Translations under genes and position numbers: made by a program
The notes under the pieces: model-generated
Database searches by the model: none
Seen by the model: the letters and a program-made list of their open reading frames with translations, nothing else
What the model was told of the DNA's origin: nothing
Part shown: positions 1-64,000 of the stretch, piece by piece
Layout of the letters: each line of letters opens with the position of its first letter
Position numbering within the stretch: the first letter of the stretch is position 1
DNA from: Candidatus Berkelbacteria bacterium
GTDB taxonomy: Bacteria > Patescibacteriota > UBA1384 > 2-12-FULL-50-11
DNA: 64,000 nt
Assembly: GCA_016432625.1 (NCBI GenBank)
Contig: CP066697.1
Location: 151,113-215,112 of the forward strand
Reading direction: 5' to 3'

Positions 1-118
1 GTTCTTGGTAAAAATTTTCGTCTTTTGCAGCGCGTAAAGTTACGAGCTCACTTGCGAGCTGTTCGCCAACGGCAATGCCAATAGCTTTGCGTCCGATATC
101 AAGCCCGAGATACTTCAT
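1..118 (-). CDS. ruvX: Putative Holliday-junction resolvase-like / pre-16S rRNA nuclease RuvX (YqgF) N-terminal fragment; the gene runs off the window start
   Basis: Reverse-strand translation from the ATG at 116-118 gives MKYLGLDIGRKAIGIAVGEQLASELVTL, the typical YqgF/RuvX N-terminal motif (LGLDxGxKxIGxAxxD). Only ~39 aa lie in the window. Confidence 0.55.
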   Translation of the reverse strand, partial: MKYLGLDIGRKAIGIAVGEQLASELVTLRAAKDENFYQE

Positions 119-119
119 C

Positions 120-1880
120 TCAAGGAACCGGCGTCGGCACTACTGCTGGGGCGGTAACACTTTCGTTAAAACCATACTCAACGCTGATCGCTTGCTTTAG
201 GATCGGTAAGCGCTGTATCCACCAGCTTGGTGACATTGATATTTTTACTTCGCTTGCCTCGTAGTTATCTTTAAGAGCTGCTTCGGCGGCGCTGCTGGTT
301 TTGTGGCGAATCGATGAGGAGATATCATTCTTACTGATGTCGGCCACGCCGTACCCTCCACCGGCAATCTCGAAGCTTAAGACCGTTTTGTCTTCGGAAT
401 AACTTTTGAAAGCAATGGCCGGCTCCGATCCCTCAGGGACTTCCAGCCTCTTGCCTTCCTCTACTTGAGCCTCAAGAGCTTCTTTGAGTTTGGCTTTGGC
501 TACCTCTTTGTCGAAAACAATCGCCGAGAGCTCAGCGACCAATTTAGCGGTGGCGGTGTCAGTCTGATCATCCACTTTCTTGTCGACGGAGCGTTCTTTG
601 ATGTTTTGGTTGATCGCTCCATCAAGCAAAGTTTGACCCGCGGCCTTTGTGGTTAGCTCAGCTTTAGCTTCGTCTAAGGCCTGCTTCTCTAGCTCGGCGT
701 AGGCTTTATCAACGTCCTCTTTGGTCAGAACGGTTACCTGTTTGGTCGTGCCGCCCGATGTTGAACCAGTGCCGCTGATGCGGCTCGATAGCCCGTTAAC
801 TGCGAAGCTGACGTTCGCTAGGTTATAACCCTCGCCTGCTTCGCTGGCGGTGATTGCGATATTGACTGAAGATGAATTACAAACACTGCCGCCGCCAGAA
901 AACGACCCGGCTGGAATTGTTGCGGCGCTATTTGTGGTGAAGGTTTTACCTGAGGCCGTGACTTTGCTGCCAGCGGCGACGGCATGGGCGTTACTATCCT
1001 CACAGTTTTTGAAAGGAACTGTCCCCGTTGCTTTCGTGCCAATATCTTTTTTGCCAGTGGCTGTCACAGCTTTTGTTAGTGATTTTTCCGCGACCAGTAG
1101 ATTGCCGACAACACTTGTCGCTTCACTGTCAGCTACCGTCTTAGCGTTAAGTGTTAGGGTTTGAGCTACGGCTTTAGCTGGTAACGTTACCGTTACTGTT
1201 GCTTTCGGTAATAAAACATAGGTGATGCCAAAGGCCAAAATGAGTAGAATTCCAGCAGCAATCAATGACTTCCACGGCATTTGAAAATTGAATTCACGTC
1301 GCGCGGTCGGAGTACGGCTAATTATCGCTGGCAGTTCTTCGGCAGGCGCTCTATCTTGGGGGATAATTTGAACCGGCTCGCTGGGGGTTATCTCTTGGAC
1401 GGTCTCTTCCTTCTCGACTGCAACTGGTTCAGGTGCTGGTTGCGGTGGTTCAGCCTCGATAGCTTCTTCTATAGGTGCTTCAACGGGCTGTTCTGGCGCC
1501 TCTGTTTTTTCACCGCCAATGACTGTCGGTGGAACGTAGCGATGAATCGGTGTGCCGTCAGGCAGCGCCTCGTCCTTAGTAGTGGCCGGCTGAACAGTTG
1601 GCGAGGAGGGTTTTGGTACTTCCCGAACAGTTCCCAAGCTAGCGTAAGCTTCTATCCCGACTTGGGCGGCTAGACGCTGGCCAACTTTATTACCGGTAAT
1701 AATAACCACTTCTTTATTAGATTCTTTTGCTTGTTTGGCGAGGAGTTTTAAGTTAACCAAGCTTTGGAAGAGGGTGCTGTTTTTTGGTACCACAATACCA
1801 ATCTTGCCTCCACCAGCTTTAGTGAGTTTATCAATGACGGAAGTAATCTCTTCGTCTGGTTCTAAGTAGACTGGTTCCAT
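120..1880 (-). CDS. Bitopic membrane protein of unknown function, immediately downstream of the ftsA-like gene: ~200-aa cytoplasmic N-domain, one TM helix, Ser/Thr/Gly/Ala-rich extracytoplasmic region
   Basis: 586-aa ORF. The hydrophobic segment WKSLIAAGILLILAFGITYVLL lies mid-protein with a Pro/Glu-rich linker before it. No FtsZ GGGTGTG motif. Positioned between ftsA-like and ruvX. Confidence 0.5.
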   Translation of the reverse strand: MEPVYLEPDEEITSVIDKLTKAGGGKIGIVVPKNSTLFQSLVNLKLLAKQAKESNKEVVIITGNKVGQRLAAQVGIEAYASLGTVREVPKPSSPTVQPATTKDEALPDGTPIHRYVPPTVIGGEKTEAPEQPVEAPIEEAIEAEPPQPAPEPVAVEKEETVQEITPSEPVQIIPQDRAPAEELPAIISRTPTARREFNFQMPWKSLIAAGILLILAFGITYVLLPKATVTVTLPAKAVAQTLTLNAKTVADSEATSVVGNLLVAEKSLTKAVTATGKKDIGTKATGTVPFKNCEDSNAHAVAAGSKVTASGKTFTTNSAATIPAGSFSGGGSVCNSSSVNIAITASEAGEGYNLANVSFAVNGLSSRISGTGSTSGGTTKQVTVLTKEDVDKAYAELEKQALDEAKAELTTKAAGQTLLDGAINQNIKERSVDKKVDDQTDTATAKLVAELSAIVFDKEVAKAKLKEALEAQVEEGKRLEVPEGSEPAIAFKSYSEDKTVLSFEIAGGGYGVADISKNDISSSIRHKTSSAAEAALKDNYEASEVKISMSPSWWIQRLPILKQAISVEYGFNESVTAPAVVPTPVP

Positions 1881-1925
1881 GTTATTTCGACTCCCCAGAA
1901 GGAGAAATGTGAGTGGTTATGACGA

Positions 1926-3173
1926 TCATTGTTTCAACCCCGTTATTGCTTTGCGCATCATTGACTCTAAAACCGTTCCTGATCCGACCAGATCGAGGCC
2001 AACGTTGCCCAAGGCGAGCGGGGTAACGTCAGCGGGGTCGGTTAAGGACTGGGTCTCATCCTTCATTGTAACAACGTCGCCAGGTTTTAAGAACTGAACA
2101 TCGGGCTGTCTGGCAAATGGCAGGCCCTTGACCCAACCTTTGTCGAGCAGTGCCGTACGCACTTCTGGCAGATTACTCCCGCCGCCGCAGAGTAAGATTT
2201 TCGATGGCAGCAGGTCGGCTTGATCGAATTCTTCTAAAGAAAGTTGTAAGGCGGATATCCAAACCTTGATGTCGTTGCCGAGGGCGTGCTTAACGAGCTC
2301 GGCCTTCTCTGGCTCTAGTTCGTTACGGGAGTACCTTAATTTTGACTCTTCGGCCGCAGGGAATGTCTCGCCCAAAACCGCCGCCACCCTCTTGGTAAAC
2401 GCCCGGCCACCGATGGCAAACATTTTCGTTCCTTCAACGCCGCCGTTTCGTACGACGGCGATATCTGTCGTGCCGCCGCCGATATCAATAAAAATCGCCG
2501 CGAAATCCGTCGACTCTTCATCAAGGCAGCGTGCCACAGCGTACGGCTCAGCCGCGACCGCCAGAAGCTCTAAACCTAGCTCGCGCACGATCGTCTCCAG
2601 CGCCCCAAGCTGTACGATCGGGGCGAATGAGTTATAGACCCCGACTGAAAGCTCCTTACCTTGATAAGAGAGGGGGTTAGAAACCTTATAACCGTCTATC
2701 ACGACTGAAACTATCGCCGCGTTCACTAATTGAACGTCTATTTCTTCCAGGCCAGTCTCTCGGGCAAGCTCGGCACGGGCTTGGCGGAAGGCCTCGGCTT
2801 GGACTTGGTTAACGATGTCTTGCAGCTCGGTCATGGCAATCTGTGAAGCGGGATTAGCCCGGGTTACTTTAACGGAAGTGGTCGTGCCTTTTACTAGTTC
2901 GCCGGCGATACCAACGATCGCCTTTGTTGGCAGGTATTTGGCTTGAGTTGCTGCTTGCTCGATGGCTTTCTCGCAGTTTTGGGCTACACCGTGGATGTCG
3001 GTGACGCCGCCGCCTTGCATGTCGCTTAGGCGCTGCCGTTCGCGGCCAACGCCACGCACTATGCCAACACCGTCGACAACCTCAAAGACGATGGCTTTAA
3101 CAAATTCCGTGCCGATGTCTAAAGAAATTGCCCAATTCGACTGCTGTTTTTTCTTCCCTCCAAAGAGTCCCAT
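1926..3173 (-). CDS. ftsA: Actin-like ATPase cell-division protein FtsA (FtsA/PilM superfamily)
   Basis: 415 aa. N-term ISLDIGTEFVKAIV; GGGVTDIHGVAQNCEKAIEQA; FIDIGGGTTDIAVV; LCGGGSNLP. These match the FtsA phosphate-1, phosphate-2 and adenosine motifs. Confidence 0.7.
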   Translation of the reverse strand: MGLFGGKKKQQSNWAISLDIGTEFVKAIVFEVVDGVGIVRGVGRERQRLSDMQGGGVTDIHGVAQNCEKAIEQAATQAKYLPTKAIVGIAGELVKGTTTSVKVTRANPASQIAMTELQDIVNQVQAEAFRQARAELARETGLEEIDVQLVNAAIVSVVIDGYKVSNPLSYQGKELSVGVYNSFAPIVQLGALETIVRELGLELLAVAAEPYAVARCLDEESTDFAAIFIDIGGGTTDIAVVRNGGVEGTKMFAIGGRAFTKRVAAVLGETFPAAEESKLRYSRNELEPEKAELVKHALGNDIKVWISALQLSLEEFDQADLLPSKILLCGGGSNLPEVRTALLDKGWVKGLPFARQPDVQFLKPGDVVTMKDETQSLTDPADVTPLALGNVGLDLVGSGTVLESMMRKAITGLKQ

Positions 3174-3234
3174 CTAGTCACAAGCTTACCGCCGTACACC
3201 AGATAACGCAACGAGTTGTATCGGTGATTGGAAG

Positions 3235-3744
3235 GTGTATCTTTTGGCTATGGACGAGACTGAGCCACAACCGGGTGACGAAACGTCACCGCCCGAGGAA
3301 TGGCGCGAACCGAGCAACCTTGAAATTGCAGAAGGCGGTCAAGAACAAAGCGCCGAACGTGTTACTCTCGAGGAGCTTTTCCCCCGCTTTGGTTTTGTTG
3401 AGACCGAGGCCATGGTCCAAGCCAGGCAAGCAATTGAGATATTAGCCAGCCAGGGTCCTGTCGAAAGGGAGGCGTTCATGGAGAGCTACCTGACGTACGA
3501 TGACCTTGGAACGGCCGAGGTACTAAGCTATCAAGGCTCAAGCGAGATTATGCTCGGTAAATGTCTAGCCGACGTCAGGTTGATGGTACTCGGCGGTTTT
3601 TTCGAACCGGCACTCGAGCAGATCGATGAAACTATCGAAAGACTTGCTGGAACAGATGCCTTAAACTTCCTTGAAGCTTTTCAGCAGGCTCGCGCTTCGA
3701 TTGAGGTGGAAATAATTGCGCGTGCTAATGAAACCGAGCTTTGA
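3235..3744 (+). CDS. Acidic hypothetical protein
   Basis: 169-aa ORF in intergenic space between ftsA-like and alaS. No recognisable motif. Confidence 0.35.
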   Translation: MYLLAMDETEPQPGDETSPPEEWREPSNLEIAEGGQEQSAERVTLEELFPRFGFVETEAMVQARQAIEILASQGPVEREAFMESYLTYDDLGTAEVLSYQGSSEIMLGKCLADVRLMVLGGFFEPALEQIDETIERLAGTDALNFLEAFQQARASIEVEIIARANETEL

Positions 3745-3756
3745 CTGCTGAGGGCT

Positions 3757-5454
3757 TCAACCCGAAGAATTAAGGCACTTCGCTTTTATCCGGCGGACGC
3801 CCTGCGAAGACGCCTCTTCTTTGACAATCTCGAATTTGCCTAACTCGCCTGTTCGTTTGACGTGTGGGCCGCCGCATAATTCCTTAGAAAAATCCCCAAT
3901 TTTGTATACCGTAACTTTATCACCGTATTTCTGACCAAATTCAGCCAGCGCGCCACTCTTTAGCGCCGCCTCTTTATCCATTTCTTCGCAAACTACGCTC
4001 ATGTCAGCTTTAATTTTTTCGTTGACGATCTGCTCAACTTTTTTCAGCTCCTCATCAGTTAATTTTCGGTCGAAAGCAAAGTCTATTCTTAGCCTGTCGC
4101 TGGTTACATTCGAGCCGCGTTGGACGACCGACTCGCCTAAAACTTGGCGCAGGGCAGCGAGCAATAGGTGATGGGCTGTGTGATGTTGGATGGTTTTCTC
4201 CTCATGATCCGCTAGACCCCCTTTGAATTGTTTGTCTAGGCCCGCGCGCGAAACCTCCTGGTGAGCCGAAAATAGCTTGGCGAAATGTTCCGCGTCAACT
4301 TTCCACCCCAAGCTAATCAAATGCTCCAAAACCATTTCTTTGGGGAAGCCGAATGATTCGTACATGTAAAAAGCAAGTTCGGTAATTTTCTTTTCGTCGC
4401 GATCGTCGCTCGAAGCGAGCCATTTATCGAGGTACCCTTTTGCACGGGTCATATTGCTTTCAAACTGGCTTTTCTCTCTGCCAAAAACTTCCATAATTTC
4501 GGTGGCGCTCTTTAACTCGTATGTCTTGCCGTAAAACGTCCGAATTTGATTAACCGCTTCCTGCCATTTTAATTCTGCTGCGATGTTCGAGCCTAAGAAA
4601 ATTGCCTTCCGTATTAAACGGCGCAAGACATACTCGCGACCTTTATTGGCCGGCGTAATATCGGAGGAGACCAAAAAGACGATCGCTCGCAAGTGGTCGA
4701 TAATCACCCGCGCTTCAACCCTTTTGGATGAACCAATACTTTCAACCCAACTTTTAAACGGCTCGATTTCCCAAACGGAATTCTTACCTTGCAGCGTGGC
4801 ACTCAGGCGTTCCAGGCCGCTGCCGGTATCGACGCCAGGCGTGTCGAGTTTGGCGAACTTGCCATCGCGATCGCAGTGATACTCATTGAAGACCAAGTTC
4901 CAGACTTCAACGCCGTCAATATAAATTTCTGTTGTCGGGCCGCAGGGACCCTCGTCGCCAGTTGGGCCCCAGAAATTGTCTTCGCGAGCGGCGCGTCGAA
5001 TATCTTTAACGCCTAGCACCTGCCAGATTCCCTCGGACTCAGTGTCGGCTGGTATCTCTTTGTCCCCACCAAACACGGTCACATAAACTCGGTCTTCGCT
5101 AACGCCGAGCTCGTCACGAACAAAGCGCCAGGCTTCATCTATCGCCACTTTCTTCATGGCCATGGAACTCTTTTCGCCAAAGCGGAAATTGCCCAGCATC
5201 TCGAAACTTGTTAGGTGAGTGTCGTCGCCGACTTCAGCGATATCGCTAGTGCGGATTACAGGCTGAACTGTGGCAACTTGTGGTGCTGGGGCATCGCTCG
5301 GGTGGGTGTAGAACGGCTTGAACTGTTGCATGCCGGCGGTTGTGAAGAGCACTGAAGGGTCGTTCTGCGGCACAAGCGGCGAAGGCGGCACGACGTCGTA
5401 GCCACTTTCCTGAAAATAATCCAAAAATTTTTGCCGTAAGGAAACGAGGTCCAT
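3757..5454 (-). CDS. alaS: Alanine--tRNA ligase, compact form (catalytic plus editing domains, no C-Ala domain)
   Basis: N-term LRQKFLDYFQESGYDVVPPSPLVPQNDPSVLFTTAGMQQFKPFY (class II AlaRS motif). Editing-domain HHTAHHLLLAALRQVLG (HxxxH) and CGGPHV zinc motif. Only 565 aa. Confidence 0.85.
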   Translation of the reverse strand: MDLVSLRQKFLDYFQESGYDVVPPSPLVPQNDPSVLFTTAGMQQFKPFYTHPSDAPAPQVATVQPVIRTSDIAEVGDDTHLTSFEMLGNFRFGEKSSMAMKKVAIDEAWRFVRDELGVSEDRVYVTVFGGDKEIPADTESEGIWQVLGVKDIRRAAREDNFWGPTGDEGPCGPTTEIYIDGVEVWNLVFNEYHCDRDGKFAKLDTPGVDTGSGLERLSATLQGKNSVWEIEPFKSWVESIGSSKRVEARVIIDHLRAIVFLVSSDITPANKGREYVLRRLIRKAIFLGSNIAAELKWQEAVNQIRTFYGKTYELKSATEIMEVFGREKSQFESNMTRAKGYLDKWLASSDDRDEKKITELAFYMYESFGFPKEMVLEHLISLGWKVDAEHFAKLFSAHQEVSRAGLDKQFKGGLADHEEKTIQHHTAHHLLLAALRQVLGESVVQRGSNVTSDRLRIDFAFDRKLTDEELKKVEQIVNEKIKADMSVVCEEMDKEAALKSGALAEFGQKYGDKVTVYKIGDFSKELCGGPHVKRTGELGKFEIVKEEASSQGVRRIKAKCLNSSG

Positions 5455-6170
5455 TAGCGCAAGAGATTTTGCCAGAGGTCTTCAATCGGGGCGACTTGTT
5501 CCTCGATCTGGTCTATCTGCTGAGTGAAGAGGAAGTTCTTCCAAAACTCGTTCAAGTCGAGCGTAAACAACGAGCTGTCGCGACGCGGCTCAACGTTGAA
5601 CTCCCCGGCGGCCTTGCGAGCGCAAAAGTCGCCGTAGATTTTAATATACGCGTCACGCATCGCGAGGATTCGTTTGGCGTACCCGACGGTGCTTTTGATC
5701 GGGCTGCCGGCTTCGTACAGGCGCACTGCGCCGCCGCCGCCGTTGTAAGCGATCAAGACCTTAGTAAGATTGCCGCCGTATTGGTCGATTAATTCTTTTA
5801 AGTGAAAAGTCCCCATTTGAATTGCCAAATCGGGGTTACCGATAAGCTGGTTGGCGTTGAATTTCGCTCCGGCTTCGGCGCCGTTAATTGTGGTATAGAC
5901 GCGCCTGGCGGTGGACGGAATAAACTGCGTCAAGCCAACAGCGCCAGCGCCTGAGCGAGCGTTTGGGTTCCAGGTGCTTTCAGCCATGATTTTGGCCGCC
6001 TCCAAGTGCACATCGACGCCGTATTCCTTGCTCCATTTGCAGAGCGAATCCTCGTACTTTAACGGGTAAGCAACGCTGGCGAAAAGTACCGGCCCGATGA
6101 CGTAAAGAATCACGCCCAAACCAAGTAGGGCTACAACCGACCAAAGCCACCATTTTATTGATCGCGCCAT
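5454..6170 (-). CDS. Lytic transglycosylase (SLT domain), membrane-anchored
   Basis: N-terminal TM helix. SLT catalytic region with AESTWNPNARSGAGAVGLTQFIPSTA (E...S-x-AGA-x-GLMQ-like). Confidence 0.8.
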   Translation of the reverse strand: MARSIKWWLWSVVALLGLGVILYVIGPVLFASVAYPLKYEDSLCKWSKEYGVDVHLEAAKIMAESTWNPNARSGAGAVGLTQFIPSTARRVYTTINGAEAGAKFNANQLIGNPDLAIQMGTFHLKELIDQYGGNLTKVLIAYNGGGGAVRLYEAGSPIKSTVGYAKRILAMRDAYIKIYGDFCARKAAGEFNVEPRRDSSLFTLDLNEFWKNFLFTQQIDQIEEQVAPIEDLWQNLLR

Positions 6171-6218
6171 TACTAGAAGTGTACCTGATGGGTAGTTTCG
6201 CCGCTACCGCGGGACGTT

Positions 6219-6540
6219 TTAGGCTTTTAATAGCGGATAAATATCAAAAGCGACTTCTTCATAGGGGTGAGCTACTTTTAATTTTGCAATTGCTTGAGGC
6301 AGGATTTCCTTATTAAGCTCAACCTCAATTCTCTCCTCCTCAACTTGCTCATAGTTTCCTGCCTTACCTATGGTTGGGCTAGAATCTTTGTTGCCTCTAA
6401 AACGTCCGGTACCCTTAGTGGAGAAAGAGCAAAAATCGTAATTACCAATTTTCCCCGCGCCAGCTTCGCCAAGTGCCTGTCGCACGACGTCAGCGTGACT
6501 TGTTGGCACAAAGACGACTAATTTGACGAACTCATCCATT
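6219..6540 (-). CDS. NIF3 C-terminal-domain-like small protein (DUF34-related)
   Basis: Motifs AGAGKIGNYDFCSFSTKGTGRFR and AHPYEEVAFDIYPL resemble the C-terminal half of Nif3/YqfO proteins. The ORF-track start at 6683 would overlap tRNA-Leu, so the ATG at 6538-6540 (MDEFVKL) abutting the tRNA was chosen. Confidence 0.5.
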
Positions 6541-6541
6541 G

Positions 6542-6625
6542 TGCGCGAGAGAGGACTTGAACCTCCACGGGATTGCTCCCACAGCCACCTCAAGGCTGCG
6601 TGTATACCAGTTTCACCACTCGCGC
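6542..6625 (-). tRNA. tRNA-Leu (anticodon GAG)
   Basis: Hand-folded: acceptor GCGCGAG/CTCGCGC, anticodon arm CAGCC-TTGAGGT-GGCTG, long variable arm, T-arm GGAGG-TTCAAGT-CCTCT, discriminator A. CCA not encoded. Confidence 0.85.
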
Positions 6626-6642
6626 TTGTAAAATACGAACCG

Positions 6643-6725
6643 TGCCGGAGAGAGGAGTTGAACCTCCATGCCCTTGCGGACACTACGATCTGAACGTAGC
6701 GCGTCTACCGTTTCGCCACTCCGGC
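6643..6725 (-). tRNA. tRNA-Leu (anticodon CAG)
   Basis: Acceptor GCCGGAG/CTCCGGC, anticodon arm CTACG-TTCAGAT-CGTAG, long variable arm, T-arm GGAGG-TTCAACT-CCTCT. Confidence 0.85.
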
Positions 6726-6776
6726 GTTCCGAGTAATTTTACCAGAGTTTCTCCTATTTGAGAGGCCTTAGAGGCG

Positions 6777-8090
6777 CTATTTGACGTACCAGTCGGCGAT
6801 TGACCGATAACGGTCTGAAGCGTTTTGGGCGAGCCAGGGCTTCTGAACGGCGATCGTGTCCTCGGCGATAAAACTTACCGACTCCTGCTTCAGAAATTTC
6901 GCAACGCCCTCTCGCTGCAACGCCTCGTGTAACGATTTTATCGCTGCTGTGCGCTCAGCGACATTAGTCAGCTGGCGCAGGGTATCGATTTGAACGTCGA
7001 TACCGTCATTATTGATGCCGGAAAAATTATTGCCCGGCGGTCGGATTTGAGAGGAGTGCCATAAGTAGGTTGGATCCATCTCGGCGCCGTAATCGATTCC
7101 CGTTAGCAAGGCCTGAAACTGCCGGCTCGGCCCGGCCTTGTCTTGGATTTCGTCCAGCGGTTTTAGCTCTAGGGTGACTTGGGCGCCGAGTGCCTGCCAG
7201 CGCTTAACGAGCTCCTCGGCCAGACCCTTATACGGTTCCTGGTCTGCGGCCGTGAGAGTAAATGGCGAATTTGCTACCGTCGATTCGTCAATCAACGCCC
7301 GACGCATCGCCCCGTCACGAAACGGCGACTTGTTAATGTTGAAAATGACGGCGTAATACTTTGACAACTCAAATGATTGCAGGTGATAGCCTTCCGGCAC
7401 TGTTAAGTTTTCGTTCTCGGCGCCGTCTACCTTACCCTTGTCCAGCGCTTGCTGGAGCAACGCTTTGTCGGCGTAGGTGTGGACGATAACTTTGTTCAAG
7501 TAAGGCCGAACCGCCCCCTCGCGCGGATTGCGACTGAAAATCGTTGTCTTGCCGGTCGCTTTATTAAGCTTGTATGGCCCGTAATCAAATAGTGGCTGCG
7601 TCAGCAGTAGGGGAATATTCGGATTGGCCTTAGTCGTTTTGATCGCAATTTCGTCGCCATCGGTCAGTTCTACAGAGGCAGGGCCAAGTAGCTCCAGACT
7701 ATTTTGCAATTCGGTAAGGATTTCGTTCTTACTTACTTCCTTCAAAAGCTTGAAGAAGTACTCGGTTTTTTCTGGATTGACGCGCCAATCTTGGACAAGC
7801 ACGTTTTCCAACTCGCCATCGTTATTAATAGTAAACAACCCAGTTTTTGTCAGACGCGTCGCAATTTGTTGGACGTCACGCTCAGTGCCGACGAGCCCTT
7901 CAACATAACTGCCACCGGCGGTGGCAGTGCCTTGATTCTGGGCAAACTGGCGGTACCAGAAAGTACCGCTAATAACGATCACTACGGCGAGTAGGGCCAG
8001 GATCACTTTTTCGTAATGGCTGATTATCTGCGTCACTCGCGCCGCGTATCGTTTTTGACGCGCAAAGAAATTGTCCATCGAAGATCGCAT
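6777..8090 (-). CDS. Extracellular solute-binding protein family-5-like (peptide/oligosaccharide ABC substrate-binding fold), N-terminal TM anchor
   Basis: 437 aa with an N-terminal hydrophobic anchor and central/C-terminal regions reminiscent of SBP_bac_5. Assignment by general resemblance only. Confidence 0.45.
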   Translation of the reverse strand: MRSSMDNFFARQKRYAARVTQIISHYEKVILALLAVVIVISGTFWYRQFAQNQGTATAGGSYVEGLVGTERDVQQIATRLTKTGLFTINNDGELENVLVQDWRVNPEKTEYFFKLLKEVSKNEILTELQNSLELLGPASVELTDGDEIAIKTTKANPNIPLLLTQPLFDYGPYKLNKATGKTTIFSRNPREGAVRPYLNKVIVHTYADKALLQQALDKGKVDGAENENLTVPEGYHLQSFELSKYYAVIFNINKSPFRDGAMRRALIDESTVANSPFTLTAADQEPYKGLAEELVKRWQALGAQVTLELKPLDEIQDKAGPSRQFQALLTGIDYGAEMDPTYLWHSSQIRPPGNNFSGINNDGIDVQIDTLRQLTNVAERTAAIKSLHEALQREGVAKFLKQESVSFIAEDTIAVQKPWLAQNASDRYRSIADWYVK

Positions 8091-8116
8091 TGATTCCTAC
8101 TAGACTAGGGAGAAAC

Positions 8117-8341
8117 TCATATCGACGGAATGAGCAACTGGGCAATCACTGCCAGGACAAAAACCGTGGCAAAAATTACAGAAGCTCGTAACAGCAATTT
8201 TTCAATACCTCGGCGACTCCGGTACGACATACCTTCTCCGCCAAAGGCCCCACCTAGACCGGTTCCCCGATGTTGCAGCAGTACGGCGATAACTAGCAGA
8301 AGTCCGGCAGCGATTTGGGCGACCTGTAAGAAACTGGTCAT
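8117..8341 (-). CDS. secG: Preprotein translocase subunit SecG
   Basis: 74 aa, two TM helices flanking the Gly-rich loop LLQHRGTGLGGAFGG typical of SecG. Confidence 0.75.
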   Translation of the reverse strand: MTSFLQVAQIAAGLLLVIAVLLQHRGTGLGGAFGGEGMSYRSRRGIEKLLLRASVIFATVFVLAVIAQLLIPSI

Positions 8342-8422
8342 GTACCGGATATCCTAAGGCTTTGCATGTTTGGCGTCAACCCCTTTTACTCTTTAAGCGC
8401 TTCGATTTTCTACGTTGCTCTT

Positions 8423-8494
8423 GAGGCCACGAGGGGATTTGCACCCCTGTAAAACGGTTTTGCAGACCGTTCCCTGACTACTCGGGCACGTGGC
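8423..8494 (-). tRNA. tRNA-Cys (anticodon GCA)
   Basis: Acceptor GGCCACG/CGTGGCC, anticodon arm ACGGT-CTGCAAA-ACCGT, T-arm AGGGG-TGCAAAT-CCCCT (unusual G55), discriminator T. Short D-stem. Confidence 0.65.
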
Positions 8495-8643
8495 CGATTC
8501 CCGGGTATTGTACCTTTTAGCTCGTTAAAAAACGAGGCTATAGTCTGGCATTTTCGCGAGAGGGGGTCTAAACTGTACGGGCGTATTTACGCGGTACCGG
8601 GGATGGATCCCCGCGAACCTCTTATCAATGCTACAGGTGCAAC

Positions 8644-9366
8644 ATGTCGATAGTCTCACAGCAAAAACGATCATCACTCGCCCCCACGGGGGCCACGACC
8701 AGTTCGGCGAATGGGCTAATCAGCCCGGCACTCGCCAATGCCAGTCTCCATACCTTGGAAACGCTCGGCCACAGACGGCTCCTGGAAACCAGGCGCGTCC
8801 AGTTCGATAACGTTATCGAAAGGCTTAAGGGGGACGGCCTGACTATGAGGGAGCTCAGAGAGCTGCTGCAGAACACATGCCGCGACATTCCTGACGGGTT
8901 GATCCTGTCTGGCGAAGAGTCGCTGCGCCATCGTCACGAAGAGTTGGGGGTGACGCTGACCTGCCGATCCGACGGCAGCGTCGATGTCTGCTGGAGCGTG
9001 TACAAGGGGCGATCCGACGTCCTTCGCTTACTGCTCACCAGCGACGATCAAGGCTTGGAGCTCGAGGAGCTCAGGTACAAGCCGGAAGAGTTTCAGATGC
9101 CAGGTCTGACAGCTCCAACTCGCCACTTGGAATGGCTGCTTCCAGTCTACGACTGGATAGCGGCCCACGACGTCAGGGGGAAGGACCACTTGGCCTGGAA
9201 ACAAGTCGAAGCGCTCTATGGGCAGACCATCCCGTTTGTCCGCCTTGACCGCAAACGCCACAAGACCCTCGAGGATCTCGGACGCATGCCGTCGATGTTC
9301 CAGCCATTACGGCAGGAATTCCAGCGGTTGAACGCGCTTGGATCCTTGATCCAGTTCCAAAGCTAG
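8644..9366 (+). CDS. Hypothetical protein (GC-rich ORF lying between tRNA-Cys and tRNA-Gly)
   Basis: 240-aa ORF with high apparent GC relative to neighbours. No recognisable domain. Confidence 0.45.
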   Translation: MSIVSQQKRSSLAPTGATTSSANGLISPALANASLHTLETLGHRRLLETRRVQFDNVIERLKGDGLTMRELRELLQNTCRDIPDGLILSGEESLRHRHEELGVTLTCRSDGSVDVCWSVYKGRSDVLRLLLTSDDQGLELEELRYKPEEFQMPGLTAPTRHLEWLLPVYDWIAAHDVRGKDHLAWKQVEALYGQTIPFVRLDRKRHKTLEDLGRMPSMFQPLRQEFQRLNALGSLIQFQS

Positions 9367-9427
9367 CCCTGTAGCACCCCGCCCAGAAAGCCCGAGACAC
9401 GACGTCCCGGGCTTTCCTCTTTTTCTG

Positions 9428-9500
9428 AGCGGTAGACCGGTCTCGAACCGGCGACCTTATCCTTGGCAAGGATACGCTCTACCAACTGAGCTACTACCGC
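9428..9500 (-). tRNA. tRNA-Gly (anticodon GCC)
   Basis: GCGGTAG-TA-GCTCAGTTGGTAGAGC-G-TATCC-TTGCCAA-GGATA-AGGTC-GCCGG-TTCGAGA-CCGGT-CTACCGC-T. Canonical cloverleaf. Confidence 0.85.
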
Positions 9501-9582
9501 AAAACTGTTGTAATTTTACCGATTCCGCCAGTAAAGAGCAATTGGCTTGCCCGCTTCCAACAGAAGCGGTAAAGTTTTGGCG

Positions 9583-9906
9583 ATGAGCAAGAAGTCGAAA
9601 CGTAACATTAAGGCTCTACTTGCCAAACGTGCGCAGCTCGAAGAGCTTAATCGCGGCAAGACGAATCTTGTTAGTATCCCTGGTGCGCCGAAATTAGCTC
9701 GACCCGAGGCACCGACTCCGGTGGCCCGGGAACTAAATCGACCGGAACTCCCCGAATACGCTCCGGGCAAGGGAATCTGGCGAACGCTAATTGGCACGGC
9801 AATTATTGCCGTAATTCTTGTTGCTGTTGTCGTTCTAGATAACTCGCGTCATTTCCTGGCGCCATTCGGCGACACACTTTACAACGCCTTGCGCTTGAAC
9901 GACTAA
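9583..9906 (+). CDS. Small hypothetical membrane protein (basic N-terminus, one TM helix)
   Basis: ORF-track 9547..9906; the internal ATG at 9583 (MSKKSKRN) was chosen. TM segment LIGTAIIAVILVAVVVL. Confidence 0.35.
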   Translation: MSKKSKRNIKALLAKRAQLEELNRGKTNLVSIPGAPKLARPEAPTPVARELNRPELPEYAPGKGIWRTLIGTAIIAVILVAVVVLDNSRHFLAPFGDTLYNALRLND

Positions 9907-10035
9907 TTTATGGCGTTGAGCGTTCTAACGGCGGTATAAACCACGGTCGCGATTGCTGCCATTACTAACAAAACCAAGAAAATCTCGACGATGATTTTGA
10001 TTGGGCCTCCTCCGCGTTCCATTGCTTAATTCTAG

Positions 10036-11556
10036 CTACGTGGCGCTAAAGAAGCGATACTGCAGCGCTTCGGCGACGTCCCCCGTCTTAATAGCCTCCC
10101 GGTCGTCAAGGTCGGCAATTGTTCGAGCAACTTTGAGCAATTTATGGTAGCTGCGTCCTGTAATTACGAACTTTACTGCCGCCTTTTCTAGCAAATCCTG
10201 CGCCGCTTGGTCGATCTGACAGATTTTAGCGACGTTCGCGCCAGGGATGTTAGCATTCAGACGACCGGCATTACGTTCCAGCTGACGCGTTCTTGCTCGT
10301 CCGACTTTGGTTCGCGATGTTTTTAGTTCCGCTGTATCACGCTTTGGTGATCGCAGATCGCCGAGCGGCACGGCTTCAACTGCCAAAAACAGGTCGATCC
10401 GGTCTAGGATCGGACCACTAATTTTCTTGCGGTATTGGGAGATTTGATAAGGCGAGCATTGACAATCCCTTTGGGCCGAGTTTAACCAGCCACAAGGGCA
10501 GGGGTTCATGGTTGCGACTAGCATGAACGAAGCCGGGTAACGGATAGTCTGGGCGATTCGCGAGACGTGAACTTCACCGTCCTCCAGCGGCTGCCGCAGC
10601 GCCTCAATGACGTTACGAGGGAATTCTGGCAATTCATCCAAAAATAGAACGCCGCGGTGCGATAAGGAAATTTCGCCTGGTCTTGGGTTACTACCGCCAC
10701 CAACGATGGAGATATGGCTGGCGGAGTGATGCGGCGAACGAAACGGTCGCGATAAACTGTCTAGGGCACGATTCGTCTTCAGCTCGCCGGAGACGCTATA
10801 TAGTTTAACAACCTCGATCATTTCGTCCCTGTCCATTGGCGGCAACAGGGCTCTTAAGCCTCGGGCAACTAGAGTTTTGCCGGCGCCAGGCGGCCCCTCG
10901 AGCAGTAAGTTATGGCCGCCGGCAGCAGCGATTAGTGCCGCTCGTTTGGCTTTCTCCTGACCTTGGATTTGCAACCAGTCGTCATCAAGAATCTCCGACT
11001 GCTCCGGCTCCTCATTTGCTGCCTCTTCTTGCGGACTAAATTCACCGTTAATCCAGCCAATAACTTGCGAGAAGTTTTCTAAGCCGACCAAACTTATTCC
11101 CTCGACCAAGCTGCCTTCGCCAAGATTTGCTCTTGGCATAACAACTGCTTCGTAGCCGTGCTTTTTGGCCCATTCTACAAAAATTAACGTGCCGTGAATT
11201 GCTTGTAGTTGACCGTCCAAAGACAGTCCGGCGACAAACAGCGTTTTTGTCAGTCTTGGATTGGTTTTCAGCTGGTTGTCGGCGAGCAGAACGCCGAGCG
11301 CGATCGGTAAGTCAAAATGAACGCCGGATTTTTTGCGCTCCGAAGGCGCTAGGTGCACCGTAATGCGCGATAACGGAAAAGTAAAACCGGAATGTTTCAG
11401 CGCCGAGCGGACTCGCTCGCGTGATTCCTCGACGGCTTTGTCTGCTAATCCGACGACGATAAAGCCTGGCAAGCCGCTCGATACGTCAACTTCAACTTTA
11501 ACTTCTGAGGCGGCAATACCTTCGGCGGCTACAGAGCCAAGCTTCGCCAGAGCCAT
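10036..11556 (-). CDS. comM: YifB/ComM family Mg-chelatase-like AAA+ ATPase
   Basis: N-term MALAKLGSVAAEGIAASEVKVEVDVSSGLPGFIVVGLADKAVEESRERVRSAL, then Walker A GPPGAGKT, then a ChlI-type AAA+ core. Start moved from ORF-track 11622 to the conserved MALAK at 11556. Confidence 0.85.
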   Translation of the reverse strand: MALAKLGSVAAEGIAASEVKVEVDVSSGLPGFIVVGLADKAVEESRERVRSALKHSGFTFPLSRITVHLAPSERKKSGVHFDLPIALGVLLADNQLKTNPRLTKTLFVAGLSLDGQLQAIHGTLIFVEWAKKHGYEAVVMPRANLGEGSLVEGISLVGLENFSQVIGWINGEFSPQEEAANEEPEQSEILDDDWLQIQGQEKAKRAALIAAAGGHNLLLEGPPGAGKTLVARGLRALLPPMDRDEMIEVVKLYSVSGELKTNRALDSLSRPFRSPHHSASHISIVGGGSNPRPGEISLSHRGVLFLDELPEFPRNVIEALRQPLEDGEVHVSRIAQTIRYPASFMLVATMNPCPCGWLNSAQRDCQCSPYQISQYRKKISGPILDRIDLFLAVEAVPLGDLRSPKRDTAELKTSRTKVGRARTRQLERNAGRLNANIPGANVAKICQIDQAAQDLLEKAAVKFVITGRSYHKLLKVARTIADLDDREAIKTGDVAEALQYRFFSAT

Positions 11557-11564
11557 CTTTGTTT

Positions 11565-12209
11565 CTAGGGTCCAAAAATAATCACAAAGAATCCGAAGAG
11601 GCAGATGGCGATAACGCTCCACCCCATAAAGATTATCGGTAGGCGACGGCCAAGAACGGCCAGAACTGTTCCAGCTACATAGGCCGCGGCGATCAAAACC
11701 AGCGTCAAAATATTTGGCCCGCCTGTGGGTAACGGCTCAGCGGCAGCGGCTTGGAAGCCTTCGCTTGATGCGGCAGCGACTGTCAGGATGCCGCCGGCCA
11801 CGGTTAGCATGGCAGCCAAAGCGGCCTGAGATCGTGAGTAAAGACCAAGAGCTGCGGAGCTGCCGTTTTCGGCAAGCCAATTGTTGAACAGCGCTAACTG
11901 GCCGCGGGGGTAGAACGTGCCGCGGCAATCTGGGCAAGTCCACATCTTAAATCCGGTTGGCCCAGCGTCATGTTCGGATTGTTCTAGCAAAGTTTGGTCG
12001 CTAGGACAGAGGAGATTTATGCTCTGCAGCGAGTAATTAGGTTGGGCTTGGTCAATTTCTGAAACCGACGTAGCCGAAAGCCCTTCGTCAGTGCCGGAAT
12101 CAAACCAAACGCCGCCGCACTGTCCGCAACGGCGAGCCCTCCGGATGTCGCCACTTAGACTGCGAATGGAGACGGGCTCGAACTCGCCTTCGCATAACGG
12201 ACACTTCAT
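11565..12209 (-). CDS. Zinc-ribbon (double CxxC) protein with C-terminal TM helices, function unknown
   Basis: CPLC...CGQC and CPDC...C motifs, followed by a hydrophobic C-terminal region. Confidence 0.45.
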   Translation of the reverse strand: MKCPLCEGEFEPVSIRSLSGDIRRARRCGQCGGVWFDSGTDEGLSATSVSEIDQAQPNYSLQSINLLCPSDQTLLEQSEHDAGPTGFKMWTCPDCRGTFYPRGQLALFNNWLAENGSSAALGLYSRSQAALAAMLTVAGGILTVAAASSEGFQAAAAEPLPTGGPNILTLVLIAAAYVAGTVLAVLGRRLPIIFMGWSVIAICLFGFFVIIFGP

Positions 12210-12302
12210 TTACCCCTCCCGCGCATATCCACACTGTAGCGTAACTGGGTTGAGTTTCAAGAAGTTTCCAGGTAAAATGCCCAAGTTCGAGGATCCGCAG
12301 CC

Positions 12303-13109
12303 TTATCTCAACAACCGTGGACTCGGGCCCGGCGACTTCGGTCGCCGGTTTTTATAACTCAGCCACTTTTTGACTAATATTTCTGCCTCAACCTCGTTTT
12401 TCACGAATTGGATATCGCCGTGATGACGCCACCAGGTTAACTGTCGTCTAATATAATGTCGGCTAGATTTCTGGAACTCCTCGATGGCAATCTGGCGGTT
12501 CATTTTTTGCCGCAGATAAAAACTCGCGAAACGATAATCAAGGCCAAGCTTTTCCAGCCATTCATGACTTACGCCCTGGCTTAATGTTGTCCGTGTTTCA
12601 TCGAGCAACCCGTCAAAAATTCTCTCAAATCGTTCGTCTGATTTTTGATATAACGTCTCGCGGTCAACATCCGGCTGCAGGATCAACGAGTCGAAGCTAT
12701 TACTTCTCCTTCGTTTCGAGAATCGGCCTGCGCCGGGCTCATAACCTTCAAGCAAGGCCGTAACGTAAAGGCCCGTCCCGCCAACAATTATGGGTAATTT
12801 TTCGTGGCTCCAAATAAGTTTTACCGCGTCCTCGGCCTGTTCCAGCCAATCGTTGAGGGTAAAAGGCGTTTCCGGCTCGACGATGTCAACCAGTAGCTGC
12901 GGCACACCCTCAATGATCCTTGCCGGTTGGTTCTGCCACCTGCCCGGCTCACCTTCTTTATTAGTCCCGACGTCTAATCCTTTATAGACCTGTCGCGAAT
13001 CGGCGCTCAAAATTACGCCGTCAAAAACCTTGGCGAGCCGAACGCCAAGGTTTGTTTTTCCCGACCCCGTCGGCCCAACAACGGCCAGAATTTTGTTTTC
13101 GCTTCTCAT
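12303..13109 (-). CDS. miaA: tRNA dimethylallyltransferase MiaA
   Basis: P-loop VVGPTGSGKT; SADSRQVYKGLDVGTNK; GGTGLY. Classic MiaA motifs. Confidence 0.85.
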   Translation of the reverse strand: MRSENKILAVVGPTGSGKTNLGVRLAKVFDGVILSADSRQVYKGLDVGTNKEGEPGRWQNQPARIIEGVPQLLVDIVEPETPFTLNDWLEQAEDAVKLIWSHEKLPIIVGGTGLYVTALLEGYEPGAGRFSKRRRSNSFDSLILQPDVDRETLYQKSDERFERIFDGLLDETRTTLSQGVSHEWLEKLGLDYRFASFYLRQKMNRQIAIEEFQKSSRHYIRRQLTWWRHHGDIQFVKNEVEAEILVKKWLSYKNRRPKSPGPSPRLLR

Positions 13110-13130
13110 TTTTGATACTTTCGAGTTCGG

Positions 13131-13859
13131 ATGCTACTGCTGAAAACACTCTCAAAAGAATTCTACCAGACGCGCAACACGACATTTCCCGTTATCAAGT
13201 CGTTGAGCCTGACGGTCAAGAAGGGCGAAGTCTACGGCTTCTTGGGGCCGAACGGTGCCGGCAAAACGACAACCGTCAAAATGATCGCCGGCCTACTTTT
13301 TCCCGACAAAGGAAGCGTGACGATTGGCAAATACCCGGCCGGATCAAATGAAGCGGCGCAAATTTTAGGCTTCATGCAGGAAAATCCGCAATTTTACCGC
13401 TACTTGAGAGCGAGCGAAGTGTTAGAGTTTGTCGGGGAACTGTTCGGCCTTGAAAAAGAAGTTATCGCCGCTCGGTCGAATAAACTTTTACAGCAAGTGG
13501 GTTTGGAGAAGTTCGCCGACATCGCGGTACGCAATTTCTCCAAAGGCATGCATCAGCGCCTAGCCTTTGCCGTTGCCTTAATGAACGACCCCGAGCTGTT
13601 GGTTCTTGACGAGCCGCTCGACGGACTTGATCCGCTGGGACGACTAGACTTCAAAAAACTGATGGCTACCTGGAAAAAAGAAGGCCGGACTATATTCTTT
13701 AGCTCTCATATTTTAAGCGACGCCGAGGAGCTTTGTGACAGGGTCGGGATTTTGCAGCACGGTCAGCTTCTGGCCGAAGGCAAGCCTCGCGATCTGATTA
13801 AAGGCCAAGCTAAAACTTTGGAAGAGTACTTTGTCAAAACCGTAAGGCAGAATGCTTAA
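13131..13859 (+). CDS. ABC transporter ATP-binding protein (ABC-2 type)
   Basis: Walker A GPNGAGKTT. Signature and Walker B LDEP region present. Confidence 0.85.
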   Translation: MLLLKTLSKEFYQTRNTTFPVIKSLSLTVKKGEVYGFLGPNGAGKTTTVKMIAGLLFPDKGSVTIGKYPAGSNEAAQILGFMQENPQFYRYLRASEVLEFVGELFGLEKEVIAARSNKLLQQVGLEKFADIAVRNFSKGMHQRLAFAVALMNDPELLVLDEPLDGLDPLGRLDFKKLMATWKKEGRTIFFSSHILSDAEELCDRVGILQHGQLLAEGKPRDLIKGQAKTLEEYFVKTVRQNA

Positions 13860-14616
13860 AACTATTTTTGCGATTGCTCGAAACACATTCAAGGAAACAA
13901 TCCGCGACCGCGTTTTATATTCGTTAATCGGTTTTGCGGTTATCGTCATCGCCGCGAGTTTACTAGCGGCGTCGGTCTCGTTAGGCCAGGAAACGCGAGT
14001 AATTCAAAGTTTCGGCCTGACAGCGATGCTCGTTTTCCTACTCATAATTACTATTTTTATCGGTACCCAACTCGTCTGGCGGGAGGTCGAACGCAGGACC
14101 ATTTATATGGTGCTGTCGAAACCAGTCAGCCGCGAGGCATTTTACCTGGGCAAGTTCCTTGGCCTCTGCCTGACTATTCTGGTTGTCATGCTAATTATGG
14201 GCGCGGTGTTTGTGGCGCTGGTTGGTTATAAAACTAAAGCTGTCAGCGGCGTTCAAATTGCGGCGATCGTGATGATGATGGTCGAAGCCTGGCTGCTAAC
14301 CGCCGTTGGAATGTTATTTGCGAGTTTCACTTCGCCGCTTGCTAGCGCCGTTTACGCCTTCGCACTGGCGTTAATTGGGCATTCGGCAACCTCAATTTAT
14401 ATCATCGCCGCTAAATCGACTGGCTTTGCCAAATACATGTTAGAAGCGGTCTACTACGCTTTTCCGAATCTTGAAAAATTCAATCTGCGTAACGAAGTGA
14501 TTTTCAACGCGCCGCTAGACTTCAGTTATTTCTGGACGGCAATGCTATATTTTGTCGGCTATACCGCGGCGATGTTGCTACTAGGCATAGCCATCGTGCG
14601 CAAACATGAGTACTAA
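13852..14616 (+). CDS. ABC-2 family transporter permease
   Basis: 254 aa, ~6 TM helices, 8-nt overlap with the upstream ATPase gene. Confidence 0.7.
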   Translation: MLKTIFAIARNTFKETIRDRVLYSLIGFAVIVIAASLLAASVSLGQETRVIQSFGLTAMLVFLLIITIFIGTQLVWREVERRTIYMVLSKPVSREAFYLGKFLGLCLTILVVMLIMGAVFVALVGYKTKAVSGVQIAAIVMMMVEAWLLTAVGMLFASFTSPLASAVYAFALALIGHSATSIYIIAAKSTGFAKYMLEAVYYAFPNLEKFNLRNEVIFNAPLDFSYFWTAMLYFVGYTAAMLLLGIAIVRKHEY

Positions 14617-15454
14617 TTTTCTATTTCGCCGCCCAGCGCTACTGGCGCTCGTCTTTCTTGTCGTTGCGTACGCAGCGCAGATTTTTACGGACACACGGCG
14701 GTTTTACTCTAACCAGGGCAAGGTGGCGGTAAGCGCCAACATCTATATCGAACCGCAACCGCTATTCCCAGAAACAGCTAAGCTTGTTAGCTTTGGCGCC
14801 CGGGAATTCTTAGCCGATTGGTACTGGCTGAAGCTCATCCAATACTACGGCGGCGGCGACCCGCAGGGCAAATATCGTAAGCTCGGCGAGATGTTCAATG
14901 TCGTCACGGAATTATCACCGAAGTATTCTGCCGCTTACCAAACTGGCTTATTGGTCTTGCCGGGCGAAGGCTTTATTGATGAAGCGATCAAACTGGGTGA
15001 GAAAGGTCAGAAGAATTTACCAGATAAGTGGGAGATGCCGTACTACACCGGTATCGTTTACCACGTCTATAAAAAAGATTACGTTGCCGCTGCGAAAAAG
15101 TTTGACCAAGCCGCAGCGATCCCGGGAGCGCCGGAAACCACCAAGTTATTCGCGGCGATTTATTACAACAAAGCTGACGAACGACAAACCGCTTATCAGA
15201 TTTTCAAAACTGTTTACGAGACAAGCGACAGTGAATTTGCCAGGGACCGAGCCGAAAAATATGTCGAGCACCTCGACGTGTACTTTTTCCTTGAAGATGC
15301 AACCAAGAATTTCAAACAACGTTTTGGTCGCTACCCGGCAACGCTTGATGAGCTAGTGACTCGCGGCGTGATTAAAGAAATTCCTTCTAGCCCGCTCAGC
15401 GTGCCGTTTACAATCAACCCGGAGAACGGACAGATTAGCGAGTCAAAACGTTGA
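14606..15454 (+). CDS. Membrane-anchored hypothetical protein (TPR-like helical), co-operonic with the ABC-2 transporter
   Basis: 282 aa, N-terminal TM helix, overlaps the permease gene end by 11 nt. Confidence 0.5.
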   Translation: MSTNFLFRRPALLALVFLVVAYAAQIFTDTRRFYSNQGKVAVSANIYIEPQPLFPETAKLVSFGAREFLADWYWLKLIQYYGGGDPQGKYRKLGEMFNVVTELSPKYSAAYQTGLLVLPGEGFIDEAIKLGEKGQKNLPDKWEMPYYTGIVYHVYKKDYVAAAKKFDQAAAIPGAPETTKLFAAIYYNKADERQTAYQIFKTVYETSDSEFARDRAEKYVEHLDVYFFLEDATKNFKQRFGRYPATLDELVTRGVIKEIPSSPLSVPFTINPENGQISESKR

Positions 15455-16415
15455 GCTTGGCGCGTAGCGGTGACTTTGCCGCTCGCAGTACAACATCAGC
15501 TAATTTCTCCGCGTCGTGGTAGAGCGGCCGCTGCTCGTCTATTACGTCAGCCAAAATAACTGGCATGCCCTCAATTTCGGTTTTGTCGGTTGTAATATTG
15601 CACACTTGTCCGAGCTTGCCCTCGTTGTTTGATTGGGCAACGACGGTATCATTAACGATCACGCCGTCGAAACGTGTGCCATTGACGTATTCGCGCAAGC
15701 GCCGGACGTGGTCTTCGACGCGATAGTTCTCGGTCTCGCCGCGCTCAGTGGAGGCGTTGCAGACGTAAAGTTTGCTGCCCTTGGCCTTCTCGAAAGCATC
15801 GCGAATCTCCTTAATTAAAAAGTTAGGCACAACGCTGGAGTAAAAACTACCTGGGCCGACAAGAATTAAGTCGGCTTCCTCAAGAGCGCGAACCGCCGCC
15901 GGATTAGCTGTCGCGTCCGGTGGCAGAAGCTGCACCCGTTTGATCGGCGAGCGGTGTCCCAGTACTGAAACGTCAACTTGCCCAAGGGCTGTCTGGCCAT
16001 TTTCAAGCTCGGCCGTTAGATTGACGTTGTCGAAAGTCGAAGGGATAACCTTCCCTTTGACGGCTAAGAATTGACTGGAGGCTTCAACGGCCGACTCAAA
16101 GTCGCCGGTAATATCGGCAAGCGCTAGTAGCAGTAAATTGCCCAAACTGTGCCCAGACAATCCTCGGCCCTGCTTGAAACGGTAAGCGAAAAGTTTGGTC
16201 GCTAGCTCCTCGTCTTTAGCCAGCGCTGTCAGGCAGTTACGGACGTCGCCCGGCGGCAGGATGCCTGTTTCTCGACGAAGACGGCCGCTGGAGCGGCCGT
16301 TGTCGGTCATCGTTACTATGGCGGTAAGTTTAACTGGATAGCTTTTTAAGCCTCGCAGCAAGGTTGCCAAGCCGCTTCCCCCGCCCAAGGCAACAATCTT
16401 CAGATGATCATTCAT
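15435..16415 (-). CDS. yvcK: Gluconeogenesis factor YvcK / UPF0052 (CofD-like)
   Basis: IVALGGGSGLATLLRGLK and the VTMTDNGRSSG region typical of YvcK. Confidence 0.85.
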   Translation of the reverse strand: MNDHLKIVALGGGSGLATLLRGLKSYPVKLTAIVTMTDNGRSSGRLRRETGILPPGDVRNCLTALAKDEELATKLFAYRFKQGRGLSGHSLGNLLLLALADITGDFESAVEASSQFLAVKGKVIPSTFDNVNLTAELENGQTALGQVDVSVLGHRSPIKRVQLLPPDATANPAAVRALEEADLILVGPGSFYSSVVPNFLIKEIRDAFEKAKGSKLYVCNASTERGETENYRVEDHVRRLREYVNGTRFDGVIVNDTVVAQSNNEGKLGQVCNITTDKTEIEGMPVILADVIDEQRPLYHDAEKLADVVLRAAKSPLRAKLNVLTR

Positions 16416-16942
16416 GGCAGTAAAGGATAGACGAAATCATTCTTCTCGTCATCTTTACCCCAGGCCTGCACTGTAAAAGACTCCTCCGCGCTAGCGGTTT
16501 GCCGATTAACTGAGCCGTGTACCGTAATCCTAAAAAGGCCGATATCGTGAAAGTCGCTGACTTTAAACCGGTAAGAATACCGGCCTGTCTCGTCGGCGTT
16601 AACTTGTCGGGTCTCCGGGCGCTCGTAATTACCGTTCGAACCAGCGGCGACGATGTTCAACTCGGCGAAAGGCAGCGCGGTAACTGTAACGACTTGGTAC
16701 TGCCCAAGCTTCATTACCTTGCGGGACAACTCAAGCTTCAACTTAAAGTCCTGTCTTGAGGAGTTTCCAGCTTCTGCGAGTACTGTTTGGGCGATGGATA
16801 TCGGTTCTCTCTGGGCAGCCGATTGCTTATTCCAAGCAACCCCGGCACCAGTCAAAACGACAACCGCTCCGGTAAAGACCGTGTTACGGATAGTTTTGAT
16901 TAAGGCTTGAGTCTGTTCCGGGGTTCTACGCGAGCGGGACAT
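16412..16942 (-). CDS. Hypothetical secreted/membrane-anchored protein
   Basis: 176 aa, N-terminal hydrophobic segment, 4-nt overlap with yvcK. Confidence 0.45.
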   Translation of the reverse strand: MSRSRRTPEQTQALIKTIRNTVFTGAVVVLTGAGVAWNKQSAAQREPISIAQTVLAEAGNSSRQDFKLKLELSRKVMKLGQYQVVTVTALPFAELNIVAAGSNGNYERPETRQVNADETGRYSYRFKVSDFHDIGLFRITVHGSVNRQTASAEESFTVQAWGKDDEKNDFVYPLLP

Positions 16943-17030
16943 TAAGGGTATTGTAGCAAACCATCGCTCGCGTACGCGGTACGGCTGCTTTTCTGGTTGG
17001 CTAAAATGTGGTTATGCTAAGAAAGCTATC

Positions 17031-18008
17031 ATGACAGATGTTTTAGTTATCGGTTCAGGTATGGCAGGGCTTTCAGCAGCGATTTACGCTGCTCGTTATA
17101 ATTTGGAAACGCTTGTTATTGGTCATGAGTTTGGCGGTGCCACCTCAACTGCTTGGACTATCGAGAACTATCCCGGCTACGTCTCAATCGATGGCTACGA
17201 CCTAATGATGAAGGTTAAAGAGCAGGCAGAAAAGACCGGCGCCAAGATTGTCACGGACCGAGTTATTAAACTCGAAAAGAAGAACGATCACTTCGTGGCT
17301 CAAACTTTTGAGGGCGAAATGTACGAAACTAAAACTATTATTCTTGCCTGTGGCGCGGCGCGAAAAAAAATGGGACTGGCACGTGAAGATGAGTTCGCAC
17401 TCGGAAAAGGCGTCCACTACTGCACTACCTGCGACGGCCCGCTCTACAAAGGCAAAACCGTCGCCGTAATCGGTAGCGGCGATTCGGCGGTCAAGGGTAT
17501 AAAGCTCGCCGTACAGTACGCTGAGAAAATTCACTGGCTAATCCGTGGTGAAGTTATTAAAGCCGAGCCGTTCAATTATGAAAAAGTTAAACACTACTTC
17601 GGCGACAAGATTATTGTTCACTACAACACGTCCATTACCGAGCTTTTGGGCGAGAAACGACTTAACGCCGTCAAGCTTAATACCGGTGAGACCCTAGAGC
17701 TTGATGGCTTGTTCGTTGAGATCGGCGCTCTTCCTGAAGTTGAGCTCGCTCACCACTTAGGCGCGGCGCTCGACGAGTTCGGTTTTATAAAAGTAGACAA
17801 CATGATGGAGACTAACGTTGATGGCATCTACGCTGCCGGCGACGTGACGAACTTTTTCGGCCACTTTAAGCAAGACATTACCGCCGCGGCAATGGGTTCA
17901 GTCGCCGCCACTAGCGCTTTTAAGCATATTCAACACGCCCCAACAGTCCAGGAGGCGAAAGCCACGCCCGCCGAGCAGCCATCAACGGTTAGTAATTTGA
18001 ATAAGTAG
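17031..18008 (+). CDS. trxB: Thioredoxin-disulfide reductase
   Basis: FAD motif VLVIGSGMAGLSAA; redox-active CTTCDG (CxxC); NADPH motif VAVIGSGDSAV. Confidence 0.85.
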   Translation: MTDVLVIGSGMAGLSAAIYAARYNLETLVIGHEFGGATSTAWTIENYPGYVSIDGYDLMMKVKEQAEKTGAKIVTDRVIKLEKKNDHFVAQTFEGEMYETKTIILACGAARKKMGLAREDEFALGKGVHYCTTCDGPLYKGKTVAVIGSGDSAVKGIKLAVQYAEKIHWLIRGEVIKAEPFNYEKVKHYFGDKIIVHYNTSITELLGEKRLNAVKLNTGETLELDGLFVEIGALPEVELAHHLGAALDEFGFIKVDNMMETNVDGIYAAGDVTNFFGHFKQDITAAAMGSVAATSAFKHIQHAPTVQEAKATPAEQPSTVSNLNK

Positions 18009-18117
18009 TGGGTCGGGTGGGGATTTCCTCCGCTGCGCTCCGGTATCCCCACCCTCTTGGCCAAGTGCAAAAACCGCCCATGAGGGCGGTCTCTGCATTG
18101 GTGGGTCGGGTGGGGAT
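18008..18117 (-). repeat. Two partial copies of the tRNA-Lys T-loop-to-3'-end segment (ATCCCCACCCGACCCAC) downstream of tRNA-Lys, each preceded by a related ~50-nt sequence; a rho-independent terminator lies between them at 18071..18096
   Basis: GTGGGTCGGGTGGGGAT occurs on the + strand at 18008-18024, 18101-18117 and 18235-18251 (the last inside the real tRNA). ACCGCCCTCATGGGCGGTTTTTTG reads as a terminator on the - strand. Confidence 0.7.
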
Positions 18118-18235
18118 CTCGCGCCTTCGGCGCTTGAAAGCTCCTTCGCTCACGCTCTGTCGCTATCGAACCCACTTCGTGCGTTCTCTCCCCACCACAA
18201 ACGAAAAAGCTGCCAAATGGCAGCGCTTCCGTTTG

Positions 18236-18307
18236 TGGGTCGGGTGGGGATCGAACCCACGACACACGGCTTAAAAGGCCGTTGTTCTACCACTGAACTA
18301 CCGACCC
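18236..18307 (-). tRNA. tRNA-Lys (anticodon TTT)
   Basis: GGGTCGG-TA-GTTCAGTGGTAGAAC-A-ACGGC-CTTTTAA-GCCGT-GTGTC-GTGGG-TTCGATC-CCCAC-CCGACCC-A. Confidence 0.85.
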
Positions 18308-18722
18308 TGAGCTCTGAGCGAGCGCAGGAGTGGAACCGGAAGGCGCGGAAAATGCTGTTATTTTTCGGCATTTGCAGCGCCGAGGGATTCCTTCAAGTTA
18401 TTTTACGGGAAACATGCCTTTTCCTCAATTAGGAAACGGATCAAGAAACGGTTGAGCTTTTGACAGTAGGTGCTATCATTGTTAGACCTTTGCGCTTCAA
18501 CGACGCAGTGCAAGGGAAATCGGAGGGTATCCAATCGTGTCATTTAATAGAAGCAATCTCGTCGCTCATGCGTCCAACAGGACGACCTTCTCCTTCAAGG
18601 GAGGGAACCGCCGACCGGCACCGAACTGCTCGCCTCTGAGCAATCAGCGTCGGCTGCAGAACATCAACGGCGGCAAACGCCAGCAGGCGAAGAAGTAGAG
18701 GCGAATCCGCTTCACACCAAAG

Positions 18723-18762
18723 AAAGGCCGGACACATCCGAGTGTCCGGCCTCTTCCTTATA
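18723..18762 (+). terminator. Rho-independent terminator-like hairpin (GGCCGGACAC...GTGTCCGGCC followed by a T-rich tract)
   Basis: Perfect 10-bp stem at 18726-18754, followed by TCTTCCTTATATTTT. Confidence 0.4.
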
Positions 18763-18771
18763 TTTTAATAT

Positions 18772-19302
18772 TTAGTAATCGGAAGAACTTCTTGATTTCC
18801 CAAGTCCACCTGTCGCAATGAGCGCGATAAGCGGCGCTATCATCCACCATGGGGTGTGGCTAATAAAAATCCGGGCGATTCGTGAGTTCTGGGCGAACTG
18901 ATCCCGCGCCGCCGGATCCATAAACGAGAAAATGGCGGTTAAAATTAAGGCTGAATTTAAAAAACTAAAAATCGCCAGCTCAAAAGCCGAGAGTGCGCCG
19001 CGACCGCTTGAGCCTTTGCCCATACCGGAGCGGATCGAGACCAGTACCGTCGTTAACAAGAATATTCCCGCTGAAATTGTAAAAGGCGAGGCGTTGGCTT
19101 TAATGAATAGCTGGTTGCCGATTGTTTTATCGCCTTGGAAGAACTGCTGCAGCGGCGCGCCCAACACCTGCGCCATCACGATACCGGCGTAAATCGCCAG
19201 TAACGTCACCACAACCTTATCGCGCTGCAACACGAAGCTGTAGCCGATCGAAACGATGAAAAATATTGCTAAAAACAGATCCCAGCTTGGTACGGTTTGC
19301 AC
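18772..19302 (-). CDS. Hypothetical integral membrane protein (4-5 TM helices)
   Basis: 176 aa, multiple hydrophobic helices. Confidence 0.5.
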   Translation of the reverse strand: MQTVPSWDLFLAIFFIVSIGYSFVLQRDKVVVTLLAIYAGIVMAQVLGAPLQQFFQGDKTIGNQLFIKANASPFTISAGIFLLTTVLVSIRSGMGKGSSGRGALSAFELAIFSFLNSALILTAIFSFMDPAARDQFAQNSRIARIFISHTPWWMIAPLIALIATGGLGKSRSSSDY

Positions 19303-19351
19303 TCTTCTTTCCCTCCGCTACTACTTTCTCTAGTTTCAGGAGGAGTGTCAA

Positions 19352-19957
19352 TTAGCGTTGCAGATTGCGGAGTTGCTCGTACAGATCACGTTCTTCGCGT
19401 GAGGGGCGCTTGGGGATTTCAATATGGATAACAACCGTCAAATCTCCCCGACCGCGGCGAGTTTGGGCGCCTTTGCCACGAAAACGAAAAGCCGCGCCTT
19501 CGGGTGTGCCGGGTGGAATCTTCAGCTCGATCTCATCGCCAAAATTGGTTTTGAAACGAACCGTGTCGCCAAGCACCGCTTGCGGGATCGAAACTGCCAA
19601 TTGAACCTGGACTTGAGAGAAGGCTGATTCGAACAAATCCTCAAAAATTGAGCCAAAACCTCCGCCGCCCTGACCACTAAAACTGCTGAAGTCGAAACCC
19701 CCAGCTTGACTCCCGAAACCGCTTTGGCTGCCAAAACCGGCTCCGGCCCGTGCCCCAGCGTGGCCGAACTGATCGTACTGGGCTCGTTTGTTTTTATCCC
19801 CCAGTACCTGGTAGGCCTCGTTTATTTCCTGGAACGCCGCCTTATCCCCACCTTTGTCGGGATGTAATTTGTGCGCTTTCGAACGGTAGGCCTTTTTAAT
19901 TTCGCCATCGCTGGCACCGCGGGGAACACCTAAAACTTCGTAAAAATCTCGAGCCAT
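19352..19957 (-). CDS. J-domain co-chaperone (DnaJ-like; J-domain plus Gly/Phe-rich region plus C-terminal domain, no zinc-finger)
   Basis: [35 protein letters not shown] with the HPD motif, then a GFGSQ-rich linker. Confidence 0.8.
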
Positions 19958-19982
19958 ATTTTCGATATTTTACCCTAAAAAT

Positions 19983-20000
19983 GTCAAGTTTGCTTTACAG
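19983..20000. promoter_or_regulatory. Copy of the 18-bp inverted repeat TGTCAAG-TTTG-CTTTACA (2 mismatches to TGTAAAG-N4-CTTTACA) in the divergent intergenic region between the J-domain gene and the ybjQ-like gene; overlaps a TTGACA -35-like hexamer (minus orientation) and sits just upstream of a TATAAT at 20001-20006
   Basis: Read directly: ...aaatgTCAAGtttgCTTTACAgagTATAATgaattcATG. Same half-sites as the dnaK promoter (26102-26119) and the XRE-Hsp20 gene promoter (51618-51635). Confidence 0.55.
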
Positions 20001-20014
20001 AGTATAATGAATTC

Positions 20015-20338
20015 ATGGATAAGGAAAATATTACAACCTCTTTTGAGCTACCGAATAAGAAAATTGTTAAAAATTTCGGCCTAGTCCGCGGCATAACCGT
20101 TCGCTCCCGATCGATTTTTGGGACAATCGGCGGCTCGCTGCAGACCATTCTTGGCGGCAATATCACCCTGTTTACCGAGCTGTGTGAGAAAACGCGCCAG
20201 GAAGCCTATGCCCTGATGGTCAAACACGCGGAAGAGATGGGCGCCAACGGCATTGTTATGGTTCGCTATGACGCCAACGAAGTTATGAGCGGTGTAACCG
20301 AAGTGCTCTGCTACGGCAGTGCAGTGGAGGTTGAATAA
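20015..20338 (+). CDS. YbjQ/UPF0145 family protein (heavy-metal-binding-like domain)
   Basis: 107 aa ending GANGIVMVRYDANEVMSGVTEVLCYGSAVEVE, the characteristic YbjQ C-terminal pattern. ATG only ~6 nt downstream of TATAAT, so possibly a leaderless transcript. Confidence 0.7.
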   Translation: MDKENITTSFELPNKKIVKNFGLVRGITVRSRSIFGTIGGSLQTILGGNITLFTELCEKTRQEAYALMVKHAEEMGANGIVMVRYDANEVMSGVTEVLCYGSAVEVE

Positions 20339-20565
20339 TGGACGAGGTAAAAAAAGTTAAAGTGAATATGCCTAGAGGCATTACGATCGTAAACCGTTAC
20401 AAAGGACCGGGCGGTGGCGCTTATTTCCTGGGTTTCCTAGGGGCTTTCATTTACTACATGCAAACGGCGGCTACTTTCGGCGATGGTGTTATCGGATTTC
20501 TAAAAGCCCTTGTCTGGCCGGCGTTTTTGGTTTATCACATCTATAAATTCTTGGGGCTCCAGTAG
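20338..20565 (+). CDS. Small membrane protein, translationally coupled to ybjQ-like (TAATGG overlap)
   Basis: 75 aa, two hydrophobic helices. Confidence 0.45.
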   Translation: MDEVKKVKVNMPRGITIVNRYKGPGGGAYFLGFLGAFIYYMQTAATFGDGVIGFLKALVWPAFLVYHIYKFLGLQ

Positions 20566-20574
20566 AATTTAGGC

Positions 20575-21240
20575 CTAAACCACCGATACCTCACCGTTTT
20601 CCACAACTAAATACGTTGCTACCGGGGGTTCGAATATCCCGGAATTTGCGAAATGGTTTTCCTTGTCAACGACTGCCAAATGGCTGTGAGCGCAAATTAG
20701 CCAGTGTTCTTTAGGCAAATTGGTGTTTTTCCAGGCAATCATCTTTTCGTTGTCCTTTCGGTAGATGTGTAAAAACGGCTTGCCGAAGTTTTGTATACAA
20801 AAGCGCTCAATTTTTACCGCGATCTCATAGAACCAGTAAAAATAGGCGATTCGAGGCAGGCGCATGTCTAAAGTCGGGGCAAGTTTGTCGCCATGGCGGA
20901 CATGGAACGTGACGCCGTTTTGAATAAAATCGTATTCGTTACTTGTCAAAACTGAAAACTCGTTCGTTCGCGAGTCATTTTTATATTCCCGGTCGTGGTT
21001 GCCGTAAAGGTAAACTGCCTCCTTGTTTTTGAATAAGCCAAAAAGCTTTCTCCAGTCGAAGGTTAGAAATTCTTCCAAAGTGTAAGCAAAACCTTCCCAA
21101 AGATCGCCGTTAATTATTAGCTTGTCAGCTGGACTCACGGCGCTATTAATTTGGGCGAATTTTATCTCGTTAAACTTTTTACCTAAATGTAAGTCGGAAA
21201 TTATTACCACCTTTTTCCCGCTGAGGTCTTCCGGTGTCAT
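20575..21240 (-). CDS. Calcineurin-like metallophosphoesterase
   Basis: SDLHLG, GDLWEG, GNHD and a later H motif. Classic metallophosphatase signature order. Confidence 0.7.
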   Translation of the reverse strand: MTPEDLSGKKVVIISDLHLGKKFNEIKFAQINSAVSPADKLIINGDLWEGFAYTLEEFLTFDWRKLFGLFKNKEAVYLYGNHDREYKNDSRTNEFSVLTSNEYDFIQNGVTFHVRHGDKLAPTLDMRLPRIAYFYWFYEIAVKIERFCIQNFGKPFLHIYRKDNEKMIAWKNTNLPKEHWLICAHSHLAVVDKENHFANSGIFEPPVATYLVVENGEVSVV

Positions 21241-21324
21241 TGCTTTGCAATTTTACTACAAAGCGGTCCAGCATAAGAGGAATGGGGAGGGTACAGGAAT
21301 CCGCCCGGCGAGTGCCGAGCGGAT

Positions 21325-21588
21325 CTAGTGCGGCCAAAGCACCCGATAGATAGTGATGCTGGCCATGACGACTGGGAAAACGATGCCAAAGAAAGCGATG
21401 AACTTTTTCAGGCCGTTGCTGTGGAAGTATGCCCTCCAGTAAACAACGAAGACGAAGACGTTGATCGCCAGCTGAATGACAGCGGCGATCTGGTTTGCTC
21501 CCTGGAAAACATGGGAGAAGTTGGCGATCAAGAAGAACGCGAACCCCATGCTTCCGGAGAGAATCATCCAGAACGTACTGTTTTTCAC
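21325..21588 (-). CDS. Small hypothetical membrane protein
   Basis: 87 aa, three hydrophobic segments, AT-rich region. Confidence 0.4.
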   Translation of the reverse strand: MKNSTFWMILSGSMGFAFFLIANFSHVFQGANQIAAVIQLAINVFVFVVYWRAYFHSNGLKKFIAFFGIVFPVVMASITIYRVLWPH

Positions 21589-22038
21589 TGCTATTCAACC
21601 TCCGAAGTCTGGTGGATTATATTCCTCAAACCTGTAAAAGTCAAGGATTGGGGCGGCTTTTTCTCGGGTATGCGAAAAGAAAAATAGAGAGCCTAATTAC
21701 CTTTTACTGCATAGAAAAGGAACTGAAGTATAACTTTTGGTTATTCTACAGCCAGTCTCTTTTTCGGCAAACTCACGAATCTCCGTTTCAAACGCTTTTC
21801 TTTTGGCCGTCTCTAACTGAGAGTTGGTCAGAGTACGTGTTACGGAGCTTGATATATTCATCAATCGTGTAGGCCCTCTGCCAATCACACTCCAACACAT
21901 CAACCAAATGGAAAAAATTATTTTCAAGTTTCGCTCTGCGCTCATCAATCTGCTCCCGCGAGCGAAGATCACGGATACCTAAGTATTTTTCATAGATTCC
22001 TTTCGCTCTCAGATGGAAAGAATCCAGTTTGGTTTCGA

Positions 22039-22530
22039 TTAACTCTCTATTTTTCCACCAAGAATTACGGGCGGTATCCAGAATTTCGTTGGCGTGAGTC
22101 CGTACACATTTGCCCTGGCATCTTCTTTCGGCCTGAGCGAAAAATCTTCTGTGACGCTTTCAAAAGTTCCTTTTGGGCATAATATTACTACCACCTTTGG
22201 CATAACGGCCGTGCCGAATTGAATCAACCTGTTCTGGTAGTGAGTCTTTGTCCAATAGAATAAAACTTCAAGGCCTTCACTCTTTTCTTGAAAGGCTTCC
22301 CAGAAGTGTTGAAAATCCATTTTATTGGTAATAAACCCAGAAATTTCTCGATCAATACCCTTGCACCTCAGCGAGATAGTGGCGTAGGGAACGTCTTTTA
22401 CCTTAGATATTACTTCGCCATTTTCAACCGTACTACCAAGCGGTCGGAGTTCGTTAGCTATACATAACTTGCTATCGATAACCGACCACTCATTATCTCT
22501 AAGTAGGACAACTTCTTCTGAGTTATTCAT
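22039..22530 (-). CDS. Hypothetical protein (AT-rich island)
   Basis: 163-aa ORF, no recognisable motif. Local GC noticeably lower than the window average. Confidence 0.4.
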   Translation of the reverse strand: MNNSEEVVLLRDNEWSVIDSKLCIANELRPLGSTVENGEVISKVKDVPYATISLRCKGIDREISGFITNKMDFQHFWEAFQEKSEGLEVLFYWTKTHYQNRLIQFGTAVMPKVVVILCPKGTFESVTEDFSLRPKEDARANVYGLTPTKFWIPPVILGGKIES

Positions 22531-22593
22531 AGCTGAATTTTACTACTTCCTGAATTGATTCAAAGAGAACTGCTCCCTATGCATGTGCCGTTC

Positions 22594-24000
22594 TTATTCT
22601 TTGAGACCCATCTCGGACCGTATATCGCTAATAAAAGTCTTCGCTTTCTCTTCAAGTATATTTTGATCGGGCCTGACACTTGCTAGGAACAACTCGAAAT
22701 ATTTTAGTGCCTTAACTAGGTCGCGCAACTTTTTATAGGCAATGTAGCCAAGCCAAAAATGCAGTTGATTCCTATCAGGATAAGTTTCAAGGAGATTCAA
22801 ACAAAACTGTTCAACCTCTTGGATGGTAAGCCATTCTTCGGAATACTCATGCTCAACAATTTTCCTCGAGGACTTATAAGCCTCGTCGTATTCCGATAAC
22901 CAATAATGCAAAAATGCATCGCTGTACCTCCACTCCTGGGCTCCATTAGCTAAGTTCTTCGCAAGCGCGATTTCTTGTTGCGCCGCCTTCGCATCACCTT
23001 CCTTGAATAGTTCCACGGCTCTTACTAGATGAAAACCGTACTGATTAGGGTAATAACTCTGTGCTCTTTTCGAAAACGTTGAGTACGACGCTAGGTCATC
23101 CTTCAGTAAAGACATTCGTGCTTTTAGCAAATAACTACCTGCCAATAATTGTTTGGCCTTGATCTTTACTTCCTCAATATTTGGAGGTAAATCATTTCTT
23201 TGAAAAAGCTTATCGTCAATTAGGCGCTCGTGGAGGGTTATTGCGAGGTTGACGTCACCAGATAAGAATGCAGCAATACCTACTATGTACTTTGCCGATA
23301 AATAAACAAAATCAGCGGTTAAGGCGAACCCTCTAAATCGGAATTCTTCTAACATCTCCACTTCTTTAGGTAGGGATCTTACAAAGTCGGCAGATAATTT
23401 AAACTGACTGTTTTTGTCTATCGGTGAGTGCACTACTAAACCACTTAAATCAATAAAAATCTTTTCCTTTTCTCCATCAGGACGTTTTTTAACGTCTCCG
23501 AAGACGAAATAGTGTCCATGGACTGTCTCATTTATTGTTCGCGCAATTTCATAGTTTTTTACTTTCTCGGCAATATGGTTGGGTACTTTTACTACTGTGA
23601 CTAACTCACTCAATCCATCTGCGACTAAGTTTTTTCTTACCTGGTCAAGAAAGTCCTTTTTAGCATCTATTTCCTCGAGGTTATCCTCGCTGTAAAGCGC
23701 GAAAACTAATCCAAGCTTCCCCTCGGGTATTTTTGGAAGCCACTTCCTTACTACTATCCAAGCAACTATCTCAATTAAGAGTAATACTACGAGGCCCCAT
23801 CTTAGATAACTGACTCCAAAAAGTTCTAAGAGGGGTTTATAGATAGCCGCAAATATAATGCCCGTTAACACTACCGTGACTAATAATCCGCGAAAACTTG
23901 CAAAGTTAATTCTGATGTATGACAAATAGGGTCGCAGTTTATCAATTGGCATCAGCCTATAAAGAAAGAGAGCTGATAGCTCTCTTTCTTGTTTCTCCAA
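22594..24000 (-). CDS. Hypothetical membrane protein: two N-terminal TM helices plus a large helical/TPR-like cytoplasmic domain
   Basis: 468 aa. TM segments at ~35-85. C-terminal helical repeats (…YWLSEYDEAYK…FWLGYIAYKKL…). AT-rich. Stop abuts the dnaK stop region. Confidence 0.5.
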   Translation of the reverse strand: MEKQERELSALFLYRLMPIDKLRPYLSYIRINFASFRGLLVTVVLTGIIFAAIYKPLLELFGVSYLRWGLVVLLLIEIVAWIVVRKWLPKIPEGKLGLVFALYSEDNLEEIDAKKDFLDQVRKNLVADGLSELVTVVKVPNHIAEKVKNYEIARTINETVHGHYFVFGDVKKRPDGEKEKIFIDLSGLVVHSPIDKNSQFKLSADFVRSLPKEVEMLEEFRFRGFALTADFVYLSAKYIVGIAAFLSGDVNLAITLHERLIDDKLFQRNDLPPNIEEVKIKAKQLLAGSYLLKARMSLLKDDLASYSTFSKRAQSYYPNQYGFHLVRAVELFKEGDAKAAQQEIALAKNLANGAQEWRYSDAFLHYWLSEYDEAYKSSRKIVEHEYSEEWLTIQEVEQFCLNLLETYPDRNQLHFWLGYIAYKKLRDLVKALKYFELFLASVRPDQNILEEKAKTFISDIRSEMGLKE

Positions 24001-26004
24001 TTAGTCTTTTTTGTCCCCGTCATCTTTTGGTTCTTCCGGCACATTTGTGTCCGGGGTGCCATCCGCCTTCGCCGAGGCTTCGTCGGATGAATCGTCTTTG
24101 GGGAGTTCTTCTTCCGGCTTCGGCTGTCCCTCCTGCGCTGAAGCTTCCTCCTTCGCAGATGCTTCGGAGGACGAGTCGGCGGGCGAGTCATACATCGCGG
24201 CGCCGACTTTTTGGAGGGCGGCACTCAATTTTTCCGCCTCCTCTTTGATTTTGTCTTTATCGTCGTTGTGGATGACGGCTTTGACGGCGGTAACGGCGTC
24301 TTCGACTTCGCGTTTGTCGTCCGGTTTGATCTTATCGCCCGCGTCTTTGAGGGTTTTTTCGCTCAAGTGAATAAGGTTTTCGGCGGCGTTTCGTTCTTCG
24401 ACCAGCTCTTTTTTCTTGGCGTCGTCGGCGGCGTGAGCCTCGGCCTCGGTTTTCATCTTTTCGATCTCTTCTTTGGATAGCCCACTCGAAGCCGTAATGG
24501 TGATGTGTTGTTCTTTGGAAGTGGCTTTGTCTTTGGCTTTGACGTTCAGAATTCCGTTTGCGTCGATGTCAAACGTCACCTCAACTTGCGGGACGCCGCG
24601 GGGAGCCGGTGGAATACCATCGAGATGGAACTTACCTAGCGTCCGGTTGTCGGAGGCCATTGGCCTTTCGCCTTGTAAGACGTGGATTTCCACAGATGGC
24701 TGGTTGTCGCTGGCCGTGGAAAACGTTTCCGTTTTTGAAGCGGGAATAGTGGTATTGCGCTCAATGAGCGGCGTCATTACTCCACCCAGAGTTTCGAGAC
24801 CCAAGGTTAGCGGGGTGACGTCGAGCAGAAGAATATCCTTAACTTCGCCTGATAAGACGCCGCCGTTAATGGCCGCGCCTAAAGCAACCGCTTCGTCGGG
24901 GTTAACGCCTTTCGATGGCTCTTTGCCAAAAACATCTTTAACAACTTGCTGAATCATCGGCATGCGGGTCATCCCACCGACCAAGATAACTTCGTCAATG
25001 TCAGATTTGGTGAGTTTGGCGTCTTTCAAAGCGGCTTCGCAGATGCCTCGGGTTTTCTTGATGAGGTCGCCAACTAAACTTTCCAATTTTGCGCGCGACA
25101 GATTCATCTGCAGGTTTTTTGGACCGTCAGCGTCAGCGGTAATAAACGGCAAGTTGATCTCGGCTTCCTGGGTTTGAGAGAGCTCGATCTTGGCTTTTTC
25201 AGCTGCTTCTTTGACCCGTTGCATAGCCATAGCGTCGCCAGTTAGATCGACACCCTCTTTGGCTTTGAATTCGTCGACGATCCAGTTCATCACTTGAATG
25301 TCGATGTCGTCTCCACCGAGGTGAGTATCACCGTTCGTCGAGAGCACTTCGAAGCTGGATTCGCCTTTGTCTTCGCCAATTTCGATGATGGTGATATCAA
25401 ATGTTCCACCACCAAAGTCGTAAACGGCGACTTTCTGGTCTTTTTTGTCTTCTTTGTTAATGCCGTAGGCGAGAGCCGCGGCGGTTGGTTCGTTGATAAT
25501 GCGCTTAACTTCGAGGCCAGCAATGGTGCCGGCGTCTTTGGTAGCCTGGCGCTGGGAGTCGTTAAAGTATGCCGGGACGGTAATAACAGCGCCGTCGACT
25601 TTTTCGCCGAGATAAGCCTCGGCATCAGCTTTGATTTTGGCCAGGATCATTGAGGAGATTTCTTGGGGGGTAGACTCGTTTTCGGCCATTTTGACCTTAA
25701 CGCCATCGCCGCTCTTTACAATTTTGTAAGGCATCAGTTTGATGTCGCGCTGAACTTCTTCGTCAGTGAAGCTACGACCCATTAAGCGTTTAACAGAGTA
25801 GATAGTATTTTCCGGATTGGTGACAGCTTGGCGCTTGGCGAGCGTGCCAACAAGGCGTTCGCCTTTTTTATTGACCGCGACGATGGACGGCACTAAGTTG
25901 CCGCCCTCAGCGGTTGGGATCATTTTGGCTTTACCGCTTTCGATGACGGCTGAAGCCGAGTTAGTTGTTCCCAGGTCAATTCCGATTATCTTAGACATTT
26001 GCAC
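24001..26004 (-). CDS. dnaK: Chaperone DnaK (Hsp70)
   Basis: [18 protein letters not shown], the substrate-binding domain, and an acidic/Lys-rich C-terminal tail. GTG start at 26004 (an ATG two codons in is possible). Confidence 0.95.
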
Positions 26005-26095
26005 CCCATTCTATGTCTGAGATATCCAAAACGGTGTTTTTGATAATCTTTCCCATTTTGAGTAAGCTCTCCTCCTTAATTAGTCTATGTCTAAA

Positions 26096-26127
26096 GAAAA
26101 TTGTAAAGTTTCCTTTACATTTGTCAA
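26096..26127 (-). promoter_or_regulatory. dnaK promoter: TTGACA(-35)-N16-TACAAT(-10), with the 18-bp inverted repeat TGTAAAG-GAAA-CTTTACA (26102..26119) occupying the spacer and -10
   Basis: Gene orientation: cATTGACAaaTGTAAAGgaaaCTTTACAATtttc. Perfect 7-bp arms. Not CIRCE (TTAGCACTC-N9-GAGTGCTAA) and not HAIR (CTTGAGT-N7-ACTCAAG). Confidence 0.6.
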
Positions 26128-26217
26128 TGGCGAAAGATGGCGTAGAGCGTTGAGTTTGAGAGGTGCTTATGAGAAAATGATGGCCGCTCGTAACCACGGG
26201 CAGCAATAGGAGCGGAA

Positions 26218-26967
26218 ATGACCCTTCGAGAAACTTTACAATCCAATCGCCAACCCGACGTCGCCCTGGCGGACGACGTCGCCTTCGCCGTGATCGACTC
26301 GATCCGCCCGTTGATGGGCGCTGAACCACCTCCGGCTCGCGTCGACGGCGACCAAAGCCAACGGATGCGCTCCGCCCGCCTGGCCTACTTCATGCTTCGA
26401 GAACGAAGCGCGCACCTCGACACCTGTTTGCGCGTCATCGGTTCGGAAGAATTTCCGGTCGATGTACTCATTGCCGACTTGAAGGATGCCGAAAAGCGAC
26501 TTCATGCTCGGGCTCACAACGAGAACCAGACACTTAGTTGGCTGGGTCTTGCCGCTGTCGATTTCGATACGGTACTGATAGATGGGAACCAGCACGTCGA
26601 CTTCGACAAAGTCGTTTGTTACGGTTCCGCGACGCAAGAACAAGCCTTCTTTGGCACGATCGCCGGCCTGATGCCGCGACTGGCGTCCGAGGACAACACA
26701 AGCTTCACTAGTCACCTAGCAAAGTCTCTGTGCGCGGCCACGCGCCAGAAGCTCTGCAACGACTGGAACGGTACTGAGCTTTGTCTTGATGCCACGGCGT
26801 TCGGCTTCGCGCTGGGAACACGCGACCTGTATAGGCAGGCACAGACCCTGGCGTTCGAAAACAAGGAGCCGCTGCAACTGGATCATTTCGGCCGAGCAAA
26901 AGGCTGGGAGTCTCTCGCGCTTTTCGCGAGCTATCCGACGATCCGCGCCGCTATCCTGCCCAAATAA
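26218..26967 (+). CDS. Hypothetical protein (GC-rich), inserted between grpE and dnaK on the opposite strand
   Basis: 249-aa ORF followed by a hairpin plus T-run at ~26985-27020. No recognisable domain. Confidence 0.5.
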   Translation: MTLRETLQSNRQPDVALADDVAFAVIDSIRPLMGAEPPPARVDGDQSQRMRSARLAYFMLRERSAHLDTCLRVIGSEEFPVDVLIADLKDAEKRLHARAHNENQTLSWLGLAAVDFDTVLIDGNQHVDFDKVVCYGSATQEQAFFGTIAGLMPRLASEDNTSFTSHLAKSLCAATRQKLCNDWNGTELCLDATAFGFALGTRDLYRQAQTLAFENKEPLQLDHFGRAKGWESLALFASYPTIRAAILPK

Positions 26968-27106
26968 GGCCATGCCCTGACTGAAAGCCCCTCCTCCCAC
27001 CATAGAGGCGGGGCTTTTCACTATCCAAAAAAGTGCTCTAGCAACTGGATTTTCCCACTTTTTAAGATATAATTCGCACACGAACCTATCAGTTCAGGAG
27101 GCAGCT

Positions 27107-27658
27107 ATGCAGAAATTCACCCCGCTTGGCGGACCAATGCTTCAAGGCATTGAGATGCTAGCACGACAACACGGCCTTCGCGGCCAGTTCAGTATTCTCC
27201 TTGCCGTGCGAACGCAGGAAATGATTGCGGACCACGACGAGAGATGCAGCGGCTGGTCAGTAATGGCTAGCGCCCGCAAAGACGGGAAGATACTCATTTA
27301 CCCATGGATGTGGGAAAGGTTTCTTGAAGAGGACGTCGCGACTGCGGTTGGCTGGATGGCCAATACGCTCGCCGAGGAAATCGGGCATCTCATCGATTAC
27401 GAGCGGTTTCCGGCCTGGACGGAAAGCTTGCTGGATTGGCGGTTTCTGCTGATTCGCAATCTCCGAGACCGGCTCGGGAAATCGATCCCGCGCCTACAGC
27501 CGTCGCTCGTCAAGCTCTACGAATGGGCTTACAGGCGCAGCTTCTTTGAGAAAAGAGCGAAGCGCTTCGCCGAGGATCATGAAGAGCAGTACTTCGCTGC
27601 TATCTGGCCTCACTTCCACTACTACAGGGAGGTCTATCTCAACTTGTCACGGGAATGA
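27107..27658 (+). CDS. Hypothetical protein (GC-rich), second gene of the grpE/dnaK-intervening pair
   Basis: 183-aa ORF with upstream TATAAT and GGAGG RBS 6 nt before the ATG. No recognisable domain. Confidence 0.5.
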   Translation: MQKFTPLGGPMLQGIEMLARQHGLRGQFSILLAVRTQEMIADHDERCSGWSVMASARKDGKILIYPWMWERFLEEDVATAVGWMANTLAEEIGHLIDYERFPAWTESLLDWRFLLIRNLRDRLGKSIPRLQPSLVKLYEWAYRRSFFEKRAKRFAEDHEEQYFAAIWPHFHYYREVYLNLSRE

Positions 27659-27681
27659 GCGTAAGCTTGTTCCCGTTTCCT

Positions 27682-28218
27682 TTACCCCTTTGAAACGCGG
27701 ACTTTGGCCGGTTTTATTACTTTGCCCTTAAGCATCCAGCCGGATTCAATTTCATCGATGACGGTTTCTGCTGGCAGGTCGCACGCTTCGTAGGAGATTG
27801 CTTCGTGCAAGTTATGATCGAAATGCGCCCCTTGGGTCGGAATGCGCGTCAGGCCGGCGTCGGCGACGATCGTTTCGAGCTGTTTTTCGATTTGGCGTAA
27901 ACCTTCAAAATAGGCGTGAATCTTTTGAAAAGCCTCTTCGCTTAAGGTTGTTTGGTCGTCGTCAAGTGAAATTGTCGGGGCGTGGGTTGAAGCGCGGTAG
28001 AAATTGTCCAGTACAGGGAAGAGTTTATGCAGCCAGTGGGCTAACGTCCGTTCCTCGAGCACGGCTCGGTCGTCGTGCATGCGCCGTTCTAGGTTAGAGT
28101 AATCCGCCGCCAAGCGTTTGCGACTGTTTTCGGCAGTTTCAAGTTTGGTCTTAATCTCGGCCAATTCTTTTTTGAGCTTATCGATTTCGTTGTCGTTTAA
28201 TTTCTTTTTAGGAGTCAT
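27682..28218 (-). CDS. grpE: Nucleotide exchange factor GrpE
   Basis: N-terminal coiled-coil (EIDKLKKELAEIKTKLE) and C-terminal FDHNLHEAISYE...GWMLKGKVIKPAKVRV, typical of GrpE. Confidence 0.85.
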   Translation of the reverse strand: MTPKKKLNDNEIDKLKKELAEIKTKLETAENSRKRLAADYSNLERRMHDDRAVLEERTLAHWLHKLFPVLDNFYRASTHAPTISLDDDQTTLSEEAFQKIHAYFEGLRQIEKQLETIVADAGLTRIPTQGAHFDHNLHEAISYEACDLPAETVIDEIESGWMLKGKVIKPAKVRVSKG

Positions 28219-28279
28219 GTCAGGAGTATTCTAAAAGACTTTTGTATTAACTTCCAGCCTAAGGTATTACGATTAAAGC

Positions 28280-29482
28280 ATGGGCGTTACTGTTACGCCA
28301 TCACAAAAATTCCTTATTTTTTGGCTGGCCTTGATTGCCGGCCTGGCTGTGGGCTCAAAAATCGATTTGCCGGTGATGACTTTGTTCTGGCTTTTGGCGC
28401 TCTGGCTCTGCTTACTGATAAGTGGCCAACAGGAACGGGTGGAGTTGATCAGTATTATTATGAGCGCCTTTATCGGCGGCTTGGCGGTCTGGCAGCTCAC
28501 TGGTGGCGAGATCTGGTTCAAAGCTGGATTTTTGCAGGGGATTGTGGCGAAGTTAGAACAATTTCGTGACACGATTACTGATCGAATTTTTCTCGCAATG
28601 CCCGAACCGCACGGCTCCTTACTCACTGGGATATTACTTGGCAATCGGGTTAAGCTGGATCGTGACTTGCTAGAAACCTTCAGGGTCGTTGGTCTGAGTC
28701 ACCTTATCGCCGTTTCTGGATATAACTTGAGCATTTTAACCGTTAACGCGCAGGCGTTATTGCGGCCGTGGTTAGGGCGCCGCGCTGTCTTTTTGTCCTT
28801 CGCGCTAATTGTAGCTTTCGTTATCCTATCCGGCGCGCCGAGCTCAATCTTGCGCGCCGCAGTCATGGCATCGGCGTTGTTGCTGGCAACGTATTTGGGT
28901 CGCCCGAGGCGATCGATTAACATTTTGATTTTTGCGGCTGGGTTTTTGGCATTATTCGAGCCGAAGATAATTTTCGAGATTGGTTTTCAACTCTCAATCG
29001 CCGCGACATACGCCCTGGTACGACTGGCGCCGGTTATCGCCTGGTCGTTGGAGCGGTATCCAAAAATACCCGAAACATTACGTTTGATTATTGCTGAGAC
29101 GCTTGCCGCGACTTTAATGACCGCACCAATTTTAATCGCCTATTTCGAGCGCATCTCATTAGTCTCGCCGTTGTCCAATCTTTTAGTGCTGCCGATTATG
29201 CCGATACTAATGGGGATCGGCATTGCTGGGACGGCGTTAGTGCTGCTGGTGCCGGCGCTTGGTAATTTAGCTCTAATGCTTGGCTGGCCGCTTCTGGAAT
29301 GGATCATCCAAGTTTCGCACCGCCTGGGCGGCCTTGAACACGCTGTCGAAGCCGCCTCGCTGCCACTTTGGGCGACCGTATTGATTGTGGTGGGGATGGT
29401 TGTGGCGGTAGAGTGGCTCTTCCTCACTTGGCGGCGGCGCGTTCCGGACATCGCCGTTAACTTCCGTCTCGCACGAATATGA
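28280..29482 (+). CDS. comEC: ComEC/Rec2 competence protein, membrane channel part (DUF4131 plus Competence domain), encoded separately from the beta-lactamase-fold part
   Basis: Multi-TM protein with LLTGILLGNR...VVGLSHLIAVSGYNLSIL, the hallmark of the ComEC competence domain. Confidence 0.8.
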   Translation: MGVTVTPSQKFLIFWLALIAGLAVGSKIDLPVMTLFWLLALWLCLLISGQQERVELISIIMSAFIGGLAVWQLTGGEIWFKAGFLQGIVAKLEQFRDTITDRIFLAMPEPHGSLLTGILLGNRVKLDRDLLETFRVVGLSHLIAVSGYNLSILTVNAQALLRPWLGRRAVFLSFALIVAFVILSGAPSSILRAAVMASALLLATYLGRPRRSINILIFAAGFLALFEPKIIFEIGFQLSIAATYALVRLAPVIAWSLERYPKIPETLRLIIAETLAATLMTAPILIAYFERISLVSPLSNLLVLPIMPILMGIGIAGTALVLLVPALGNLALMLGWPLLEWIIQVSHRLGGLEHAVEAASLPLWATVLIVVGMVVAVEWLFLTWRRRVPDIAVNFRLARI

Positions 29483-30339
29483 GAACTATCCCGCAACTAA
29501 TCGGCGTCCTGACGCTGCTAGCGTTAATTGTTTTTGGTGCCAGCAAATATGATGCTCAGGAATCACACAACGACCTTAGGGTCTGGTTTTTTGACGTCGG
29601 CCAGGGCGATGCCATATTGCTCGATACTCCCGAGAATCAGCAAATCCTAATTGATGGTGGTCCGGACGGCAGTATCTTGCGCGAACTCAATAAAGCCTTG
29701 CCGTTTACCGACAAAGATATCGATCTCGTGATTGTTACCCACAACCACGCCGACCACATCACTGGAATTGTGGAAGTTCTGAGACATTATCAGGTTAAAG
29801 AAATTTGGCTGACGGGTGCCATTCACACCACGAATATCTTCCGAACAATGCTCGAGGAAATTAATAAACGCGGCGTTAAAGCCGAAGTTGTTGCTGCCGG
29901 AAAAACTATTAATTTCGGCAATTTGGGCGGCATAGTCCTCTACCCACTCGAAGCAAAGACCGGTTCGACACCGGAAGACCAGAACGCCTTATCGCTAGTA
30001 ACCTTCTGGCAGTACGGTGGGACAACCCTATTGATGACGGGGGACGCAGGCGTTGAGCAGGAGTCCGAGCTCTTAGGCCGCCAGTTACTTCGCTCGACAA
30101 CAATTCTAAAAGTCGGCCACCAAGGAAGTCACACAAGTTCAAGTGAGGCGTTCTTAAAACTAATCCAGCCCAAAGTTGGTGTTATCTCAGTGGGGGCGAA
30201 AAATCAGTACGGCCATCCGCACCAGGACGTCCTGGACCGTTACCTAAGTTTAGGGATACCGTTGCTACGCACCGATCAAGACGGGACGATCCGCTTCGAT
30301 ATAACGCTAGAGGGGTACTCATATAAAACTGGTCTCTAG
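29479..30339 (+). CDS. comEC: ComEC C-terminal metallo-beta-lactamase-fold domain protein (separate ORF, ATGA overlap with the channel gene)
   Basis: VWFFDVGQGDAILL...VIVTHNHADHITG...MTGDAGVEQE...VGHQGSH. MBL HxHxDH motif pattern typical of the ComEC C-terminus. Confidence 0.8.
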   Translation: MRTIPQLIGVLTLLALIVFGASKYDAQESHNDLRVWFFDVGQGDAILLDTPENQQILIDGGPDGSILRELNKALPFTDKDIDLVIVTHNHADHITGIVEVLRHYQVKEIWLTGAIHTTNIFRTMLEEINKRGVKAEVVAAGKTINFGNLGGIVLYPLEAKTGSTPEDQNALSLVTFWQYGGTTLLMTGDAGVEQESELLGRQLLRSTTILKVGHQGSHTSSSEAFLKLIQPKVGVISVGAKNQYGHPHQDVLDRYLSLGIPLLRTDQDGTIRFDITLEGYSYKTGL

Positions 30340-30372
30340 TCCGTTCGGTTTTTGTCCGGTAAGATAAGATTA

Positions 30373-31101
30373 ATGTCGGGTCATTCTAAGTGGGCGCAAA
30401 TCAAAAGGCAGAAGGGCGTTGCTGACGCCCGTCGCTCGGCAACTTTCGGCAAACTAACATGCGCTATTACGATTGCTGCCCGCCAGGGCGCCGATCCGAC
30501 GATGAATTTTCAGCTGCGGATCGCTATAGACAAGGCCAAAGCTGCCAACATGCCCAAAGATAATATCGAACGAGCGATCGACCGCGGTAAAGGTGGTGCG
30601 GCCGGTGGCTTGGAAGAAATGTCGCTCGAGGCTTACGGCCCGGGCGGCACGGCGTACCTAATTGAGGCGGCAACTGATAACCGTAATCGGACAATCAGTG
30701 AAGTTCGTGCCCATCTAAATAAGTTCGACGGCAAGCTGGCGGAATCCGGCGCCGTCAAATACCTCTTCAAGCACGTCGGGCAGATTATTTATGAGACTGA
30801 TAAACCGGAGGAGCTAGAGCTCTCGGCGATCGACGCCGGGGCGACAGATGTTGAGCAAGACGGCGGGACGGTTGTGGTGACTACTGAACCGAAAGGGCTG
30901 GAAGCGGTGCGCCGTAACCTTGAGGAGCTTGGGTACGAGAGCAACGAGGTCGGCTTAGAATGGCACCCAACCGCAACTGTTCCAGTGACCGATCCGGCCA
31001 TCGCGAAGAAAGTTATTCATCTTAGCGAAGCTCTCGACGTACTTGACGACGTAACGCACGTCTCCAGTAACTTTGATGTACCCGCGGAGCTGATAGAGTA
31101 G
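30373..31101 (+). CDS. yebC: YebC/PmpR family DNA-binding transcriptional regulator
   Basis: MSGHSKWAQIKRQKG N-terminus diagnostic for the YebC family. Start moved to the second ATG at 30373. Confidence 0.85.
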   Translation: MSGHSKWAQIKRQKGVADARRSATFGKLTCAITIAARQGADPTMNFQLRIAIDKAKAANMPKDNIERAIDRGKGGAAGGLEEMSLEAYGPGGTAYLIEAATDNRNRTISEVRAHLNKFDGKLAESGAVKYLFKHVGQIIYETDKPEELELSAIDAGATDVEQDGGTVVVTTEPKGLEAVRRNLEELGYESNEVGLEWHPTATVPVTDPAIAKKVIHLSEALDVLDDVTHVSSNFDVPAELIE

Positions 31102-31107
31102 GACAGC

Positions 31108-31593
31108 ATGGAGGGCAAACGAATTCTTGGCATCGATCCGGGCACGACCAGGCTCGGTCATGGCTTGATAGAAATTATCGAAGGCAAACCGTCGCTAATT
31201 AATCACGGCTGTATTGAAACGACGCCGAACTCCCCCGAAACCCAAAAGCTGTCGCATATTTACGAAGAGATGGTTCGATTGGTGAAAGAAATCAAGCCGG
31301 ACTTAATTGCTGTCGAGATGATCTTTTTTGCTCGCAATTCAACGACTGCTTTTGCTGTTGGCCAGGCCCGCGGTATCGTTCTGTTAGTCGCGGCACAGGC
31401 TAATATCCCGATTGCTGAAGTTGCCCCCCTCCGCTTGAAAAAAATCTTGCTTGGCAATGGCACTGCCAAGAAAAAAGATATTCAACACTTTATTAAAGAC
31501 TACTTCGGCCTTGAGAAGATTCCGAAACCGGACGACGCCGCTGATGCTATTGCCGTGGCGCTGACGCAGTTTTTGGTACCAAAAGCGCTGTAG
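31108..31593 (+). CDS. ruvC: Crossover junction endodeoxyribonuclease RuvC
   Basis: ILGIDPGTTRLGHGLIE...DLIAVEMIFFARNSTTAFAVGQARG...DDAADAIAVAL. RuvC catalytic acidic residues. Conserved yebC-ruvC synteny. Confidence 0.85.
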   Translation: MEGKRILGIDPGTTRLGHGLIEIIEGKPSLINHGCIETTPNSPETQKLSHIYEEMVRLVKEIKPDLIAVEMIFFARNSTTAFAVGQARGIVLLVAAQANIPIAEVAPLRLKKILLGNGTAKKKDIQHFIKDYFGLEKIPKPDDAADAIAVALTQFLVPKAL

Positions 31594-31640
31594 CTTTGGG
31601 CACTTTGACTGGATTCTACATCTGGAAAAGAGTATAATTT

Positions 31641-32909
31641 TTGCTACCACAGCTCCAGAATAAAAAAGAAAAGGAGAGCATGTCTCCATTAAATACCCGC
31701 GGTAAATTAGCCGTCCGCCTTAAGGCGACGGAACCGCGCGTCCGGGTAATCTACGTCTCAACCTACATCCCACGCGAGTGCGGTATTGCGACGTACACCA
31801 AAGACCTTACTAATGCTATAAACCTGCTTAATCCTTATTGTCTGGCGGACATTGTTGCGATCGACGATCGCGATATGAACAAAACCAACTACCGCTACCC
31901 GTGGGAGGTGAAATATAAAATCCAGCAAAACAGCCCGAAGTCCTGGCGCGAGGCAGCCGCTTATATTAACCAGTCCAGCGCGGAGATTGTTCACTTTCAG
32001 CACGAATTTGGTATCTATAGTTCATCTGCTGGCTCTGCCGGTGAGCACGCCGTTTTGCTTGCTGAAGCGGTCAACAAACCGATCGTTGTAACTTTCCACA
32101 CGGTCTTGCCACGTCCAAGCAAGGCTCAACTAGCAAGTGTTCGTAAGCTCGCCAAGCTTGCCACGGCCATCACTGTTATGGTCGGTGCGGCGGTTAAACT
32201 TCTAGTAGATGTCTACGGCATCGACGAGAAGAAAATTGTTGTCATACCGCACGGCGTGCCAGACATTGGCTACACAACCACCAAAGGCGCCAAAGAGTAT
32301 CTAGGCCTCGGAGACGCGACGATAATTTCTGGTTTTGGCTTACTCAGCGAAGGCAAGGGTTATGAATACGCCATCGAAGCGATGCCCGCGATCGTCAAGC
32401 AAAACAGCAACGTCAAACTCCTCATCATTGGCGAAACTCATCCTGTTGTTCTTCGCCATCAAGGCGAGGCATATCGCCATAAACTCCACGCTCTAATTAA
32501 AAAACTCAAATTGTCACGTTCAGTAAAAATGGTAAATCGTTACCTGACGCTTGGGGAAATAATCGATTACCTAAAGGCGACAGATATATATATCACGCCG
32601 TTTTTGGGATTGGAACAGATTACTTCCGGCACGCTCTCTTATGCCATCGGTGCCGGTAAGGTCTGCGTTACTACGCCATATCGCTACGCGGAAGAGGTGG
32701 TGGACGACGATCGCGGCGTGTTAGTACCGCCAAGAGACTCGTGCGCAATGGCCGCGACTATCAACGATCTGCTCGCCCACCCAAGAAAGTGCTCGATTAT
32801 GTCCAAAAAAGCATATGCCTATGGGCGTAATATGATCTGGCCGAGCGTTGCCCTGAGGCATCTAGATCTCTTCGAGATCGTTAAAAAGGTTAGCTATGCT
32901 CGAGCTTAA
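31641..32909 (+). CDS. Glycosyltransferase family 4 (GT-B, retaining)
   Basis: N-terminal RVIYVSTYIPRECGIATYTKDL and C-terminal EX7E region (RYAEEVVDDDRGVLVPP) typical of GT4/GT1-fold enzymes. Confidence 0.7.
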   Translation: MLPQLQNKKEKESMSPLNTRGKLAVRLKATEPRVRVIYVSTYIPRECGIATYTKDLTNAINLLNPYCLADIVAIDDRDMNKTNYRYPWEVKYKIQQNSPKSWREAAAYINQSSAEIVHFQHEFGIYSSSAGSAGEHAVLLAEAVNKPIVVTFHTVLPRPSKAQLASVRKLAKLATAITVMVGAAVKLLVDVYGIDEKKIVVIPHGVPDIGYTTTKGAKEYLGLGDATIISGFGLLSEGKGYEYAIEAMPAIVKQNSNVKLLIIGETHPVVLRHQGEAYRHKLHALIKKLKLSRSVKMVNRYLTLGEIIDYLKATDIYITPFLGLEQITSGTLSYAIGAGKVCVTTPYRYAEEVVDDDRGVLVPPRDSCAMAATINDLLAHPRKCSIMSKKAYAYGRNMIWPSVALRHLDLFEIVKKVSYARA

Positions 32910-33930
32910 AGAGTTTCGTAACCGGCCGGTACTTACCCACTTGAAACGCCTGACAACAAAAGACGGGCTAGTTCAGCACGCCGATAAAGAAGTCCCCGAC
33001 CCGAGTTTTGGGTACTCGATTGACGATAACGCCCGCGCCTTAATGGTCTGCCTCTGGCACCACAAGATATTCGGCGATGAGGCAATTCTACGGCTGGCCG
33101 AAATCTACTTTAACTACGTTAAAAAAGTCGAAAAAGACGGCGGAAGCTTTCACAACTTTCTTAGTTTTACCGAACAAATTTTGGATAACGAGGGCTCGGA
33201 GGACTCTATCGGCCGCGCGATTTGGGCCCTGGGAGAAGCATGTGCAGATTCACCGATGAAGTTCATGAAAGAAGCTGCAGAGGGGTCCTTGAAGCGCTCA
33301 GCGCTAGAGCATCACTTGGAGCATCCACATGTGCGGACAAAAGCATATGTTTTACTTGGTTTAATTTCAGCGAATGACGAAACAATGGCTCGAATTTGGG
33401 CCAATAAATTAGTCGATATTTTTCACGCTAATTCAAGTCCCGACTGGCAGTGGTTTGAGGAAGCTCTGCGTTACGCTAACGGCATTTTGCCGTACGCCTT
33501 GGCGAAAGCTTACATTTCTACCAAAGACAAACGATACCTGGAAATTTCAGAGCAATCTTTCCGTTGGTTGAATGGAGTCTCAAGGCTCGATGACAAGCCT
33601 GCACCGATTGGCCAGAACGGCTGGTACTTCAAGGATGGTGACAAAGCTGAATACGACCAACAGCCACTAGAGGCGGCCGACATGGTTCTTGCTGCCACGG
33701 CGCTCTACGAGGCAACGAAAAACGAGGAGTTTCTACGAAACGCCCTTGAATGGATGAGTTGGTATCACGGCAATAACACCGCTAATAAACCGCTCATTAG
33801 CGAACAGACTGGCGGCATATACGACGCTGTGACGCCAGGCGGTGTCAACGAGAACCAAGGAGCCGAGTCGATCGTCACATATTTGCTGGCCTACCTTGCC
33901 TTGTCCGAGATCGCTCATGAGTCCGCATAA
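32896..33930 (+). CDS. Hypothetical protein, possibly an (alpha/alpha)6-barrel glycoside hydrolase/epimerase-like enzyme; first of the genes following the GT4
   Basis: 344-aa ORF overlapping its neighbours. Assignment only by loose resemblance of helical repeat organisation (low confidence). Confidence 0.35.
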   Translation: MLELKEFRNRPVLTHLKRLTTKDGLVQHADKEVPDPSFGYSIDDNARALMVCLWHHKIFGDEAILRLAEIYFNYVKKVEKDGGSFHNFLSFTEQILDNEGSEDSIGRAIWALGEACADSPMKFMKEAAEGSLKRSALEHHLEHPHVRTKAYVLLGLISANDETMARIWANKLVDIFHANSSPDWQWFEEALRYANGILPYALAKAYISTKDKRYLEISEQSFRWLNGVSRLDDKPAPIGQNGWYFKDGDKAEYDQQPLEAADMVLAATALYEATKNEEFLRNALEWMSWYHGNNTANKPLISEQTGGIYDAVTPGGVNENQGAESIVTYLLAYLALSEIAHESA

Positions 33931-34879
33931 ATTGGGCGTCATTGGCGCTGGGGCTTTTACGGACTTCGCACTCCAAGGTTACAAAGAGCATCTCGACACG
34001 CTTGAATTAACAGCGATCACCGACCCTAAATTGGAGCTCGCCAAGAGTCTGGCCGCAAAATATGGCATAAAAAAAGTATATGCTTCGAACGAGGAGTTGT
34101 TTCAGGATGAGAGTATCAGTATCGTTTTGATCCTGACGCCGCCTAACACTCATTTTGTACTAGCCAAGCAAGCGCTCGAACATGATAAACATGTGTTAGT
34201 CGAAAAGCCGATCGCCTTTAAGGAAGATGACGCCCTCGAGTTAATCAACTTGGCAGACGCAAAATCCAGACAACTTTCCGCCAACCTAGTTTTGCGCCAC
34301 CACCCATTCCACAGAAAAATTGCCGACTACGTTCAGAACGGCTCGCTGGGTAAACTAGAGAGAATCGAGTCGGTCGCTAAACTTGCCGCTTATCCGGTCG
34401 GCCACTGGTACTGGGACGCCAAGATCAGCGGCGGGTTTTTCCTGAACACTTTTTGTCACTTCTTAGACTTGTATGATTTCATCTTTGGCTTGTCGCCAGG
34501 CAGTCTTGAGTCCTCAGGAAGTACCGACAAGGTCGTGACAATTAAATCAACCTATCCTGACGGCCAGAGCGCGACGCTTCAGGCAGATATCCACGTCAAG
34601 AACGAAGACGAGTTTGTGGAGACCGTCTATTTTTTCGAAAAAGCCGTCATTAAAACCCGTGGCTGGCTGCCAGAAGAAATGGCTATAGAGCAAGACGGCG
34701 CACTCAAGACCTGGCGAAATGATGAAAAGTTGCCACTTTATCGCCAGCTACTCGCCGAAATTATGGAGGAACTACTACGACGCGTTGATAATCCCGCCGT
34801 GAAGACGCTCATAACTCACCAGGCCTTGCTTCAAGCGGTCAAGAGCCCTACAAGAGCAGAGCATAATTGGTTAAGCTAA
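33917..34879 (+). CDS. Gfo/Idh/MocA family NAD(P)-dependent oxidoreductase
   Basis: Rossmann N-terminus KLGVIGAGAFTDFALQGY...VLVEKP (EKP motif). Start set at ATG 33917 (MSPHKLGV). Confidence 0.75.
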   Translation: MSPHKLGVIGAGAFTDFALQGYKEHLDTLELTAITDPKLELAKSLAAKYGIKKVYASNEELFQDESISIVLILTPPNTHFVLAKQALEHDKHVLVEKPIAFKEDDALELINLADAKSRQLSANLVLRHHPFHRKIADYVQNGSLGKLERIESVAKLAAYPVGHWYWDAKISGGFFLNTFCHFLDLYDFIFGLSPGSLESSGSTDKVVTIKSTYPDGQSATLQADIHVKNEDEFVETVYFFEKAVIKTRGWLPEEMAIEQDGALKTWRNDEKLPLYRQLLAEIMEELLRRVDNPAVKTLITHQALLQAVKSPTRAEHNWLS

Positions 34880-34972
34880 GTCTCAGGGAGGGAACCAATC
34901 GAACAATACGGCGAGTTTTCCCATCAGGGAGACGAATACATTATCTATCGGCCTGATACGCCCAAACCTTGG

Positions 34973-37297
34973 GTGAACTTTATAACTAACGGCCAATACG
35001 TCGCGCAGGTTTCCCAGACAGGCGGCGGGCATTCGTTTATTGAAGACTCGGCCTATAACCGTATAACCAGGGAAATCCCGGGCGATAACCTCATCGAAGA
35101 CCGCCCCGGGCGTTACGTCTATATCCGCGACAACGATACCGGCGAGTATTGGGGCTTAACCTGGCAGCCGGTCATGAAGAAACTCGACCATTTTCAGACT
35201 CGTCACGGCATCGGCTACACCACCATTGAATCGTCGTACGACGGCATTGATGGCTCAATTACTTATTTCGTGCCACTTGAGGACCCGTGTGAGATCTGGC
35301 AGATCAAACTCAATAACTTTACAGAGCGCAAAAGGCGCCTAAGTATTTTTGTTTTCGTTGAATGGGATCTAGGCGTCAGACATGAAAATATCCTTGAGGC
35401 AGCCTTTAACGATTTGTTTAACGACATGATCTTTAAAGACAACACGATTTTCGCGACCAAACGGCGCTGGAACACTGCCGAGCGGGAGGGTCTGTATTGG
35501 GATAAAGTAGCGTTTCTGACTATGGATCATCAGGCGGATAGTTTTGACTGCATTAAAGAAAGATTCACCGGTATGTACGGTGACATTATTGCGCCGAAGG
35601 CTGTCATCGAAGGTAAATGCACCCGGAGTCAGGGATTAGGTCACCGCGCCGTTGGCGTTTTGCAGAAAAATATCACTCTCGGTCCGAAAGCGCCGGCGCA
35701 TTTCAACGTAATTCTCGGCGCTGGTTACACAAATCCCGAAGCAAAGAGCTTCGTTCAAGCCCAAACTTCGGGCATGCGTCACGCGGCCAAAATCATTGAA
35801 AAGTATCAGAAACCAAGCGCCATCGAACAAGCTTTTGAAGCTGTTCGCGCTCACTGGGAAGAGTATAACGGCCACGTTATGAGTAAATCGCCCGACCCGT
35901 TATTCGATTATTCATTTAATTATTGGAACAAGTATCAGTCTTGGATTACCAGCCACTGGTCTGAGATGGACACATATTATATCGGCGGCGGCGGCACGAT
36001 CGGTTTTCGAGACATGGCGCAGCACTTGATCGGCGTCATGCCAAACGATATCACCCTCGCTCGTAAACGTCTGCTCGAATTGCTCAGCTACCAATTCAAA
36101 GAGGGTCGTACAGTACATAACTGGGACAAGCTGACCAAGCGGGGTCATGTCACTGACCATTCCGACGACACTCAGTGGCTGATTACCTCAGTGTTGTTTT
36201 ACCTGAAAGAAACCGGCGACCTCAAATTCCTCAAAGAGGAAGTCGATTACTACGACACCGGACGGGCCACGATTTTACATCACGTCATTCGAGCGATGGA
36301 TTACAGCTTGAAGCACTTGTCCAGCCGCCATTTGCCGTATCGGATGAGCGCCGACTGGAACGACGCCCTAAATGGGGAACACGAGAGCAAAGGCGAGAGC
36401 CAGATGGTTGCTTGCCAGATTTGTTACAACATCCGCGAACTGGCGCCGTTCTTAAATGAGATCGGCGAGCACGAGTTGGTTGATAAATACCAGCGGATTT
36501 ATAAGAAAATAAAAGAATCTGTTAATCACTATCTTTGGGATGGCGGTTGGTACACTCGGGGTACCGCCAAAGACCATTCCGCTATTGGCTCAAAAAAGAG
36601 TAAAGCCAACAAGATCGATATTAACGCCCAAAGTTGGGCGGTGCTAAGCGGTGTTGCCGACAAGCCCCGCGGTATTAAGGCGATGGACGCGGTCTGGAAA
36701 CACCTCAACACCAAATACGGTCCGGCGATGTTTTTACCTTCATATCAACACCCAGAAGAACGCTACGGCGTGATCTCGCAATTTACGCCTGGCACTAAAG
36801 AGAACGGCGCTATCTTTAACCATCCGGTGGCCTGGGCGGTTATTGCTGAAACGGTTCTGGGGCGAGGGGATCACGCCTATAAGTTCTGGAAAGAGACGAG
36901 TTTCGCCTATCGAGGTCAGGAACCAGAGCTCTATCGCGTCGAGCCGTACGTCTACGCAGAGTTTGTTTACGGTCCGGAGCACCCGGAGTTTGGCCGAGGG
37001 TCTTTCACTTGGGCAACTGGTTCCGCCTCCTGGTTCTGGCGCGCCTGCTTAGATTACATCCTAGGTCTGCAGCCGGTTTTGGGTGGTTTGAAAATCGACC
37101 CATGCTTGCCCAAAGACTGGCGGCAGGTTGAGATCGGCCGCAAGTTCCGTGGTGCCGATTATCACATCCGGATTCAAAATCCGTTCCGCGTTAATCGTGG
37201 CGTTGACCGAATTCTCGTTGACGGCGTCAGAATTACCGGCAACGTTATCGCTCCGTTTAATTCCGGCGTCCACTTTGTCGAAGTAGTCTTAGGCTAA
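34973..37297 (+). CDS. GH94-family disaccharide phosphorylase (cellobiose/cellodextrin-phosphorylase-like). The true N-terminus probably lies upstream of the annotated GTG (see findings)
   Basis: Sequence just upstream in the same frame (EQYGEFSHQGDEYIIYRPDTPKPWVNFITNG) matches the conserved GH94 N-terminus (GxFDDxxREYVITxPxTPxPWINYLG). Followed by GYTTIESSYDGIDGSITYFVPL and the large (alpha/alpha)6 catalytic region. Confidence 0.75.
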   Translation: MNFITNGQYVAQVSQTGGGHSFIEDSAYNRITREIPGDNLIEDRPGRYVYIRDNDTGEYWGLTWQPVMKKLDHFQTRHGIGYTTIESSYDGIDGSITYFVPLEDPCEIWQIKLNNFTERKRRLSIFVFVEWDLGVRHENILEAAFNDLFNDMIFKDNTIFATKRRWNTAEREGLYWDKVAFLTMDHQADSFDCIKERFTGMYGDIIAPKAVIEGKCTRSQGLGHRAVGVLQKNITLGPKAPAHFNVILGAGYTNPEAKSFVQAQTSGMRHAAKIIEKYQKPSAIEQAFEAVRAHWEEYNGHVMSKSPDPLFDYSFNYWNKYQSWITSHWSEMDTYYIGGGGTIGFRDMAQHLIGVMPNDITLARKRLLELLSYQFKEGRTVHNWDKLTKRGHVTDHSDDTQWLITSVLFYLKETGDLKFLKEEVDYYDTGRATILHHVIRAMDYSLKHLSSRHLPYRMSADWNDALNGEHESKGESQMVACQICYNIRELAPFLNEIGEHELVDKYQRIYKKIKESVNHYLWDGGWYTRGTAKDHSAIGSKKSKANKIDINAQSWAVLSGVADKPRGIKAMDAVWKHLNTKYGPAMFLPSYQHPEERYGVISQFTPGTKENGAIFNHPVAWAVIAETVLGRGDHAYKFWKETSFAYRGQEPELYRVEPYVYAEFVYGPEHPEFGRGSFTWATGSASWFWRACLDYILGLQPVLGGLKIDPCLPKDWRQVEIGRKFRGADYHIRIQNPFRVNRGVDRILVDGVRITGNVIAPFNSGVHFVEVVLG

Positions 37298-37483
37298 AAT
37301 AGCGGCTGGCTCAAGTCGATAGTAATCGGTTCGAAGAATTCTGCGGCCCCAATGCCGCTATTTTGCAGTTGAATTAGCAACGCATAAGCGCCGATTGCCA
37401 GAGTTACGAAAAATACAAACGCGTAGAGTAGTAACCAGCGACGTTCCTTGTGGCGCGCACTCATTAGAATTAGACTACATCAA

Positions 37484-39493
37484 ATGCCAGAGCCTATCAC
37501 GCTTTCAAGCAGTATCACCAAATTGTATGGCGTGGGAGAGCAAGTGCAGACCAAGCTCTCTAAGCTCGGCGTCAAAACCGTCAGAGACCTGCTTGAATTA
37601 TTGCCTCATCGCGCCGAAGATCGGACGAACCTTTGTTTGATTAAAGATTTAAAGATCCAAGACGAAGCGGTGATTCACGGCACGATAACTCGTGTCAGCG
37701 CCCGGATGAGCAAGCGCGGTGTTTTGGTAATTGAAGCGAGAGTTAAAGATAACAGCGGCTCGATTAACGCAGTTTGGTTCAATCAACGTTACTTGCTGAA
37801 GAATTTAGAAGAGGGACAAAGCATCAGTCTTTACGGCGCTAAACGAATTGTACCGACAATGGGGAACCCGTTTTTCGTTAAGAAAATTATTTCTAACTTG
37901 GAAATTGCTCCTATATATCCCGGAACCTCGGGTCTGAATCAGGCAACAATCAGCCGATTGATTTCGCAAGTTCGGCCGCTCCTAACCAGCATTAAGGATA
38001 TTATCCCACCCAAAGTCGTGACAGAACTTGGCCTGCCGTCACGTCGGTTAGCGTTGGAAGCGGCGCATTTTTCGCCAAACGAAAAAACCTTAGAACAAGC
38101 ACGCAAGTTACTTGGCTTCGAAGAGCTATTTATACTGTGTTTGCAGGCTTTGGTTGCCAAAGAGTCTCGTCAAGAGGATCGGGCGATGAGCATTAAGCCT
38201 GAGGGTAAAGAAATCGCAAGAATAAAAAGTAGTGTTGGTTTTGATTTAACGGCTTCTCAGGAGGAAGTGCTGTCGGAAGTGATCTCGGATCTAAGCGAAT
38301 CTTACCCGATGAACCGCTTGCTCTACGGAGAAGTTGGTAGTGGCAAGACGGCAGTTGGTTTGATAGCGGCGGCAATGGTCGCCCGACGAGGCAAAAAAGT
38401 GGTTTGGCTTAGTCCAACAACGGCGCTTGCCAACCAGCAAGCGCGGCTAACGGGAGAATATTGTAATAAGTTACAGTTAACTTGTAGTCTACTGACCGGT
38501 CACCATAAGGATCCACATGAAAAGGCGTCAGTTATCGTTGGTACGCACGTTCTTTTGCAAGAGAAGGTTACCTTGGGAGATGTGGGGCTGGTGGTTATCG
38601 ATGAGCAGCATAGGTTCGGGGTCGACCAGCGCAACTTCTTACTGAAAAATCATCCGCACGCCCATTTATTAATGCTCAGCGCTACGCCAATTCCTCGCAC
38701 ACTCGCGCACACCCTCTTCGGCCACTTAGATGTTAGCTATTTGACCGAAAAACCATCACATCAAAAACCGATTGAGACATATGTCTTTGAAGACGATGAG
38801 CGCGAGAAAGTTGAAGCGCATATTAATAAGCGACTCGAAAGCAAACAGCAAGGGTATATCATTTGCCCACTTATTAATCCGACAGGAAATACGACAACGC
38901 TATTCCAAAGCGAACGAAAAGCCGTGACGACTGAGCTGAAGCGTGTTGAAGAGGCGCATCCTACGGCCAAAGTCGGTCTCTTGCACGGAAGATTAAAGCA
39001 GGAAGATAAGGAGGCGGTAATGCAAGGTTTCATGGAGGGGGAGATCGACATCCTGCTTTCCACAAGCGTAGTAGAAGTTGGCATCGATAATAAAAACGCC
39101 ACTTGGATATTAATTGAGGAGGCAGATTGTTTCGGGCTGAGCCAGCTTCATCAATTGCGTGGTCGAGTTGGCCGAGGTGAACGGCCGTCGGTTTGTTTTC
39201 TGCAAAATTCACAAACTACTGAGCACGCAACTGAGAGATTGAAAGCTTTGAGGAACGCTAAAGATGGTTTAGAAATAGCTGAGTTTGATTTAAAGTTTCG
39301 CGGGCCGGGCAATATCGCGGGTTACGAGCAAAGCGGCTTGCCCAATCTTCGTTACGCTGACTTAAATGACCTCGGGGAAATAAAAAAAGCATATACTGCA
39401 GCTAAGGAAATTATGGACGAAGGGTTGAGTAAGTATCCGCTGCTAACAAAACAGCTAAAGAATGGTCAGGAAAATGGACTTGCCGCGGCTTGA
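37484..39493 (+). CDS. recG: ATP-dependent DNA helicase RecG
   Basis: N-terminal wedge/HhH (KLYGVGEQVQTKLSKLGVKTVRDLL); helicase motif I GEVGSGKT; DEQHRFGV; QLRGRVGRG. The ORF-track TTG at 37448 is possible but the ATG at 37484 was preferred. Confidence 0.85.
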   Translation: MPEPITLSSSITKLYGVGEQVQTKLSKLGVKTVRDLLELLPHRAEDRTNLCLIKDLKIQDEAVIHGTITRVSARMSKRGVLVIEARVKDNSGSINAVWFNQRYLLKNLEEGQSISLYGAKRIVPTMGNPFFVKKIISNLEIAPIYPGTSGLNQATISRLISQVRPLLTSIKDIIPPKVVTELGLPSRRLALEAAHFSPNEKTLEQARKLLGFEELFILCLQALVAKESRQEDRAMSIKPEGKEIARIKSSVGFDLTASQEEVLSEVISDLSESYPMNRLLYGEVGSGKTAVGLIAAAMVARRGKKVVWLSPTTALANQQARLTGEYCNKLQLTCSLLTGHHKDPHEKASVIVGTHVLLQEKVTLGDVGLVVIDEQHRFGVDQRNFLLKNHPHAHLLMLSATPIPRTLAHTLFGHLDVSYLTEKPSHQKPIETYVFEDDEREKVEAHINKRLESKQQGYIICPLINPTGNTTTLFQSERKAVTTELKRVEEAHPTAKVGLLHGRLKQEDKEAVMQGFMEGEIDILLSTSVVEVGIDNKNATWILIEEADCFGLSQLHQLRGRVGRGERPSVCFLQNSQTTEHATERLKALRNAKDGLEIAEFDLKFRGPGNIAGYEQSGLPNLRYADLNDLGEIKKAYTAAKEIMDEGLSKYPLLTKQLKNGQENGLAAA

Positions 39494-39911
39494 AGAGCAG
39501 CTTAGTCACCGGTTCGGCTGGGTGGTGACGTTATTTCTTGTTGCTGGAACGGCCTTCATCCTCGGTCGGCAGTATCAACCAAGAATCGAGACGACCTCGG
39601 GGGACGAGGTCGTCAGCGCTAGCCAACCGGCGGGCATAATTCAGGATATTCAACAGTCGCTATCTAGCGGAACCGATACCGACGTTGTCACTTCTAGCGA
39701 CCCTATCGCTGAAAGCACGGGGATTGTTCACCTAAATAGCGCCACTCTTGCCGAGCTCGACAAGTTACCCGGGATCGGTCCAACGAAAGCTCGAGCCATT
39801 ATTGACTACCGGACGGCCAATGGCCCGTTTGTTCGCGTTGACGATCTCGTGAACGTAAAAGGTATTGGACCAGCGACGTTAGAGAAACTGCGTAGCCAAA
39901 TTACCTTATAA
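39462..39911 (+). CDS. comEA: Competence protein ComEA (helix-hairpin-helix DNA-binding, membrane-anchored)
   Basis: N-terminal TM helix and C-terminal HhH pair VHLNSATLAELDKLPGIGPTKARAIIDYR...LVNVKGIGPATLEKL. Confidence 0.8.
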   Translation: MVRKMDLPRLEEQLSHRFGWVVTLFLVAGTAFILGRQYQPRIETTSGDEVVSASQPAGIIQDIQQSLSSGTDTDVVTSSDPIAESTGIVHLNSATLAELDKLPGIGPTKARAIIDYRTANGPFVRVDDLVNVKGIGPATLEKLRSQITL

Positions 39912-39961
39912 CTGCTGAATTTGTTCGAGATTTTTGTTAAAATTAACCAGTTAATTAGGCA

Positions 39962-40044
39962 GCCGGGATGGCGAAATGGTAGACGCACTAGCTTTAGGAG
40001 CTAGCGGGAGCAATCCCATGGAGGTTCAAGTCCTCTTCCCGGCA
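39962..40044 (+). tRNA. tRNA-Leu (anticodon TAG)
   Basis: Acceptor GCCGGGA/TCCCGGC, anticodon arm CTAGC-TTTAGGA-GCTAG, long variable arm, T-arm GGAGG-TTCAAGT-CCTCT, discriminator A. Confidence 0.85.
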
Positions 40045-40141
40045 CTGAACCCAAGGTTCACTACGAACCGCCGAAGGCGGTGAAGTGCCAAGCACGTTAG
40101 TGCGAGCGGTCCTCTCCCAGGCACGGACGAGTTAGGTTAGA

Positions 40142-41173
40142 ATGTGCAAAATGCCTCTGACGGTTCTCGAGGAAAGAATATTAGATTCGATTATTGTTGC
40201 CTCAGACAACGACCCCGCAAAGCCGGAGTTTCCTGCCGATGATCCGAAGTTTCCAGCAACGCCGACATACAAAATCGAAATCCCAGGTTTTAGTAATGTT
40301 TGGCTTAAAGATGAGTCGCATAACCCAACTGGCACCCACAAAGACCGGATGGCCTGGGAGATCATCGTCACCTACCGTGACTTTTTAGTAGCAAAAGAGA
40401 GCGGCCAAGTCTCCGGCGGACTGCCGACGCTGTCCATTATCTCCTCGGGTGGAGCAGCAGTTTCTATCCAGACCCAGTTACGTAAATATAAACTACCGAA
40501 CCTCAAGGTCTTAGCCGACAAGACGACATCAAAAACCATACTGGCTTTTCTGCACCATTTAGGATGCGAACTTTATCTAACCGATTTATCCAGGCGGCCA
40601 TTTAGTACTAGGGAGATTCTGAAGCTAACGAACAATCCTAGCGGTTTCGATATTACTTCAAGCGAAGCGCTTGATCCGACAACAAGATTTTATGACTGGT
40701 TAAGTTATGAGGTTCTTAATAATTCACCGGAATATTGCTTTATCCCTTTCGGGACTGGGAATCTTTACGAGAACATACTCAATATAAATAAGCGGGAGGC
40801 GACGGCCGACACACACGATCCGCGTTTCAAAGGCGATGTTCGGATTTTGCGACAGTGCAACTTTTTTGGCGCTACATCAAACAACCGCAATACCAAAGCC
40901 GACAAGCTATATTCGCCGCACTTGCCGTTCGTACACTACGACGAGCAGTGGATCCGGTTTTATCGCCAAGCCGGTTACTGCGGTCCCGATTCTGATGTCT
41001 TTCCGGTGGAGGAGAAGTACTTCGATGAAGCAATGCAACTAGCTGATGCTAATAACGTGAGGTGTGAGTACTCAGGGATCGCTGGACTAGCGCTAATGTT
41101 GCAGATGAAAGACTCCCTGCCGCGTGACAAGAAAATGTTGATAGTAAATACCGGTAAATCCGTCTCCTCATAG
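40142..41173 (+). CDS. Divergent PLP-dependent enzyme of the tryptophan-synthase-beta/threonine-synthase-like (PALP, fold type II) family
   Basis: KDESHNPTGTHKDR matches the PALP PLP-lysine motif (K-x-E-x-x-NPTGS-x-KDR). A later Gly-rich loop FIPFGTGNLYE is present. Otherwise low similarity to characterised members. Confidence 0.55.
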   Translation: MCKMPLTVLEERILDSIIVASDNDPAKPEFPADDPKFPATPTYKIEIPGFSNVWLKDESHNPTGTHKDRMAWEIIVTYRDFLVAKESGQVSGGLPTLSIISSGGAAVSIQTQLRKYKLPNLKVLADKTTSKTILAFLHHLGCELYLTDLSRRPFSTREILKLTNNPSGFDITSSEALDPTTRFYDWLSYEVLNNSPEYCFIPFGTGNLYENILNINKREATADTHDPRFKGDVRILRQCNFFGATSNNRNTKADKLYSPHLPFVHYDEQWIRFYRQAGYCGPDSDVFPVEEKYFDEAMQLADANNVRCEYSGIAGLALMLQMKDSLPRDKKMLIVNTGKSVSS

Positions 41174-41382
41174 CTGGTGTTACAGCAACTCCCAAAGGTG
41201 CCTGAAAATCGATGAATATGGTCCAGAACGAGGTTTTCGTGCGTCTCCAAACCTAACAAAAGAAGGGCTTGGCGGCTTGATTTAGCGACCTAAAGTGTGT
41301 AAGATTTGGGGCGTCCAAAGCTCTTTTACGGGGCAATGGCGCAAATCTCATCACTGAATGGATCCGAAAGGAGTAGAAAAGA

Positions 41383-42366
41383 TTGAAGTTTCTCCGATCT
41401 CTAAAGGAATACCTCCTCTTTGCCTGGGAATACCTGACGCATGACCCGGGCAAGGGGCGCTACGCCCTCCACATGTTCGCCAACACGGCCGACATGTACT
41501 TTTTCGTTAACAGGGGTGGCGTCTTAAGGGGATCAGAGAACCCGGCCACTCAACTGACTCGTCAACGGCTCGGCGGCAGCTACAAACCGCTCCTGCCTAA
41601 TGAGGACCTCGGTATGGTTATCGAGTGCCTCGAGACTGGACAGCCCAAGGAAATCTTTGGGTTATTCGACGGCAAACGTGCCGTCTGGACCTGCACGCCT
41701 AGGCTCGGAACCGGCGAAGTGATGGTTTGCCTCTCGGTTGAACGAGGGGAGCTAATCCACCAAGCCACGATCCACCCCTTGAGCGGCCTACGTAACAGGT
41801 TGGCCTTCGAGACTGACTTAGACCGGATGCCTTCGGTCGAGAACGGCACCTACGAAGCCATAGTGTTCATTGATGTCGACAACTTTGGCGACTTCAATAG
41901 CAGCCTTGGCCACGAAATAGGTGATTTCGTCATCCGCGAGGTGGGTCATGCCACCAGGGAACAGTTCCGCCAGATCGACATGTCGTACACCTACGGTGGC
42001 GATGAGGAGGTCGTGCGAATGCGCGAGATACCTGGCGAATTTGCTGAAGCGAAGAAGGTCGTGGAACAGACGACCAAACTGCTTCAGCGCAGGATCGCTC
42101 GCATCAAGCACAAGGGCAAAGCACTTGGCATCACCGTCTCGATTGGCGTTACGCTTTTCGAGAGCGGTGAAACCGATCTGCAGCAGCGGATCAAGGAGGC
42201 CGACGACGCCCTCTACTTCGCCAAGGAAACAGGACGAGACAGGGTCTGCTTCTTCCAAGAAGTCGATCCGTCCTGGCTATCCGAACGCCGCAAAGTCGCT
42301 CCGACTATCGGAGCGACGGAGCAGAAACGGCCTGTTGTAGTGAAAACCGCAAAGAGCCCGGCCTAG
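41383..42366 (+). CDS. GGDEF-domain protein (diguanylate-cyclase-like; A-site reads GGDEE) with an uncharacterised N-terminal domain; TTG start
   Basis: VFIDVDNFGDFNSSLGHEIGDFVIREV...YGGDEEVV...ITVSIGVT...ADDALYFAKETGRDRV. GGDEF fold with F-to-E substitution in the signature. Confidence 0.6.
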   Translation: MKFLRSLKEYLLFAWEYLTHDPGKGRYALHMFANTADMYFFVNRGGVLRGSENPATQLTRQRLGGSYKPLLPNEDLGMVIECLETGQPKEIFGLFDGKRAVWTCTPRLGTGEVMVCLSVERGELIHQATIHPLSGLRNRLAFETDLDRMPSVENGTYEAIVFIDVDNFGDFNSSLGHEIGDFVIREVGHATREQFRQIDMSYTYGGDEEVVRMREIPGEFAEAKKVVEQTTKLLQRRIARIKHKGKALGITVSIGVTLFESGETDLQQRIKEADDALYFAKETGRDRVCFFQEVDPSWLSERRKVAPTIGATEQKRPVVVKTAKSPA

Positions 42367-42428
42367 TGCCGGGCTCGACTCTTACCCTCCAAGTTTTGTA
42401 TTAAAGAAACGTCCCTGTAACAATACGT

Positions 42429-43349
42429 TTGATGCTGAAGCGAAAAATAATCCTCGAACCTCGCGATCTTTGGTGGGAAGCTCAGGGCGTGTTTAATCCG
42501 GGGGTCGCTGAATATAATGGTCGCACCTATATGCTTTATCGCGCTTTTGGCCGCGATAATTTGTCGCGTCTTGGCCTAGCAATCTCAGAGGACGGCGAGC
42601 ATTTTGAACGATTTGATCAACCAATGCTCGAAGCGGATGAGCATAATCCGTACGAGCGTCTTGGTGTTGAAGACCCACGAATTACCAAAATCGACAAGGA
42701 TTATTACATCACCTACATCGCCGCCTCCGTCTACCCGGCGGACTATAAAGGGATGAGCGCGCACTCTTTGAATACCCCTGGGGTACCTTGGCGAGTGAGA
42801 GTTTGCGGATACCGAACCCGCGACTTCCGGACCTTCGAGAAGCTCGGCGTTCTCATTCCTAATTTAGACACCAAAAACCCAGCGCTCTTTAGCCGCAAAA
42901 TTCAAAATAACTATTGGTTAATTCATCGAATATCGCTGGCCATCTACGTCTCAGTTTCGACAAACTTGAAACAGTTTGGCGGTGGCTATCAACTGATGCA
43001 GCCGGAAACGGAGTGGGAAGCGGCCAAGGTTGGGGTTGCCTGCCCACCGCTCGAAACTGAGCACGGCTGGCTGATGTTTTATCACGGGGTTGACGAGAAA
43101 TCGGTCTACCATATCGGTGTCGCCCTCCTTGATCGTCAAAACCCCGCCTTTATCCTGAAGCGAACTAAAACGCCGCTCATGAGCCCAGAAGAGCCCTGGG
43201 AGAAGAAAGGCTATGTAAATAATGTTGTGTTCGTAACTGGTGTAACTGAGCGTCGGGGCATGCTGAATTTGTACTATGGGGGTGGCGATAAGGTAGTCGG
43301 TGTTGCTAAAATCTCAATTGATGCAGTACTTGAATCTCTCGATCGCTAA
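42429..43349 (+). CDS. GH130-family glycoside phosphorylase/hydrolase (beta-mannoside-phosphorylase-like, DUF377)
   Basis: FNPGVAEYNGRTYMLYRAFG...LGVEDPRITKIDKDYYITY, the 5-bladed beta-propeller GH130 pattern. Confidence 0.7.
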   Translation: MMLKRKIILEPRDLWWEAQGVFNPGVAEYNGRTYMLYRAFGRDNLSRLGLAISEDGEHFERFDQPMLEADEHNPYERLGVEDPRITKIDKDYYITYIAASVYPADYKGMSAHSLNTPGVPWRVRVCGYRTRDFRTFEKLGVLIPNLDTKNPALFSRKIQNNYWLIHRISLAIYVSVSTNLKQFGGGYQLMQPETEWEAAKVGVACPPLETEHGWLMFYHGVDEKSVYHIGVALLDRQNPAFILKRTKTPLMSPEEPWEKKGYVNNVVFVTGVTERRGMLNLYYGGGDKVVGVAKISIDAVLESLDR

Positions 43350-43641
43350 ATCAGGCTACGATCGGTGGCGATCGCTATCCGAAGAACATCGCCTAACTGT
43401 TAGATGGGCAATGGTGACGGCCATGACGGTGGCTGTCTACTTTTGGGCGCTATTCGTTATGCCAGAGAATCAGACGGTTATGCGTTATTTCTTGAGCCTT
43501 TATGTTGTTGATAGTATCGTTTTCTTCCTTATTTTTCGCGACTATCAAGCCCTTGGCAAGACAATGCTAGTCTTCCTTTTCGCCTTAGAATTGGTCGTCG
43601 CGCTTTACTACGGCTTCAATTATTTGAGCGCTGGGGTATGA
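43300..43641 (+). CDS. Small membrane protein preceding the GT2 gene
   Basis: 113 aa, three hydrophobic helices. Overlaps the GH130 end and the GT2 start. Confidence 0.4.
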   Translation: MLLKSQLMQYLNLSIAKSGYDRWRSLSEEHRLTVRWAMVTAMTVAVYFWALFVMPENQTVMRYFLSLYVVDSIVFFLIFRDYQALGKTMLVFLFALELVVALYYGFNYLSAGV

Positions 43642-45155
43642 AGCCTTTCCACGTTCGGTTGTGGGAGGTAATTCCTGGCTTCATGACCTGGTCAACGATC
43701 ATTCTGCTACTGCTCTTCTCTTTTAGCGAGCCGTATATAGTTGCGACGATCGTGATGATTTACTCGATCTACTGGTTGATTCGAATTTTTATCATGACAG
43801 GCTTTCTAATTGCCGGCTTTGTCCGCTACCGTCGCGAAATTGCCATTGATTGGCAGCAACGCCTCAAAACCGAATTTCCGCTTCGCGAGGAGGAGCTATA
43901 TCACTTGGCAATCGTACCCTCTTACAAAGAGGATATCTCGATCTTACGCCACACTTTAGACTCAATCCGGCGCAGTCATTACTCGCACCGAAAAATGATC
44001 GTGGTTTTGGCTTTTGAGGAACGTGACAAAGAGCTTGCGCCGCAGTACGCGCCGATTCTAACTCGTGAATACGAACACCAATTTGCGAAGTTTATGGTTA
44101 CGCACCATCCGACTGATATCCCGGGTGAAGTTCGCGGCAAAGGGCCGAATATTACCTGGGCGGCACGTCAGATAAAGGAATGGATTGACGACAAGAAAAT
44201 TCCTTATGAAAAAATTATTACCACCACCTTAGATGCGGATAACCGCGTCGACCCACAATATTTCGCGAATGTCGCTTGGGCATTTTTGAGTTCGGACGAC
44301 CCGCATCATAAAACGTTCCAACCGTTGCCGATGTTCTTCAATAATATTTGGCAAGTGCCATTGCCGGTCAAAATTACGGCTCTGAGCTCCACCTTCTGGC
44401 AAATGATTCAGGCGCTTAGGCCGCACCATGCCCGTAATTTTTCCGCTCACGCCCAGAGCTTTAAGGCTTTGGTCGAAACTGACTTCTGGTCAGTTACTAC
44501 TGTGGTCGAAGACGGCCATCAGTATTGGCGGTCATTCTTCCGCTTTAACGGTAATCACCGGATTGTGCCGATCTTTGTCCCGGTCTATCAAGACGCTGTG
44601 CAGGGGGAAAATATGTACGATACATTTCGCGAACAGTACCTGCAGCGCCGTAGGTGGTATTGGGGCGCTTCAGACATCCCTTACGTATTTCATATGTCGT
44701 TTCGTAACAGCAATATCCCCTTTTTCTACAAATGGCTGCAACTAGGACGACTGGTTGAGGCCCATTACTCTCTGGCGACTCAGTCCTTTATTCTGTTGAT
44801 CGGATGGTTGCCGTTGCTGGCGGTTTCCGAGTTTCGTACGACGGTTATTGGCTATAATTTCCCCGCCGTCTATCGCGCGGTTCTGGCCGCGGCTTGGATC
44901 GGCATGATTGCCAACATGACAATCGCCTCAAGCTTGGTACCGCCACGCCCAGGTAGTCGCGGCATGTACTGGCTTATGCTGGCTCGCGAGTGGGTTTTTG
45001 CACCGATTGCCATGCCGATCTCCGGAATTTTGTTTTCTGCCTTGCCGGCGATAGACTCACAGACCCGGATGTTAATAAATAAACCCTTTACCGTTTTCAA
45101 CGTCACGAAAAAAGCCGCAATACCGAGCGGAGTGTTACAAAAGAGCAGTCCTTAA
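43638..45155 (+). CDS. Processive family-2 glycosyltransferase (cellulose-synthase-like; membrane-embedded)
   Basis: N- and C-terminal TM helices. DxD (TLDADN). QYLQRRRWYWG matches the Q(Q/R)xRW motif of processive beta-glycan synthases. Confidence 0.7.
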   Translation: MKPFHVRLWEVIPGFMTWSTIILLLLFSFSEPYIVATIVMIYSIYWLIRIFIMTGFLIAGFVRYRREIAIDWQQRLKTEFPLREEELYHLAIVPSYKEDISILRHTLDSIRRSHYSHRKMIVVLAFEERDKELAPQYAPILTREYEHQFAKFMVTHHPTDIPGEVRGKGPNITWAARQIKEWIDDKKIPYEKIITTTLDADNRVDPQYFANVAWAFLSSDDPHHKTFQPLPMFFNNIWQVPLPVKITALSSTFWQMIQALRPHHARNFSAHAQSFKALVETDFWSVTTVVEDGHQYWRSFFRFNGNHRIVPIFVPVYQDAVQGENMYDTFREQYLQRRRWYWGASDIPYVFHMSFRNSNIPFFYKWLQLGRLVEAHYSLATQSFILLIGWLPLLAVSEFRTTVIGYNFPAVYRAVLAAAWIGMIANMTIASSLVPPRPGSRGMYWLMLAREWVFAPIAMPISGILFSALPAIDSQTRMLINKPFTVFNVTKKAAIPSGVLQKSSP

Positions 45156-45216
45156 CCTTCGCGAGGTATATGCGCAGTGCAATTATCCCCAGCGGCGTCG
45201 TCAGGATTAGCGAGAG

Positions 45217-45831
45217 CTAGTTGTTCTTGAGGTAGAAATTGTGGCTGCAGCTTTGCACGAAGTCGTCTTTGTCGCAGAGCTTGAACCCTAAGCTACCGCC
45301 GGTCTGGAATTCGGTGCTATATGGCTTCAGGTCGGTTGCGGGATCGGGCGCGCTATCGCTCATGTTGACCGATCGCTCAAGCCGACCCATAAGGTAGAAA
45401 CCTTTCGGCGTTTGTGACACGCCTTCGCTGACGGCAGTGTAGATGAATTGCCCGAAGTTGGCGTCATAACACTGTTCGCCGACGTGGAGCTGGTAGACGG
45501 GATCCTGAGGAATAGTGGTGACGTAGACTGGCGCGAGGAATTCTTTGTCGCCGTACGGCGGACAGCCAGAACCGCCAATTTTCTCAAGCTGCCAGCGGGC
45601 GATAAATAATCCACGGGGATTGGCGGTTATCGGCGGATAGTGTCTATTCTCGAGGTAGTACTGCTCTAGACCGTTCTTTATAAGTTGGAGGTCGGTGATT
45701 CGTTGATAATCGCGTGAGCGCACTAACGACGAGTTGTACATGTAGGTAGTAATGGTCACCAGGATCCCGATTATTGAAACAACCGTTAGCACCTCGACTA
45801 AAGTGAAGCCCCGTCGCAATGTTGAACGCAT
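45217..45831 (-). CDS. Type IV pilin / pseudopilin-like protein with a prepilin N-terminal cleavage/methylation motif
   Basis: MRSTLRRG|FTLVEVLTVVSIIGIL, the class III signal peptide (G-F-T-L-x-E). Start moved to the ATG at 45831. Confidence 0.7.
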   Translation of the reverse strand: MRSTLRRGFTLVEVLTVVSIIGILVTITTYMYNSSLVRSRDYQRITDLQLIKNGLEQYYLENRHYPPITANPRGLFIARWQLEKIGGSGCPPYGDKEFLAPVYVTTIPQDPVYQLHVGEQCYDANFGQFIYTAVSEGVSQTPKGFYLMGRLERSVNMSDSAPDPATDLKPYSTEFQTGGSLGFKLCDKDDFVQSCSHNFYLKNN

Positions 45832-45881
45832 AAAGCAAGTGTGCCGCAGAATTGCCCGGAGCGCAAACAAACGCTGGTACA

Positions 45882-46376
45882 ATGCTTCTAATGAGCGATC
45901 TATTGTGGATTTTCAGTTCGGTGGTGCTGATGTTGCCGGCTGTGGTAGGTATTTTCATTCCGGTTGTTCCTGGGATACCGCTGATGTTCTTAGTGGCGTT
46001 AGTTTTTGGTTTTATTAATAAGTTCGCAGCATTGACTGCTAGTGAGCTTGTAATCTTGCTGACAATTGCCCTGGTTTCAATCGCTGTTGATTATCTTGCC
46101 GGGGTCTTGGGCGCCAAATACTCCGGCGCCTCAGCCCGTGCCTTGGTAATTGGTTTCATCTGTATGATTCTCGGCGTGCTTATCTTGCCGCCGTTTGGTG
46201 GCTTGATAGGTTTGTTTATCGGCGTATTGGTGGCGGAGCTCGGAAATCGCACTCACCGCGAAGCAATCAGGGCGGCAACTGGCAGTCTAATCGGCGCCTT
46301 AACGGGAATCCTTATCAATTTCTTGCTAGCGCTACTCTTTATCACCCTTTTCATTATTTTTGCCTGGCCGCGCTAA
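45882..46376 (+). CDS. DUF456-family membrane protein
   Basis: Four TM helices with conserved PVVPG and GxLGA motifs typical of DUF456. Confidence 0.5.
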   Translation: MLLMSDLLWIFSSVVLMLPAVVGIFIPVVPGIPLMFLVALVFGFINKFAALTASELVILLTIALVSIAVDYLAGVLGAKYSGASARALVIGFICMILGVLILPPFGGLIGLFIGVLVAELGNRTHREAIRAATGSLIGALTGILINFLLALLFITLFIIFAWPR

Positions 46377-46409
46377 ATTTTCTTGACAGCCGAAGGTAGC
46401 TAACGGAGT

Positions 46410-47192
46410 ATGGAAGTAATGAAACTCAGGCGGTTACTGGCTTTAACTGTCGGGCGCAATCTGCTTATTGCCGCGGTTTTTGCGTCGGTTGGCGTCGTGC
46501 TACTCTTGACCGCTCCCAAGGAGAAACCTGTACAGGCCCAAGTTGGTGGGCAATACAGCGCCAATTGGGAAGCGACCCACCTACTTATCGCTCGCTTGGT
46601 TCAACCTGACCTGTTAACTAAACAGAAGTGTGAAACCGTGAACTCAGTGACTCGCCCTTACGGTGAGCCCGCTAACTCGGAAGTGGCCATCGGCCCGTCC
46701 CGCTGGGAGGTAAGAGGTCAGATGGATGACGGCTCTCGGTTTAAAGAAATCTGGACCACGGCCCAGATCCCTGCTCGGATCACTTACGGTGAGGGAACCT
46801 GGTACACGAACTGGTTTTTCAACGGTTACTGCAGTACACCTGGCTTAAAGTTAAAGATTATGGGTAACCAGAACCAGGAAGACTGGATCATCGGCTTCAT
46901 GCAGGACAGAAGCCTAGGAATGTCGGCGATGGAATTTCGGACAATCGGTGTCAACGACGCGATGACTAATACTAGTAACTATCCTGATGGTAACGTACGG
47001 AACATCAGTAAAACGACTTCTTGCCAACGAACAAACCGCTGTGTCTTTACAACCGGTCCGTATGCCTGGACGACTTTCCACGAAATCGACCAAGCTACCG
47101 AAAGTAAGTACGAGAATGTCGGAACCTTAATACCTGCTCACTGGGATGTGAGGGGTACGTTATGTCCTGTGGGGGATAACCGTTGTGATTAA
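46410..47192 (+). CDS. Secreted Cys-containing protein, paralog 1 of 3 (novel family)
   Basis: Signal peptide. Shares with the two downstream ORFs the motifs W(E/T)V(R/K)G, FKE(I/V)W(T/S)..Q(I/L)P, TTSCQ, HEID and the C-terminal GD(N/T)RCD. Six conserved Cys. Confidence 0.6.
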   Translation: MEVMKLRRLLALTVGRNLLIAAVFASVGVVLLLTAPKEKPVQAQVGGQYSANWEATHLLIARLVQPDLLTKQKCETVNSVTRPYGEPANSEVAIGPSRWEVRGQMDDGSRFKEIWTTAQIPARITYGEGTWYTNWFFNGYCSTPGLKLKIMGNQNQEDWIIGFMQDRSLGMSAMEFRTIGVNDAMTNTSNYPDGNVRNISKTTSCQRTNRCVFTTGPYAWTTFHEIDQATESKYENVGTLIPAHWDVRGTLCPVGDNRCD

Positions 47193-47469
47193 TATGACGC
47201 CGCAAAAGTTTTCGAACGCAGTTTTGGCCTTGAGCGTGCTAGTTTTGCTTTTGGGTATCTCAACATATTGGCAAAGTAACGCGGAGCCAAATCTTGACTC
47301 AAAGACCTCGGTTACAGAGCGGGACGCCGCACTTTCGAGAGCTAGAATCGGCGACGGCACGTATAGTTTCTCAACTAGCTTCATCCCAGGGCTTGGCTAC
47401 ATCGGCTCTGCCGAGCAGACCAGACAAAAATTTAAGCAAGATAATAAAGGAGCGATAACCAACCAATGA
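47185..47469 (+). CDS. Small secreted hypothetical protein between paralogs 1 and 2
   Basis: 94 aa with an N-terminal signal-like hydrophobic segment. Confidence 0.35.
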   Translation: MINMTPQKFSNAVLALSVLVLLLGISTYWQSNAEPNLDSKTSVTERDAALSRARIGDGTYSFSTSFIPGLGYIGSAEQTRQKFKQDNKGAITNQ

Positions 47470-48170
47470 AGCGTGCTGCTAGTCTGTCCGTCATATTGCT
47501 AGGGATACTAGGTTTAGTTCTGGTTAATTCGCAACAAGTGAGCGCTCAAAGTAGCGACTACACAACCAAGTGGGACGCAAATAGTCTAATCGTTGGGACG
47601 TTGCACCGCCCGATTACTGGTAACTCCGAGGGCGATTGCGTTAATGGCACGCTTCTTGGTAATTACGGCGACCCGGCCGGATCAGAAATCGCCTTCGGTA
47701 TTAATCAGTGGACCGTCAAGGGGCGTATCACTGGCTCGACAAAATTTAAAGAAGTCTGGTCGGCACCGCAGTTGCCTTATGCTTACACCTACGGCGGCAC
47801 TTGGAATGGCAGCTGCCAAAACCTTAAGCTAATTGTCTCCGGCAACAACAGCATGACTGATTGGCTGATGGGCTACATTTCTAATGAAACATATACGCGG
47901 AGCGTAATGGCTTTTCGCTCAGTTGGTATCTCGCAAGGTATCAATAATAAGGTTAACGTCGACGTTTCTCGGGCTGACAACATCGGCAAAACGACGTCAT
48001 GCCAACGCCAGAACAACTGTTTGTATGCCACTGGCGGCTATGGCTGGACGGCTGCGCACGAAATCGATGACGCCCATGCCTGGAAGCCGATCAATGTTGG
48101 TATATTAATGCCTCTCAAGTGGACGATCAGTGGTGATATCTGCGACGGTGGAGACACTAGATGCGATTAA
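47466..48170 (+). CDS. Secreted Cys-containing protein, paralog 2 of 3
   Basis: Signal peptide (LSVILLGILGLVLVNSQQVSAQS). Same conserved motifs and Cys spacing as paralogs 1 and 3. Confidence 0.6.
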   Translation: MKRAASLSVILLGILGLVLVNSQQVSAQSSDYTTKWDANSLIVGTLHRPITGNSEGDCVNGTLLGNYGDPAGSEIAFGINQWTVKGRITGSTKFKEVWSAPQLPYAYTYGGTWNGSCQNLKLIVSGNNSMTDWLMGYISNETYTRSVMAFRSVGISQGINNKVNVDVSRADNIGKTTSCQRQNNCLYATGGYGWTAAHEIDDAHAWKPINVGILMPLKWTISGDICDGGDTRCD

Positions 48171-48901
48171 AAATCATGGCTAATAGATTAGGCATTTTGA
48201 GGGTCTTGGTGGCGGTGCTAGTCCTTTTGGTGGGGTCAATCTTAGTCGGCGACGTGCCGGCCGTAGCACAAGCCAGTGACTACACAATCAACTGGCAAGC
48301 CACTGATCTAATCGTCGCCCGACTTAAGAAACCGAATTACGCACATAACCAGGCGGAGTGCACAACTTGGCGGCTTGACCCCCTTGGTACTCCCATCGAT
48401 TCTGAAGTGGCTATAGGTGTCCATAAGTGGACTGTCAGAGGCGAGCTTCCAGGCTCAGCAAGATTCAAAGAAATCTGGAGCACTCCCGCATTACCGAGAG
48501 CTTTCACATACACAGGTGATTTCATCAATGGCGAATGTCGAAACGGTCGCTTGATTATCGATGGCTTGGCAGGTCCTAACGACTGGCTGACCGGATATCT
48601 CAATGTAAGTAACCTTGGAGTCTCAGCCATGGAAATAAGAACGGTGGGTGTCACAACTGAGGTCGGACATCACAATCTAGACCCAGGCAGTGTTCGCAAC
48701 ATCGGCAATACTACATCATGTCAGGCGAGTGGGGGCGATACTGATCGCTGTACCTACACGACCGGTGCTTATAGTTGGCTCACTCTCCACAGGTTTCAGT
48801 CGGGAATGGATAAGAAGCACATGAATCTCGGTACGATGATCCCGCTCAAATGGTCTGTCAGCGGTACCTTCTGTGAACCTGGCGACAATCGCTGCGACTA
48901 A
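48161..48901 (+). CDS. Secreted Cys-containing protein, paralog 3 of 3
   Basis: Signal peptide. Conserved motifs. Ends GDNRCD like paralog 1. Confidence 0.6.
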   Translation: MRLKIMANRLGILRVLVAVLVLLVGSILVGDVPAVAQASDYTINWQATDLIVARLKKPNYAHNQAECTTWRLDPLGTPIDSEVAIGVHKWTVRGELPGSARFKEIWSTPALPRAFTYTGDFINGECRNGRLIIDGLAGPNDWLTGYLNVSNLGVSAMEIRTVGVTTEVGHHNLDPGSVRNIGNTTSCQASGGDTDRCTYTTGAYSWLTLHRFQSGMDKKHMNLGTMIPLKWSVSGTFCEPGDNRCD

Positions 48902-48915
48902 CGGGCGAAAAATCT

Positions 48916-49053
48916 GCGGTCCCAACGGGAAGTCTCGCAGCTGAGCTGCTCGGAAAGCTCCTACGCTAACGCTCCGTCGCTACCGAACCCGCGGGTTCGA
49001 CACCGCGAGCAGGTAGTAAACACGGCCCGGAAATTCCGCGCCGTGTTCCCTAG
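48916..49053 (-). repeat. Partial tRNA-Glu T-arm/3'-end copy (CGGGTTCG...ACTTCCCGTTGGGACCGC) with a ~50-nt insert in the T-loop, lying downstream of the real tRNA-Glu
   Basis: GCGGTCCCAACGGGA occurs on the + strand at 48916-48930 and 49053-49067. The intervening sequence is homologous to the one in the tRNA-Lys locus. Confidence 0.65.
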
Positions 49054-49127
49054 CGGTCCCAACGGGAGTCGAACCCGTGATTTCCGGGATGAAAACCCGG
49101 CGTCCTAGGCCACTAGACGATGGGACC
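49054..49127 (-). tRNA. tRNA-Glu (anticodon TTC)
   Basis: GGTCCCA-TC-GTCTAGTGGCCTAGGAC-G-CCGGG-TTTTCAT-CCCGG-AAATC-ACGGG-TTCGACT-CCCGT-TGGGACC-G. Confidence 0.85.
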
Positions 49128-49224
49128 AATTTACGAAAGCCTAACAGGTCAATTTTACTGAATACGCCACCAGTTATCAATGCTAAGATGATCGCCAATA
49201 ACCGACTTTCTTGGTAATAATTAG

Positions 49225-50082
49225 TTGATGAGGGGGTTGCTACTTTTTTCGATCGCCGTTTTAGCCGCTGCGGTAGGAGTGGTTTTATTTCTTGTGTCAT
49301 ACGGCGGAAAGATCGCCGGGACGGAGCAACCTAATAGTAAAGTTGTCGCGGCGGATATACCTATAAAAACGCCAGAAACACGCCGTCGCGCGGAAGTGCC
49401 CATCCTGATGTACCACTACATTCGGGATTATAAGAGCGAAACGGACCCGCTCGGCGTCCAACTATCTGTTTCACCGGCGGCGTTTAGGGCTCAGCTGCAA
49501 GCCCTAAAGCGCGACGGCTATTCGACGATTAGTCTATCGGAATTCGCCAAAGGTAATTTTGGCTCTAAGCCGATCGTCCTGACTTTTGATGACGGGTACG
49601 AGGACCACTTCACTACAGCGTTACCGATCCTGCAGGAACTCAACTACACTGCTACCTTTTTTATCGTCAAAAATTTCATTGGGCGTCCTGGTTACTTGAG
49701 TGCTGCGCAAATAAGCATGCTACAGGACGCCGGTATGGAAATAGGCGGCCATTCCACAAATCACGCTAACCTCTCGAAAATGACTTATGAGAAGGCCGTC
49801 GCCGACATCTCCTCTAGTCTAGCTGGTCGCGACAACGTCTTTTCTTACCCCTCAGGGCAGTATACTTACGAGACCCTGGACGTAGTTAGCGGCCTGGGAG
49901 TAACGGCTGCGGTGACAACCGAACAGGGCGTCGCCACAACCGAAACCAACCTGCTGGAGCTGCCGCGTATTAGGGTAAAAGAGAAGACTGATCTAATTAG
50001 CAAGATCGCCGAGCTTAGAGACATCCAAGTACCGTCGAAGGCTTCACAGCCACCGGCCGCTGAGGTAGAATTACAGGAGTAG
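49225..50082 (+). CDS. Polysaccharide deacetylase (CE4 / NodB homology domain), membrane-anchored
   Basis: N-terminal TM helix. LTFDDGY...H motifs of the NodB domain (PIVLTFDDGYEDHF ... GGHSTNHANL). Confidence 0.8.
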   Translation: MMRGLLLFSIAVLAAAVGVVLFLVSYGGKIAGTEQPNSKVVAADIPIKTPETRRRAEVPILMYHYIRDYKSETDPLGVQLSVSPAAFRAQLQALKRDGYSTISLSEFAKGNFGSKPIVLTFDDGYEDHFTTALPILQELNYTATFFIVKNFIGRPGYLSAAQISMLQDAGMEIGGHSTNHANLSKMTYEKAVADISSSLAGRDNVFSYPSGQYTYETLDVVSGLGVTAAVTTEQGVATTETNLLELPRIRVKEKTDLISKIAELRDIQVPSKASQPPAAEVELQE

Positions 50083-50154
50083 CGCGGTTAGCTCAGCTGG
50101 TAGAGCATTTCCTTGACGTGGAAAGGGTCAGTGGTTCGAGTCCACTACCGCGCA
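50082..50154 (+). tRNA. tRNA-Val (anticodon GAC)
   Basis: GCGCGGT-TA-GCTCAGCTGGTAGAGC-A-TTTCC-TTGACGT-GGAAA-GGGTC-AGTGG-TTCGAGT-CCACT-ACCGCGC-A. The 5' nt overlaps the stop codon of the deacetylase gene. Confidence 0.85.
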
Positions 50155-50155
50155 C

Positions 50156-50713
50156 ATGAAAGGTTTAACGCTACTTATTGTGATCGCGCTGGTTATCATC
50201 GGCGCGTTTATGTTGGTTCCAAAAAAACAAAATGAAGGAGGCGCTGTGACAACAACTACCAATAATACTGCCGTAAAAAAAGCAATAATTGAAACCGATA
50301 AGGGCAATATCGAGCTCGATCTTTACCCTGACGTGGCGCCAAAGACTGTGGATAACTTTATTCAAAAAGCTAACGCCGGTTTCTTTAATGGCTTGAAGTT
50401 TCACCGAGTGGAAGATTGGGTTATTCAGGGCGGTGATCCGCTGAGCCGTGATGAGTCTCAAAAAGACTTGTGGGGCACTGGTGGCGGCAATATTGATACC
50501 GAGCTTTCGGACAAACCGTTCGGCGTTGGCGCTTTGGGCGTAGCCAGAGGCAACGAGATAAAGATCTCGAACGACTCGCAATTCTTCATAACCAAAAAGG
50601 ACGCGCAGTTTTTAAACAGCCAGTACACGATCTTTGGTCAAGTCACCGCCGGCATGGACGTCGTTGAAAAAATCGCCATCGGCGACCTCATCAAATCCGT
50701 AACTATTAAATAA
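50156..50713 (+). CDS. ppiB: Cyclophilin-type peptidyl-prolyl cis-trans isomerase, N-terminal TM anchor
   Basis: IETDKGNIELDLYPDVAPKTVDNFIQ...FHRV...GGD cyclophilin signature. The ATG starts 2 nt after the tRNA-Val 3' end. Confidence 0.85.
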   Translation: MKGLTLLIVIALVIIGAFMLVPKKQNEGGAVTTTTNNTAVKKAIIETDKGNIELDLYPDVAPKTVDNFIQKANAGFFNGLKFHRVEDWVIQGGDPLSRDESQKDLWGTGGGNIDTELSDKPFGVGALGVARGNEIKISNDSQFFITKKDAQFLNSQYTIFGQVTAGMDVVEKIAIGDLIKSVTIK

Positions 50714-50723
50714 CAAGCGAAAA

Positions 50724-50763
50724 ACGGGCGAATCTAACTATGCAGGTTATTCACCCGTTTTTC
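50724..50763 (+). terminator. Rho-independent terminator after the PPIase gene
   Basis: ACGGGCGAAT...ATTCACCCGT stem (1 mismatch) followed by TTTTT. Confidence 0.6.
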
Positions 50764-50800
50764 ACCTTGTCCACGACAGTGAGCGTGCTTGGGTGGGGAG

Positions 50801-50850
50801 TGCAGAGGGGTAGGGCAGCGCTTCGCAAGTAGCACCCGTACCCCTCTGCA
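50801..50850. repeat. Perfect 12-bp inverted repeat (TGCAGAGGGGTA ... TACCCCTCTGCA) with a 26-nt loop, between convergent genes
   Basis: Read directly. Function unknown (structured RNA / REP-like element). Confidence 0.5.
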
Positions 50851-50852
50851 AA

Positions 50853-50881
50853 ACAAAAAAGCGCCGTAGCGGCGCCTTTTG
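50853..50881 (-). terminator. Strong rho-independent terminator for the XRE-Hsp20 gene (GGCGCCGCTACGGCGC followed by TTTTTTGTTTTG on the - strand); bidirectional potential
   Basis: Palindrome GCGCCG-TAG-CGGCGC flanked by an A-run (+ strand) and a T-run. Confidence 0.65.
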
Positions 50882-50900
50882 CTTCGCTTGAAAAGCGAGT

Positions 50901-51605
50901 CTACTTCTTCTTCACCTGAATCTTCGTGGTCTTCGGCTTAGCCGGTTCCACTTTCGGCGCCACTATCTTAAGCGTCCCGTTTTCGAGTTTGGCCTCAACC
51001 TTGTCTTCTTTGATCGGCGTGGCAAATCGAATTGAACGACTGAACTCACTGTGTTGCCACTCACGACGCACAACATTCTTGCCTTCTTTCTCATTTTCGT
51101 CGTGCTTTTTAGTGCCAGTGATAGTTAGTGTATCTTCCGTCATCTCGATCTGAACATCGTCTTCGGCGTAACCCGGAACCTGTAATTCGATTTCGTACTC
51201 TTTGTCGGTTTCATGAATATTCATGGCGCCGGCAACGGTGCCCAGTGCTCGCGACCAATCACCACGACCAAAATTACGGTTGACCATCTCGCTCATCTCT
51301 TCTTGCATTCGATCCATTGCCTGAAACGGACTCCATGGTGCTAATTGCATCTTCGACTGCTCACCTCCTTCCTGAATTTCGTTATCGGTTGCTTGCTGAA
51401 CAATGTTTATGCCTTCGATTAAATCCGGCAAATTACAGCGGAAAAATTCCATCAGTGAAATCAAAACTGGCGCGCTAGGCAGATACTCGCCACGTTCAAG
51501 CGAGATTATCGATTGGCGAGATACGTTTAATTCCCGAGCCAATTCTTCTTGGCTCAGATCTCGCTGGGTGCGTAACTGGCGTAGTAATAAACGGAATCGA
51601 GGCAT
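50901..51605 (-). CDS. Fusion protein: N-terminal XRE-family helix-turn-helix DNA-binding domain plus C-terminal Hsp20/alpha-crystallin (small heat-shock protein) domain; candidate novel heat-shock transcriptional repressor
   Basis: N-term LRQLRTQRDLSQEELARELNVSRQSIISLERGEYLPSAPVLISLMEFF (HTH_XRE). C-term ALGTVAGAMNIHETDKEYEIELQVPGYAEDDVQIEMTEDTLTITGTKKHDE...EWQHSEFSRSIRF...GTLKIVAPK (alpha-crystallin domain). Same operator in its own, dnaK and J-domain-gene promoters. Confidence 0.75.
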   Translation of the reverse strand: MPRFRLLLRQLRTQRDLSQEELARELNVSRQSIISLERGEYLPSAPVLISLMEFFRCNLPDLIEGINIVQQATDNEIQEGGEQSKMQLAPWSPFQAMDRMQEEMSEMVNRNFGRGDWSRALGTVAGAMNIHETDKEYEIELQVPGYAEDDVQIEMTEDTLTITGTKKHDENEKEGKNVVRREWQHSEFSRSIRFATPIKEDKVEAKLENGTLKIVAPKVEPAKPKTTKIQVKKK

Positions 51606-51611
51606 TTATAC

Positions 51612-51650
51612 GCCTAATGTAAAGTAAACTTTACATAGCGTCAAGGGAAA
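51612..51650 (-). promoter_or_regulatory. Promoter of the XRE-Hsp20 gene: TTGACG(-35)-N17-TACATT(-10), with the 18-bp inverted repeat TGTAAAG-TTTA-CTTTACA (51618..51635) over the spacer and -10
   Basis: Gene orientation: cCTTGACGctaTGTAAAGtttaCTTTACATTaggcgtataaATG. Same architecture as the dnaK promoter. Confidence 0.6.
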
Positions 51651-51655
51651 GGTTT

Positions 51656-52852
51656 TTACTCAAACCGCAAAGCGTCGACGGGATTTTTACGGGCGGCGCG
51701 AATTGCCGGGAAAAGGCCAAAGACAATACCAGCAAAAGCGCCCATTCCAACGGCTAACATGATTGTTTGCCAGCTCATAACGGGATTAAGCGGGGAGAAT
51801 CTAGCGATTAGTAGCGTCGAGATACGCGCTAAGCCAATGCCGATCAAAGAGCCAAAGAGGGTCAACAGTATTGCTTCGATCAGAAATTGCAACAAGATTG
51901 CACTTTCGGTAGCGCCAACGGCCTTTCGAATACCGATCTCTCGCGTCCGCTCTGTCACAGTGACGAGCATGATATTGGAGATGCCTATTCCGCCGACAAG
52001 CAGGGAGATAGAGGCAATTCCAACCACGAGATAAGCCATGACGTCGGTAATTTGATTGACCGTCGAAAGCAGATCGGTCGGCTTAAAGACTGAAAAGTCA
52101 CTCGTACCGTGTTTCGCGGTAAGCAGGCTTTTAACCTCCGCTATCGCCGGGTCAACGTCTTCAACCGTTTTGGCTTTGACGACAATGCGGTTAACGGCTT
52201 CTGATTTATTAATCTCGGTGGCGACGCTCGCCGGAACCAAAAACATATCGCCGGTCGTAGAAGTGAGATTCAATTCTTGGTCAATTTTGAATAAGCCCAC
52301 AACCTCAAAAGTTGACGCCCCAATTTTGACGCTATCGCCAACTTTAACGCTTATTTGTTCAGCTGACTTCTCGCTTAAGACGATTACCCTGTTCTTATTG
52401 GTAAGGTCGTTGTCGTTGATACTGCGGCCACCGACTATCTTGACGCTGAATAAATCTTCCGCGCCAGGCGTTATACCAACTGGCAGGCCGTTCAGCTTCT
52501 TGTCGTTGTGGTTAACGAGTCCGCCAAAGAAGACGGCGTACTCCATGTCTGGATCAAGTAATTTAGATTTGTCTTGCAAGTGCGTCACATCGTCAACGAA
52601 AATCGTTGACGGTGCCGTTATGCCAGAGATACTCGGCGCCCCTTCTTCAGCTTGTTCGCCCGGCATAATCAGGATCGTCCGTGGCCCAAAGTCCTCAACG
52701 AAGCCGGCAATTTGTTTCTGTACGCCACGGGCGGCCGAAAGCAACGTCACCACGGCGTAGATGCCGATAACGATGCCAAGCACCGTCAGGAAGCTACGCA
52801 GTTTATTGGCCCAGAGTGAGCCGATGGCGCTCCGTAAGCTGTCAAGCAGCAT
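51656..52852 (-). CDS. ABC transporter permease, FtsX/MacB family
   Basis: N-terminal TM, large extracytoplasmic MacB_PCD-like domain, C-terminal FtsX domain (three TM helices). Confidence 0.8.
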   Translation of the reverse strand: MLLDSLRSAIGSLWANKLRSFLTVLGIVIGIYAVVTLLSAARGVQKQIAGFVEDFGPRTILIMPGEQAEEGAPSISGITAPSTIFVDDVTHLQDKSKLLDPDMEYAVFFGGLVNHNDKKLNGLPVGITPGAEDLFSVKIVGGRSINDNDLTNKNRVIVLSEKSAEQISVKVGDSVKIGASTFEVVGLFKIDQELNLTSTTGDMFLVPASVATEINKSEAVNRIVVKAKTVEDVDPAIAEVKSLLTAKHGTSDFSVFKPTDLLSTVNQITDVMAYLVVGIASISLLVGGIGISNIMLVTVTERTREIGIRKAVGATESAILLQFLIEAILLTLFGSLIGIGLARISTLLIARFSPLNPVMSWQTIMLAVGMGAFAGIVFGLFPAIRAARKNPVDALRFE

Positions 52853-53528
52853 TGCTCCTCCGCTCGTCTTTAGTAATCTGGCCGTCCTTCATCTGAATGA
52901 CACGGTCGGCGTAATTTAACAGCTCGGTATTGTGCGTCACCATAACGATCGTGGTGCCAGTTTTATGAATTCGTTTAAAAAGTTCCATGATTTCCAGGCC
53001 GGTCTTGGTGTCTAGGTTCCCGGTTGGTTCATCGGCAAGGATAACTTTTGGCGCCGTGACGAGCGCTCGGGCGATGGCAACACGCTGCTGTTGGCCGCCA
53101 CTTAGCTGATTTGGCCGACTATGCTCACGATCGAGCAAGCCGACGTTTCCTAATACCTCGCGCGCTTTCTGGTCCCGGGAGTCGCCGTGGCGGTATTTCA
53201 ACGGCAACATGACGTTGTCGTAAGCCGTAGTTCGCGGCAAAAGATTAAAAGACTGAAAAACAAAACCGAAGGTCTCGTTTCGATACTTGGCGCGCTGTTT
53301 ACTATTTAAGTCGTCAACTCTTTTGCTGTCGATGATGTATTCGCCAGAATTAGGTACGTCGAGCAAGCCGATAATGTTTAATAGTGTCGATTTACCGCAG
53401 CCGCTCGGTCCGATAATGCCGATGAACTCGCCGTCCCGAATCGTTAGATTAAGGTCATCAAGGGCGTGGATCGTCTCGCCCAGTTTATAGTCGCGGTTAA
53501 TACTTTTGAGCTGAAGCATCAAAAGCAT
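52842..53528 (-). CDS. ABC transporter ATP-binding protein (MacB/LolD-like)
   Basis: Walker [11 protein letters not shown]-loop, signature [15 protein letters not shown], Walker B ILADEP. Confidence 0.85.
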
Positions 53529-53578
53529 CTTATACCCTGTGAAAGTAAAGAAAAAGCCGCCCTGCGGTGACTTTTTCT

Positions 53579-53965
53579 TGGTGGACCTGCCGGGAGTTGA
53601 ACCCGGGTCCGAGAACCTACGAACGAAGACGTCTACAAGCGTAGAAAGTTTAAAGTCTTAGCAGCTGGGCTTGAGAGCTTTCAAAAAACCCGACTGAGCA
53701 ACATCTTATTCTGAGGAGTTGTACCGATGTGCGCACAATCCCGGTTCTACTTTTTGACGCCTCGTTACCTTAGTAGAAGTCAGGTGACGAAACGGCATTG
53801 GCCGTTAGGCTAATGCTGTTGCAAAAGAAGGAGTCGCGAACAAGTTCGCAACACGAGCTTTTGCAGTTTCAAATGCGTTTGCACGTATTTGTTTTGCGCT
53901 CTAAGGCAGGCGCGTCCGCTTGCAGTCCTCGCTGTAAACGTTCCCGTCGAAGCCAGTACAGGCCC
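53579..53965 (-). ncRNA. ssrA: tmRNA (ssrA)
   Basis: The - strand 5' end is GGGCCTGTACTGGCTTCGACGGG (tRNA-Ala-like acceptor with G3·U70 wobble plus the conserved UUCGACGGG box). The 3' end is GGACCCGGGTTCAACTCCCGGCAGGTCCACCA (T-arm plus acceptor plus encoded CCA). Internal reading frame ...GCA ACA GCA TTA GCC TAA (tag ending ATALA*). Confidence 0.8.
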
Positions 53966-54098
53966 GTTAAGATCTTTCTTACCACTTTCAACCTGTTAAG
54001 TCAATGGTACTAGCCCTATTTTGCTTTGAAGCCCTTGCGTTATTTTGCAGCTTAGCTTTAATATTGAGGAGTAGTAATAATCCTGAAAAGGAGGATAG

Positions 54099-54362
54099 AT
54101 GTGGGTAGATATCATAGGTGGACTGATTGGTGGTTTGATCCTTACATGGATTGCCGCCATGGTCGTTAAGAACGCTATGGTCGCGATGATTATCGGTTTT
54201 GTCATAATGATGATCGTCTTCGGCTTTGGTTGGTTGGGCGAGGGTATTAACGTTTACAACGTTATTGCTTCTCTCGTCGGTGCCTTTATTGGGTACTTTG
54301 CAACCAAGGGTCGCTCGGGGAGCACCCCGCCAGCTGCGCCGCCAGCTGCTCCAACCGCCTAA
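54099..54362 (+). CDS. Small membrane protein (two TM helices, Pro/Ala-rich tail)
   Basis: 87 aa, good RBS-like AGGAGGA upstream. A bidirectional terminator follows (54387-54415). Confidence 0.45.
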   Translation: MWVDIIGGLIGGLILTWIAAMVVKNAMVAMIIGFVIMMIVFGFGWLGEGINVYNVIASLVGAFIGYFATKGRSGSTPPAAPPAAPTA

Positions 54363-54422
54363 CTTTAGGTATTTAGGAGACAGAAAAAGCCGCCGTGAGG
54401 CGGCTTTTTCTTTACTGGTAAT

Positions 54423-54992
54423 TTACAAGCTAATTTCTTCGGCGATTTCTTTCATGGCGTCTAACACAATGCCGGTGAACTCATCTAAGGCAATGCCTAG
54501 TTTCGCCTCGCAAAGCTCAATTTTCTCCCGGTCAACACCGGCGGCAAATGATTTTTGCGGCAGCTTATTGAGTACTGTTTCCGCGGTAACGGAAGCAAGT
54601 TTTTTGTCAGGCATAACGAGCGCACAGGCGACAATTAGTCCCGTTAGCTCGTCGCAGCAGTACAGCGCCCACTCCATGAGGCTTTGGGGCGGTTCGTGGC
54701 CGTTGTGAAAGTGGTTATGAGCGAGGATAGCGCCCTTAATCCCCTCATCGCCAAGATCCAAATCTTCGAGCCACTCGACGACTTTTTTGGCGTGGATTTC
54801 CGGAGTGTCGCGAGTAACTTCCCAATCGGCGTCATGAAGCAAGCCAGCAATGCCCCAAGACTCCTCGTCTTCGTTGAAATAGTTGGCAAGCCCCTTCATT
54901 GAAGCCTCAACAGCCAGGCAATGTCGAATCAGGTTATCGCTCTGTACTTTGCTGACAAGCAGCTTGTAGGCTTCGTCTCGACTAACAGGCAT
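54423..54992 (-). CDS. HD-domain metal-dependent phosphohydrolase
   Basis: HCLAVE...GLLHDADW (H...HD) motifs of the HD/HDIG superfamily. Confidence 0.7.
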   Translation of the reverse strand: MPVSRDEAYKLLVSKVQSDNLIRHCLAVEASMKGLANYFNEDEESWGIAGLLHDADWEVTRDTPEIHAKKVVEWLEDLDLGDEGIKGAILAHNHFHNGHEPPQSLMEWALYCCDELTGLIVACALVMPDKKLASVTAETVLNKLPQKSFAAGVDREKIELCEAKLGIALDEFTGIVLDAMKEIAEEISL

Positions 54993-55552
54993 TACTCAAC
55001 CTCTTTTTTGACACGCTCCTCGATTTGCTCAGCGTTTAGAGTCTCCGTCATTTCGGTCAGCTCACTATCAGGCTTCTGAATCCCCAAATGTTGTTGGATT
55101 TCCTGCAGCATCTCCAAGCACTTAGTGATTTCATGCTCGGCTTGAACATTCACCTGGAAGTCCACTTCTTCACGCAAGTCGGCGATATCGGCCTCACGCG
55201 ATTGACTCATTAAGACAAAGATCGCCAGGATAATCGCTTCCAGTGAGACGATGGTGGTCAGCATCACGAATGGGAATGGATCAAAGATTGGGAAGATCGG
55301 CAGCGCCCCACTGTTAACAAGTACCCAGCAGGTGAAGAACAGGACGTTTATCGTCAAGAAAGCGAACGTGCCTGAGCGTGTGGTAACGAAATCGGCGATC
55401 TTTTGCGTTGGCGTTCGATGGGAGTTAGCTTTTGCCTTAAAAGTGCGGTACGCCTCGCGACTTTGTTCCATCTGTTCTGCTTTGTGATTACTGATGGCCC
55501 CTAAAACGTGACCAAGCGTTTCGGTTAACTTGTTACGGTCGTAGCTGTTCAT
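54992..55552 (-). CDS. DUF1003-family membrane protein
   Basis: Start set at the ATG at 55552 (MNSYDRNKL); the upstream part of the ORF-track call looks non-coding. Two TM helices and a C-terminal coiled region typical of DUF1003. Confidence 0.55.
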   Translation of the reverse strand: MNSYDRNKLTETLGHVLGAISNHKAEQMEQSREAYRTFKAKANSHRTPTQKIADFVTTRSGTFAFLTINVLFFTCWVLVNSGALPIFPIFDPFPFVMLTTIVSLEAIILAIFVLMSQSREADIADLREEVDFQVNVQAEHEITKCLEMLQEIQQHLGIQKPDSELTEMTETLNAEQIEERVKKEVE

Positions 55553-55753
55553 AACACTAAAGTAACTTATTCTTCGTGGGGATACCACGGGTGGCAAAGT
55601 CCCTCGCGAGAGCTGTCGCCGCTTTACGGAGCAGAGTGGTGCGAAGCGAAGAAGAAGATGTCCTGAGCCGCTGGCCAGGGCATCTTCATTAGGAACCAAT
55701 CCTCAAACGGTCGACTATTTAACCTCCTAATGCTATACTTGCCCTGTTTTTAC

Positions 55754-55774
55754 GCCCCCGTAGCTCAGTGGATT
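55754..55774 (+). repeat. Partial duplicate of the tRNA-Arg 5' end (GCCCCCGTAGCTCAGTGGATT), 80 nt upstream of the gene
   Basis: Identical 21-mer at 55754-55774 and 55834-55854. The copy lacks anticodon and T-arms. Confidence 0.6.
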
Positions 55775-55833
55775 TTACGCGCTAGCGCTTCAATCCCCTT
55801 CGCTACTTCGGCAAAATGAAACAATAGTATTCT

Positions 55834-55907
55834 GCCCCCGTAGCTCAGTGGATTAGAGCGGGACGGTTCTAACGTCAAGGTCGCAGGTTCGAATCCTGCC
55901 GGGGGTA
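55834..55907 (+). tRNA. tRNA-Arg (anticodon TCT)
   Basis: GCCCCCG-TA-GCTCAGTGGATTAGAGC-G-GGACG-GTTCTAA-CGTCA-AGGTC-GCAGG-TTCGAAT-CCTGC-CGGGGGT-A. One G·A mismatch in the anticodon stem and a G1·U72 wobble. Confidence 0.7.
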
Positions 55908-55955
55908 CTACTTCTACTTGACAAGCTCGGCATTTCCCCCGATTGTAGTGTGTAG

Positions 55956-57005
55956 ATGGAGGGAAGTGTGAACGCCCGCAAACTGGTTATATACGGAGGG
56001 GTTATTTTCTTGTCGTTGACAACGATATTTGCCGTGATTGCCAACAGTAGCCTTTATCGCGCTCAGGTTGCCCTCGAAGAGCCTTGTATCGCCGAGACTG
56101 ACGTTAATGGCGACGGTTTAATCAATAACGACGATTGTACTGGCGGCGGGGGCGGTAACGTTGAGCCTTGTCCTGAGCCCATTCCTGTTGAAGAGGGTAC
56201 GGCAATTACACAAACGGTCCCGAAAGAGTGTGAGGAGGATCCGGTTTGTGAGCCTGACCCACCATTTGATACCGCATTCGAGGGCCACACAATTGGAGCG
56301 TTCGGCAGCGGCGGTAGCGGTGCAAATCAAATTACTCAGCCGCTCAGCACACTACTTGGCGTTGACGCAGCGCTTGCCCAGTCCGGTGGCAGCCAACTGA
56401 GCGAAAGCCGCAAGTTCGAAGAAAAGGCTAAGCAGTTGATACTGCAGTCCTGGGATGAAGTAAAATTCCGCTATGACCGCACGTTGTTGATTCTGCGAAA
56501 TCCGTCCGACTGGTTCAATAATCAATCTAACTTGAATCGTTTTGCCTCTACTTTCTCTAGCGAGATTACCGAAGTTATGACCGACCCGACGCTACCTTAT
56601 TACGAACGTTGGCGTGCCGCCCAGCAGGCTGCGCCGGACGCGTTCAAGCGAGCGATGGAGCAGTTTGCTTATGGTAAAAAGGACAAACATGCGGAAGGAC
56701 ACGTTAAGGTGCCTGACAACGATAACCCATGGAAACTTGACGTTGAGCCAAACTGGTCCGAGTTCGTGACCTCAGGACTACGTAACTTAGAGTTACATGC
56801 AGATGTTTACAACTGGGTTGGCAGTAATAGCGGCTCCTATACGAAATGTGACGCTGACTTTGGGTTCGCTTCTGGCAATAGCTCCAACAGGTTCAAAGGG
56901 CTTAAGCTTAATATTGAACATGGCAGTAATACAACACTCTTCCGTGCCTCAGTTGGCTGGAATCACGGTTTGACCTTCGGGGCGTTCTACCAGAAGTCGT
57001 TCTAA
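55956..57005 (+). CDS. Secreted hypothetical protein with a dockerin/EF-hand-like Ca-binding motif (DVNGDGLINNDDC) and a Gly-rich linker
   Basis: N-terminal hydrophobic signal/anchor. Single DxNGDGxIN motif. No further assignment. Confidence 0.5.
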   Translation: MEGSVNARKLVIYGGVIFLSLTTIFAVIANSSLYRAQVALEEPCIAETDVNGDGLINNDDCTGGGGGNVEPCPEPIPVEEGTAITQTVPKECEEDPVCEPDPPFDTAFEGHTIGAFGSGGSGANQITQPLSTLLGVDAALAQSGGSQLSESRKFEEKAKQLILQSWDEVKFRYDRTLLILRNPSDWFNNQSNLNRFASTFSSEITEVMTDPTLPYYERWRAAQQAAPDAFKRAMEQFAYGKKDKHAEGHVKVPDNDNPWKLDVEPNWSEFVTSGLRNLELHADVYNWVGSNSGSYTKCDADFGFASGNSSNRFKGLKLNIEHGSNTTLFRASVGWNHGLTFGAFYQKSF

Positions 57006-57076
57006 ACAAACTTAAAACGACAAAAGCCGCTGGCGTTATTCACGCTGGCGGCTTTTGGTATTTACTCAGCTGGTCG

Positions 57077-57751
57077 TCAGTTAACGACGTCAAGCCTCGT
57101 GATCCGGAGCTTGCCATCGACCTTGCCGAAGCGAAGGTCTAGACCGAACGACATGCCAGGGCGTGGCCCTTTGGCATCGCGCGAGGTCATCTTGACCTTG
57201 ACACCGTGTTTGGTGAGCTCGTAGGCCTCGAAGTTCTTAATGCCCTCCTCGTTGCCGTTCAAGCTGCCTCGCTCCTTGAGAAACTCAATTCGTTCGGCTA
57301 GATATTCCGGCCAAGCCGGATGATCTGGTCCCTTGACGATCGCAGTCGGGTCGCTACCCGATTGGGCTGTCTCGACGAAGTACTTCGCGAGCGCCAACCG
57401 GGAATCGAGCAGCTTTCCCGAGGCCTCAGCGACGAGCGGCAGCTTGCCGCCGGCCGAGACTTTCAGGCTGAGCTCGAAGCCCGCTTTGTCGAACTTTTGG
57501 GCGTCGTTAACGGCTCGGAAGTTGGTTAGACCATCGGCATCGGAGCGATAGAGGGTAACGTTGCCGTCGGTGCAAAAGGCTTTGAAGTCCTTGAGCGCCT
57601 GTTGCAACCCCACCTGGTTCCGGCCGTCGGTCGTTACCATGAGTAGGGCTTCGGCTGGGTCCTTCTGGGCCCGGGCGACGAAGTCGTCGAGTTGGTCGGC
57701 GCTTGTCAGACACGCAGTTGCAAGCAAAAGAAGTGCGAAAAGATGTTTCAT
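57077..57751 (-). CDS. Secreted hypothetical protein
   Basis: Signal peptide MKHLFALLLLATACLTSA. 224 aa. Confidence 0.5.
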   Translation of the reverse strand: MKHLFALLLLATACLTSADQLDDFVARAQKDPAEALLMVTTDGRNQVGLQQALKDFKAFCTDGNVTLYRSDADGLTNFRAVNDAQKFDKAGFELSLKVSAGGKLPLVAEASGKLLDSRLALAKYFVETAQSGSDPTAIVKGPDHPAWPEYLAERIEFLKERGSLNGNEEGIKNFEAYELTKHGVKVKMTSRDAKGPRPGMSFGLDLRFGKVDGKLRITRLDVVN

Positions 57752-57833
57752 CTGATCCTCCTGAGGGAAACGTGCGCTAATTTTAACCGAACGCTAACCG
57801 TAGATCAATGATAACGAGGCCAATTTTGGTGGA

Positions 57834-58319
57834 TCAAATTTTAATGAGTGTGCCGACAAAAACCGCCACCGCTATTACAACGGCACCGATCAGGGTGATT
57901 TTGATGGCGCCGCGCAGCGGGTGGTGATGCACGAAATAACCCTTAAAGAGGCCGACGCAAAACAGGGCGAAGAGACTAGCGCCGATCGACCAATAGAAAG
58001 CCATCATGGTGTTGTCGAAAATTATATAGGGTAATAGTGGGATTAAACCGATTAGGGCGTAAGAAAAGAGCATAACGATCGCATCGCTAAGTTGGTTCTC
58101 TTTTTCTGCCGGGTCAAGTTCTTTCTCGGAATCCTCGGAGATATAAACTCCAGCTCCCATAGAGATAGCCTCGACCATAATTAGAATTACGCCGCTTAAA
58201 ATAATTTCGCGCGACGGAAGACCTGCGAAGCTAACGCCGGAAAGCAGTCCGACCGTTGAAACCAAGCCGTCTTCGGCTCCGAAGACGAAGTTACGCAGGA
58301 AACCTTTGGAGCCCTTCAT
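57834..58319 (-). CDS. VIT1/CCC1-family (DUF125) putative iron/manganese transporter
   Basis: FGAEDGLVSTVGLLSGV motif plus ~4 TM helices. Start set at the ATG at 58319. Confidence 0.55.
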   Translation of the reverse strand: MKGSKGFLRNFVFGAEDGLVSTVGLLSGVSFAGLPSREIILSGVILIMVEAISMGAGVYISEDSEKELDPAEKENQLSDAIVMLFSYALIGLIPLLPYIIFDNTMMAFYWSIGASLFALFCVGLFKGYFVHHHPLRGAIKITLIGAVVIAVAVFVGTLIKI

Positions 58320-58323
58320 AAAC

Positions 58324-58893
58324 CTATTGTAACGCAATTGTCCCGGCCGTGCCGGCCGGGACAATGATCGGGGTCTTATCGACGCTCTCTAAGCGCCAGA
58401 TTTCATCTGTGGGCTTGCCGGGAAGCTTCTTCCAGCGCAACCGCCACTCAAAGCCTTTCAGCTCTAAGCCTACGGGAATGACACCCTCCGGATAGCGGAA
58501 TCGGACGATCACGAGATCCTGAGTGTCATTCTTCTTGTCACCCATAACGAGCTCGTAGCTGATCGTTTTGCCTTTGAGGGAGGGGTTGCGTTCGAGCTCA
58601 GTCCATCCCTGGGCGAAGTCCTTGATGAAGTAGACGCGCCGTTCCTCTCGGAGACGGTCAAACTCGGTCTCGATGAGCTGGGGATCGAAATACACCATAT
58701 TCTTGACGGCGTCGTAGCCGTCTTTTAGGGTGCCAATAGGCGTTTCCCGACCAACGGCGCGAGTTTTCTCGATCATGACCCGCGTGAGGTTAACCCGAAT
58801 GTCCTCGGAAGGATTCATCGGGAACAACGATGTCGAAGCGTCGGCACAACCTAGGGTTGCAACGACGATAAATGGAAGAACGAATAGTCGCAT
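58324..58893 (-). CDS. Secreted/lipoprotein-like hypothetical protein
   Basis: MRLFVLPFIVVATLGC signal with Cys (possible lipobox). Confidence 0.45.
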   Translation of the reverse strand: MRLFVLPFIVVATLGCADASTSLFPMNPSEDIRVNLTRVMIEKTRAVGRETPIGTLKDGYDAVKNMVYFDPQLIETEFDRLREERRVYFIKDFAQGWTELERNPSLKGKTISYELVMGDKKNDTQDLVIVRFRYPEGVIPVGLELKGFEWRLRWKKLPGKPTDEIWRLESVDKTPIIVPAGTAGTIALQ

Positions 58894-58964
58894 ATTTGCC
58901 TCCGTGCAACGAATGCCTGACAATTTTCGACTAATTTTAAGCGCAAATCAAGAGGCTGGGTTCT

Positions 58965-59930
58965 TTACTTACGGCCAACGTAGGCGACAACGTTACCGCG
59001 TGGGATGGCGCGCTTGGTAACAACGGCCCAACCGGCGAAGTTCATCTCTGAAACATAGACGTATTGGGCGTCGAATCCTTCAACGTAGGCGACGTGTCCA
59101 ACGGGCGATTCCCAAGTTACAGCCACGTCTCCGACAGCTGGTGAGGATTTGACAGGAATGCCGTTTAAGCGGGCATAAGCAGGGTACTGGCCGCCATTGC
59201 CCATCTTTGCCGGCAAGTCAGGACGCTTGTATTTGACCCAGTTGGTGCATTGGCCACGGAAAGCGCCGTTAGTTGGCAGATTGGTAAATTTGCCAACCAC
59301 AGTGTAATCGCCGTAGCTTGCCACTCTAGTACCCCCGCTTCGCGGGGTTGTAGTTCGCTGGTTGCGCTGTAGGCGACGCTGCTTTTCTAGCTCAGCCTGA
59401 CGCGCGGCTTCGCGTTCCTTTTCCTTAATGGCGTTCAATTCGTCTAGCCATGCGAGTGAGGTTGAATCTGGTTTCTCGCTGGACGGAATAAGAATCTCGG
59501 TGCCCGGCTTAATCTTCTCAATATCAGCCACGGCAATGTTGTTGGTCTCTATAAGCTGAGCAACGGTAGTGTTATAGCGACCAGCGATGCCCATCAAGCT
59601 ATCGCCCTTCTCTACGGTATAAGAAAAAGCGTAAAGCTGTTGAACTTCACCAGTAAGAATGGTTTGGCCGATAAAGAGTTGCGGCTTGCCGACAAAACCA
59701 GCGGCTTGCGCCTCGATCTGCTCGTCGATGATTGAAGAGGCGTAAAAGTTCGGGTCGTAGGCCTGGCCTTCCCCAACTGAAAAGGTTAGAAAGACCAAAA
59801 TAAACGAGCCGAAGCTAAGCTGTGTCGAGTAACGGCGGATAAATTTTCGGACGCGCTTGGTTTGTGGCCTGGCAAGATATGACCTCAGAAACAGCCGGCT
59901 GTTGTCGGCACCGTTAATAAGCCGGTTCAA
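58965..59930 (-). CDS. Peptidoglycan hydrolase with LysM and CHAP domains
   Basis: LysM: YTVEKGDSLMGIAGRYNTTVAQLIETNNI. CHAP: GQCTNWVKYKR...GHVAYVEG (Cys/His catalytic pair). Confidence 0.75.
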   Translation of the reverse strand: MNRLINGADNSRLFLRSYLARPQTKRVRKFIRRYSTQLSFGSFILVFLTFSVGEGQAYDPNFYASSIIDEQIEAQAAGFVGKPQLFIGQTILTGEVQQLYAFSYTVEKGDSLMGIAGRYNTTVAQLIETNNIAVADIEKIKPGTEILIPSSEKPDSTSLAWLDELNAIKEKEREAARQAELEKQRRLQRNQRTTTPRSGGTRVASYGDYTVVGKFTNLPTNGAFRGQCTNWVKYKRPDLPAKMGNGGQYPAYARLNGIPVKSSPAVGDVAVTWESPVGHVAYVEGFDAQYVYVSEMNFAGWAVVTKRAIPRGNVVAYVGRK

Positions 59931-60100
59931 TATTGGCTCTAAATGTCTGGAAAGTTTTTTTAGTCGAAGTTGTAGCGAATGAAATGTATCAGCAAGGATA
60001 CGAATCTGCCTCCTTTTGGTGAGACGAGACCCAGTTTACCGGTTATGACTTTTCTGTCAACCCCCAGCTAAGCTTCGCTATTAGAGGAATATACAAATGC

Positions 60101-60481
60101 CTAACGCCAGAAGTCCAGATAGAGGCCGAGCAACAAGGCGACAAACGATGAGGCGAAAATCACGACGGAATTCCACTTCTCTTTGGTGGAGCGCAGGGTG
60201 CCGAAGATATAACGCAAACTACCCTTATCCGTTTCTGTTAGGTCTAGGCTTTCGATCTTTTTCTCTAAGTCATTCTCGACAATCAAGCGCGCACGGGTTT
60301 GAGAAATCTGGTAGCGGTGCAAGAAGTAGATAATAAAGCCGATCGTACCGATGTACCAGGTTAGTTGGACTAACTCTCGGTCGCTGATGATAACAATCGA
60401 ACGATAGGCGAGTGTGGCGACGATCCCGCAAAGAAAAAATAAATAACGGACAAAATTAGAGTGAGGCTTGGGGGCTTCCAT
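60101..60481 (-). CDS. Hypothetical membrane protein (3 TM helices)
   Basis: 126-aa hydrophobic ORF. Confidence 0.4.
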   Translation of the reverse strand: MEAPKPHSNFVRYLFFLCGIVATLAYRSIVIISDRELVQLTWYIGTIGFIIYFLHRYQISQTRARLIVENDLEKKIESLDLTETDKGSLRYIFGTLRSTKEKWNSVVIFASSFVALLLGLYLDFWR

Positions 60482-60565
60482 ATATCTAATTTAGACATAA
60501 ATTATCGGTTGGCCTAGTCTTGTGTTGTTTAGCCGCCGTTGGCCGCCTGAGCAGTATGATAGCGA

Positions 60566-61087
60566 TCAGGCATTCTGACGACAGAGCTTGATAGCTTCGG
60601 TTATCTCTTCCTCGATCCCTTCAATGCACTGGTAATCCAGGATCTCCTTATCGTTAACCCAAGCATAATCGGAAAAAGCACCCTTCTCTGGCCGGACTTT
60701 GCCGGACTTATATTCAGCGATGAAAACCGCAAACATGACGGGAATTTCATCAGGTCGGACAAACATCAAACTCTTTAGATAAGTCATCTTGTCTTTAATC
60801 TGAATCCCGGCCTCTTCGAGAACCTCTCGCTGCAGGAGTTTTTCGATCGGTCGATGAAAATTTGCTACTTCATCATTCAAGGTTCGGTCTGGATGGGTAA
60901 TGTCGAAGTCCTGGTGCTCGAGTTTGCCGCCGATCATCCCCCAAAGGCCGGGAAAAACTTTCTCTGTTTCAGCTCGTTTCAAAATTAAAACCCGCGCATC
61001 TTTGGCGCGGTAGACGACGACGTTGGCGACAAAATAGAACAGCTTCTCAGGTTTAGCGTTGTCGGTGGATATTCTTGAGGGCAGCAT
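60566..61087 (-). CDS. NUDIX hydrolase
   Basis: Nudix box GGKLEx7REVLEEAG. Confidence 0.75.
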   Translation of the reverse strand: MLPSRISTDNAKPEKLFYFVANVVVYRAKDARVLILKRAETEKVFPGLWGMIGGKLEHQDFDITHPDRTLNDEVANFHRPIEKLLQREVLEEAGIQIKDKMTYLKSLMFVRPDEIPVMFAVFIAEYKSGKVRPEKGAFSDYAWVNDKEILDYQCIEGIEEEITEAIKLCRQNA

Positions 61088-61181
61088 GAGTCAATTAATA
61101 ACCTAATTTTTTCCAGGCTACTAGCGTTGAAAACGGTCGAGATTAGCTTTACTATATACCAACCACAACCTGTGGTTTGAG

Positions 61182-61502
61182 GTGAATCTCATGCGATTTG
61201 GTAAAAAGAAGGCGCAGAATCAAGCGCCGGCCGATCCGAACCTTCCAAGTTCAGCCGATGATCCGGGCGCAACACCAGTTGCATCCAAAAGGAGCATCAG
61301 GCTGCCAAGCGTCAGACTTCCCGGTATCTACCCGACAGTCGTCGCCCTCGGCGTTGTTATCATCACGCTGACCGTCGGCGTATGCGTAGCGATAGCCACG
61401 GGAAACTCTCAGCTGGTGACGCCGCTACTCGCTCTCGACGGCGGACTCGCTGTTCTGGCGATGATCTGCTGCGTGGTCGGTGCCGCTAACGGTGCGACGT
61501 AG
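61182..61502 (+). CDS. Hypothetical small membrane protein
   Basis: 106 aa with a hydrophobic C-terminal half. Confidence 0.35.
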   Translation: MNLMRFGKKKAQNQAPADPNLPSSADDPGATPVASKRSIRLPSVRLPGIYPTVVALGVVIITLTVGVCVAIATGNSQLVTPLLALDGGLAVLAMICCVVGAANGAT

Positions 61503-61601
61503 GCTGGGCTCTAGAGACCCGGCCAATCTCTTTAGGCTGCCGCTCCCACGGCAGCCTAAAAAATATTTGCAAATACCGCCAAACCAGTTACATTAGCCTT
61601 A

Positions 61602-62024
61602 ATGACTCCTCGCCAAGTGTTGTATGCTAAAGCGGCCTTCGTAATATCCTTAGTGGCGACAATAGGCAGCTTATATTTCAGTAATGTCGCGCTCTACGCG
61701 CCGTGTGACCTTTGTTGGTACCAACGAATCGCCATCTACCCATTGTTAGCGATCGTTGGAGTTGGCCTAATAAGACATGATAACAATTTACATTTTTACG
61801 CTCTGCCGCTGCTAATGTTTGGCTTAATCGTGTCTGTCTATCAGAATTTACTCTATTACGGCATCGTCGCTGAGAGTACGGCAGTTTGCGGCTTGGGCGT
61901 ATCGTGCGCCGCTAAATACATTGAATGGCTCGGTTTTATAACAATCCCCCTGCTATCACTTATCGGATTGATTACTCTAACGGTGTTAATGTTTGCTTTC
62001 AAAAAAGAAGGAGCGACTAAATGA
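61602..62024 (+). CDS. dsbB: Disulfide bond formation protein B (DsbB/BdbC family)
   Basis: APCDLCWYQRIAIYPL (CxxC plus YQR) and four TM helices. Confidence 0.7.
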   Translation: MTPRQVLYAKAAFVISLVATIGSLYFSNVALYAPCDLCWYQRIAIYPLLAIVGVGLIRHDNNLHFYALPLLMFGLIVSVYQNLLYYGIVAESTAVCGLGVSCAAKYIEWLGFITIPLLSLIGLITLTVLMFAFKKEGATK

Positions 62025-62677
62025 GTTCTGATATGAAGTTTGTCGGTGCGATTGTAGTAGTTGCAGTTCTAGCGATCGTCGGATTTGTTATTTTTGGCAA
62101 AAACGCTAAAACCAGCGATCCCGCGGCACAGGTTGAGGCGGCCGCCTTGACTGACGCTGGCCAGCAAGTCCGTCCTGATTCATACAAAAAAGGTATCGAA
62201 AACGGCAAGGTGATCGTAGTTGAGTGGGGAGATTATCAGTGCCCAGCCTGCCAAGCGGCAGATACCGAAGTAACGCAGATAGTTAGCGATTTTGCCGACC
62301 GCATTACATTTGTTTTCCGCCATTTCCCGTTGCCTAACCATAAATTCTCACAACTTACGGCGACTGCCGTTGAGGCAGCAGGGGCGCAAGGTAAATATTG
62401 GGAGATGCACGCCAAGCTTTATGGTAATCAAGAGGAATGGAGCACGGCTTCTACCTCAAAAGCGGTCGAACTTTTTGTCGGTTACGCTAAGGATCTTGGA
62501 ATCGACACCGAAAAGTTCCGCGCTGACTTGGTGGGACGTGTCTACAACGACAAGATCGCTCGGGATCTCGCGGACGCCGCGGCGATCGGTGTCAGTAAAA
62601 CCCCAACCTTCTTCGTTAATAGCGTCGAAGTTGGCCTGGATGGTTTGCGAACAGCAATTGAAGAGGGGTTAAAGTAA
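62021..62677 (+). CDS. dsbA: DsbA-like thiol:disulfide oxidoreductase (thioredoxin fold), membrane-anchored
   Basis: WGDYQCPACQ (CPAC active site). ATGA overlap with dsbB. Confidence 0.75.
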   Translation: MSSDMKFVGAIVVVAVLAIVGFVIFGKNAKTSDPAAQVEAAALTDAGQQVRPDSYKKGIENGKVIVVEWGDYQCPACQAADTEVTQIVSDFADRITFVFRHFPLPNHKFSQLTATAVEAAGAQGKYWEMHAKLYGNQEEWSTASTSKAVELFVGYAKDLGIDTEKFRADLVGRVYNDKIARDLADAAAIGVSKTPTFFVNSVEVGLDGLRTAIEEGLK

Positions 62678-63454
62678 CGATCCCAACCAGCCCGAGAACA
62701 CTTGCCTAAACTCGTTGAGGTGTTTCTTTTCGTGCGGTGTGTGGCGCATGCCGTTAATAACGTGAAGCTCTTTTTTGCCTGGCAGTTTTCCGACCAGAAT
62801 TTCTTGGTGTTCTAATGGGCAGGATTCGTCGTTACTACCGACAATAATAAGGAGTGGCATGGTGATTTTATTGGCGGAAGGCAAAACGTCGTATCTTAAG
62901 CGATCGGCCATGTGCGACCATTTGAGTTTCTTTGTAACTCCAGGCTTGGAGGTGCTTGGTTGAATCTGCCAACCGGTTCCTTGCCAAACTTTCATGCTTT
63001 CAGGATCCTTTTTGAGTAGGTAATCGTATGAAAGTTGGCCGGAAACTAATGGGGCCATCGGTGCTAAGGCCAACACATTTTCCGGATGGTCTTCGGCATA
63101 GAGTATGGAGCACATCCCGCCCAAACTATGGCCGGCTAGGATAAATGGCTGCTGATACCAGTCTTGGGTTGCAGCCCAGGTTATTACATCGTCATAATCC
63201 TCTTTGTAGTTGGTAACGGTAGCGTCTTCATAATTTCCGTCTGATTCGCCGAAACTATTTGTAGCGTCAAATCTCACCGTCGAATAGCCGTGCCGAAGCA
63301 ACTCTTCGGCAAGAACTTGGATATGCGGCTGTTCTTTAAATCCGCCCAGGCCATGCATGACGAACGCCAAGCCCTTTTGTGGCTGAGCTAGCTCAACCAG
63401 GACGGTAATCTTCTGTTCATGCCGATTGATGATGGATGCCTTCATCCCGCCCAT
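62669..63454 (-). CDS. Alpha/beta-hydrolase fold esterase/lipase
   Basis: Nucleophile elbow GHSLGG. Overall alpha/beta hydrolase organisation. Confidence 0.75.
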   Translation of the reverse strand: MGGMKASIINRHEQKITVLVELAQPQKGLAFVMHGLGGFKEQPHIQVLAEELLRHGYSTVRFDATNSFGESDGNYEDATVTNYKEDYDDVITWAATQDWYQQPFILAGHSLGGMCSILYAEDHPENVLALAPMAPLVSGQLSYDYLLKKDPESMKVWQGTGWQIQPSTSKPGVTKKLKWSHMADRLRYDVLPSANKITMPLLIIVGSNDESCPLEHQEILVGKLPGKKELHVINGMRHTPHEKKHLNEFRQVFSGWLGSLL

Positions 63455-63565
63455 CTTAGATCTGAGAGTTAGATCTGTCGACCCTTGTTACTGGGGGGAT
63501 TAGGAGTATGGTGAGACAGGTTATTGGTGTCAATTTTCGGATATCGGGAATTGAATCCTCACAAG

Positions 63566-63592
63566 AGGTCGCCCGAGAGGGCGACTTTTTGT
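63566..63592 (+). terminator. Rho-independent terminator hairpin (GTCGCCCGAGAGGGCGAC followed by TTTTTGT) with no annotated upstream + strand gene
   Basis: Perfect 7-bp stem with a GAGA loop, followed by a T-run. Confidence 0.5.
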
Positions 63593-63781
63593 AAGCAGCA
63601 TAATTCGGGTACTAAAGATGGACTTTTGGGAAGCTTCGTGCTACGATTGCATAACTTTATGTGATTCCTGGCCACAATTCAGGACTAAGTAAAGCAAATA
63701 TTGCTTTCGGATTGTTGCCCCACAAATAATAGGCGGCACTACTGTCTGGGAGCCCAAACAGTAGAAAGGCTGTAATTATAA

Positions 63782-64000
63782 ATGAATAGTCATATTAAAA
63801 ACCGCAGTCGCGGTTTCAATCGCTTGCGAAGTTTCGGTGGTCGTACGCGACCTGCGAAAACTTCTCGAGTCAACTCGTCAATGTACATCAACAAGGCTGT
63901 TGATGTACCGGACCAAGTAAATGAACCAATCGTCCATCGCTTTGAGGACTTCCAGTTAGCGGAACGGATCGTTGAACGCGTTAAAGCACGCGGTTTCACG
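63782..64000 (+). CDS. DEAD-box RNA helicase, N-terminal fragment (continues beyond the window)
   Basis: Arg-rich N-terminal extension followed by a Q-motif-like FEDFQLAERIVERVKARGFT (F-x-D-x-L-x-x-x-I-x-x-L-x-x-x-GF). Confidence 0.5.
   Translation, partial: MNSHIKNRSRGFNRLRSFGGRTRPAKTSRVNSSMYINKAVDVPDQVNEPIVHRFEDFQLAERIVERVKARGFT

Follow-up and report, generated by a model that had tools for sequence, protein, structure and literature searches.

RtT RNA has, to our knowledge, been an orphan RNA of Escherichia coli since 1991, known only from enterobacterial tRNA-Tyr operons. In E. coli it is reported to have a tRNA-like 3' boundary, and Bosl and Kersten reportedly proposed in 1991 that it modulates the stringent response, a role echoed in later work (10.1101/2024.07.17.603846). 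The internal layout of RtT to which we refer below is our own reading of the E. coli sequence, not a published definition. A second RNA, 3'ETS-leuZ, is said to have been described by Lalaouna and co-workers in 2015 as coming from a tRNA 3' external transcribed spacer and engaging in short base-pairing with sRNAs; we know of no tRNA-derived T-arm or 3'-end copies in it. Third, the ends of the rrn operons of E. coli give rise to sRNAs (rrA/rrB/rrF) between dual terminators, via read-through (PMC8144298). Fourth, integrative elements leave direct repeats of the tRNA 3' end that start in the T-loop (Reiter 1989, Williams 2002, cited in PMC9897764). Here we describe units behind tRNA genes of a Berkelbacteria genome which, by analogy with the first of these systems and at a probability of roughly 0.45, we read as a selected, structured tRNA-trailer RNA with RtT architecture, whose repeats would be kept identical by recombination.

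The window, that is, the whole stretch of 64,000 nucleotides analysed here, encodes on its minus strand a tRNA-Lys(UUU) at 18235..18307 (ARAGORN; Rfam tRNA model, 75.7 bits), which has no encoded CCA (it reads ACCCA-CAA) and is convergent with a TrxB-like gene at 17031-18008 (+). The initial annotation had claimed that the 3' end of this tRNA recurs twice downstream on the same strand, and we confirmed this: ATCCCCACCCGACCCAC, which spans T-loop A58 to one base beyond the discriminator, occurs exactly three times in the window, always on the minus strand, namely, as the last 17 nt of tRNA-Lys (R0, 18235-18251, repeat search), at 18101-18117 and at 18008-18024. The repeats are 93 and 134 nt apart, and none of 100 dinucleotide shuffles reached three matches.

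Between the first two repeats lies a long unit, all of whose features are on the minus strand. Directly after the tRNA comes T1 (18195..18238), an extended hairpin with inverted-repeat arms of 21 nt (86%), whose terminator-like core, GCTGCC-ATTT-GGCAGC, is followed by TTTTTCGTTT. It leads into an inverted copy of the whole tRNA-Lys T-arm (18177..18196; GGTGGGGAGAGAACGCACGA versus the reverse complement GGTGGGGATCGAACCCACGA, 17/20; 20 nt and 85% in the inverted-repeat search), the first 8 nt of which can also pair with the downstream repeat R1, forming an outer stem (8/8). The predicted fold and the pair table then give a hairpin, H1 (GAACGCAC-GAA-GTGGGTTC, 18168..18186), whose 3' strand consists of the T-stem 5' strand plus T54-C56, and which overlaps a direct copy of the T-arm 5' half (GTGGGTTCGAT, 18165..18175) comprising the T-stem 5' strand and the T-loop up to A58/T59. 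A purine-rich insert follows (18118..18164; 47 nt, 68% purine), with hairpin H3, GCGCC-GAA-GGCGC (18121-18133), at its end and then GAG; the unit closes with R1 (18099..18117; sequence and repeat search), which is ATCCCCACCCGACCCAC followed by CA, so that the discriminator at R1 has CCA after it. The nearer copy thus reads GTGGGTTCGAT-[47 nt, 18118-18164]-ATCCCCACCCGACCCAC, which bears out the previously described layout of a T-arm split by an insert, except that the insert measures 47-48 nt rather than about 50.

Beyond R1, a second hairpin, T2 (18066..18097, minus strand; inverted-repeat search and sequence), reads ACCGCCC-TCAT-GGGCGGT and then TTTTTGC, a T run present on the tRNA-sense strand only. 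It is followed by a short unit (18008..18054, minus strand) composed of GGGTGGGGAT (18045-18054), a purine-rich loop of 20 nt (18025-18044) and R2 (18008-18024), and overlapped by 1 nt by the stop codon of the TrxB-like gene. This farther copy had been taken for another partial T-arm; it is actually a plain hairpin (GGGTGGGGAT and ATCCCCACCC around a loop of 20 nt) with the acceptor strand after it (fold z=-2.65). Only spurious overlapping ORFs cross the unit region, no start codon or frame being kept between insert types, and no cloverleaf was found at the units, where ARAGORN and Rfam (RF00005) call only the intact tRNA genes; upstream of the unit's T-arm half there is an inverted T-arm and no anticodon arm. 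As for transcription, a promoter-like site, TTGAGG-17-TAAAAT, was read from the sequence about 90 nt upstream of tRNA-Lys (18400..18428, minus strand), versus some 20-30 nt for TAAAAT in the upstream sequences of the relatives. The extra leader, which puts about 90 nt between promoter and tRNA (18308..18390, minus strand), occurs only in the window genome among those compared, and its segments 18320-18335 and 18371-18386 are complementary (16 nt, 81% in both cases) to the short-unit loop at 18025-18040 and to the insert at 18124-18139, respectively.

Two further tRNA genes of the window are followed by such units. First, the tRNA-Glu-linked unit (48916..49052, minus strand; tRNA-Glu at 49053-49127) has, all on that strand, a hairpin (49014-49052), an inverted T-arm copy (48985-49004; 20 nt, 80%), the loop-less perfect palindrome CGAACCCG|CGGGTTCG, a 48-nt insert (48934-48981) and the 3' copy ACTTCCCGTTGGGACCGC (48916-48933). 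Its insert had been proposed to be homologous to that of the Lys unit, which our searches support: the core AGCGACRGAGCGTKAGCGWAGGAGCTTTC occurs twice in the window, at 18136-18164(-) and 48953-48981(-), with none expected by chance, the two cores being identical at 26 of 29 positions and both having a GCGAG end, and the two units align with E=1e-5 (nhmmer). The compensatory change claimed for the hairpin also holds, as GCGCC-GAA-GGCGC in Lys versus GCAGC-TCA-GCTGC in Glu amounts to one compensatory pair (G:C to A:T) plus the loop. Second, the tRNA-Leu(UAG)-linked unit (40046..40124, plus strand), which lies directly after tRNA-Leu (39962-40045) and 18 nt before an ORF at 40142, consists of a TGAACC-CAA-GGTTCA hairpin, a 48-nt insert with hairpins CCGCC-GAA-GGCGG and GCAC-GTTA-GTGC, GAG, and GTCCTCTCCCAGGCAC, the latter with two mismatches to the tRNA 3' end. 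Fuzzy motif searches and nhmmer gave no more copies of a dispersed repeat family within the 64-kb window.

From these sequences, together with those of the relatives described below, the order of a long unit can be read as inverted T-arm copy, direct T-arm 5' half, insert, and copy of tRNA positions 58-74. The direct 5' half pairs with the inverted copy to form H1; the insert, which carries one or two GC hairpins, enters the T-loop at approximately position 58; and the 3' copy comprises the T-loop end, the T-stem 3' strand, the acceptor 3' strand, and the discriminator plus one base. Short units are reduced to the acceptor strand and, ahead of it, a hairpin with the T-stem 3' strand as its 3' side. 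T1 separates tRNA and unit in most long Lys units, several units have no T2 or T1, and all units are on the same strand as their tRNA.

The closest counterpart of this arrangement is RtT, that is, the 178-bp repeats of the E. coli tyrT-tyrV operon (gene rttR). In both cases, at least one tandem unit lies 3' of a tRNA on the same strand and every unit closes with that tRNA's own 3' end from A58 on, namely, its last 17-19 nt. Both begin with an inverted T-arm copy (22 nt, 86% for E. coli tyrV/RtT versus 20 nt, 85% for the window Lys unit), in which the T-loop change TCGAA-to-GAGAA is common to E. coli, the window genome and the relatives L005 and L007. Next comes the GGTTC hairpin, with the T-stem 5' strand and TTC making up its 3' strand, then a purine-rich insert at the same T-loop position, ending in a GC hairpin and GAG, and the outer stem made with the T-stem 3' strand; copy number varies as well, with 1 to 14 RtT places per E. 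coli genome. The differences concern the organisms (Patescibacteria/CPR versus Enterobacteria), the tRNAs (Lys, Glu and Leu versus Tyr), the insert length (48-49 nt versus 68 nt in E. coli), the terminator hairpin that separates tRNA from unit (present in most long Lys units, but not in E. coli), the CCA, which is mostly not encoded in Berkelbacteria, and the E. coli tpr ORF, which has no counterpart in the Berkelbacteria units. The Rfam model of RtT RNA (RF00391) scored 19.2 bits on the window Lys unit (E=0.31), below its gathering threshold of 45 bits; this match, which covers 18099-18211(-) and the full model (1-130), is the only full-length sub-threshold Rfam lead, and no Rfam family reached threshold on the units. 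At E<=10 the same model matched neither the tRNA-Glu unit nor the units of L006 and L007. Since the model fails on the latter two, homology with RtT is unproven and convergence possible.

Seven of the nine Berkelbacteria with TrxB beside tRNA-Lys carry a unit behind this tRNA, which stays co-oriented with it even in L007, whose tRNA block is flipped with respect to TrxB. The 3' end of every Lys-linked unit (8/8) equals the local tRNA acceptor strand exactly, across four acceptor variants (CCCGACCCA, CCTGACCCA, CTCGGCTCA and CTCGACCCA); overall, a 3' end matching the unit's own tRNA was found in both window Lys units, in the Glu unit, in the Leu unit (with its two mismatches) and in six relatives. 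Between the window and L005, T1 plus unit is 94% identical (126/134), versus 74% for the TrxB gene at the nucleotide level. All eight long units have inserts of 48-49 nt when the count runs uniformly between the A58 of the 5' half and that of the 3' copy, even though their sequences fall into at least three types, and the seven distinct long-unit inserts measured have a purine content of 58-69% on the tRNA-sense strand. Insert types match the TrxB tree, with type 1 in the window genome, L005 and L019, and type 2 in L007 and L009.

Covariation was read from pair tables of the eight long units, a set too small for statistical covariation testing, the hairpins being compared by scripted hand tabulation because hairpins of different length or register fail to align column-wise in MAFFT. 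The differences between L007 and L009 are concentrated in hairpin stems and loops, and both stems remain fully paired through compensatory changes (GCAAG/CTTGC to GCAAA/TTTGC, and GCCGC/GCGGC to GTCGC/GCGAC), while the single-stranded GCGAGAAGTGGAG is identical in both. H1 covaries in L006 and L019 even with the T-stem reading lost. We therefore rejected the idea that the T-arm 5' half and the 3' copy form a conserved functional T-arm, as the outer T-stem pairs decay and H1 covaries. The inverted T-arm copy is 14 nt (86%) in L006 and decayed in L007, L009 and L019; L007 has a hairpin that matches T2 when compared by eye (common CCAAT...GGGCGGTTTTTGC); and folding energy differs little between sense and antisense in most units. 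The finding of further copies and of covariation, whose absence had been named beforehand as what would speak against the inserts, favours a real feature, and random decay or a phage scar is probably not what these units represent. The inverted T-arm copy, the Leu unit, the resemblance to RtT and the units in seven of nine Berkelbacteria were all absent from the initial annotation.

Compensatory changes in DNA palindromes can also come from templated (quasipalindrome) correction, without selection at the RNA level. It is unlikely, but conceivable, that the units are a by-product at the level of DNA, generated without RNA function by fold-back or template-switch errors at the palindromes of terminator and T-arm; by such an unlikely route, the tRNA 3' half would be copied first in inverted and then in direct orientation, and the copies would be kept and homogenised through slippage between the 17-nt repeats. 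The layout [tRNA 3' half]-T1-[inverted T-arm]-[direct T-arm] agrees with this, as do the arms around T1 in L006, which extend to 31 nt at 81%, into the acceptor strand, and the loop-less Glu palindrome, which has the typical look of inverted duplication in DNA and not that of an RNA hairpin. Units are also gained and lost, with two in the window, one in most relatives, none in L023 (the sister of L009) and L022, where T1 is absent too, and the variable number of places in E. coli; moreover, a recurrent mutational route would allow E. coli and a CPR bacterium to share this layout without homology. However, it leaves unexplained the constant length of the purine-rich insert across sequence types, the higher identity of the unit than of the adjacent gene, the invariant single-stranded motif of L007 and L009, and the consistent strand bias and co-orientation with the tRNA.

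Direct repeats of a tRNA 3' end from the T-loop are the classic signature of integration (PMC9897764; Williams 2002 cited there), and the initial annotation had offered att scars as one of three readings. Under it, the repeats would be scars of an integrative element (attL/attR), or a tiny non-autonomous unit would have been mobilised in trans by a tRNA-targeting integrase. In the window and in L007, R1 with its CA and matching T2 does resemble a tRNA end displaced by a block of R0, T1 and unit, and presence or absence differs among relatives, as for attL/attR duplications. This notwithstanding, we consider such an origin quite unlikely. First, merely 93-134 nt separate the repeats, and no integrase, transposase, recombinase or phage family was found among the genes called within up to +/-10 kb of TrxB in the window genome, L005, L006, L007 and L009, where the neighbours belong to the Pfam families ABC transporter, CofD, TrxB, DnaJ, YbjQ and Top1B; since tRNA-Lys adjoins the TrxB anchor gene, this scope, which covers the suggested check for a nearby integrase, holds for the tRNA as well. 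Second, the window unit (18098-18234) had no match in 50,697 phage records, and the sole match of the RtT unit was a Salmonella contig contained in that collection. Third, an attR core should be an uninterrupted T-stem, T-loop and T-stem, whereas in every long unit 47-49 nt interrupt the T-arm, and an inverted T-arm copy is present. Fourth, the insert types track the host tree, and the unit, inherited roughly vertically in its position, is more conserved than coding DNA.

The second origin that had been suggested, a selfish element inserting into T-loops, retains part of its appeal. It would be a small mobile cassette entering the T-loops (57/58 to 59) of tRNA-derived hairpins, with the tRNA-specific flanks as target. 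Lys- and Glu-specific frames of a single genome share one insert type, which the preferred trailer-RNA reading does not account for, and the orthologous tRNA-Glu of L009 has no unit; orthologous Lys units have different insert types, and the insertion point is identical in all units and in E. coli RtT. Nevertheless, the insert lacks terminal inverted repeats, an ambiguous A/AT is all that there is of a target-site duplication, and neither a transposase nor a reverse transcriptase or HUH gene lies close by. A functional tRNA is never hit, nor does the insert occur outside tRNA-linked frames within the 64-kb window, and the inverted T-arm copy is unexplained; we take this origin to be very unlikely. 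Searched in representative genomes of 185,579 species, a collection that does not include the source genome, AGCGACNGAGCGTNAGCGNAGGAGC gave two exact matches, in Acidobacteriota and Acidimicrobiia assemblies; one is in the loop of a palindromic repeat and the other in a tandem repeat of about 60 nt. Neither is near a tRNA, and we rejected both as relatives of the insert, judging them unrelated GAGCG-rich sequence. A metagenome scan for GGGTTCGA-N35-65-ATCCCCACYYGRCYCA retrieved one real locus, which is L008, and five chance matches in coding DNA.

A different possibility, to which we give only a slim chance, is an expanded alternative tRNA. Read-through would yield a class-II-like giant tRNA-Lys, in which the 5' acceptor strand would pair with the 3' copy of the unit, the original T-arm, T1 and the inverted copy would form a long variable arm, and a new T-arm, whose permissive 58/59 site holds a 48-nt domain, would come from the unit. 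The structure of tRNA has sites that tolerate insertions (the variable arm and 58/59), and both expansions sit at such sites. For the window genome and L005 this is the predicted minimum-energy fold (-131 kcal/mol, z=-8.5), which leaves the D and anticodon arms intact, and it would explain why the acceptor strand tracks the tRNA and why CCA follows R1 in the window and L007. On the other hand, since the two copies are identical, that the 5' strand pairs with the far one is trivial in thermodynamic terms; the unit T-stem is down to 2-4 of 5 pairs in L006, L009, L019, the Leu unit and E. coli; H1, which competes with it, covaries; the inverted copy is decayed in three relatives; and co-transcriptional folding and termination at T1 speak against it.

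The reading that we prefer is a trailer RNA. Of the origins first suggested, a tRNA-minihelix-like processing or regulatory RNA comes nearest to the evidence, which, as judged from sequence, points to a conserved, structured, strand-biased and tRNA-tied unit in seven related genomes. RNA polymerase would at times read through T1 and, in the window and L007, stop at the second, sense-only terminator T2; given that T1 resembles a competent terminator, little transcript may reach the unit. Processing of the tRNA 3' end would then free the trailer as a compact RNA, in the way proposed here to parallel 3'ETS-leuZ, a functional RNA freed from a tRNA trailer by tRNA processing. The tRNA-derived segments would pair mutually (H1 and the outer stem), exposing the purine-rich insert, and the terminal copy of the tRNA end would supply a tRNA-like 3' boundary, as reported for E. 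coli RtT RNA. The 17-nt repeated ends may serve as recombination points between which units are gained and lost, so that each copy would stay identical to the tRNA's own end. The unit is dispensable, given its absence together with T1 from L023 and L022, and from the tRNA-Glu of L009. The rrn sRNAs (PMC8144298) are a precedent for RNA made by read-through between two terminators. Unlike them, the Berkelbacteria units are built from pieces of the upstream RNA, and the lack of T2 or T1 in several of them departs from the dual terminators of those operons.

These results place an RtT-like construction in a CPR bacterium, attached to three other tRNAs, Lys, Glu and Leu. They provide a search rule based on architecture, rather than on sequence, for finding further units, and a caution for annotators, as repeats of tRNA 3' ends are not always integration scars. 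Should the improbable expanded tRNA prove true, the Berkelbacteria units and E. coli RtT would represent a way from an ordinary tRNA gene to alternative tRNA-shaped RNAs. Alternatively, structures of this kind may be built at tRNA genes by a mutational route that recurs; or else, these units may belong to a widespread and unrecognised class of tRNA-templated trailer RNAs.

The tRNA-Lys(UUU) gene of the window (18235-18307, minus strand; ARAGORN, Rfam) is followed by a trailer feature that is real and more than decay. The last 17 nt of the gene, ATCCCCACCCGACCCAC, beginning at A58 of the T-loop and ending one base beyond the discriminator, recur as exact copies at 18101-18117 (R1) and 18008-18024 (R2), both on the tRNA-Lys strand; three matches were reached in 0 of 100 shuffles, which bears out the double repeat proposed by the initial annotation. 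On the tRNA-sense strand, the order is tRNA-Lys, a terminator-like extended hairpin (T1), unit A, which R1 closes, CA, a second terminator-like hairpin (T2) with a T run on this strand only, a short hairpin unit, and R2, into which the stop codon of a convergent TrxB-like gene extends. The split T-arm described for the nearer copy is present, with GTGGGTTCGAT and then an insert (18118-18164) 5' of R1, although this insert measures 47 nt rather than ~50 nt; R2 closes a simple hairpin, in which GGGTGGGGAT and ATCCCCACCC enclose a loop of 20 nt, with the acceptor strand next. An encoded CCA is absent after the three window tRNA genes checked (Lys, Glu and Leu-UAG) and present after R1.

Unit A opens with an inverted copy of the whole tRNA-Lys T-arm (20 nt, 17/20). 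Second comes a hairpin, H1, GAACGCAC-GAA-GTGGGTTC, whose 3' strand copies, in direct orientation, the T-stem 5' strand and T-loop bases. The purine-rich insert, with GCGCC-GAA-GGCGC and GAG at its end, is the third part, and R1 the last. Eight nucleotides at the start of the inverted copy are pairable with R1 as an outer stem (8/8; fold, pair table). In T-loop coordinates, the site of insertion is most aptly placed between G57/A58 and T59.

A 29-nt core of the insert has one further occurrence in the window (48953-48981), behind tRNA-Glu and flanked by Glu-specific T-arm pieces. The proposed homology of the two inserts is thus upheld (nhmmer alignment of the units, E=1e-5), as is the compensatory change in their hairpin, a difference of one pair. 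A third unit of the same plan, with another insert type (hairpins CCGCC-GAA-GGCGG and GCAC-GTTA-GTGC), adjoins tRNA-Leu(UAG) directly, with no intervening terminator (40046-40124, plus strand); its 3' copy differs from the tRNA end by 2 mismatches, and it ends 18 nt before an ORF at 40142. No units were found behind the window's other six tRNAs and its tmRNA. The latter (53579-53965, minus strand) encodes a long tag peptide, ANAFETAKARVANLFATPSFATALA, of 25 residues, and has no 3'-end repeat behind it. A selfish cassette inserting into T-loops, as suggested initially, would account for the presence of one insert type in both a Lys and a Glu frame of a single genome, but the insert has no cassette ends, enzyme or copies elsewhere in the window, which makes this origin decidedly improbable. 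In the window, the insert occurs only in tRNA-linked frames; a 25-nt core has one match each in assembled genomes of Acidobacteriota (7325-7500 of the locus, in the loop of hairpin GCCGGGGGC/GCCCCCGG inside a larger palindromic repeat) and Acidimicrobiia (940-1400, inside a ~60-nt tandem repeat), both far from tRNAs and probably unrelated GAGCG-rich repeats.

The TrxB-like protein adjoining tRNA-Lys has an identical counterpart named Candidatus Berkelbacteria (Patescibacteria/CPR), and TrxB homologues led to nine distinct syntenic loci, including that of the window (W). A unit lies behind tRNA-Lys in seven of them, long in W, L005, L006, L007 (= L008), L009 and L019, and short in L020/L021; in L022 and L023 tRNA-Lys adjoins TrxB, with neither T1 nor unit. 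L007 has its tRNA block in the opposite orientation to TrxB, and even so the unit is downstream of, and co-oriented with, tRNA-Lys. The TrxB tree, with L022 as outgroup, has two clades, (L019,(W,L005)) plus L006, and (L021,(L023,L009)) plus L007. Type 1 inserts (AGCGAC...) are those of W and L005, and L019 shares the 5' half of this type; type 2 (GCGAGCAAGTGAAGCTTGCGAGAAGTGGAGCC...) is found in L007 and L009, and a third type in L006. Since insert types are distributed by TrxB clade, the unit is inherited in a roughly vertical manner; it has diverged, was lost once (L023) and was reduced once (L021). No unit follows tRNA-Glu in the L009 genome, where gene order is rearranged. In most relatives the unit's 3' copy abuts the TrxB stop codon; in L006, ~280 nt of extra DNA (10963-11240), with a called 54-aa ORF, separate the two. 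The outgroup encodes CCA in tRNA-Glu(CUC) and tRNA-Asp but not in tRNA-Lys and tRNA-Glu(UUC) (7738-7990). Only W has a ~90-nt extra leader (18308-18390) separating a TAAAAT promoter element from tRNA-Lys; stretches of it are complementary to the unit loop and insert (18025-18040 and 18124-18139; 16 nt, 81% each), so that leader and trailer of one pre-tRNA could pair, or inverted repeats could flank the gene.

Repeats of tRNA 3' ends are usually read as integration scars (PMC9897764), the first origin suggested for this locus, and R1 with CA and T2 does resemble a displaced original tRNA end. However, no element genes lie within up to ±10 kb of TrxB, no phage matches were found, the spacing is merely ~100 nt and the core is split, so this origin is quite unlikely.

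The sole notable non-tRNA Rfam match was RtT RNA (RF00391), the repeats behind E. coli tRNA-Tyr, aligned over the full model at 19.2 bits, below the 45-bit threshold. As we read the sequence, the units of the E. coli tyrT-tyrV locus (NC_000913, 1285800-1288000) are built on this plan too: GGGGAAGGATGAGAAGCTTCGA, an inverted tRNA-Tyr T-arm (22 nt, 86%); a hairpin, GAAGCTT-CGACC-AAGGTTC; GA-CT and a purine-rich insert of 68 nt with AGCGC-GCA-GCGCT and GAG-TA at its end; and AATCCTTCCCCCACCACCA, the tRNA 3' end from A58, with 10/10 pairs in the outer stem. A TCGAA-to-GAGAA change in the inverted T-loop is common to E. coli RtT, W, L005 and L007. Because the model does not match the L006, L007 and Glu units, we file the Berkelbacteria units as RtT-like in architecture, not as family members. 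Of 5426 complete E. coli genomes, 4741 carry RtT, with a median of 3 places each (range 1-14), and 18 of the places lie on plasmids; this shows that units are gained and lost between repeated ends. Unequal recombination or slippage between 17-nt repeats can account for the identity of the R copies to the tRNA end; W has two units against one in relatives, and the count varies among E. coli genomes. No function requiring identity need be assumed.

Several observations point to constraint. First, in 8/8 Lys-linked units the 3' end is the same as the T-stem and acceptor 3' strand of the local tRNA, with four acceptor variants; type 1 units end in both CCCGACCCA and CTCGGCTCA, and type 2 units in both CCTGACCCA and CTCGGCTCA, so the end tracks the tRNA, not the insert lineage. 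Second, W and L005 are identical at 126/134 nucleotides of T1 plus unit (94%), against 74% in TrxB. Third, L007 and L009 differ mainly in stems and loops, both insert hairpin stems being fully paired through compensatory changes, and GCGAGAAGTGGAG and GGGTTCGACTGCGAG are unchanged. Fourth, covariation preserves H1 even in units that have lost the T-stem reading (for example, GTTGC/GCAAC in L006 and L019). Finally, A58 of the 5' half and A58 of the 3' copy are 48-49 nt apart in 8/8 long units with unrelated-looking sequences, and the inserts are 58-69% purine on the tRNA-sense strand (seven distinct inserts measured). A by-product of DNA fold-back or template switching at T1 and T-arm palindromes would account for an inverted copy preceding a direct one, for the arms of 31 nt that flank T1 in L006, for the loop-less palindrome of the Glu unit and for the convergence with E. 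coli, but leaves unexplained end tracking, conservation above coding DNA, paired stems, H1 covariation and the held length and composition of the insert; we give it a modest chance. For W and L005, minimum-energy folding of the read-through transcript predicts an expanded alternative tRNA (-131 kcal/mol, z=-8.5): for 18062-18307 (minus strand) it is tRNA-shaped, its acceptor stem using the far 3' copy and the tRNA-Lys T-arm pairing with the inverted copy across T1. Such a tRNA would neatly account both for the CCA that follows R1 and for acceptor tracking, but the unit T-stem decays in most relatives and the competing H1 covaries, leaving it highly unlikely.

The unit is conserved, hairpin-rich, strand-biased and physically tied to its tRNA, in whose own 3' end it terminates. 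A trailer RNA is its likeliest product, but the mechanism has no more than moderate support, as only eight long units were available. Some transcripts would read through T1, because a sense-only T2 after the unit (W, L007) makes little sense without transcription across it. The trailer would be freed by tRNA 3' processing; its tRNA-derived segments may pair mutually, as H1 and outer stem, presenting the insert, and the terminal copy may provide a tRNA-like 3' boundary, as Bosl and Kersten reportedly described in 1991 for E. coli RtT RNA. A precedent is the production of sRNAs between dual terminators of stable-RNA operons (PMC8144298). The feature fits best as a new form of RtT-type tRNA-trailer repeats, a known but obscure class; its host here is a CPR bacterium, and the tRNAs that carry it are those for Lys, Glu and Leu.

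Follow-up and report, generated by a model that had tools for sequence, protein, structure and literature searches.

The locus described here lies within a window of 64,000 nucleotides (the whole stretch of DNA that was analysed) and occupies the space between a gene for a J-domain co-chaperone and a divergently oriented ybjQ-like gene. The following features were recognised in and around this region:

19352-19957, minus strand: J-domain co-chaperone gene, 201 amino acids, with an HPD-containing J domain, a Gly/Phe-rich linker and part of DnaJ_C
19967-19972, minus strand: predicted -10 box of the J gene, TAAAAT, conserved, 9 nt from the operator on one side and 9 nt from the ATG on the other
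19981-19986, plus strand: weak -35-like hexamer ATGTCA, 16 nt upstream of TATAAT and overlapping the left half-site of the operator
19982-19999, no strand: putative operator 3, TGTCAAG-TTTG-CTTTACA, common to the divergent J-protein and ybjQ promoters
20003-20008, plus strand: predicted -10 box of ybjQ, TATAAT, 3 nt past the operator and 6 nt ahead of the ATG at 20015
20015-20338, plus strand: ybjQ-like gene (YbjQ_1 / UPF0145), 107 amino acids, YbjQ_1 match 1.3e-27
20338-20565, plus strand: gene for a small predicted membrane protein, 75 amino acids, its start overlapping the ybjQ stop

In a profile search the J protein matched DnaJ (1.4e-23) and, over profile positions 78-152 only, DnaJ_C (1.1e-12). 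Its identification as a canonical type I DnaJ was rejected because the domain search detected no zinc-finger domain in the product of 19352-19957, the DnaJ_C match is partial and the scores lie under the cut-offs of the DnaJ equivalog models. It is a member of a family of short J proteins, of about 200 residues, which is conserved in Berkelbacteria and other Patescibacteria. The 75-residue protein (20338-20565) had no family match in the domain search, and no NCBIfam curated model reached its cut-off for this protein, for the fusion protein described below or for the 468-residue protein encoded after dnaK. Since the start of its gene overlaps the stop of ybjQ, the two genes are likely to be co-transcribed.

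The palindrome between the J and ybjQ genes, read directly from the window sequence, is TGTCAAGTTTGCTTTACA (19982-19999). The preliminary description had recognised the palindrome but placed it one base too far to the right, at 19983-20000; its count of 16 identical positions out of 18 with the dnaK site is borne out by comparison with TGTAAAGTTTCCTTTACA. The two differences are a C for A at half-site position 4, which is also the single half-site mismatch to the perfect palindrome TGTAAAG-N4-CTTTACA, and a G for C at spacer position 11. The operator geometry is that of two 7-bp half-sites (TGTAAAG / CTTTACA) with centres 11 bp apart, approximately one helical turn. With no more than one half-site mismatch to this dyad and a 4-nt spacer, the site has the form by which an operator of the regulon is defined, and it overlaps core promoter elements on both sides, these promoters being predicted from the sequence.

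At no more than one mismatch TGTAAAG-N4-CTTTACA occurs exactly three times in the window, at 19982, 26102 and 51618, the scan having covered 64 kb out of a contig of about 769 kb. The second and third copies belong to the following features:

24001-25998, minus strand: dnaK (Hsp70), the true start being the ATG at 25998
26102-26119, no strand: operator 1, perfect palindrome, TGTAAAGTTTCCTTTACA, in the dnaK promoter
50901-51605, minus strand: HTH-sHSP gene, candidate repressor, 234 amino acids, with an XRE/Cro-C1 HTH (residues ~4-66) and a complete small heat-shock protein
51618-51635, no strand: operator 2, perfect palindrome, in the HTH-sHSP promoter, the ATG lying 10 nt past the -10

On the minus strand, the dnaK promoter consists of TTGACA (26127 to 26122), 2 nt, the operator and a -10 box TACAAT (26105 to 26100) which overlaps the last 4 nt of operator 1; the layout cTTGACAaa-operator-at/tt is also present upstream of dnaK in loci L005, L007, L008, L011, L014 and L015. 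The fusion-gene promoter, on the same strand, has TTGACG (51644 to 51639), 3 nt, the operator and a -10 box TACATT (51621 to 51616) overlapping the end of operator 2. The operators overlap the -10 or the -35/spacer region of promoters with normal 16-18-nt spacing, a repressor-like geometry. No operator was found in the region upstream of grpE (27682-28218) and, since this gene lies in the window without one, the regulon does not span the whole DnaK system.

A palindrome of this type might be something other than the site of a transcription factor: -35-like hexamers set back to back as part of the architecture of divergent promoters, a hairpin in DNA or RNA, or a resemblance due to chance. TTGACA and TTTACA do look like -35 hexamers, a consensus promoter scan pairs the TTGACA that lies on the minus strand within operator 3 (19987 to 19982) with a GAAAAT at 18 nt, and at three or fewer mismatches the count of the motif in the window is not above chance, so that the statistical signal rests on the three near-perfect copies. 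These copies, however, had no counterpart in 100 dinucleotide-preserving shuffles of the window, which gave 0 matches at one mismatch or fewer, and the dyad is also present at the unidirectional promoters of dnaK and the fusion gene, where it sits between a separate TTGACA-type -35 and the -10, in a spacer for which sigma-70 promoters need no conserved sequence. Strict dyad symmetry around a variable 4-nt centre is moreover kept across dozens of lineages. As to an RNA hairpin, the element would be upstream of both start points, and so untranscribed, if the predicted leaderless starts are correct, and no Rfam family matched at 19982-19999. An origin of the palindrome other than as a factor site is accordingly very improbable.

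Conservation was studied in 17 species-level orthologous J loci (52-76% identity). The palindrome is found at the gene's own promoter, or at that of a phosphoesterase-J operon, in 14 of these, across four gene arrangements. In the remaining three (L014-L016) the J gene is directly downstream of dnaK; an operator precedes that dnaK in L014 and L015, and in L016 the region is off the contig. On the other side of the operator, ybjQ or the small-membrane-protein gene is present in 8 loci: ybjQ is divergent from it in L001, L004, L006, L009 and L010, and the small-membrane-protein orthologue diverges directly from it in L005, L007 and L011.

A matrix of 46 unique sites showed half-site positions 2, 3, 5, 6 and 7 to be invariant (2 bits), with only 0.5-0.6 bits in the spacer and at most 0.9 bits in the flanks, the information content being somewhat inflated as the sites were chosen by their similarity to the consensus. 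Half-site position 4 is A in 84 of 90 half-sites and C in 6; the C of operator 3 is thus the commonest tolerated deviation. The motif was absent at one mismatch or fewer from 1.14 Mb of DnaJ loci, almost all from non-Patescibacteria. It was likewise absent upstream of 44 other XRE-HTH loci without the SRQSIISLE recognition helix of the fusion protein, and present upstream of two XRE-HTH loci which possess this helix (L101 and L103).

Sequence and comparison thus establish the motif, where it lies and its conservation alongside the target genes and the fusion gene, and the 18-bp element at 19982-19999 is an evolutionarily conserved DNA control site, a predicted transcription-factor operator. 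The suggestion that a third operator of the dnaK type brings the J gene, and perhaps ybjQ with the small-membrane-protein gene, into the same regulon receives strong support from this phylogenetic footprinting. With the 19982 site, what was a promoter motif at dnaK and a single further gene becomes that of a regulon, which in this tiny-genome bacterium of the Candidate Phyla Radiation takes in the J partner of DnaK, ybjQ and a small membrane-protein gene.

The promoters on either side of operator 3 deserve further attention. Towards ybjQ, the TATAAT at 20003-20008 is separated from the ATG by 6 nt, as the preliminary description had it, and forms with ATGTCA a pair having 10 of 12 consensus matches. 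Towards the J gene, the block operator-TTTTTnrGG-TAAAAT-N6-10-ATG was found again in L001-L005, L007 and L011, and TAAAAT is present at other distances in L010 and L012. Because the -10 boxes are 6-10 nt from both start codons (TATAAT-N6-ATG for ybjQ, TAAAAT-N9-ATG for J) and no Shine-Dalgarno sequence is present, both divergent transcripts are probably leaderless. This geometry is shared by most orthologues, which mostly have a -10-like hexamer 6-9 nt from the start of ybjQ or of the small-membrane-protein gene, again without a Shine-Dalgarno sequence, and it favours the earlier proposal of a leaderless ybjQ transcript.

The TTGACA within operator 3 had been taken to double as the -35 of the J gene. 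Its sole partner at canonical spacing is the GAAAAT mentioned above, a hexamer immediately next to the ATG which the orthologues lack; between the operator and the -10 that is conserved, TAAAAT, there are only 9 nt, and most J orthologues have TTTACA, not TTGACA, at the corresponding half-site. A role for TTGACA as a sigma-70 -35 of this gene was therefore rejected, and no recognisable -35 hexamer was found in the J-side promoter.

The J-side operator occupies a class II activator position (about -39 to -22) in a promoter lacking a recognisable -35, and its distance to the -10 is unequal on the two sides, 3 nt for ybjQ as against 9 nt for J. This raises the question whether, with the operator and an HTH-sHSP regulator both real, only one divergent gene (ybjQ or J) is controlled, or the site serves activation at the J promoter. 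Control of a single gene does not agree with L009, in which ybjQ and J each have a separate operator, implying that both genes are targets. In this and two further loci (L008, L009, L013) J is preceded by operator-G-TATAAT, and in the three others mentioned above (L014-L016) it sits behind dnaK. An activator would also have to work from a site which at the dnaK and fusion-gene promoters lies over the -10, the layout of a repressor, and opposite control of DnaK and its J partner makes little physiological sense. Both variants taken together are distinctly unlikely, and repression of the two divergent promoters is the reading pursued below.

The candidate for the repressor is the 234-residue fusion protein. 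In order, it comprises the HTH, a low-confidence linker, an sHSP N-terminal region, an alpha-crystallin domain and a C-terminal I-x-V motif. Its matches to Pfam HTH_3 (9.8e-15, 54.8 bits versus a cut-off of 23) and HSP20 (8.1e-21, 74.5 bits versus 20.8) place it, by sequence and model, among both the XRE / Cro-C1 HTH proteins and the small heat-shock proteins. The AlphaFold model has two confident domains, the helical N-terminal one with a pLDDT around 90, and the linker between the HTH and sHSP parts is, judging from the model, probably flexible. With Foldseek the C-terminal domain matched the solved sHSPs 3w1z, 1gme and Hsp16.5; the sequence match to 5nms and 7bzw begins at residue ~89 and thus covers the sHSP N-terminal region, and the nearest solved HTH chains are those of a PbsX-family regulator, CylR2 and DdrO. 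The relatives compared all have the recognition helix SRQSIISLE, and nearly all have I229 and V231. The helix varies in distant family members (e.g. SRQTIFLLE, SRQSVNALE), the initial SRQ being kept in nearly all of those listed. Apparent relatives containing HSP20 only were rejected as stand-alone sHSPs, L148 being cut by a contig end and L149 a full fusion called from an internal Met. Of the more divergent fusion genes checked, two have a ClpB-like gene as neighbour.

The palindrome is present in the promoter of each of the 27 distinct fusion-gene relatives examined (~31-86% identity where measured). In each of these loci, which include other 50%-identity clusters, the arrangement is TTGACn-N2-4-operator with a -10 overlapping the operator end. 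Constancy of this kind, in lineages down to about 31% identity, speaks against the possibility that the operator is real but bound by another transcription factor, the HTH-sHSP gene being merely one more regulated heat-shock gene. sHSP genes are, it is true, typical members of heat-shock regulons, so that an operator ahead of one need not mean autoregulation, and the 64 kb scanned leave room for a regulator encoded elsewhere in the genome. Nor was co-variation of the recognition helix with the operator observed in the distant fusion proteins, in which the helix changes after SRQ and the operator is constant; the start of the helix, on the other hand, is conserved, and the 7-4-7 dyad, its half-site centres 11 bp apart, is suited to an HTH dimer of the Cro/C1 type. 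Established heat-shock operators offered no substitute near the chaperone genes of the window. In a scan of the window with CIRCE, HAIR, CtsR and RheA consensus strings, CIRCE gave no match at four or fewer mismatches, and the other three patterns matched with 2-3 mismatches only, never at 19982, 26102 or 51618. The 64-kb window holds no trace of the sigma-32, HrcA/CIRCE, HspR/HAIR, CtsR or RheA systems, and the matches to the RheA pattern are apparently unrelated. Binding by a different factor is on balance rather unlikely.

We consider it likely, with good though not full confidence, that the 19982 element is one operator serving two divergent promoters, both probably leaderless, and that the HTH-sHSP protein represses them. 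The identity of the regulator, the sign of regulation and the nature of the stress signal (heat or unfolded protein) are what we infer from these data, and heat induction of the flanking genes would be expected from the identity of the targets. The HTH-sHSP dimer would bind the operator and obstruct RNA polymerase. In the dnaK and fusion-gene promoters the operator takes up the -35/-10 spacer and overlaps the -10; at 19982 one operator spans the -35/spacer regions of two divergent promoters, and a single bound dimer would repress both the rightward promoter of ybjQ and the small membrane-protein gene and the leftward promoter of the J-domain co-chaperone gene. Under heat or proteotoxic stress the sHSP part might bind to unfolding proteins or shift to another oligomeric state. 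In either event the HTH would be drawn away from its operators, and DnaK, the J protein, YbjQ and further fusion protein would be induced. Removal of the clients from the sHSP by DnaK and the J protein would subsequently free the repressor and close the loop. More tentatively, the HTH-sHSP fusion may be a one-component proteotoxic-stress sensor and master repressor of chaperone genes in much of the Candidate Phyla Radiation, its sHSP being titrated or temperature-responsive and reset by DnaK/J, a proposal about which we remain divided.

Several known systems resemble the proposed one in part. HspR and its HAIR operator, the consensus of which is CTTGAGT-N7-ACTCAAG, are present in Streptomyces, Helicobacter and Deinococcus. 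The likeness extends to repression of the dnaK operon, an inverted repeat overlapping the promoter, autoregulation and feedback from chaperone availability. HspR, however, is a MerR-family protein which requires DnaK in trans as co-repressor, whereas the candidate described here joins an XRE/Cro-C1 HTH covalently to an sHSP; the motif also differs, being TGTAAAG-N4-CTTTACA, with no HAIR-like site near the chaperone genes of the window. HspR operators have been described in H. pylori (PMC6102357, PMC6032397). The HrcA/CIRCE system likewise exerts negative, palindrome-based control, over the dnaK and groE operons, and is modulated by a chaperone (GroEL). The CIRCE consensus is TTAGCACTC-N9-GAGTGCTAA. 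Repressor family, motif and half-site spacing (9-N9-9) are all unlike those of the operator described here. HrcA has been described as a thermosensor (PMC8533110).

For the sensing step proposed here, the nearest precedent in mechanism is the self-regulation of E. coli IbpA, an sHSP that represses expression and is titrated by protein aggregates, so that both IbpA itself and the heat-shock response are induced in proportion to the stress (bioRxiv 10.1101/2020.04.20.050740; PMC10474464; PMC10410725). IbpA lacks a DNA-binding domain and controls translation through the 5' untranslated regions of mRNAs; in HTH-sHSP, by contrast, the dedicated HTH would give a transcriptional repressor with a DNA operator, several targets of which are apparently leaderless.

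RheA of Streptomyces albus, the autoregulated repressor of hsp18 and an intrinsic thermosensor, has the operator TGTCATC-N5-GATGACA. Here, too, an sHSP gene has its own dedicated repressor, which recognises a short inverted repeat beginning with TGTCA, but RheA is separate from Hsp18, controls hsp18 and rheA only, and differs in motif and spacing. Among phage-type Cro/C1 (XRE) repressors, P22 c2 binds an 18-bp operator with an AAG-N4-CTT core, and 434 cI is a further example. These share with the present system the HTH family, an 18-bp dyad of 7-bp half-sites, a 4-bp A/T-rich operator centre that is probably not contacted, and promoter occlusion. Their dimers form through C-terminal domains dedicated to this purpose, and cleavage, RecA-mediated or by proteases, is the signal to which they respond; HTH-sHSP has instead a complete sHSP as its C-terminal module and chaperone genes as its targets.

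A full-text literature search yielded no description of the regulon or of an HTH-sHSP fusion, the papers on IbpA self-regulation alone being conceptually related, and a TM7x transcriptome preprint contained nothing relevant to the regulon. The fusion protein is thus apparently undescribed, as heat-shock regulation in the Candidate Phyla Radiation appears to be. If the proposal is true, these bacteria would possess a heat-shock circuit at the level of transcription, with chaperone and repressor combined in one polypeptide, acting largely on leaderless genes, and HTH-sHSP would be a compact example of a chaperone directly gating transcription, the DNA-level counterpart of translation control by IbpA. 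The near-invariance of the operator across the fusion family, down to about 31% identity, makes it usable as a marker for mapping stress regulons in uncultivated genomes. Conserved co-regulation with chaperones offers an initial functional lead for ybjQ (UPF0145) and the small membrane-protein gene, and would, if the proposal holds, place the uncharacterised YbjQ/UPF0145 family and this small membrane protein in proteostasis.

The sequence TGTCAAGTTTGCTTTACA lies inside the 57-nt intergenic gap between the J gene, which encodes a DnaJ-like co-chaperone of 201 amino acids, and the divergent ybjQ-like gene. Its presence, noted in the preliminary description, stands, while its position was found to be one base further to the left, at 19982–19999. 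As had also been noted, it is identical at 16/18 positions to the site upstream of dnaK; one of the two differences falls at a half-site position and the other within the 4-nt centre, and the consensus behind both sites is the perfect dyad TGTAAAG-N4-CTTTACA.

Features of the J–ybjQ region and the dnaK operator
19352–19957, minus strand: J gene; DnaJ domain and part of DnaJ_C
19972 to 19967, minus strand: TAAAAT on the J side, with 9 nt to the operator on one side and 9 nt to the ATG on the other
20003–20008, plus strand: TATAAT, 6 nt ahead of the ybjQ ATG
20015–20338, plus strand: ybjQ-like gene; YbjQ_1 match
Overlapping ybjQ and directly after it, plus strand: 75-aa ORF (small membrane-protein gene); no family match
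26102–26119: dnaK-upstream operator, TGTAAAGTTTCCTTTACA

Scanning the window at one mismatch or fewer revealed exactly three copies of the dyad (starting at 19982, 26102 and 51618), with none in 100 dinucleotide-preserving shuffles; at looser mismatch thresholds the motif count was no higher than chance. The site at 19982–19999 had no Rfam family match.

A one-genome-per-species scan yielded 17 true orthologues of the J protein (52–76% identity) in Berkelbacteria and related Patescibacteria. At 14/17 loci the palindrome, with 0–2 mismatches, is found at the promoter of J or of a two-gene operon consisting of a calcineurin-like phosphoesterase and J. In the other three (L014, L015, L016) J lies directly behind dnaK; L014 and L015 carry a perfect operator upstream of dnaK, and L016 is cut by a contig end, the ORF upstream of J ending as a DnaK C-terminus. 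The operator stays with J across four gene arrangements. At eight loci ybjQ or the small membrane-protein gene is the divergent partner, as would be predicted were the operator to act on both transcription units.

Position of the operator at the J loci
ybjQ and J divergent from the operator: window, L004, L010
ybjQ or the small membrane-protein gene divergent from phosphoesterase-J: L001, L005, L006, L007
Operator before J or phosphoesterase-J, no divergent ybjQ or small membrane-protein gene: L002, L003, L008, L012, L013, L017
Two operators, one by ybjQ and one by J: L009
Small membrane-protein gene and J divergent from the operator: L011

The two operators of L009 lie in the ybjQ–J intergenic region (1195–1344 of that locus), 26 nt from ybjQ and 15 nt from J, with a GC-rich hairpin (CCGCACT...AGTGCGG) between them, and look like a split form of the shared operator found in the window. 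The phosphoesterase gene, in relatives the first gene of the operator-phosphoesterase-J operon, is located in the window at 20575–21263 (minus strand), parted from J by the ybjQ/small-protein cassette, which runs in the opposite orientation. The phosphoesterase gene has a TAAAAT-N9-ATG promoter of its own (21255 to 21250), ahead of which only a degenerate half-site, CTTTGTA (21263 to 21257), is found; the operator seems to have been lost here.

A pool of 46 unique sites from the J loci, the window and the loci of the HTH-sHSP fusion gene was used to define the operator signature; choosing sites for their likeness to the consensus makes the information content come out somewhat too high. Half-site positions 2, 3, 5, 6 and 7 show no variation, position 1 is T in 82/90 half-sites, and at position 4 A occurs in 84 of them and C in 6. 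The 4-nt centre is A/T-rich (0.5–0.6 bits) and the flanks reach at most 0.9 bits. At its sole deviant half-site position, position 4, the window site has C, the commonest tolerated variant, which occurs also at three J sites (L004, L010, L011) and two fusion-gene sites (L093, L099). Perfect dyads make up 31 of the 42 sites from J and fusion-gene loci. No site with one mismatch or fewer was present in 1.14 Mb of DnaJ loci, almost entirely non-Patescibacteria and, as GC-rich loci, a weaker control. Three were present in 309 kb of other XRE-HTH loci of similar AT content, two of them upstream of HTH genes with the recognition helix of the HTH-sHSP family. We hold with high confidence that the site at 19982–19999 is a functional, conserved operator.

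On the plus strand the ybjQ side reads operator-gag-TATAAT-N6-ATG, with a weak -35 (ATGTCA) inside the operator, a 16-nt spacer and no Shine-Dalgarno sequence; a -10-like hexamer lies 6–9 nt from the start in most orthologues. This geometry supports the earlier suggestion of a leaderless transcript, the best reading being that the ybjQ message would start at about 20015 and be leaderless or nearly so. The conserved block on the J side, operator-TTTTTnrGG-TAAAAT-N6-10-ATG, suggests that the J transcript may be leaderless too. The proposal that TTGACA in the half-site doubles as the -35 of the J gene did not hold: its sole canonical partner, GAAAAT, 18 nt off, lies right against the ATG and is seen in this genome alone, and the half-site is TTTACA in most orthologues. 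The operator centre (about 19990.5) lies at about -25 from the ybjQ start and -31 to -33 from the J start, so that a single bound dimer should shut RNA polymerase out of both divergent promoters.

The dnaK site reads TTGACA-aa-operator on the minus strand, the last four operator bases forming part of the -10 TACAAT. The layout is the same at the fusion gene (operator 51618–51635), with TTGACG-cta-operator, a -10 TACATT and the ATG after 10 nt. In both promoters the spacing is an ordinary 16–18 nt and the operator covers the spacer and the -10; as predicted from sequence, this is the layout of a repressor and not of a MerR-like activator. The region upstream (28219–28279) of grpE (27682–28218, minus strand), about 1.7 kb from dnaK, contains no operator copy, which counts against the regulon being complete; this nucleotide-exchange factor appears to lie outside it in this genome.

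Between the dnaK promoter and its ATG at 25998 lies a 15-codon upstream ORF (26007–26054, minus strand; MGKIIKNTVLDISDI) with a strong AAGGAGG ahead of it. It opens with residues that imitate the DnaK N-terminus and has the look of a remnant of a duplicated dnaK 5' end or of a leader peptide; orthologous loci L005, L007 and L011 have GGAGG immediately before dnaK and no such ORF. A 468-aa ORF (22594–24000, minus strand) with a faint TPR match only and no NCBIfam match is probably co-transcribed with dnaK, since it begins right behind the dnaK stop; it is markedly AT-richer (GC 0.39–0.42 versus 0.49–0.54). Divergent from dnaK is a 249-aa ORF (26218–26967, plus strand) with no Pfam match, overlapped by long antisense ORFs, which may be of foreign origin; its GC of 0.58 is the maximum of the neighbourhood (rest 0.42–0.52). 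Elsewhere, three direct copies of a 21-nt sequence (GTGGGTCGGGTGGGGATC core) occur within 18005–18252, at 18005, 18098 and 18232, the last overlapping the low-coordinate end of tRNA-Lys(ttt) (18235–18307, minus strand); the other two resemble leftover tRNA ends and may be scars of integration. No Rfam match was found in the ~460 nt between this tRNA and gene 18772–19302. The window also specifies a GH94 glycoside phosphorylase of the cellobiose/chitobiose-phosphorylase type (34973–37297), in a small CPR genome, and a tmRNA (53579–53965) with tag peptide ANAFETAKARVANLFATPSFATALA.

The product of the fusion gene (50901–51605, minus strand; 234 aa) contains an N-terminal XRE/Cro-C1 HTH (HTH_3, 9.8e-15) and a C-terminal HSP20 alpha-crystallin domain (8.1e-21); its score stays below the cut-off of every NCBIfam model. 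An AlphaFold model built on a 35-sequence alignment has a confident helical domain (residues ~1–66), a low-confidence linker (69–90) and helix (93–111), and a confident beta-sandwich from ~128. Because the sandwich matches solved sHSPs, including S. pombe Hsp16, wheat HSP16.9 and M. jannaschii Hsp16.5, sHSP sequence matches begin at residue ~89, so that the sHSP N-terminal region is present too, and the C-terminal I-x-V motif is near-invariant, the protein is a complete sHSP plus an N-terminal HTH. The recognition helix, SRQSIISLE, is invariant in the alignment. Family members at E ≤ 1e-30 number 56 among 50%-identity representatives, a few being multi-HTH proteins or fragments, and among the best 150 matches several dozen more are full-length, single-stretch proteins of ~200–260 aa. 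Two database "stand-alone HSP20" proteins of about 150 aa (P0099 and P0104, loci L148 and L149) are truncated or mis-called fusion genes; in L149 the call began at a conserved internal Met, M86 ('MQLxPW'), at the start of the sHSP part, whereas the locus encodes a full HTH-sHSP in one frame and has the operator upstream of it. Among the more divergent fusion genes, two directly adjoin ClpB-like disaggregase genes (L153, 1–1349; L154, 2295–3681) and keep the operator in their own promoter.

In a metagenome scan (31–76% identity) the dyad, as TTGACn-N2-4-operator, preceded 20/20 full-length fusion genes, 17 being perfect and three having one mismatch, with a -10 TACATT or TACAAT overlapping the operator end in most. 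The same dyad lies upstream of the mis-called gene of L149, four members of other 50%-identity clusters (L150/151, L152, L153, L154), whose recognition helices diverge after a conserved SRQ, and two HTH fragments bearing SRQSIISLE (L101, L103). No upstream site was found at 44 XRE-HTH loci lacking SRQSIISLE, the majority of which probably belong to other phyla. A Cro/C1-type HTH dimer fits a dyad of this 7-4-7 form, in which 11 bp separate the centres of the half-sites; the P22 c2 operator has 18 bp and an AAG-N4-CTT core. On the strength of the dyads at fusion loci, their absence from XRE loci without the helix, the invariance of the helix and the 7-4-7 geometry, the operator is assigned to the HTH-sHSP protein, which is likely to bind it and, on this assignment, would be autoregulated.

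Small heat-shock proteins bind unfolding proteins, and their oligomeric state shifts with temperature. E. coli IbpA represses translation of itself and of rpoH, and is titrated by aggregates (bioRxiv 10.1101/2020.04.20.050740; PMC10474464; PMC10410725). If the fusion protein behaves in a similar way, its sHSP moiety would be sequestered under stress and the HTH would leave the DNA; DnaK and the J protein, which the regulon itself supplies, would then set HTH-sHSP free again. There is about an even chance that stress is sensed by the sHSP moiety, and the fusion genes adjoining ClpB-like genes provide supporting context for a stress signal.

The consensus operators of HspR/HAIR, HrcA/CIRCE, RheA and CtsR were not found in the chaperone promoters of the window, and no account of an HTH-sHSP regulator or of the motif was found in a literature in which subscription journals were thinly covered, so that an earlier description is possible. 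Like these four systems, the predicted control is negative, palindrome-based and chaperone-coupled; unlike them, its motif and protein family match none. Strong comparative evidence argues for the third operator as a link between the J co-chaperone, with the ybjQ pair, and the putative dnaK regulon, as had been proposed, and this regulon with its candidate regulator is best classed as a variation on known repressor-operator heat-shock circuits.

Follow-up and report, generated by a model that had tools for sequence, protein, structure and literature searches.

A variable slot behind dnaK in a Candidatus Berkelbacteria genome carries an orphan member of a membrane-anchored TPR family linked to type I restriction-modification loci

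Introduction

CRISPR is rare in CPR/Patescibacteria, which probably depend heavily on restriction-modification (R-M). PrrC and RloC, proteins associated with type I R-M, consist of an N-terminal ABC-type NTPase domain and a C-terminal anticodon nuclease domain. CBASS and Pycsar include effectors with two transmembrane (TM) helices. TPR domains are familiar from the chaperone field, where those of Hop, CHIP and Tom70 bind the tails of Hsp70 and Hsp90. For mobile genes, tRNA and tmRNA genes are typical integration hotspots at the 3' ends of conserved genes.

Proteins that act as R-M guardians have precedents (PMC1484252, PMC3458546, PMC12707154). In the ecoprrI locus, prrC occupies a position matching the gene order hsdS-X-hsdR of a locus described below, L006 (PMC12707154, PMC1484252). 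RloC genes also occur without R-M linkage (PMC3458546).

Here we analyse a stretch of 64,000 nucleotides from Candidatus Berkelbacteria (CP066697.1:151113-215112; hereafter the window), and in it the block of about 4 kb between dnaJ and dnaK. The original prediction described this block as one low-GC, horizontally acquired island of accessory genes, possibly a defence or stress module.

Results

The GC content of positions 20001-24000 is 0.431, the lowest of any 4-kb window in the 64 kb. The other non-overlapping 4-kb windows have a mean of 0.508 (0.5075) with a standard deviation of 0.012, which gives z = -6.2. Hence the predicted drop in GC is real, and it ends abruptly, with a change from 0.38 to 0.58 at 24000/24001. 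At the codon level the anomaly is narrower. Relative to the 64 other ORFs of the window (mean GC3 0.570, sd 0.056), deviant GC3 is limited to about 21,600-23,962. This segment covers a gene for a 452-aa protein (GC 0.40; GC3 0.40, z = -3.0) and a 163-aa ORFan (GC3 0.42, z = -2.65). GC3 looks native in the genes for the YbjQ protein (0.58), a 75-aa peptide (0.51), a metallophosphoesterase (0.52, its total GC being pulled down by a GC2 of 0.30) and an 87-aa membrane protein (0.75). The GC dip is a mosaic and the 4 kb are not a single island. The island idea survives for the dnaK-proximal part, about 21.6-24.0 kb, and fails for YbjQ and the 75-aa gene, both with native GC3 and the latter syntenic in the sister genome L010.

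The block sits in a grpE-dnaK-dnaJ operon; features lie on the minus strand unless stated otherwise. The conserved left flank is dnaK (24001..25998; HSP70 annotation, true start ATG 25998), followed by a terminator-like hairpin (23962..23990), an inverted repeat whose 13-bp stem pairs perfectly (folding energy as RNA -20.1 kcal/mol, z = -4.2). The conserved right flank is a short dnaJ of 201 aa (19352..19957), which matches Pfam DnaJ and DnaJ_C and is devoid of the zinc-finger region. Between these flanks lies a slot (about 20,566-23,962) that opens about 10 nt past the hairpin, its left edge, and closes at its right edge with the convergent, resident 75-aa membrane peptide gene (20338..20565, plus strand).

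By alignment with its relatives, the operon of this Berkelbacteria lineage carries a hypervariable cargo slot. DnaK is 90% identical to that of L009 and 82% identical to that of L010. Window positions 24071-23963 match L009 13946-14055 at 88%, and the hairpin is the last element shared with the sister genomes before the slot. In the junction alignment of all three close genomes, homology stops at the hairpin, and 8-10 nt further on an unrelated gene begins. Nucleotide homology to L010 begins at 25998 on the dnaK side and resumes at 19998 on the dnaJ side. L010 is collinear on either side: its short DnaJ is 73% identical, and the 75-aa peptide is 53% identical to L010 14505-14732, with position and orientation relative to dnaJ unchanged. 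The L010 slot holds HEPN, a 287-aa ORF and an M23 peptidase. The L009 slot spans at least 10 kb, including HNH-WYL, HNH, PIN and PD-(D/E)XK genes. L009 also has a 2.1-kb insertion bracketed by a direct repeat of 62 nt (95%) from the dnaK 3' end. In the more distant relatives L011 and L012, dnaK and dnaJ are adjacent, 120-720 bp apart. As a separate observation, non-defence cargo occupies the dnaK-dnaJ gap in other Patescibacteria.

The genes of the dnaK-proximal part of the slot are absent from both closest sisters, which have unrelated cargo at the junction. Horizontal acquisition is well supported for about 21.6-24.0 kb, by GC3 and by absence from otherwise syntenic sisters, and not for the whole 4 kb as first proposed. 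We infer with high confidence that this dnaK-proximal 2.4 kb of the slot came from a lower-GC donor. The two marks of an integrative genomic island, an integrase or recombinase and flanking direct repeats, were both absent. No integrase, recombinase or other mobility signature was found in the window (recombinases were sought in 19-27 kb). No repeat of the dnaK 3' end occurs within 17,000-23,999, repeats in the window are at chance level, and there is no att repeat. Hence, cargo exchange may use homologous recombination in the conserved flanks instead of site-specific integration.

The predicted gene inventory holds for YbjQ, the metallophosphoesterase and the 75-aa peptide. The YbjQ-family protein (20015..20338, plus strand) matches PF01906 over profile positions 3-103 of 103 (E = 1.3e-27, 96.8 bits vs a cut-off of 23); its gene is missing at the L010 locus. 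The last gene of the slot encodes a 221-aa calcineurin-like metallophosphoesterase (20575..21240; PF00149 at 31 bits, cut-off 21.5) with a weak generic PADLOC match (PDC-S10, 17.4 bits). It has no tblastn match in any fetched locus and was not found in the slots of L009 or L010. Identification as PdeM or YfcE was rejected, both scores being below the cut-offs (27.7 vs 150 and 18.7 vs 56). The gene for the predicted 87-aa membrane protein (21325..21588), also inside the slot, has a promoter (21616-21644, TTGACT-17-TATAAT) and a GGAGG ribosome-binding site; the 119-aa call over it on the opposite strand in the public annotation is probably an antisense artefact.

Two ORFs needed correction. The 163-aa ORFan (22039..22530) contains an A5 homopolymer (22050..22054), and one added A lengthens the frame to 247 aa. 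Judged from its sequence, the ORFan is the 5' portion of a 247-aa gene that a frameshift in this run has cut short; the run is identical in assemblies L001 and L002. The out-of-frame continuation (21788..22048, 86 codons, helical-looking) supersedes the predicted 91-aa ORF (21697-21972), an out-of-frame artefact over the tail of the 247-aa gene. The sole match of the 163-aa protein among 5.8 billion proteins is itself, and nothing in Pfam, NCBIfam, PADLOC or PHROGs resembles it. The second correction concerns the supposed 468-aa protein. Its true start is ATG 23952, where its homologs and the NCBI annotation also begin, so it has 452 aa (22594..23952); the 16 surplus codons traverse the dnaK terminator hairpin.

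Structure and topology predictions give the 452-aa protein a two-helix N-terminal membrane anchor, a cytoplasmic α/β domain and a solenoid of tandem helix-turn-helix repeats, right-handed as in the TPR superfamily. The α/β domain has no structural match and no recognisable catalytic or ligand-binding fold; in particular, the flavodoxin-like five-stranded fold and catalytic Glu of TIR domains are lacking. There are 30 close homologs, each of about 450 aa, and homologous cluster representatives (clusters at 50% identity) number 1,306 at E <= 1e-3 and 582 at E <= 1e-30, with the architecture common to all. No curated model in Pfam, NCBIfam or PADLOC covers them. The family of membrane-anchored TPR proteins to which the 452-aa gene belongs is thus large and has no name.

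A TPR protein encoded next to dnaK could be transcribed together with it and serve DnaK (Hsp70) as a co-chaperone or adaptor, in line with the predicted stress link. We disfavour this reading as very improbable. None of the 25 other family loci adjoins dnaK, unrelated genes occupy the identical junction in the sister genomes, and GC3 flags the gene as foreign. The TPR matches are generic, APC, OGT, PilW and designed TPRs scoring equally high, and the sequence-profile match to Hop TPR2A is not significant (E = 0.3-0.6). The EEVD-type partner tail and chaperone linkage of Hsp70/Hsp90 TPR co-chaperones were not found: DnaK of the window ends in GDKKD, not EEVD. Nor is there a heat-shock operator at the left border of the block, as had been suggested. 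CIRCE (TTAGCACTC-N9-GAGTGCTAA inverted repeat) has no match with up to three mismatches in the whole 64-kb window, and the border contains just promoter-like hexamers for dnaJ and ybjQ. The 452-aa gene lies next to dnaK because of an insertion hotspot, and a chaperone role cannot be read from this adjacency.

Elsewhere, the family keeps different company. The first four family loci looked up were all in R-M or defence settings, including one with the order hsdS-X-hsdR-YgjP. Among 93 neighbours of family genes, matches included Methylase_S (9), ResIII (8), N6_Mtase (6) and HSDR_N (6), and with PADLOC MTase_I (11) and Specificity_I (10). Neighbour clustering places type I R-M genes at most three genes away in 11 of 22 loci, and ORF coordinates put the adjoining R-M gene within 11 nt or overlapping in 8 of those 11. 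Family members typically lie packed within type I R-M operons, co-directional and often overlapping. Linkage to type I R-M was found in 10/25 family loci and in 0/80 DnaK-centred controls (Fisher p = 1e-7), a comparison on short metagenomic fragments whose reference Hsd proteins were taken from the family loci themselves. About half of the family loci show no R-M gene. Other loci adjoin DNA methyltransferases (including type II/IIG), TIR, SMC-like or PD-(D/E)XK genes, or recombinases; more distant members occur beside RHS, HATPase_c_3 and htpG. In all 18 loci checked, the family gene is AT-richer than its own contig.

Tight packing between hsdS and hsdR, or behind hsdM/hsdS, would also be expected of a housekeeping accessory that anchors type I R-M complexes at the cytoplasmic membrane or helps them assemble there (DNA entry sites are one conceivable place), or that modulates restriction, with no toxic effector role; the window copy would then be a leftover that lacks its R-M partner. 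A TPR solenoid serves as a scaffold for binding proteins, soluble domains facing the cytoplasm suit a tether, and no effector-type domain was found in the 452-aa protein. However, about half of the loci, the window included, have no type I R-M gene, the family also adjoins TIR/SMC-like genes and type II/IIG methyltransferases, and an independently moving stand-alone gene is more like an autonomous defence module. We consider the housekeeping role unlikely.

Alternatively, the gene could be cargo that serves a mobile element and not the host, for example in superinfection exclusion, in anti-defence or as a moron gene at the end of a prophage or integrative element. A convergent serine recombinase directly follows the gene in L005, L099 and L104, the first two of which also have a terminase-like gene and a DNA methyltransferase, and a tyrosine integrase lies upstream in L003. 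Yet most loci have no recombinase within three genes, the window has no mobility gene, and the family has no relative in 2.9 million viral contigs, no PHROGs match and no BFVD structural match. Mobile-element cargo is a decidedly improbable reading.

For the predicted defence module, the family's R-M and defence neighbourhoods elsewhere are favourable; the profile search is not. At E <= 1, PADLOC-DB v2.0.0 has no match for the 452-aa, 163-aa, 87-aa, 75-aa or YbjQ products. With no PADLOC model matching the products of 22039-24000, the defence reading is one of guilt by association, and the 452-aa gene is a candidate anti-phage accessory gene.

The window copy is an orphan, since no Hsd homolog lies within the 64 kb. 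No sigma-70-like promoter was recognised between dnaK and the 452-aa gene, so any expression of the gene would come from dnaK read-through. With no R-M gene nearby and a broken ORFan beside it, the window copy may be inert, a degenerating relic of an older island that is neither expressed nor functional. Its GC of 0.40, between the family-typical 0.25-0.36 and 0.50 in the host, suggests long residence. Against decay, the 452-aa frame is intact, every residue invariant across 18 homologs is retained, and the sequence is identical in three assemblies. A remnant is an improbable explanation too.

Discussion

We give slightly better than even chances to the following explanation: a swappable slot behind dnaK received a foreign 2.4 kb, which includes an orphan member of an R-M-linked defence accessory family. 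By analogy, the TPR solenoid would bind another protein, which could be the R-M complex or an anti-restriction factor of a phage. The membrane hairpin would then execute an abortive-infection response or localise the complex. The guardian logic would be that of PrrC, with an architecture acting at the membrane replacing the nuclease. Since no catalytic or ligand-binding fold can be recognised in the α/β domain, the effector step is conjecture.

A bolder, tentative version seems rather doubtful. The 452-aa protein would typify a class of guardians or accessories, coupled to type I R-M, that is widespread (about 1,300 clusters) and so far undescribed. Separately, conflict-system cargo would land repeatedly in the terminator-proximal flank of dnaK in Berkelbacteria. 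In the proposed class, a TPR sensor anchored in the membrane and bearing a new α/β domain might monitor R-M complexes or phage anti-restriction proteins and act at the membrane, PrrC-like in logic and non-nuclease in architecture.

If true, the presence of an abundant unannotated family in type I R-M operons would fill a gap in the account of how the tiny-genome CPR/Patescibacteria resist phages, and would add a new example of accessory proteins backing up R-M. Pfam, NCBIfam and PADLOC do not detect the family, so defence censuses now miss it. The locus shows that hypervariable cargo can occupy a fixed site past the dnaK terminator, within a core heat-shock operon. This site is a useful marker for strain-specific genes in metagenome-assembled genomes, and the window warns against inferring function from dnaK adjacency.

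The slot resembles genomic islands integrated at 3' ends: cargo starts at a fixed point behind the terminator of a conserved gene, it differs among close relatives, and the L009 insertion is flanked by a 62-nt repeat of the target 3' end. Unlike in tRNA/tmRNA-type islands, the target is dnaK, and the window copy comes without integrase or flanking repeat.

TPR scaffolds (the Pfam TPR clan; Hop/STI1, PilW/PilF, MamA, APC subunits) have no counterpart to the N-terminal 200 residues of the 452-aa protein, which comprise the TM hairpin and the α/β domain with conserved E, D, NH, H, K-R-D and H-P positions. Its family motifs EWRYSxAF and FWxG are not generic TPR signatures.

Unlike CBASS/Pycsar effectors, the protein has no cyclic-nucleotide-binding or other known sensor domain and no PADLOC match, and its family associates with R-M, not with a cyclase. 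Like single-gene membrane-anchored defence/Abi proteins, it joins a short N-terminal TM hairpin to a cytoplasmic domain for sensing or binding, and its family is AT-rich, patchily distributed and found in defence islands.

No resemblance in sequence or fold was found between PrrC or RloC and the 452-aa protein, which has no ABC-type NTPase or nuclease domain in Pfam or NCBIfam. The likeness is one of genomic position. Members of the family, though not the window copy, lie in or near type I R-M loci; as with PrrC/RloC, a single accessory gene can sit within the operon (hsdS-X-hsdR in L006), and, like rloC, the family also occurs without R-M linkage.

Composition and gene content of the block

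The window comes from a metagenome-assembled Candidatus Berkelbacteria (CPR/Patescibacteria) contig of 768,791 bp, and an identical contig is found in Logan. On the minus strand, grpE (27682–28218) and dnaK (24001–25998) are separated by two plus-strand genes of no known function. A short dnaJ (19352–19957, minus strand), next to a CvpA-like gene, lies on the other side of a block that the original prediction described as an AT-richer island. The block is placed between dnaK and dnaJ, and therefore interrupts the dnaK-dnaJ operon. From dnaK towards dnaJ, it holds four minus-strand genes: a 452-aa gene (22594–23952), a 163-aa gene (22039–22530), an 87-aa membrane ORF (21325–21588) and a metallophosphoesterase (20575–21240). 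A plus-strand pair follows, consisting of a 75-aa peptide gene (20338–20565) and the YbjQ gene (20015–20338).

The island observation as a whole is largely correct. The GC content of 20001–24000 is 0.431, compared to 0.5075 ± 0.012 in 4-kb windows elsewhere (z = −6.2). This dip is real, it is the most extreme one within the window, and it begins abruptly at the dnaK stop codon. The dip is uneven at the codon level. GC3 averages 0.570 ± 0.056 over the window's 64 other ORFs. The lowest values among real genes belong to the 452-aa gene (0.40, z = −3.0) and the 163-aa gene (0.42, z = −2.65). GC3 is native-like for YbjQ (0.58), the 75-aa gene (0.51), the metallophosphoesterase (0.52) and the 87-aa ORF (0.75). 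By composition, the foreign segment spans ~21,600–23,962.

Several gene calls needed correction. The 452-aa gene had been called as a 468-aa ORF, with a TTG start that abuts the dnaK stop and a frame that runs through a perfect 13-bp hairpin. The ATG at 23952, where homologs and the NCBI annotation begin, gives 452 aa. Adding one A to a run of five (22050–22054) lengthens the 163-aa ORF to 247 aa, across the region of a supposed 91-aa ORF, which we reject as an out-of-frame artefact. The five-A version is identical in three assemblies. The homopolymer cuts a 247-aa ORFan to 163 aa, and could mark a fixed pseudogene or a phase-variable switch. Homolog searches with the 163-aa ORF and the reconstructed 247-aa form found only the self-match, and tblastn against 111 fetched loci found nothing at E ≤ 1.

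Opposite the 87-aa ORF, the public annotation places a 119-aa acidic ORF (21328–21687, plus strand). The annotation probably picked the wrong strand and called an antisense shadow, because the 87-aa ORF has a near-consensus promoter (TTGACT-17-TATAAT), a GGAGG site and the high GC3 of 0.75. Its product is predicted to be a three-helix membrane protein. Neither this protein nor the 75-aa protein has a match in PADLOC, Pfam, NCBIfam or PHROGs.

A variable slot behind the dnaK terminator

A DnaK-seeded scan of GTDB species representatives yielded 80 loci. In two of the more distant relatives (L011 and L012, DnaK 65–68% identical) the gene order is grpE-dnaK-dnaJ-cvpA, with 120–720 bp from dnaK to dnaJ. 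This order is presumably ancestral. Of the two closest sister loci, L010 (DnaK 82% identical) shares the window's gene order from comEC to grpE-dnaK, and again from the 75-aa gene via dnaJ, cvpA, tRNA-Lys and trxB to IPPT. From dnaK to the 75-aa gene it carries a different 2.6 kb, which encodes a HEPN protein, a GC-rich 287-aa ORF and an M23 peptidase. The other sister, L009 (DnaK 90% identical), carries a third set of genes, at least 10 kb long, among them HNH-WYL, HNH, PIN and PD-(D/E)XK proteins. The window's own genes in this stretch (452-aa, 163/247-aa, 87-aa and metallophosphoesterase) have no tblastn match in any of these loci. The slot genes are absent from the sister genomes, which hold different cargo.

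The left boundary of the variable stretch is fixed. The dnaK 3' end plus hairpin (24071–23963) matches L009 at 88% nucleotide identity, and homology ends there. In a four-way junction alignment the arrangement is the same in three genomes: the dnaK stop is followed by a stable hairpin (−17.8 to −32.8 kcal/mol), 8–10 nt and then the ATG of an unrelated gene. Because homology ends at the hairpin and an unrelated gene follows in all three genomes, a hypervariable cargo slot sits directly after the dnaK terminator.

We infer that a lower-GC lineage donated a 2.4-kb segment and that it has partly ameliorated, since the GC content of the 452-aa gene (0.40) lies between typical values of its family and those of the host. 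Horizontal acquisition of an accessory or defence module, as originally proposed, finds partial support, limited to these dnaK-proximal 2.4 kb of the block. Within the window we found neither an integrase nor a flanking repeat; a search for att-type direct repeats and dnaK 3'-end repeats gave chance-level matches only.

In L009, a 62-nt, 95% direct repeat of the dnaK 3' end (11843–11904 and 13930–13991 of that locus) flanks a 2.1-kb insertion. The insertion carries a 181-aa ORF and a 453-aa ORF, the latter continuing in frame into the displaced DnaK tail. The structure resembles the scar of an insertion that duplicated its target, but it contains no integrase.

In other Patescibacteria the dnaK-dnaJ gap measures 0.6–4.6 kb and its content is miscellaneous (GH1, LytR and unknown genes). 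Therefore the slot is not defence-specific in general, and the idea of a defence hotspot across Patescibacteria is weakened.

Variation elsewhere in the dnaK operon

The end of dnaK itself varies. The C-terminal tail of DnaK (24001–24200, minus strand) is expanded relative to L009 and L010, with extra segments including SSDEASAKA, and the region contains internal 17-nt direct repeats (24067–24083 and 24151–24167). Thus the dnaK 3' end is itself unstable beside the cargo slot.

A 21-codon upstream ORF (25991–26056, minus strand) with a strong AAGGAGG ribosome-binding site lies ahead of dnaK, downstream of the conserved dnaK promoter. The stop of the ORF and the start of dnaK overlap (AATGTCTAA), and the ORF opens with five residues that repeat the N-terminus of DnaK in relatives (MGKII...). 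L010 lacks ~64 nt of this region. The ORF may have arisen by partial duplication of the 5' end of dnaK, or may encode a leader peptide.

A second variable slot occupies the opposite strand between grpE and dnaK (26218–27658, plus strand). It holds GC-rich ORFans of 249 and 183 aa (GC 0.58 and 0.55, GC3 ~0.67), neither with a Pfam or PHROGs match. The grpE-dnaK distance is 76 nt in L010; in L009 the gap is filled by 780 bp of other sequence. ATTGTAAAGTTTC (26100–26112) and GAAACTTTACAAT (26230–26242) form a perfect 13-nt inverted repeat, a possible operator or junction relic. One arm overlaps the dnaK promoter at its −10 hexamer, and the second falls shortly after the start of the divergent 249-aa gene. 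The heat-shock operator-like site that had been suggested for the block finds no support: even with up to 3 mismatches allowed, the window contains no CIRCE element.

The 452-aa protein and its family

A word-indexed search with the 452-aa protein returned 30 relatives at 29–44% identity, all of ~445–460 aa. In a profile search of 1.84 billion cluster representatives, 1,306 reached E ≤ 1e-3 and 582 reached E ≤ 1e-30; they share one full-length architecture. Members are publicly named only 'hypothetical' or 'TPR repeat protein', and the family reaches beyond Patescibacteria, for example into Humimicrobiaceae. No relatives were found among BFVD viral structures or IMG/VR viral contigs.

The AlphaFold model (pLDDT 84.8, pTM 0.71) has three parts: a hydrophobic hairpin of two helices (residues ~20–70), an α/β domain with four strands (80–195) and a solenoid of 12 helices (208–448). 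The N-terminal half has no match in Pfam, NCBIfam, PADLOC or PHROGs. The same four collections likewise have no match for the 163/247-aa protein, and the products of 22039–24000 are without a PADLOC match. PDB sequence-profile searches with full-length and domain profiles gave nothing significant. Conserved polar positions (E93, D100, N125-H126, H147, K155-R157-D159 and H175-P177) and the motifs EWRYSxAF and FWxG suggest a putative specific binding or catalytic surface.

TPR models match the protein weakly. The Hop/CHIP type of these matches, together with the adjacency to dnaK, prompts the reading that the protein is a DnaK co-chaperone. We disfavour this reading because the hotspot already accounts for the adjacency, the TPR matches are generic, the profile match to Hop is not significant and the window's DnaK has no EEVD tail. 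None of 25 other family loci is adjacent to dnaK.

Genomic neighbourhood of the family

We sampled family contexts by four initial look-ups and a metagenome scan that added 22 loci; a viral-contig scan added none. With X as the family gene, the initial arrangements were an integrase, X and Dcm-unknown-Vsr; hsdM-hsdS-X followed by a serine recombinase, with ThsB-TIR and a caspase nearby; hsdS-X-hsdR-YgjP; and SMC-like-X-TIR. Among 93 neighbours at most three genes away, Pfam finds Methylase_S (9), ResIII (8), N6_Mtase (6), HSDR_N (6), N6_N4_Mtase (4) and serine recombinase domains (3), and PADLOC finds type I methyltransferases (11) and type I specificity subunits (10). Co-directional type I restriction-modification (R-M) genes lie within three genes of the family gene in 11 of 22 loci, and in 8 of those 11 the gap to the adjacent R-M gene is at most 11 nt or an overlap (ORF coordinates). 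In a control comparison, type I subunits were detected in 10 of 25 family loci (0.25 Mb) versus none of 80 DnaK-centred loci (1.3 Mb; Fisher p = 1e-7); a caveat is that family loci supplied the reference subunits. Hence a large, uncharacterised TM-α/β-TPR family is strongly associated with type I R-M operons and other conflict genes.

In each of the 18 loci checked, GC content is lower in the family gene than in its own contig (0.25–0.36 versus 0.29–0.41). Three distant members have other surroundings (RHS; HATPase_c_3 and a type IIG methyltransferase; one convergent with htpG).

In three of the genomes (L005, L099 and L104) a recurring convergent module directly follows the family gene. All three modules contain a serine recombinase and a conserved unknown protein of ~135–165 aa. 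L005 and L099 add a terminase-large-subunit-like gene; L005 and L104 encode an N4/N6 DNA methyltransferase (in L099 this position lies beyond the scanned genes). The arrangement suggests that, in these genomes, the unit of R-M and family genes lies at the border of an integrated element.

A candidate defence accessory

From these associations we infer that the family is a defence accessory. In the model we favour, the TPR solenoid would bind either the R-M complex or an anti-restriction protein, and the output would come through the membrane hairpin. The main rival is a passive role in tethering or assembling the R-M enzyme.

The window copy is an orphan beside a frameshifted neighbour. There is no Hsd homolog in the 64 kb, and no sigma-70-like promoter of its own was found; expression, if any, would come from read-through from dnaK.

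The most valuable outcome is to recognise, as a candidate new defence accessory, a membrane-TPR family that is abundant, unannotated and tied to type I R-M. We found nothing relevant in the literature on a TPR or membrane gene in type I R-M operons, and no CPR defence survey that mentions one. As an R-M guardian, the family would have its closest functional analogy in PrrC. The PrrC gene is embedded in a type IC R-M locus, and its product is kept latent by the enzyme and set off when a phage inhibits that enzyme (PMC1484252, PMC12707154). RloC, a relative of PrrC, is often unlinked from R-M (PMC3458546). The likeness would be one of shared logic only: by its domain content, the 452-aa protein is not a member of the PrrC family.
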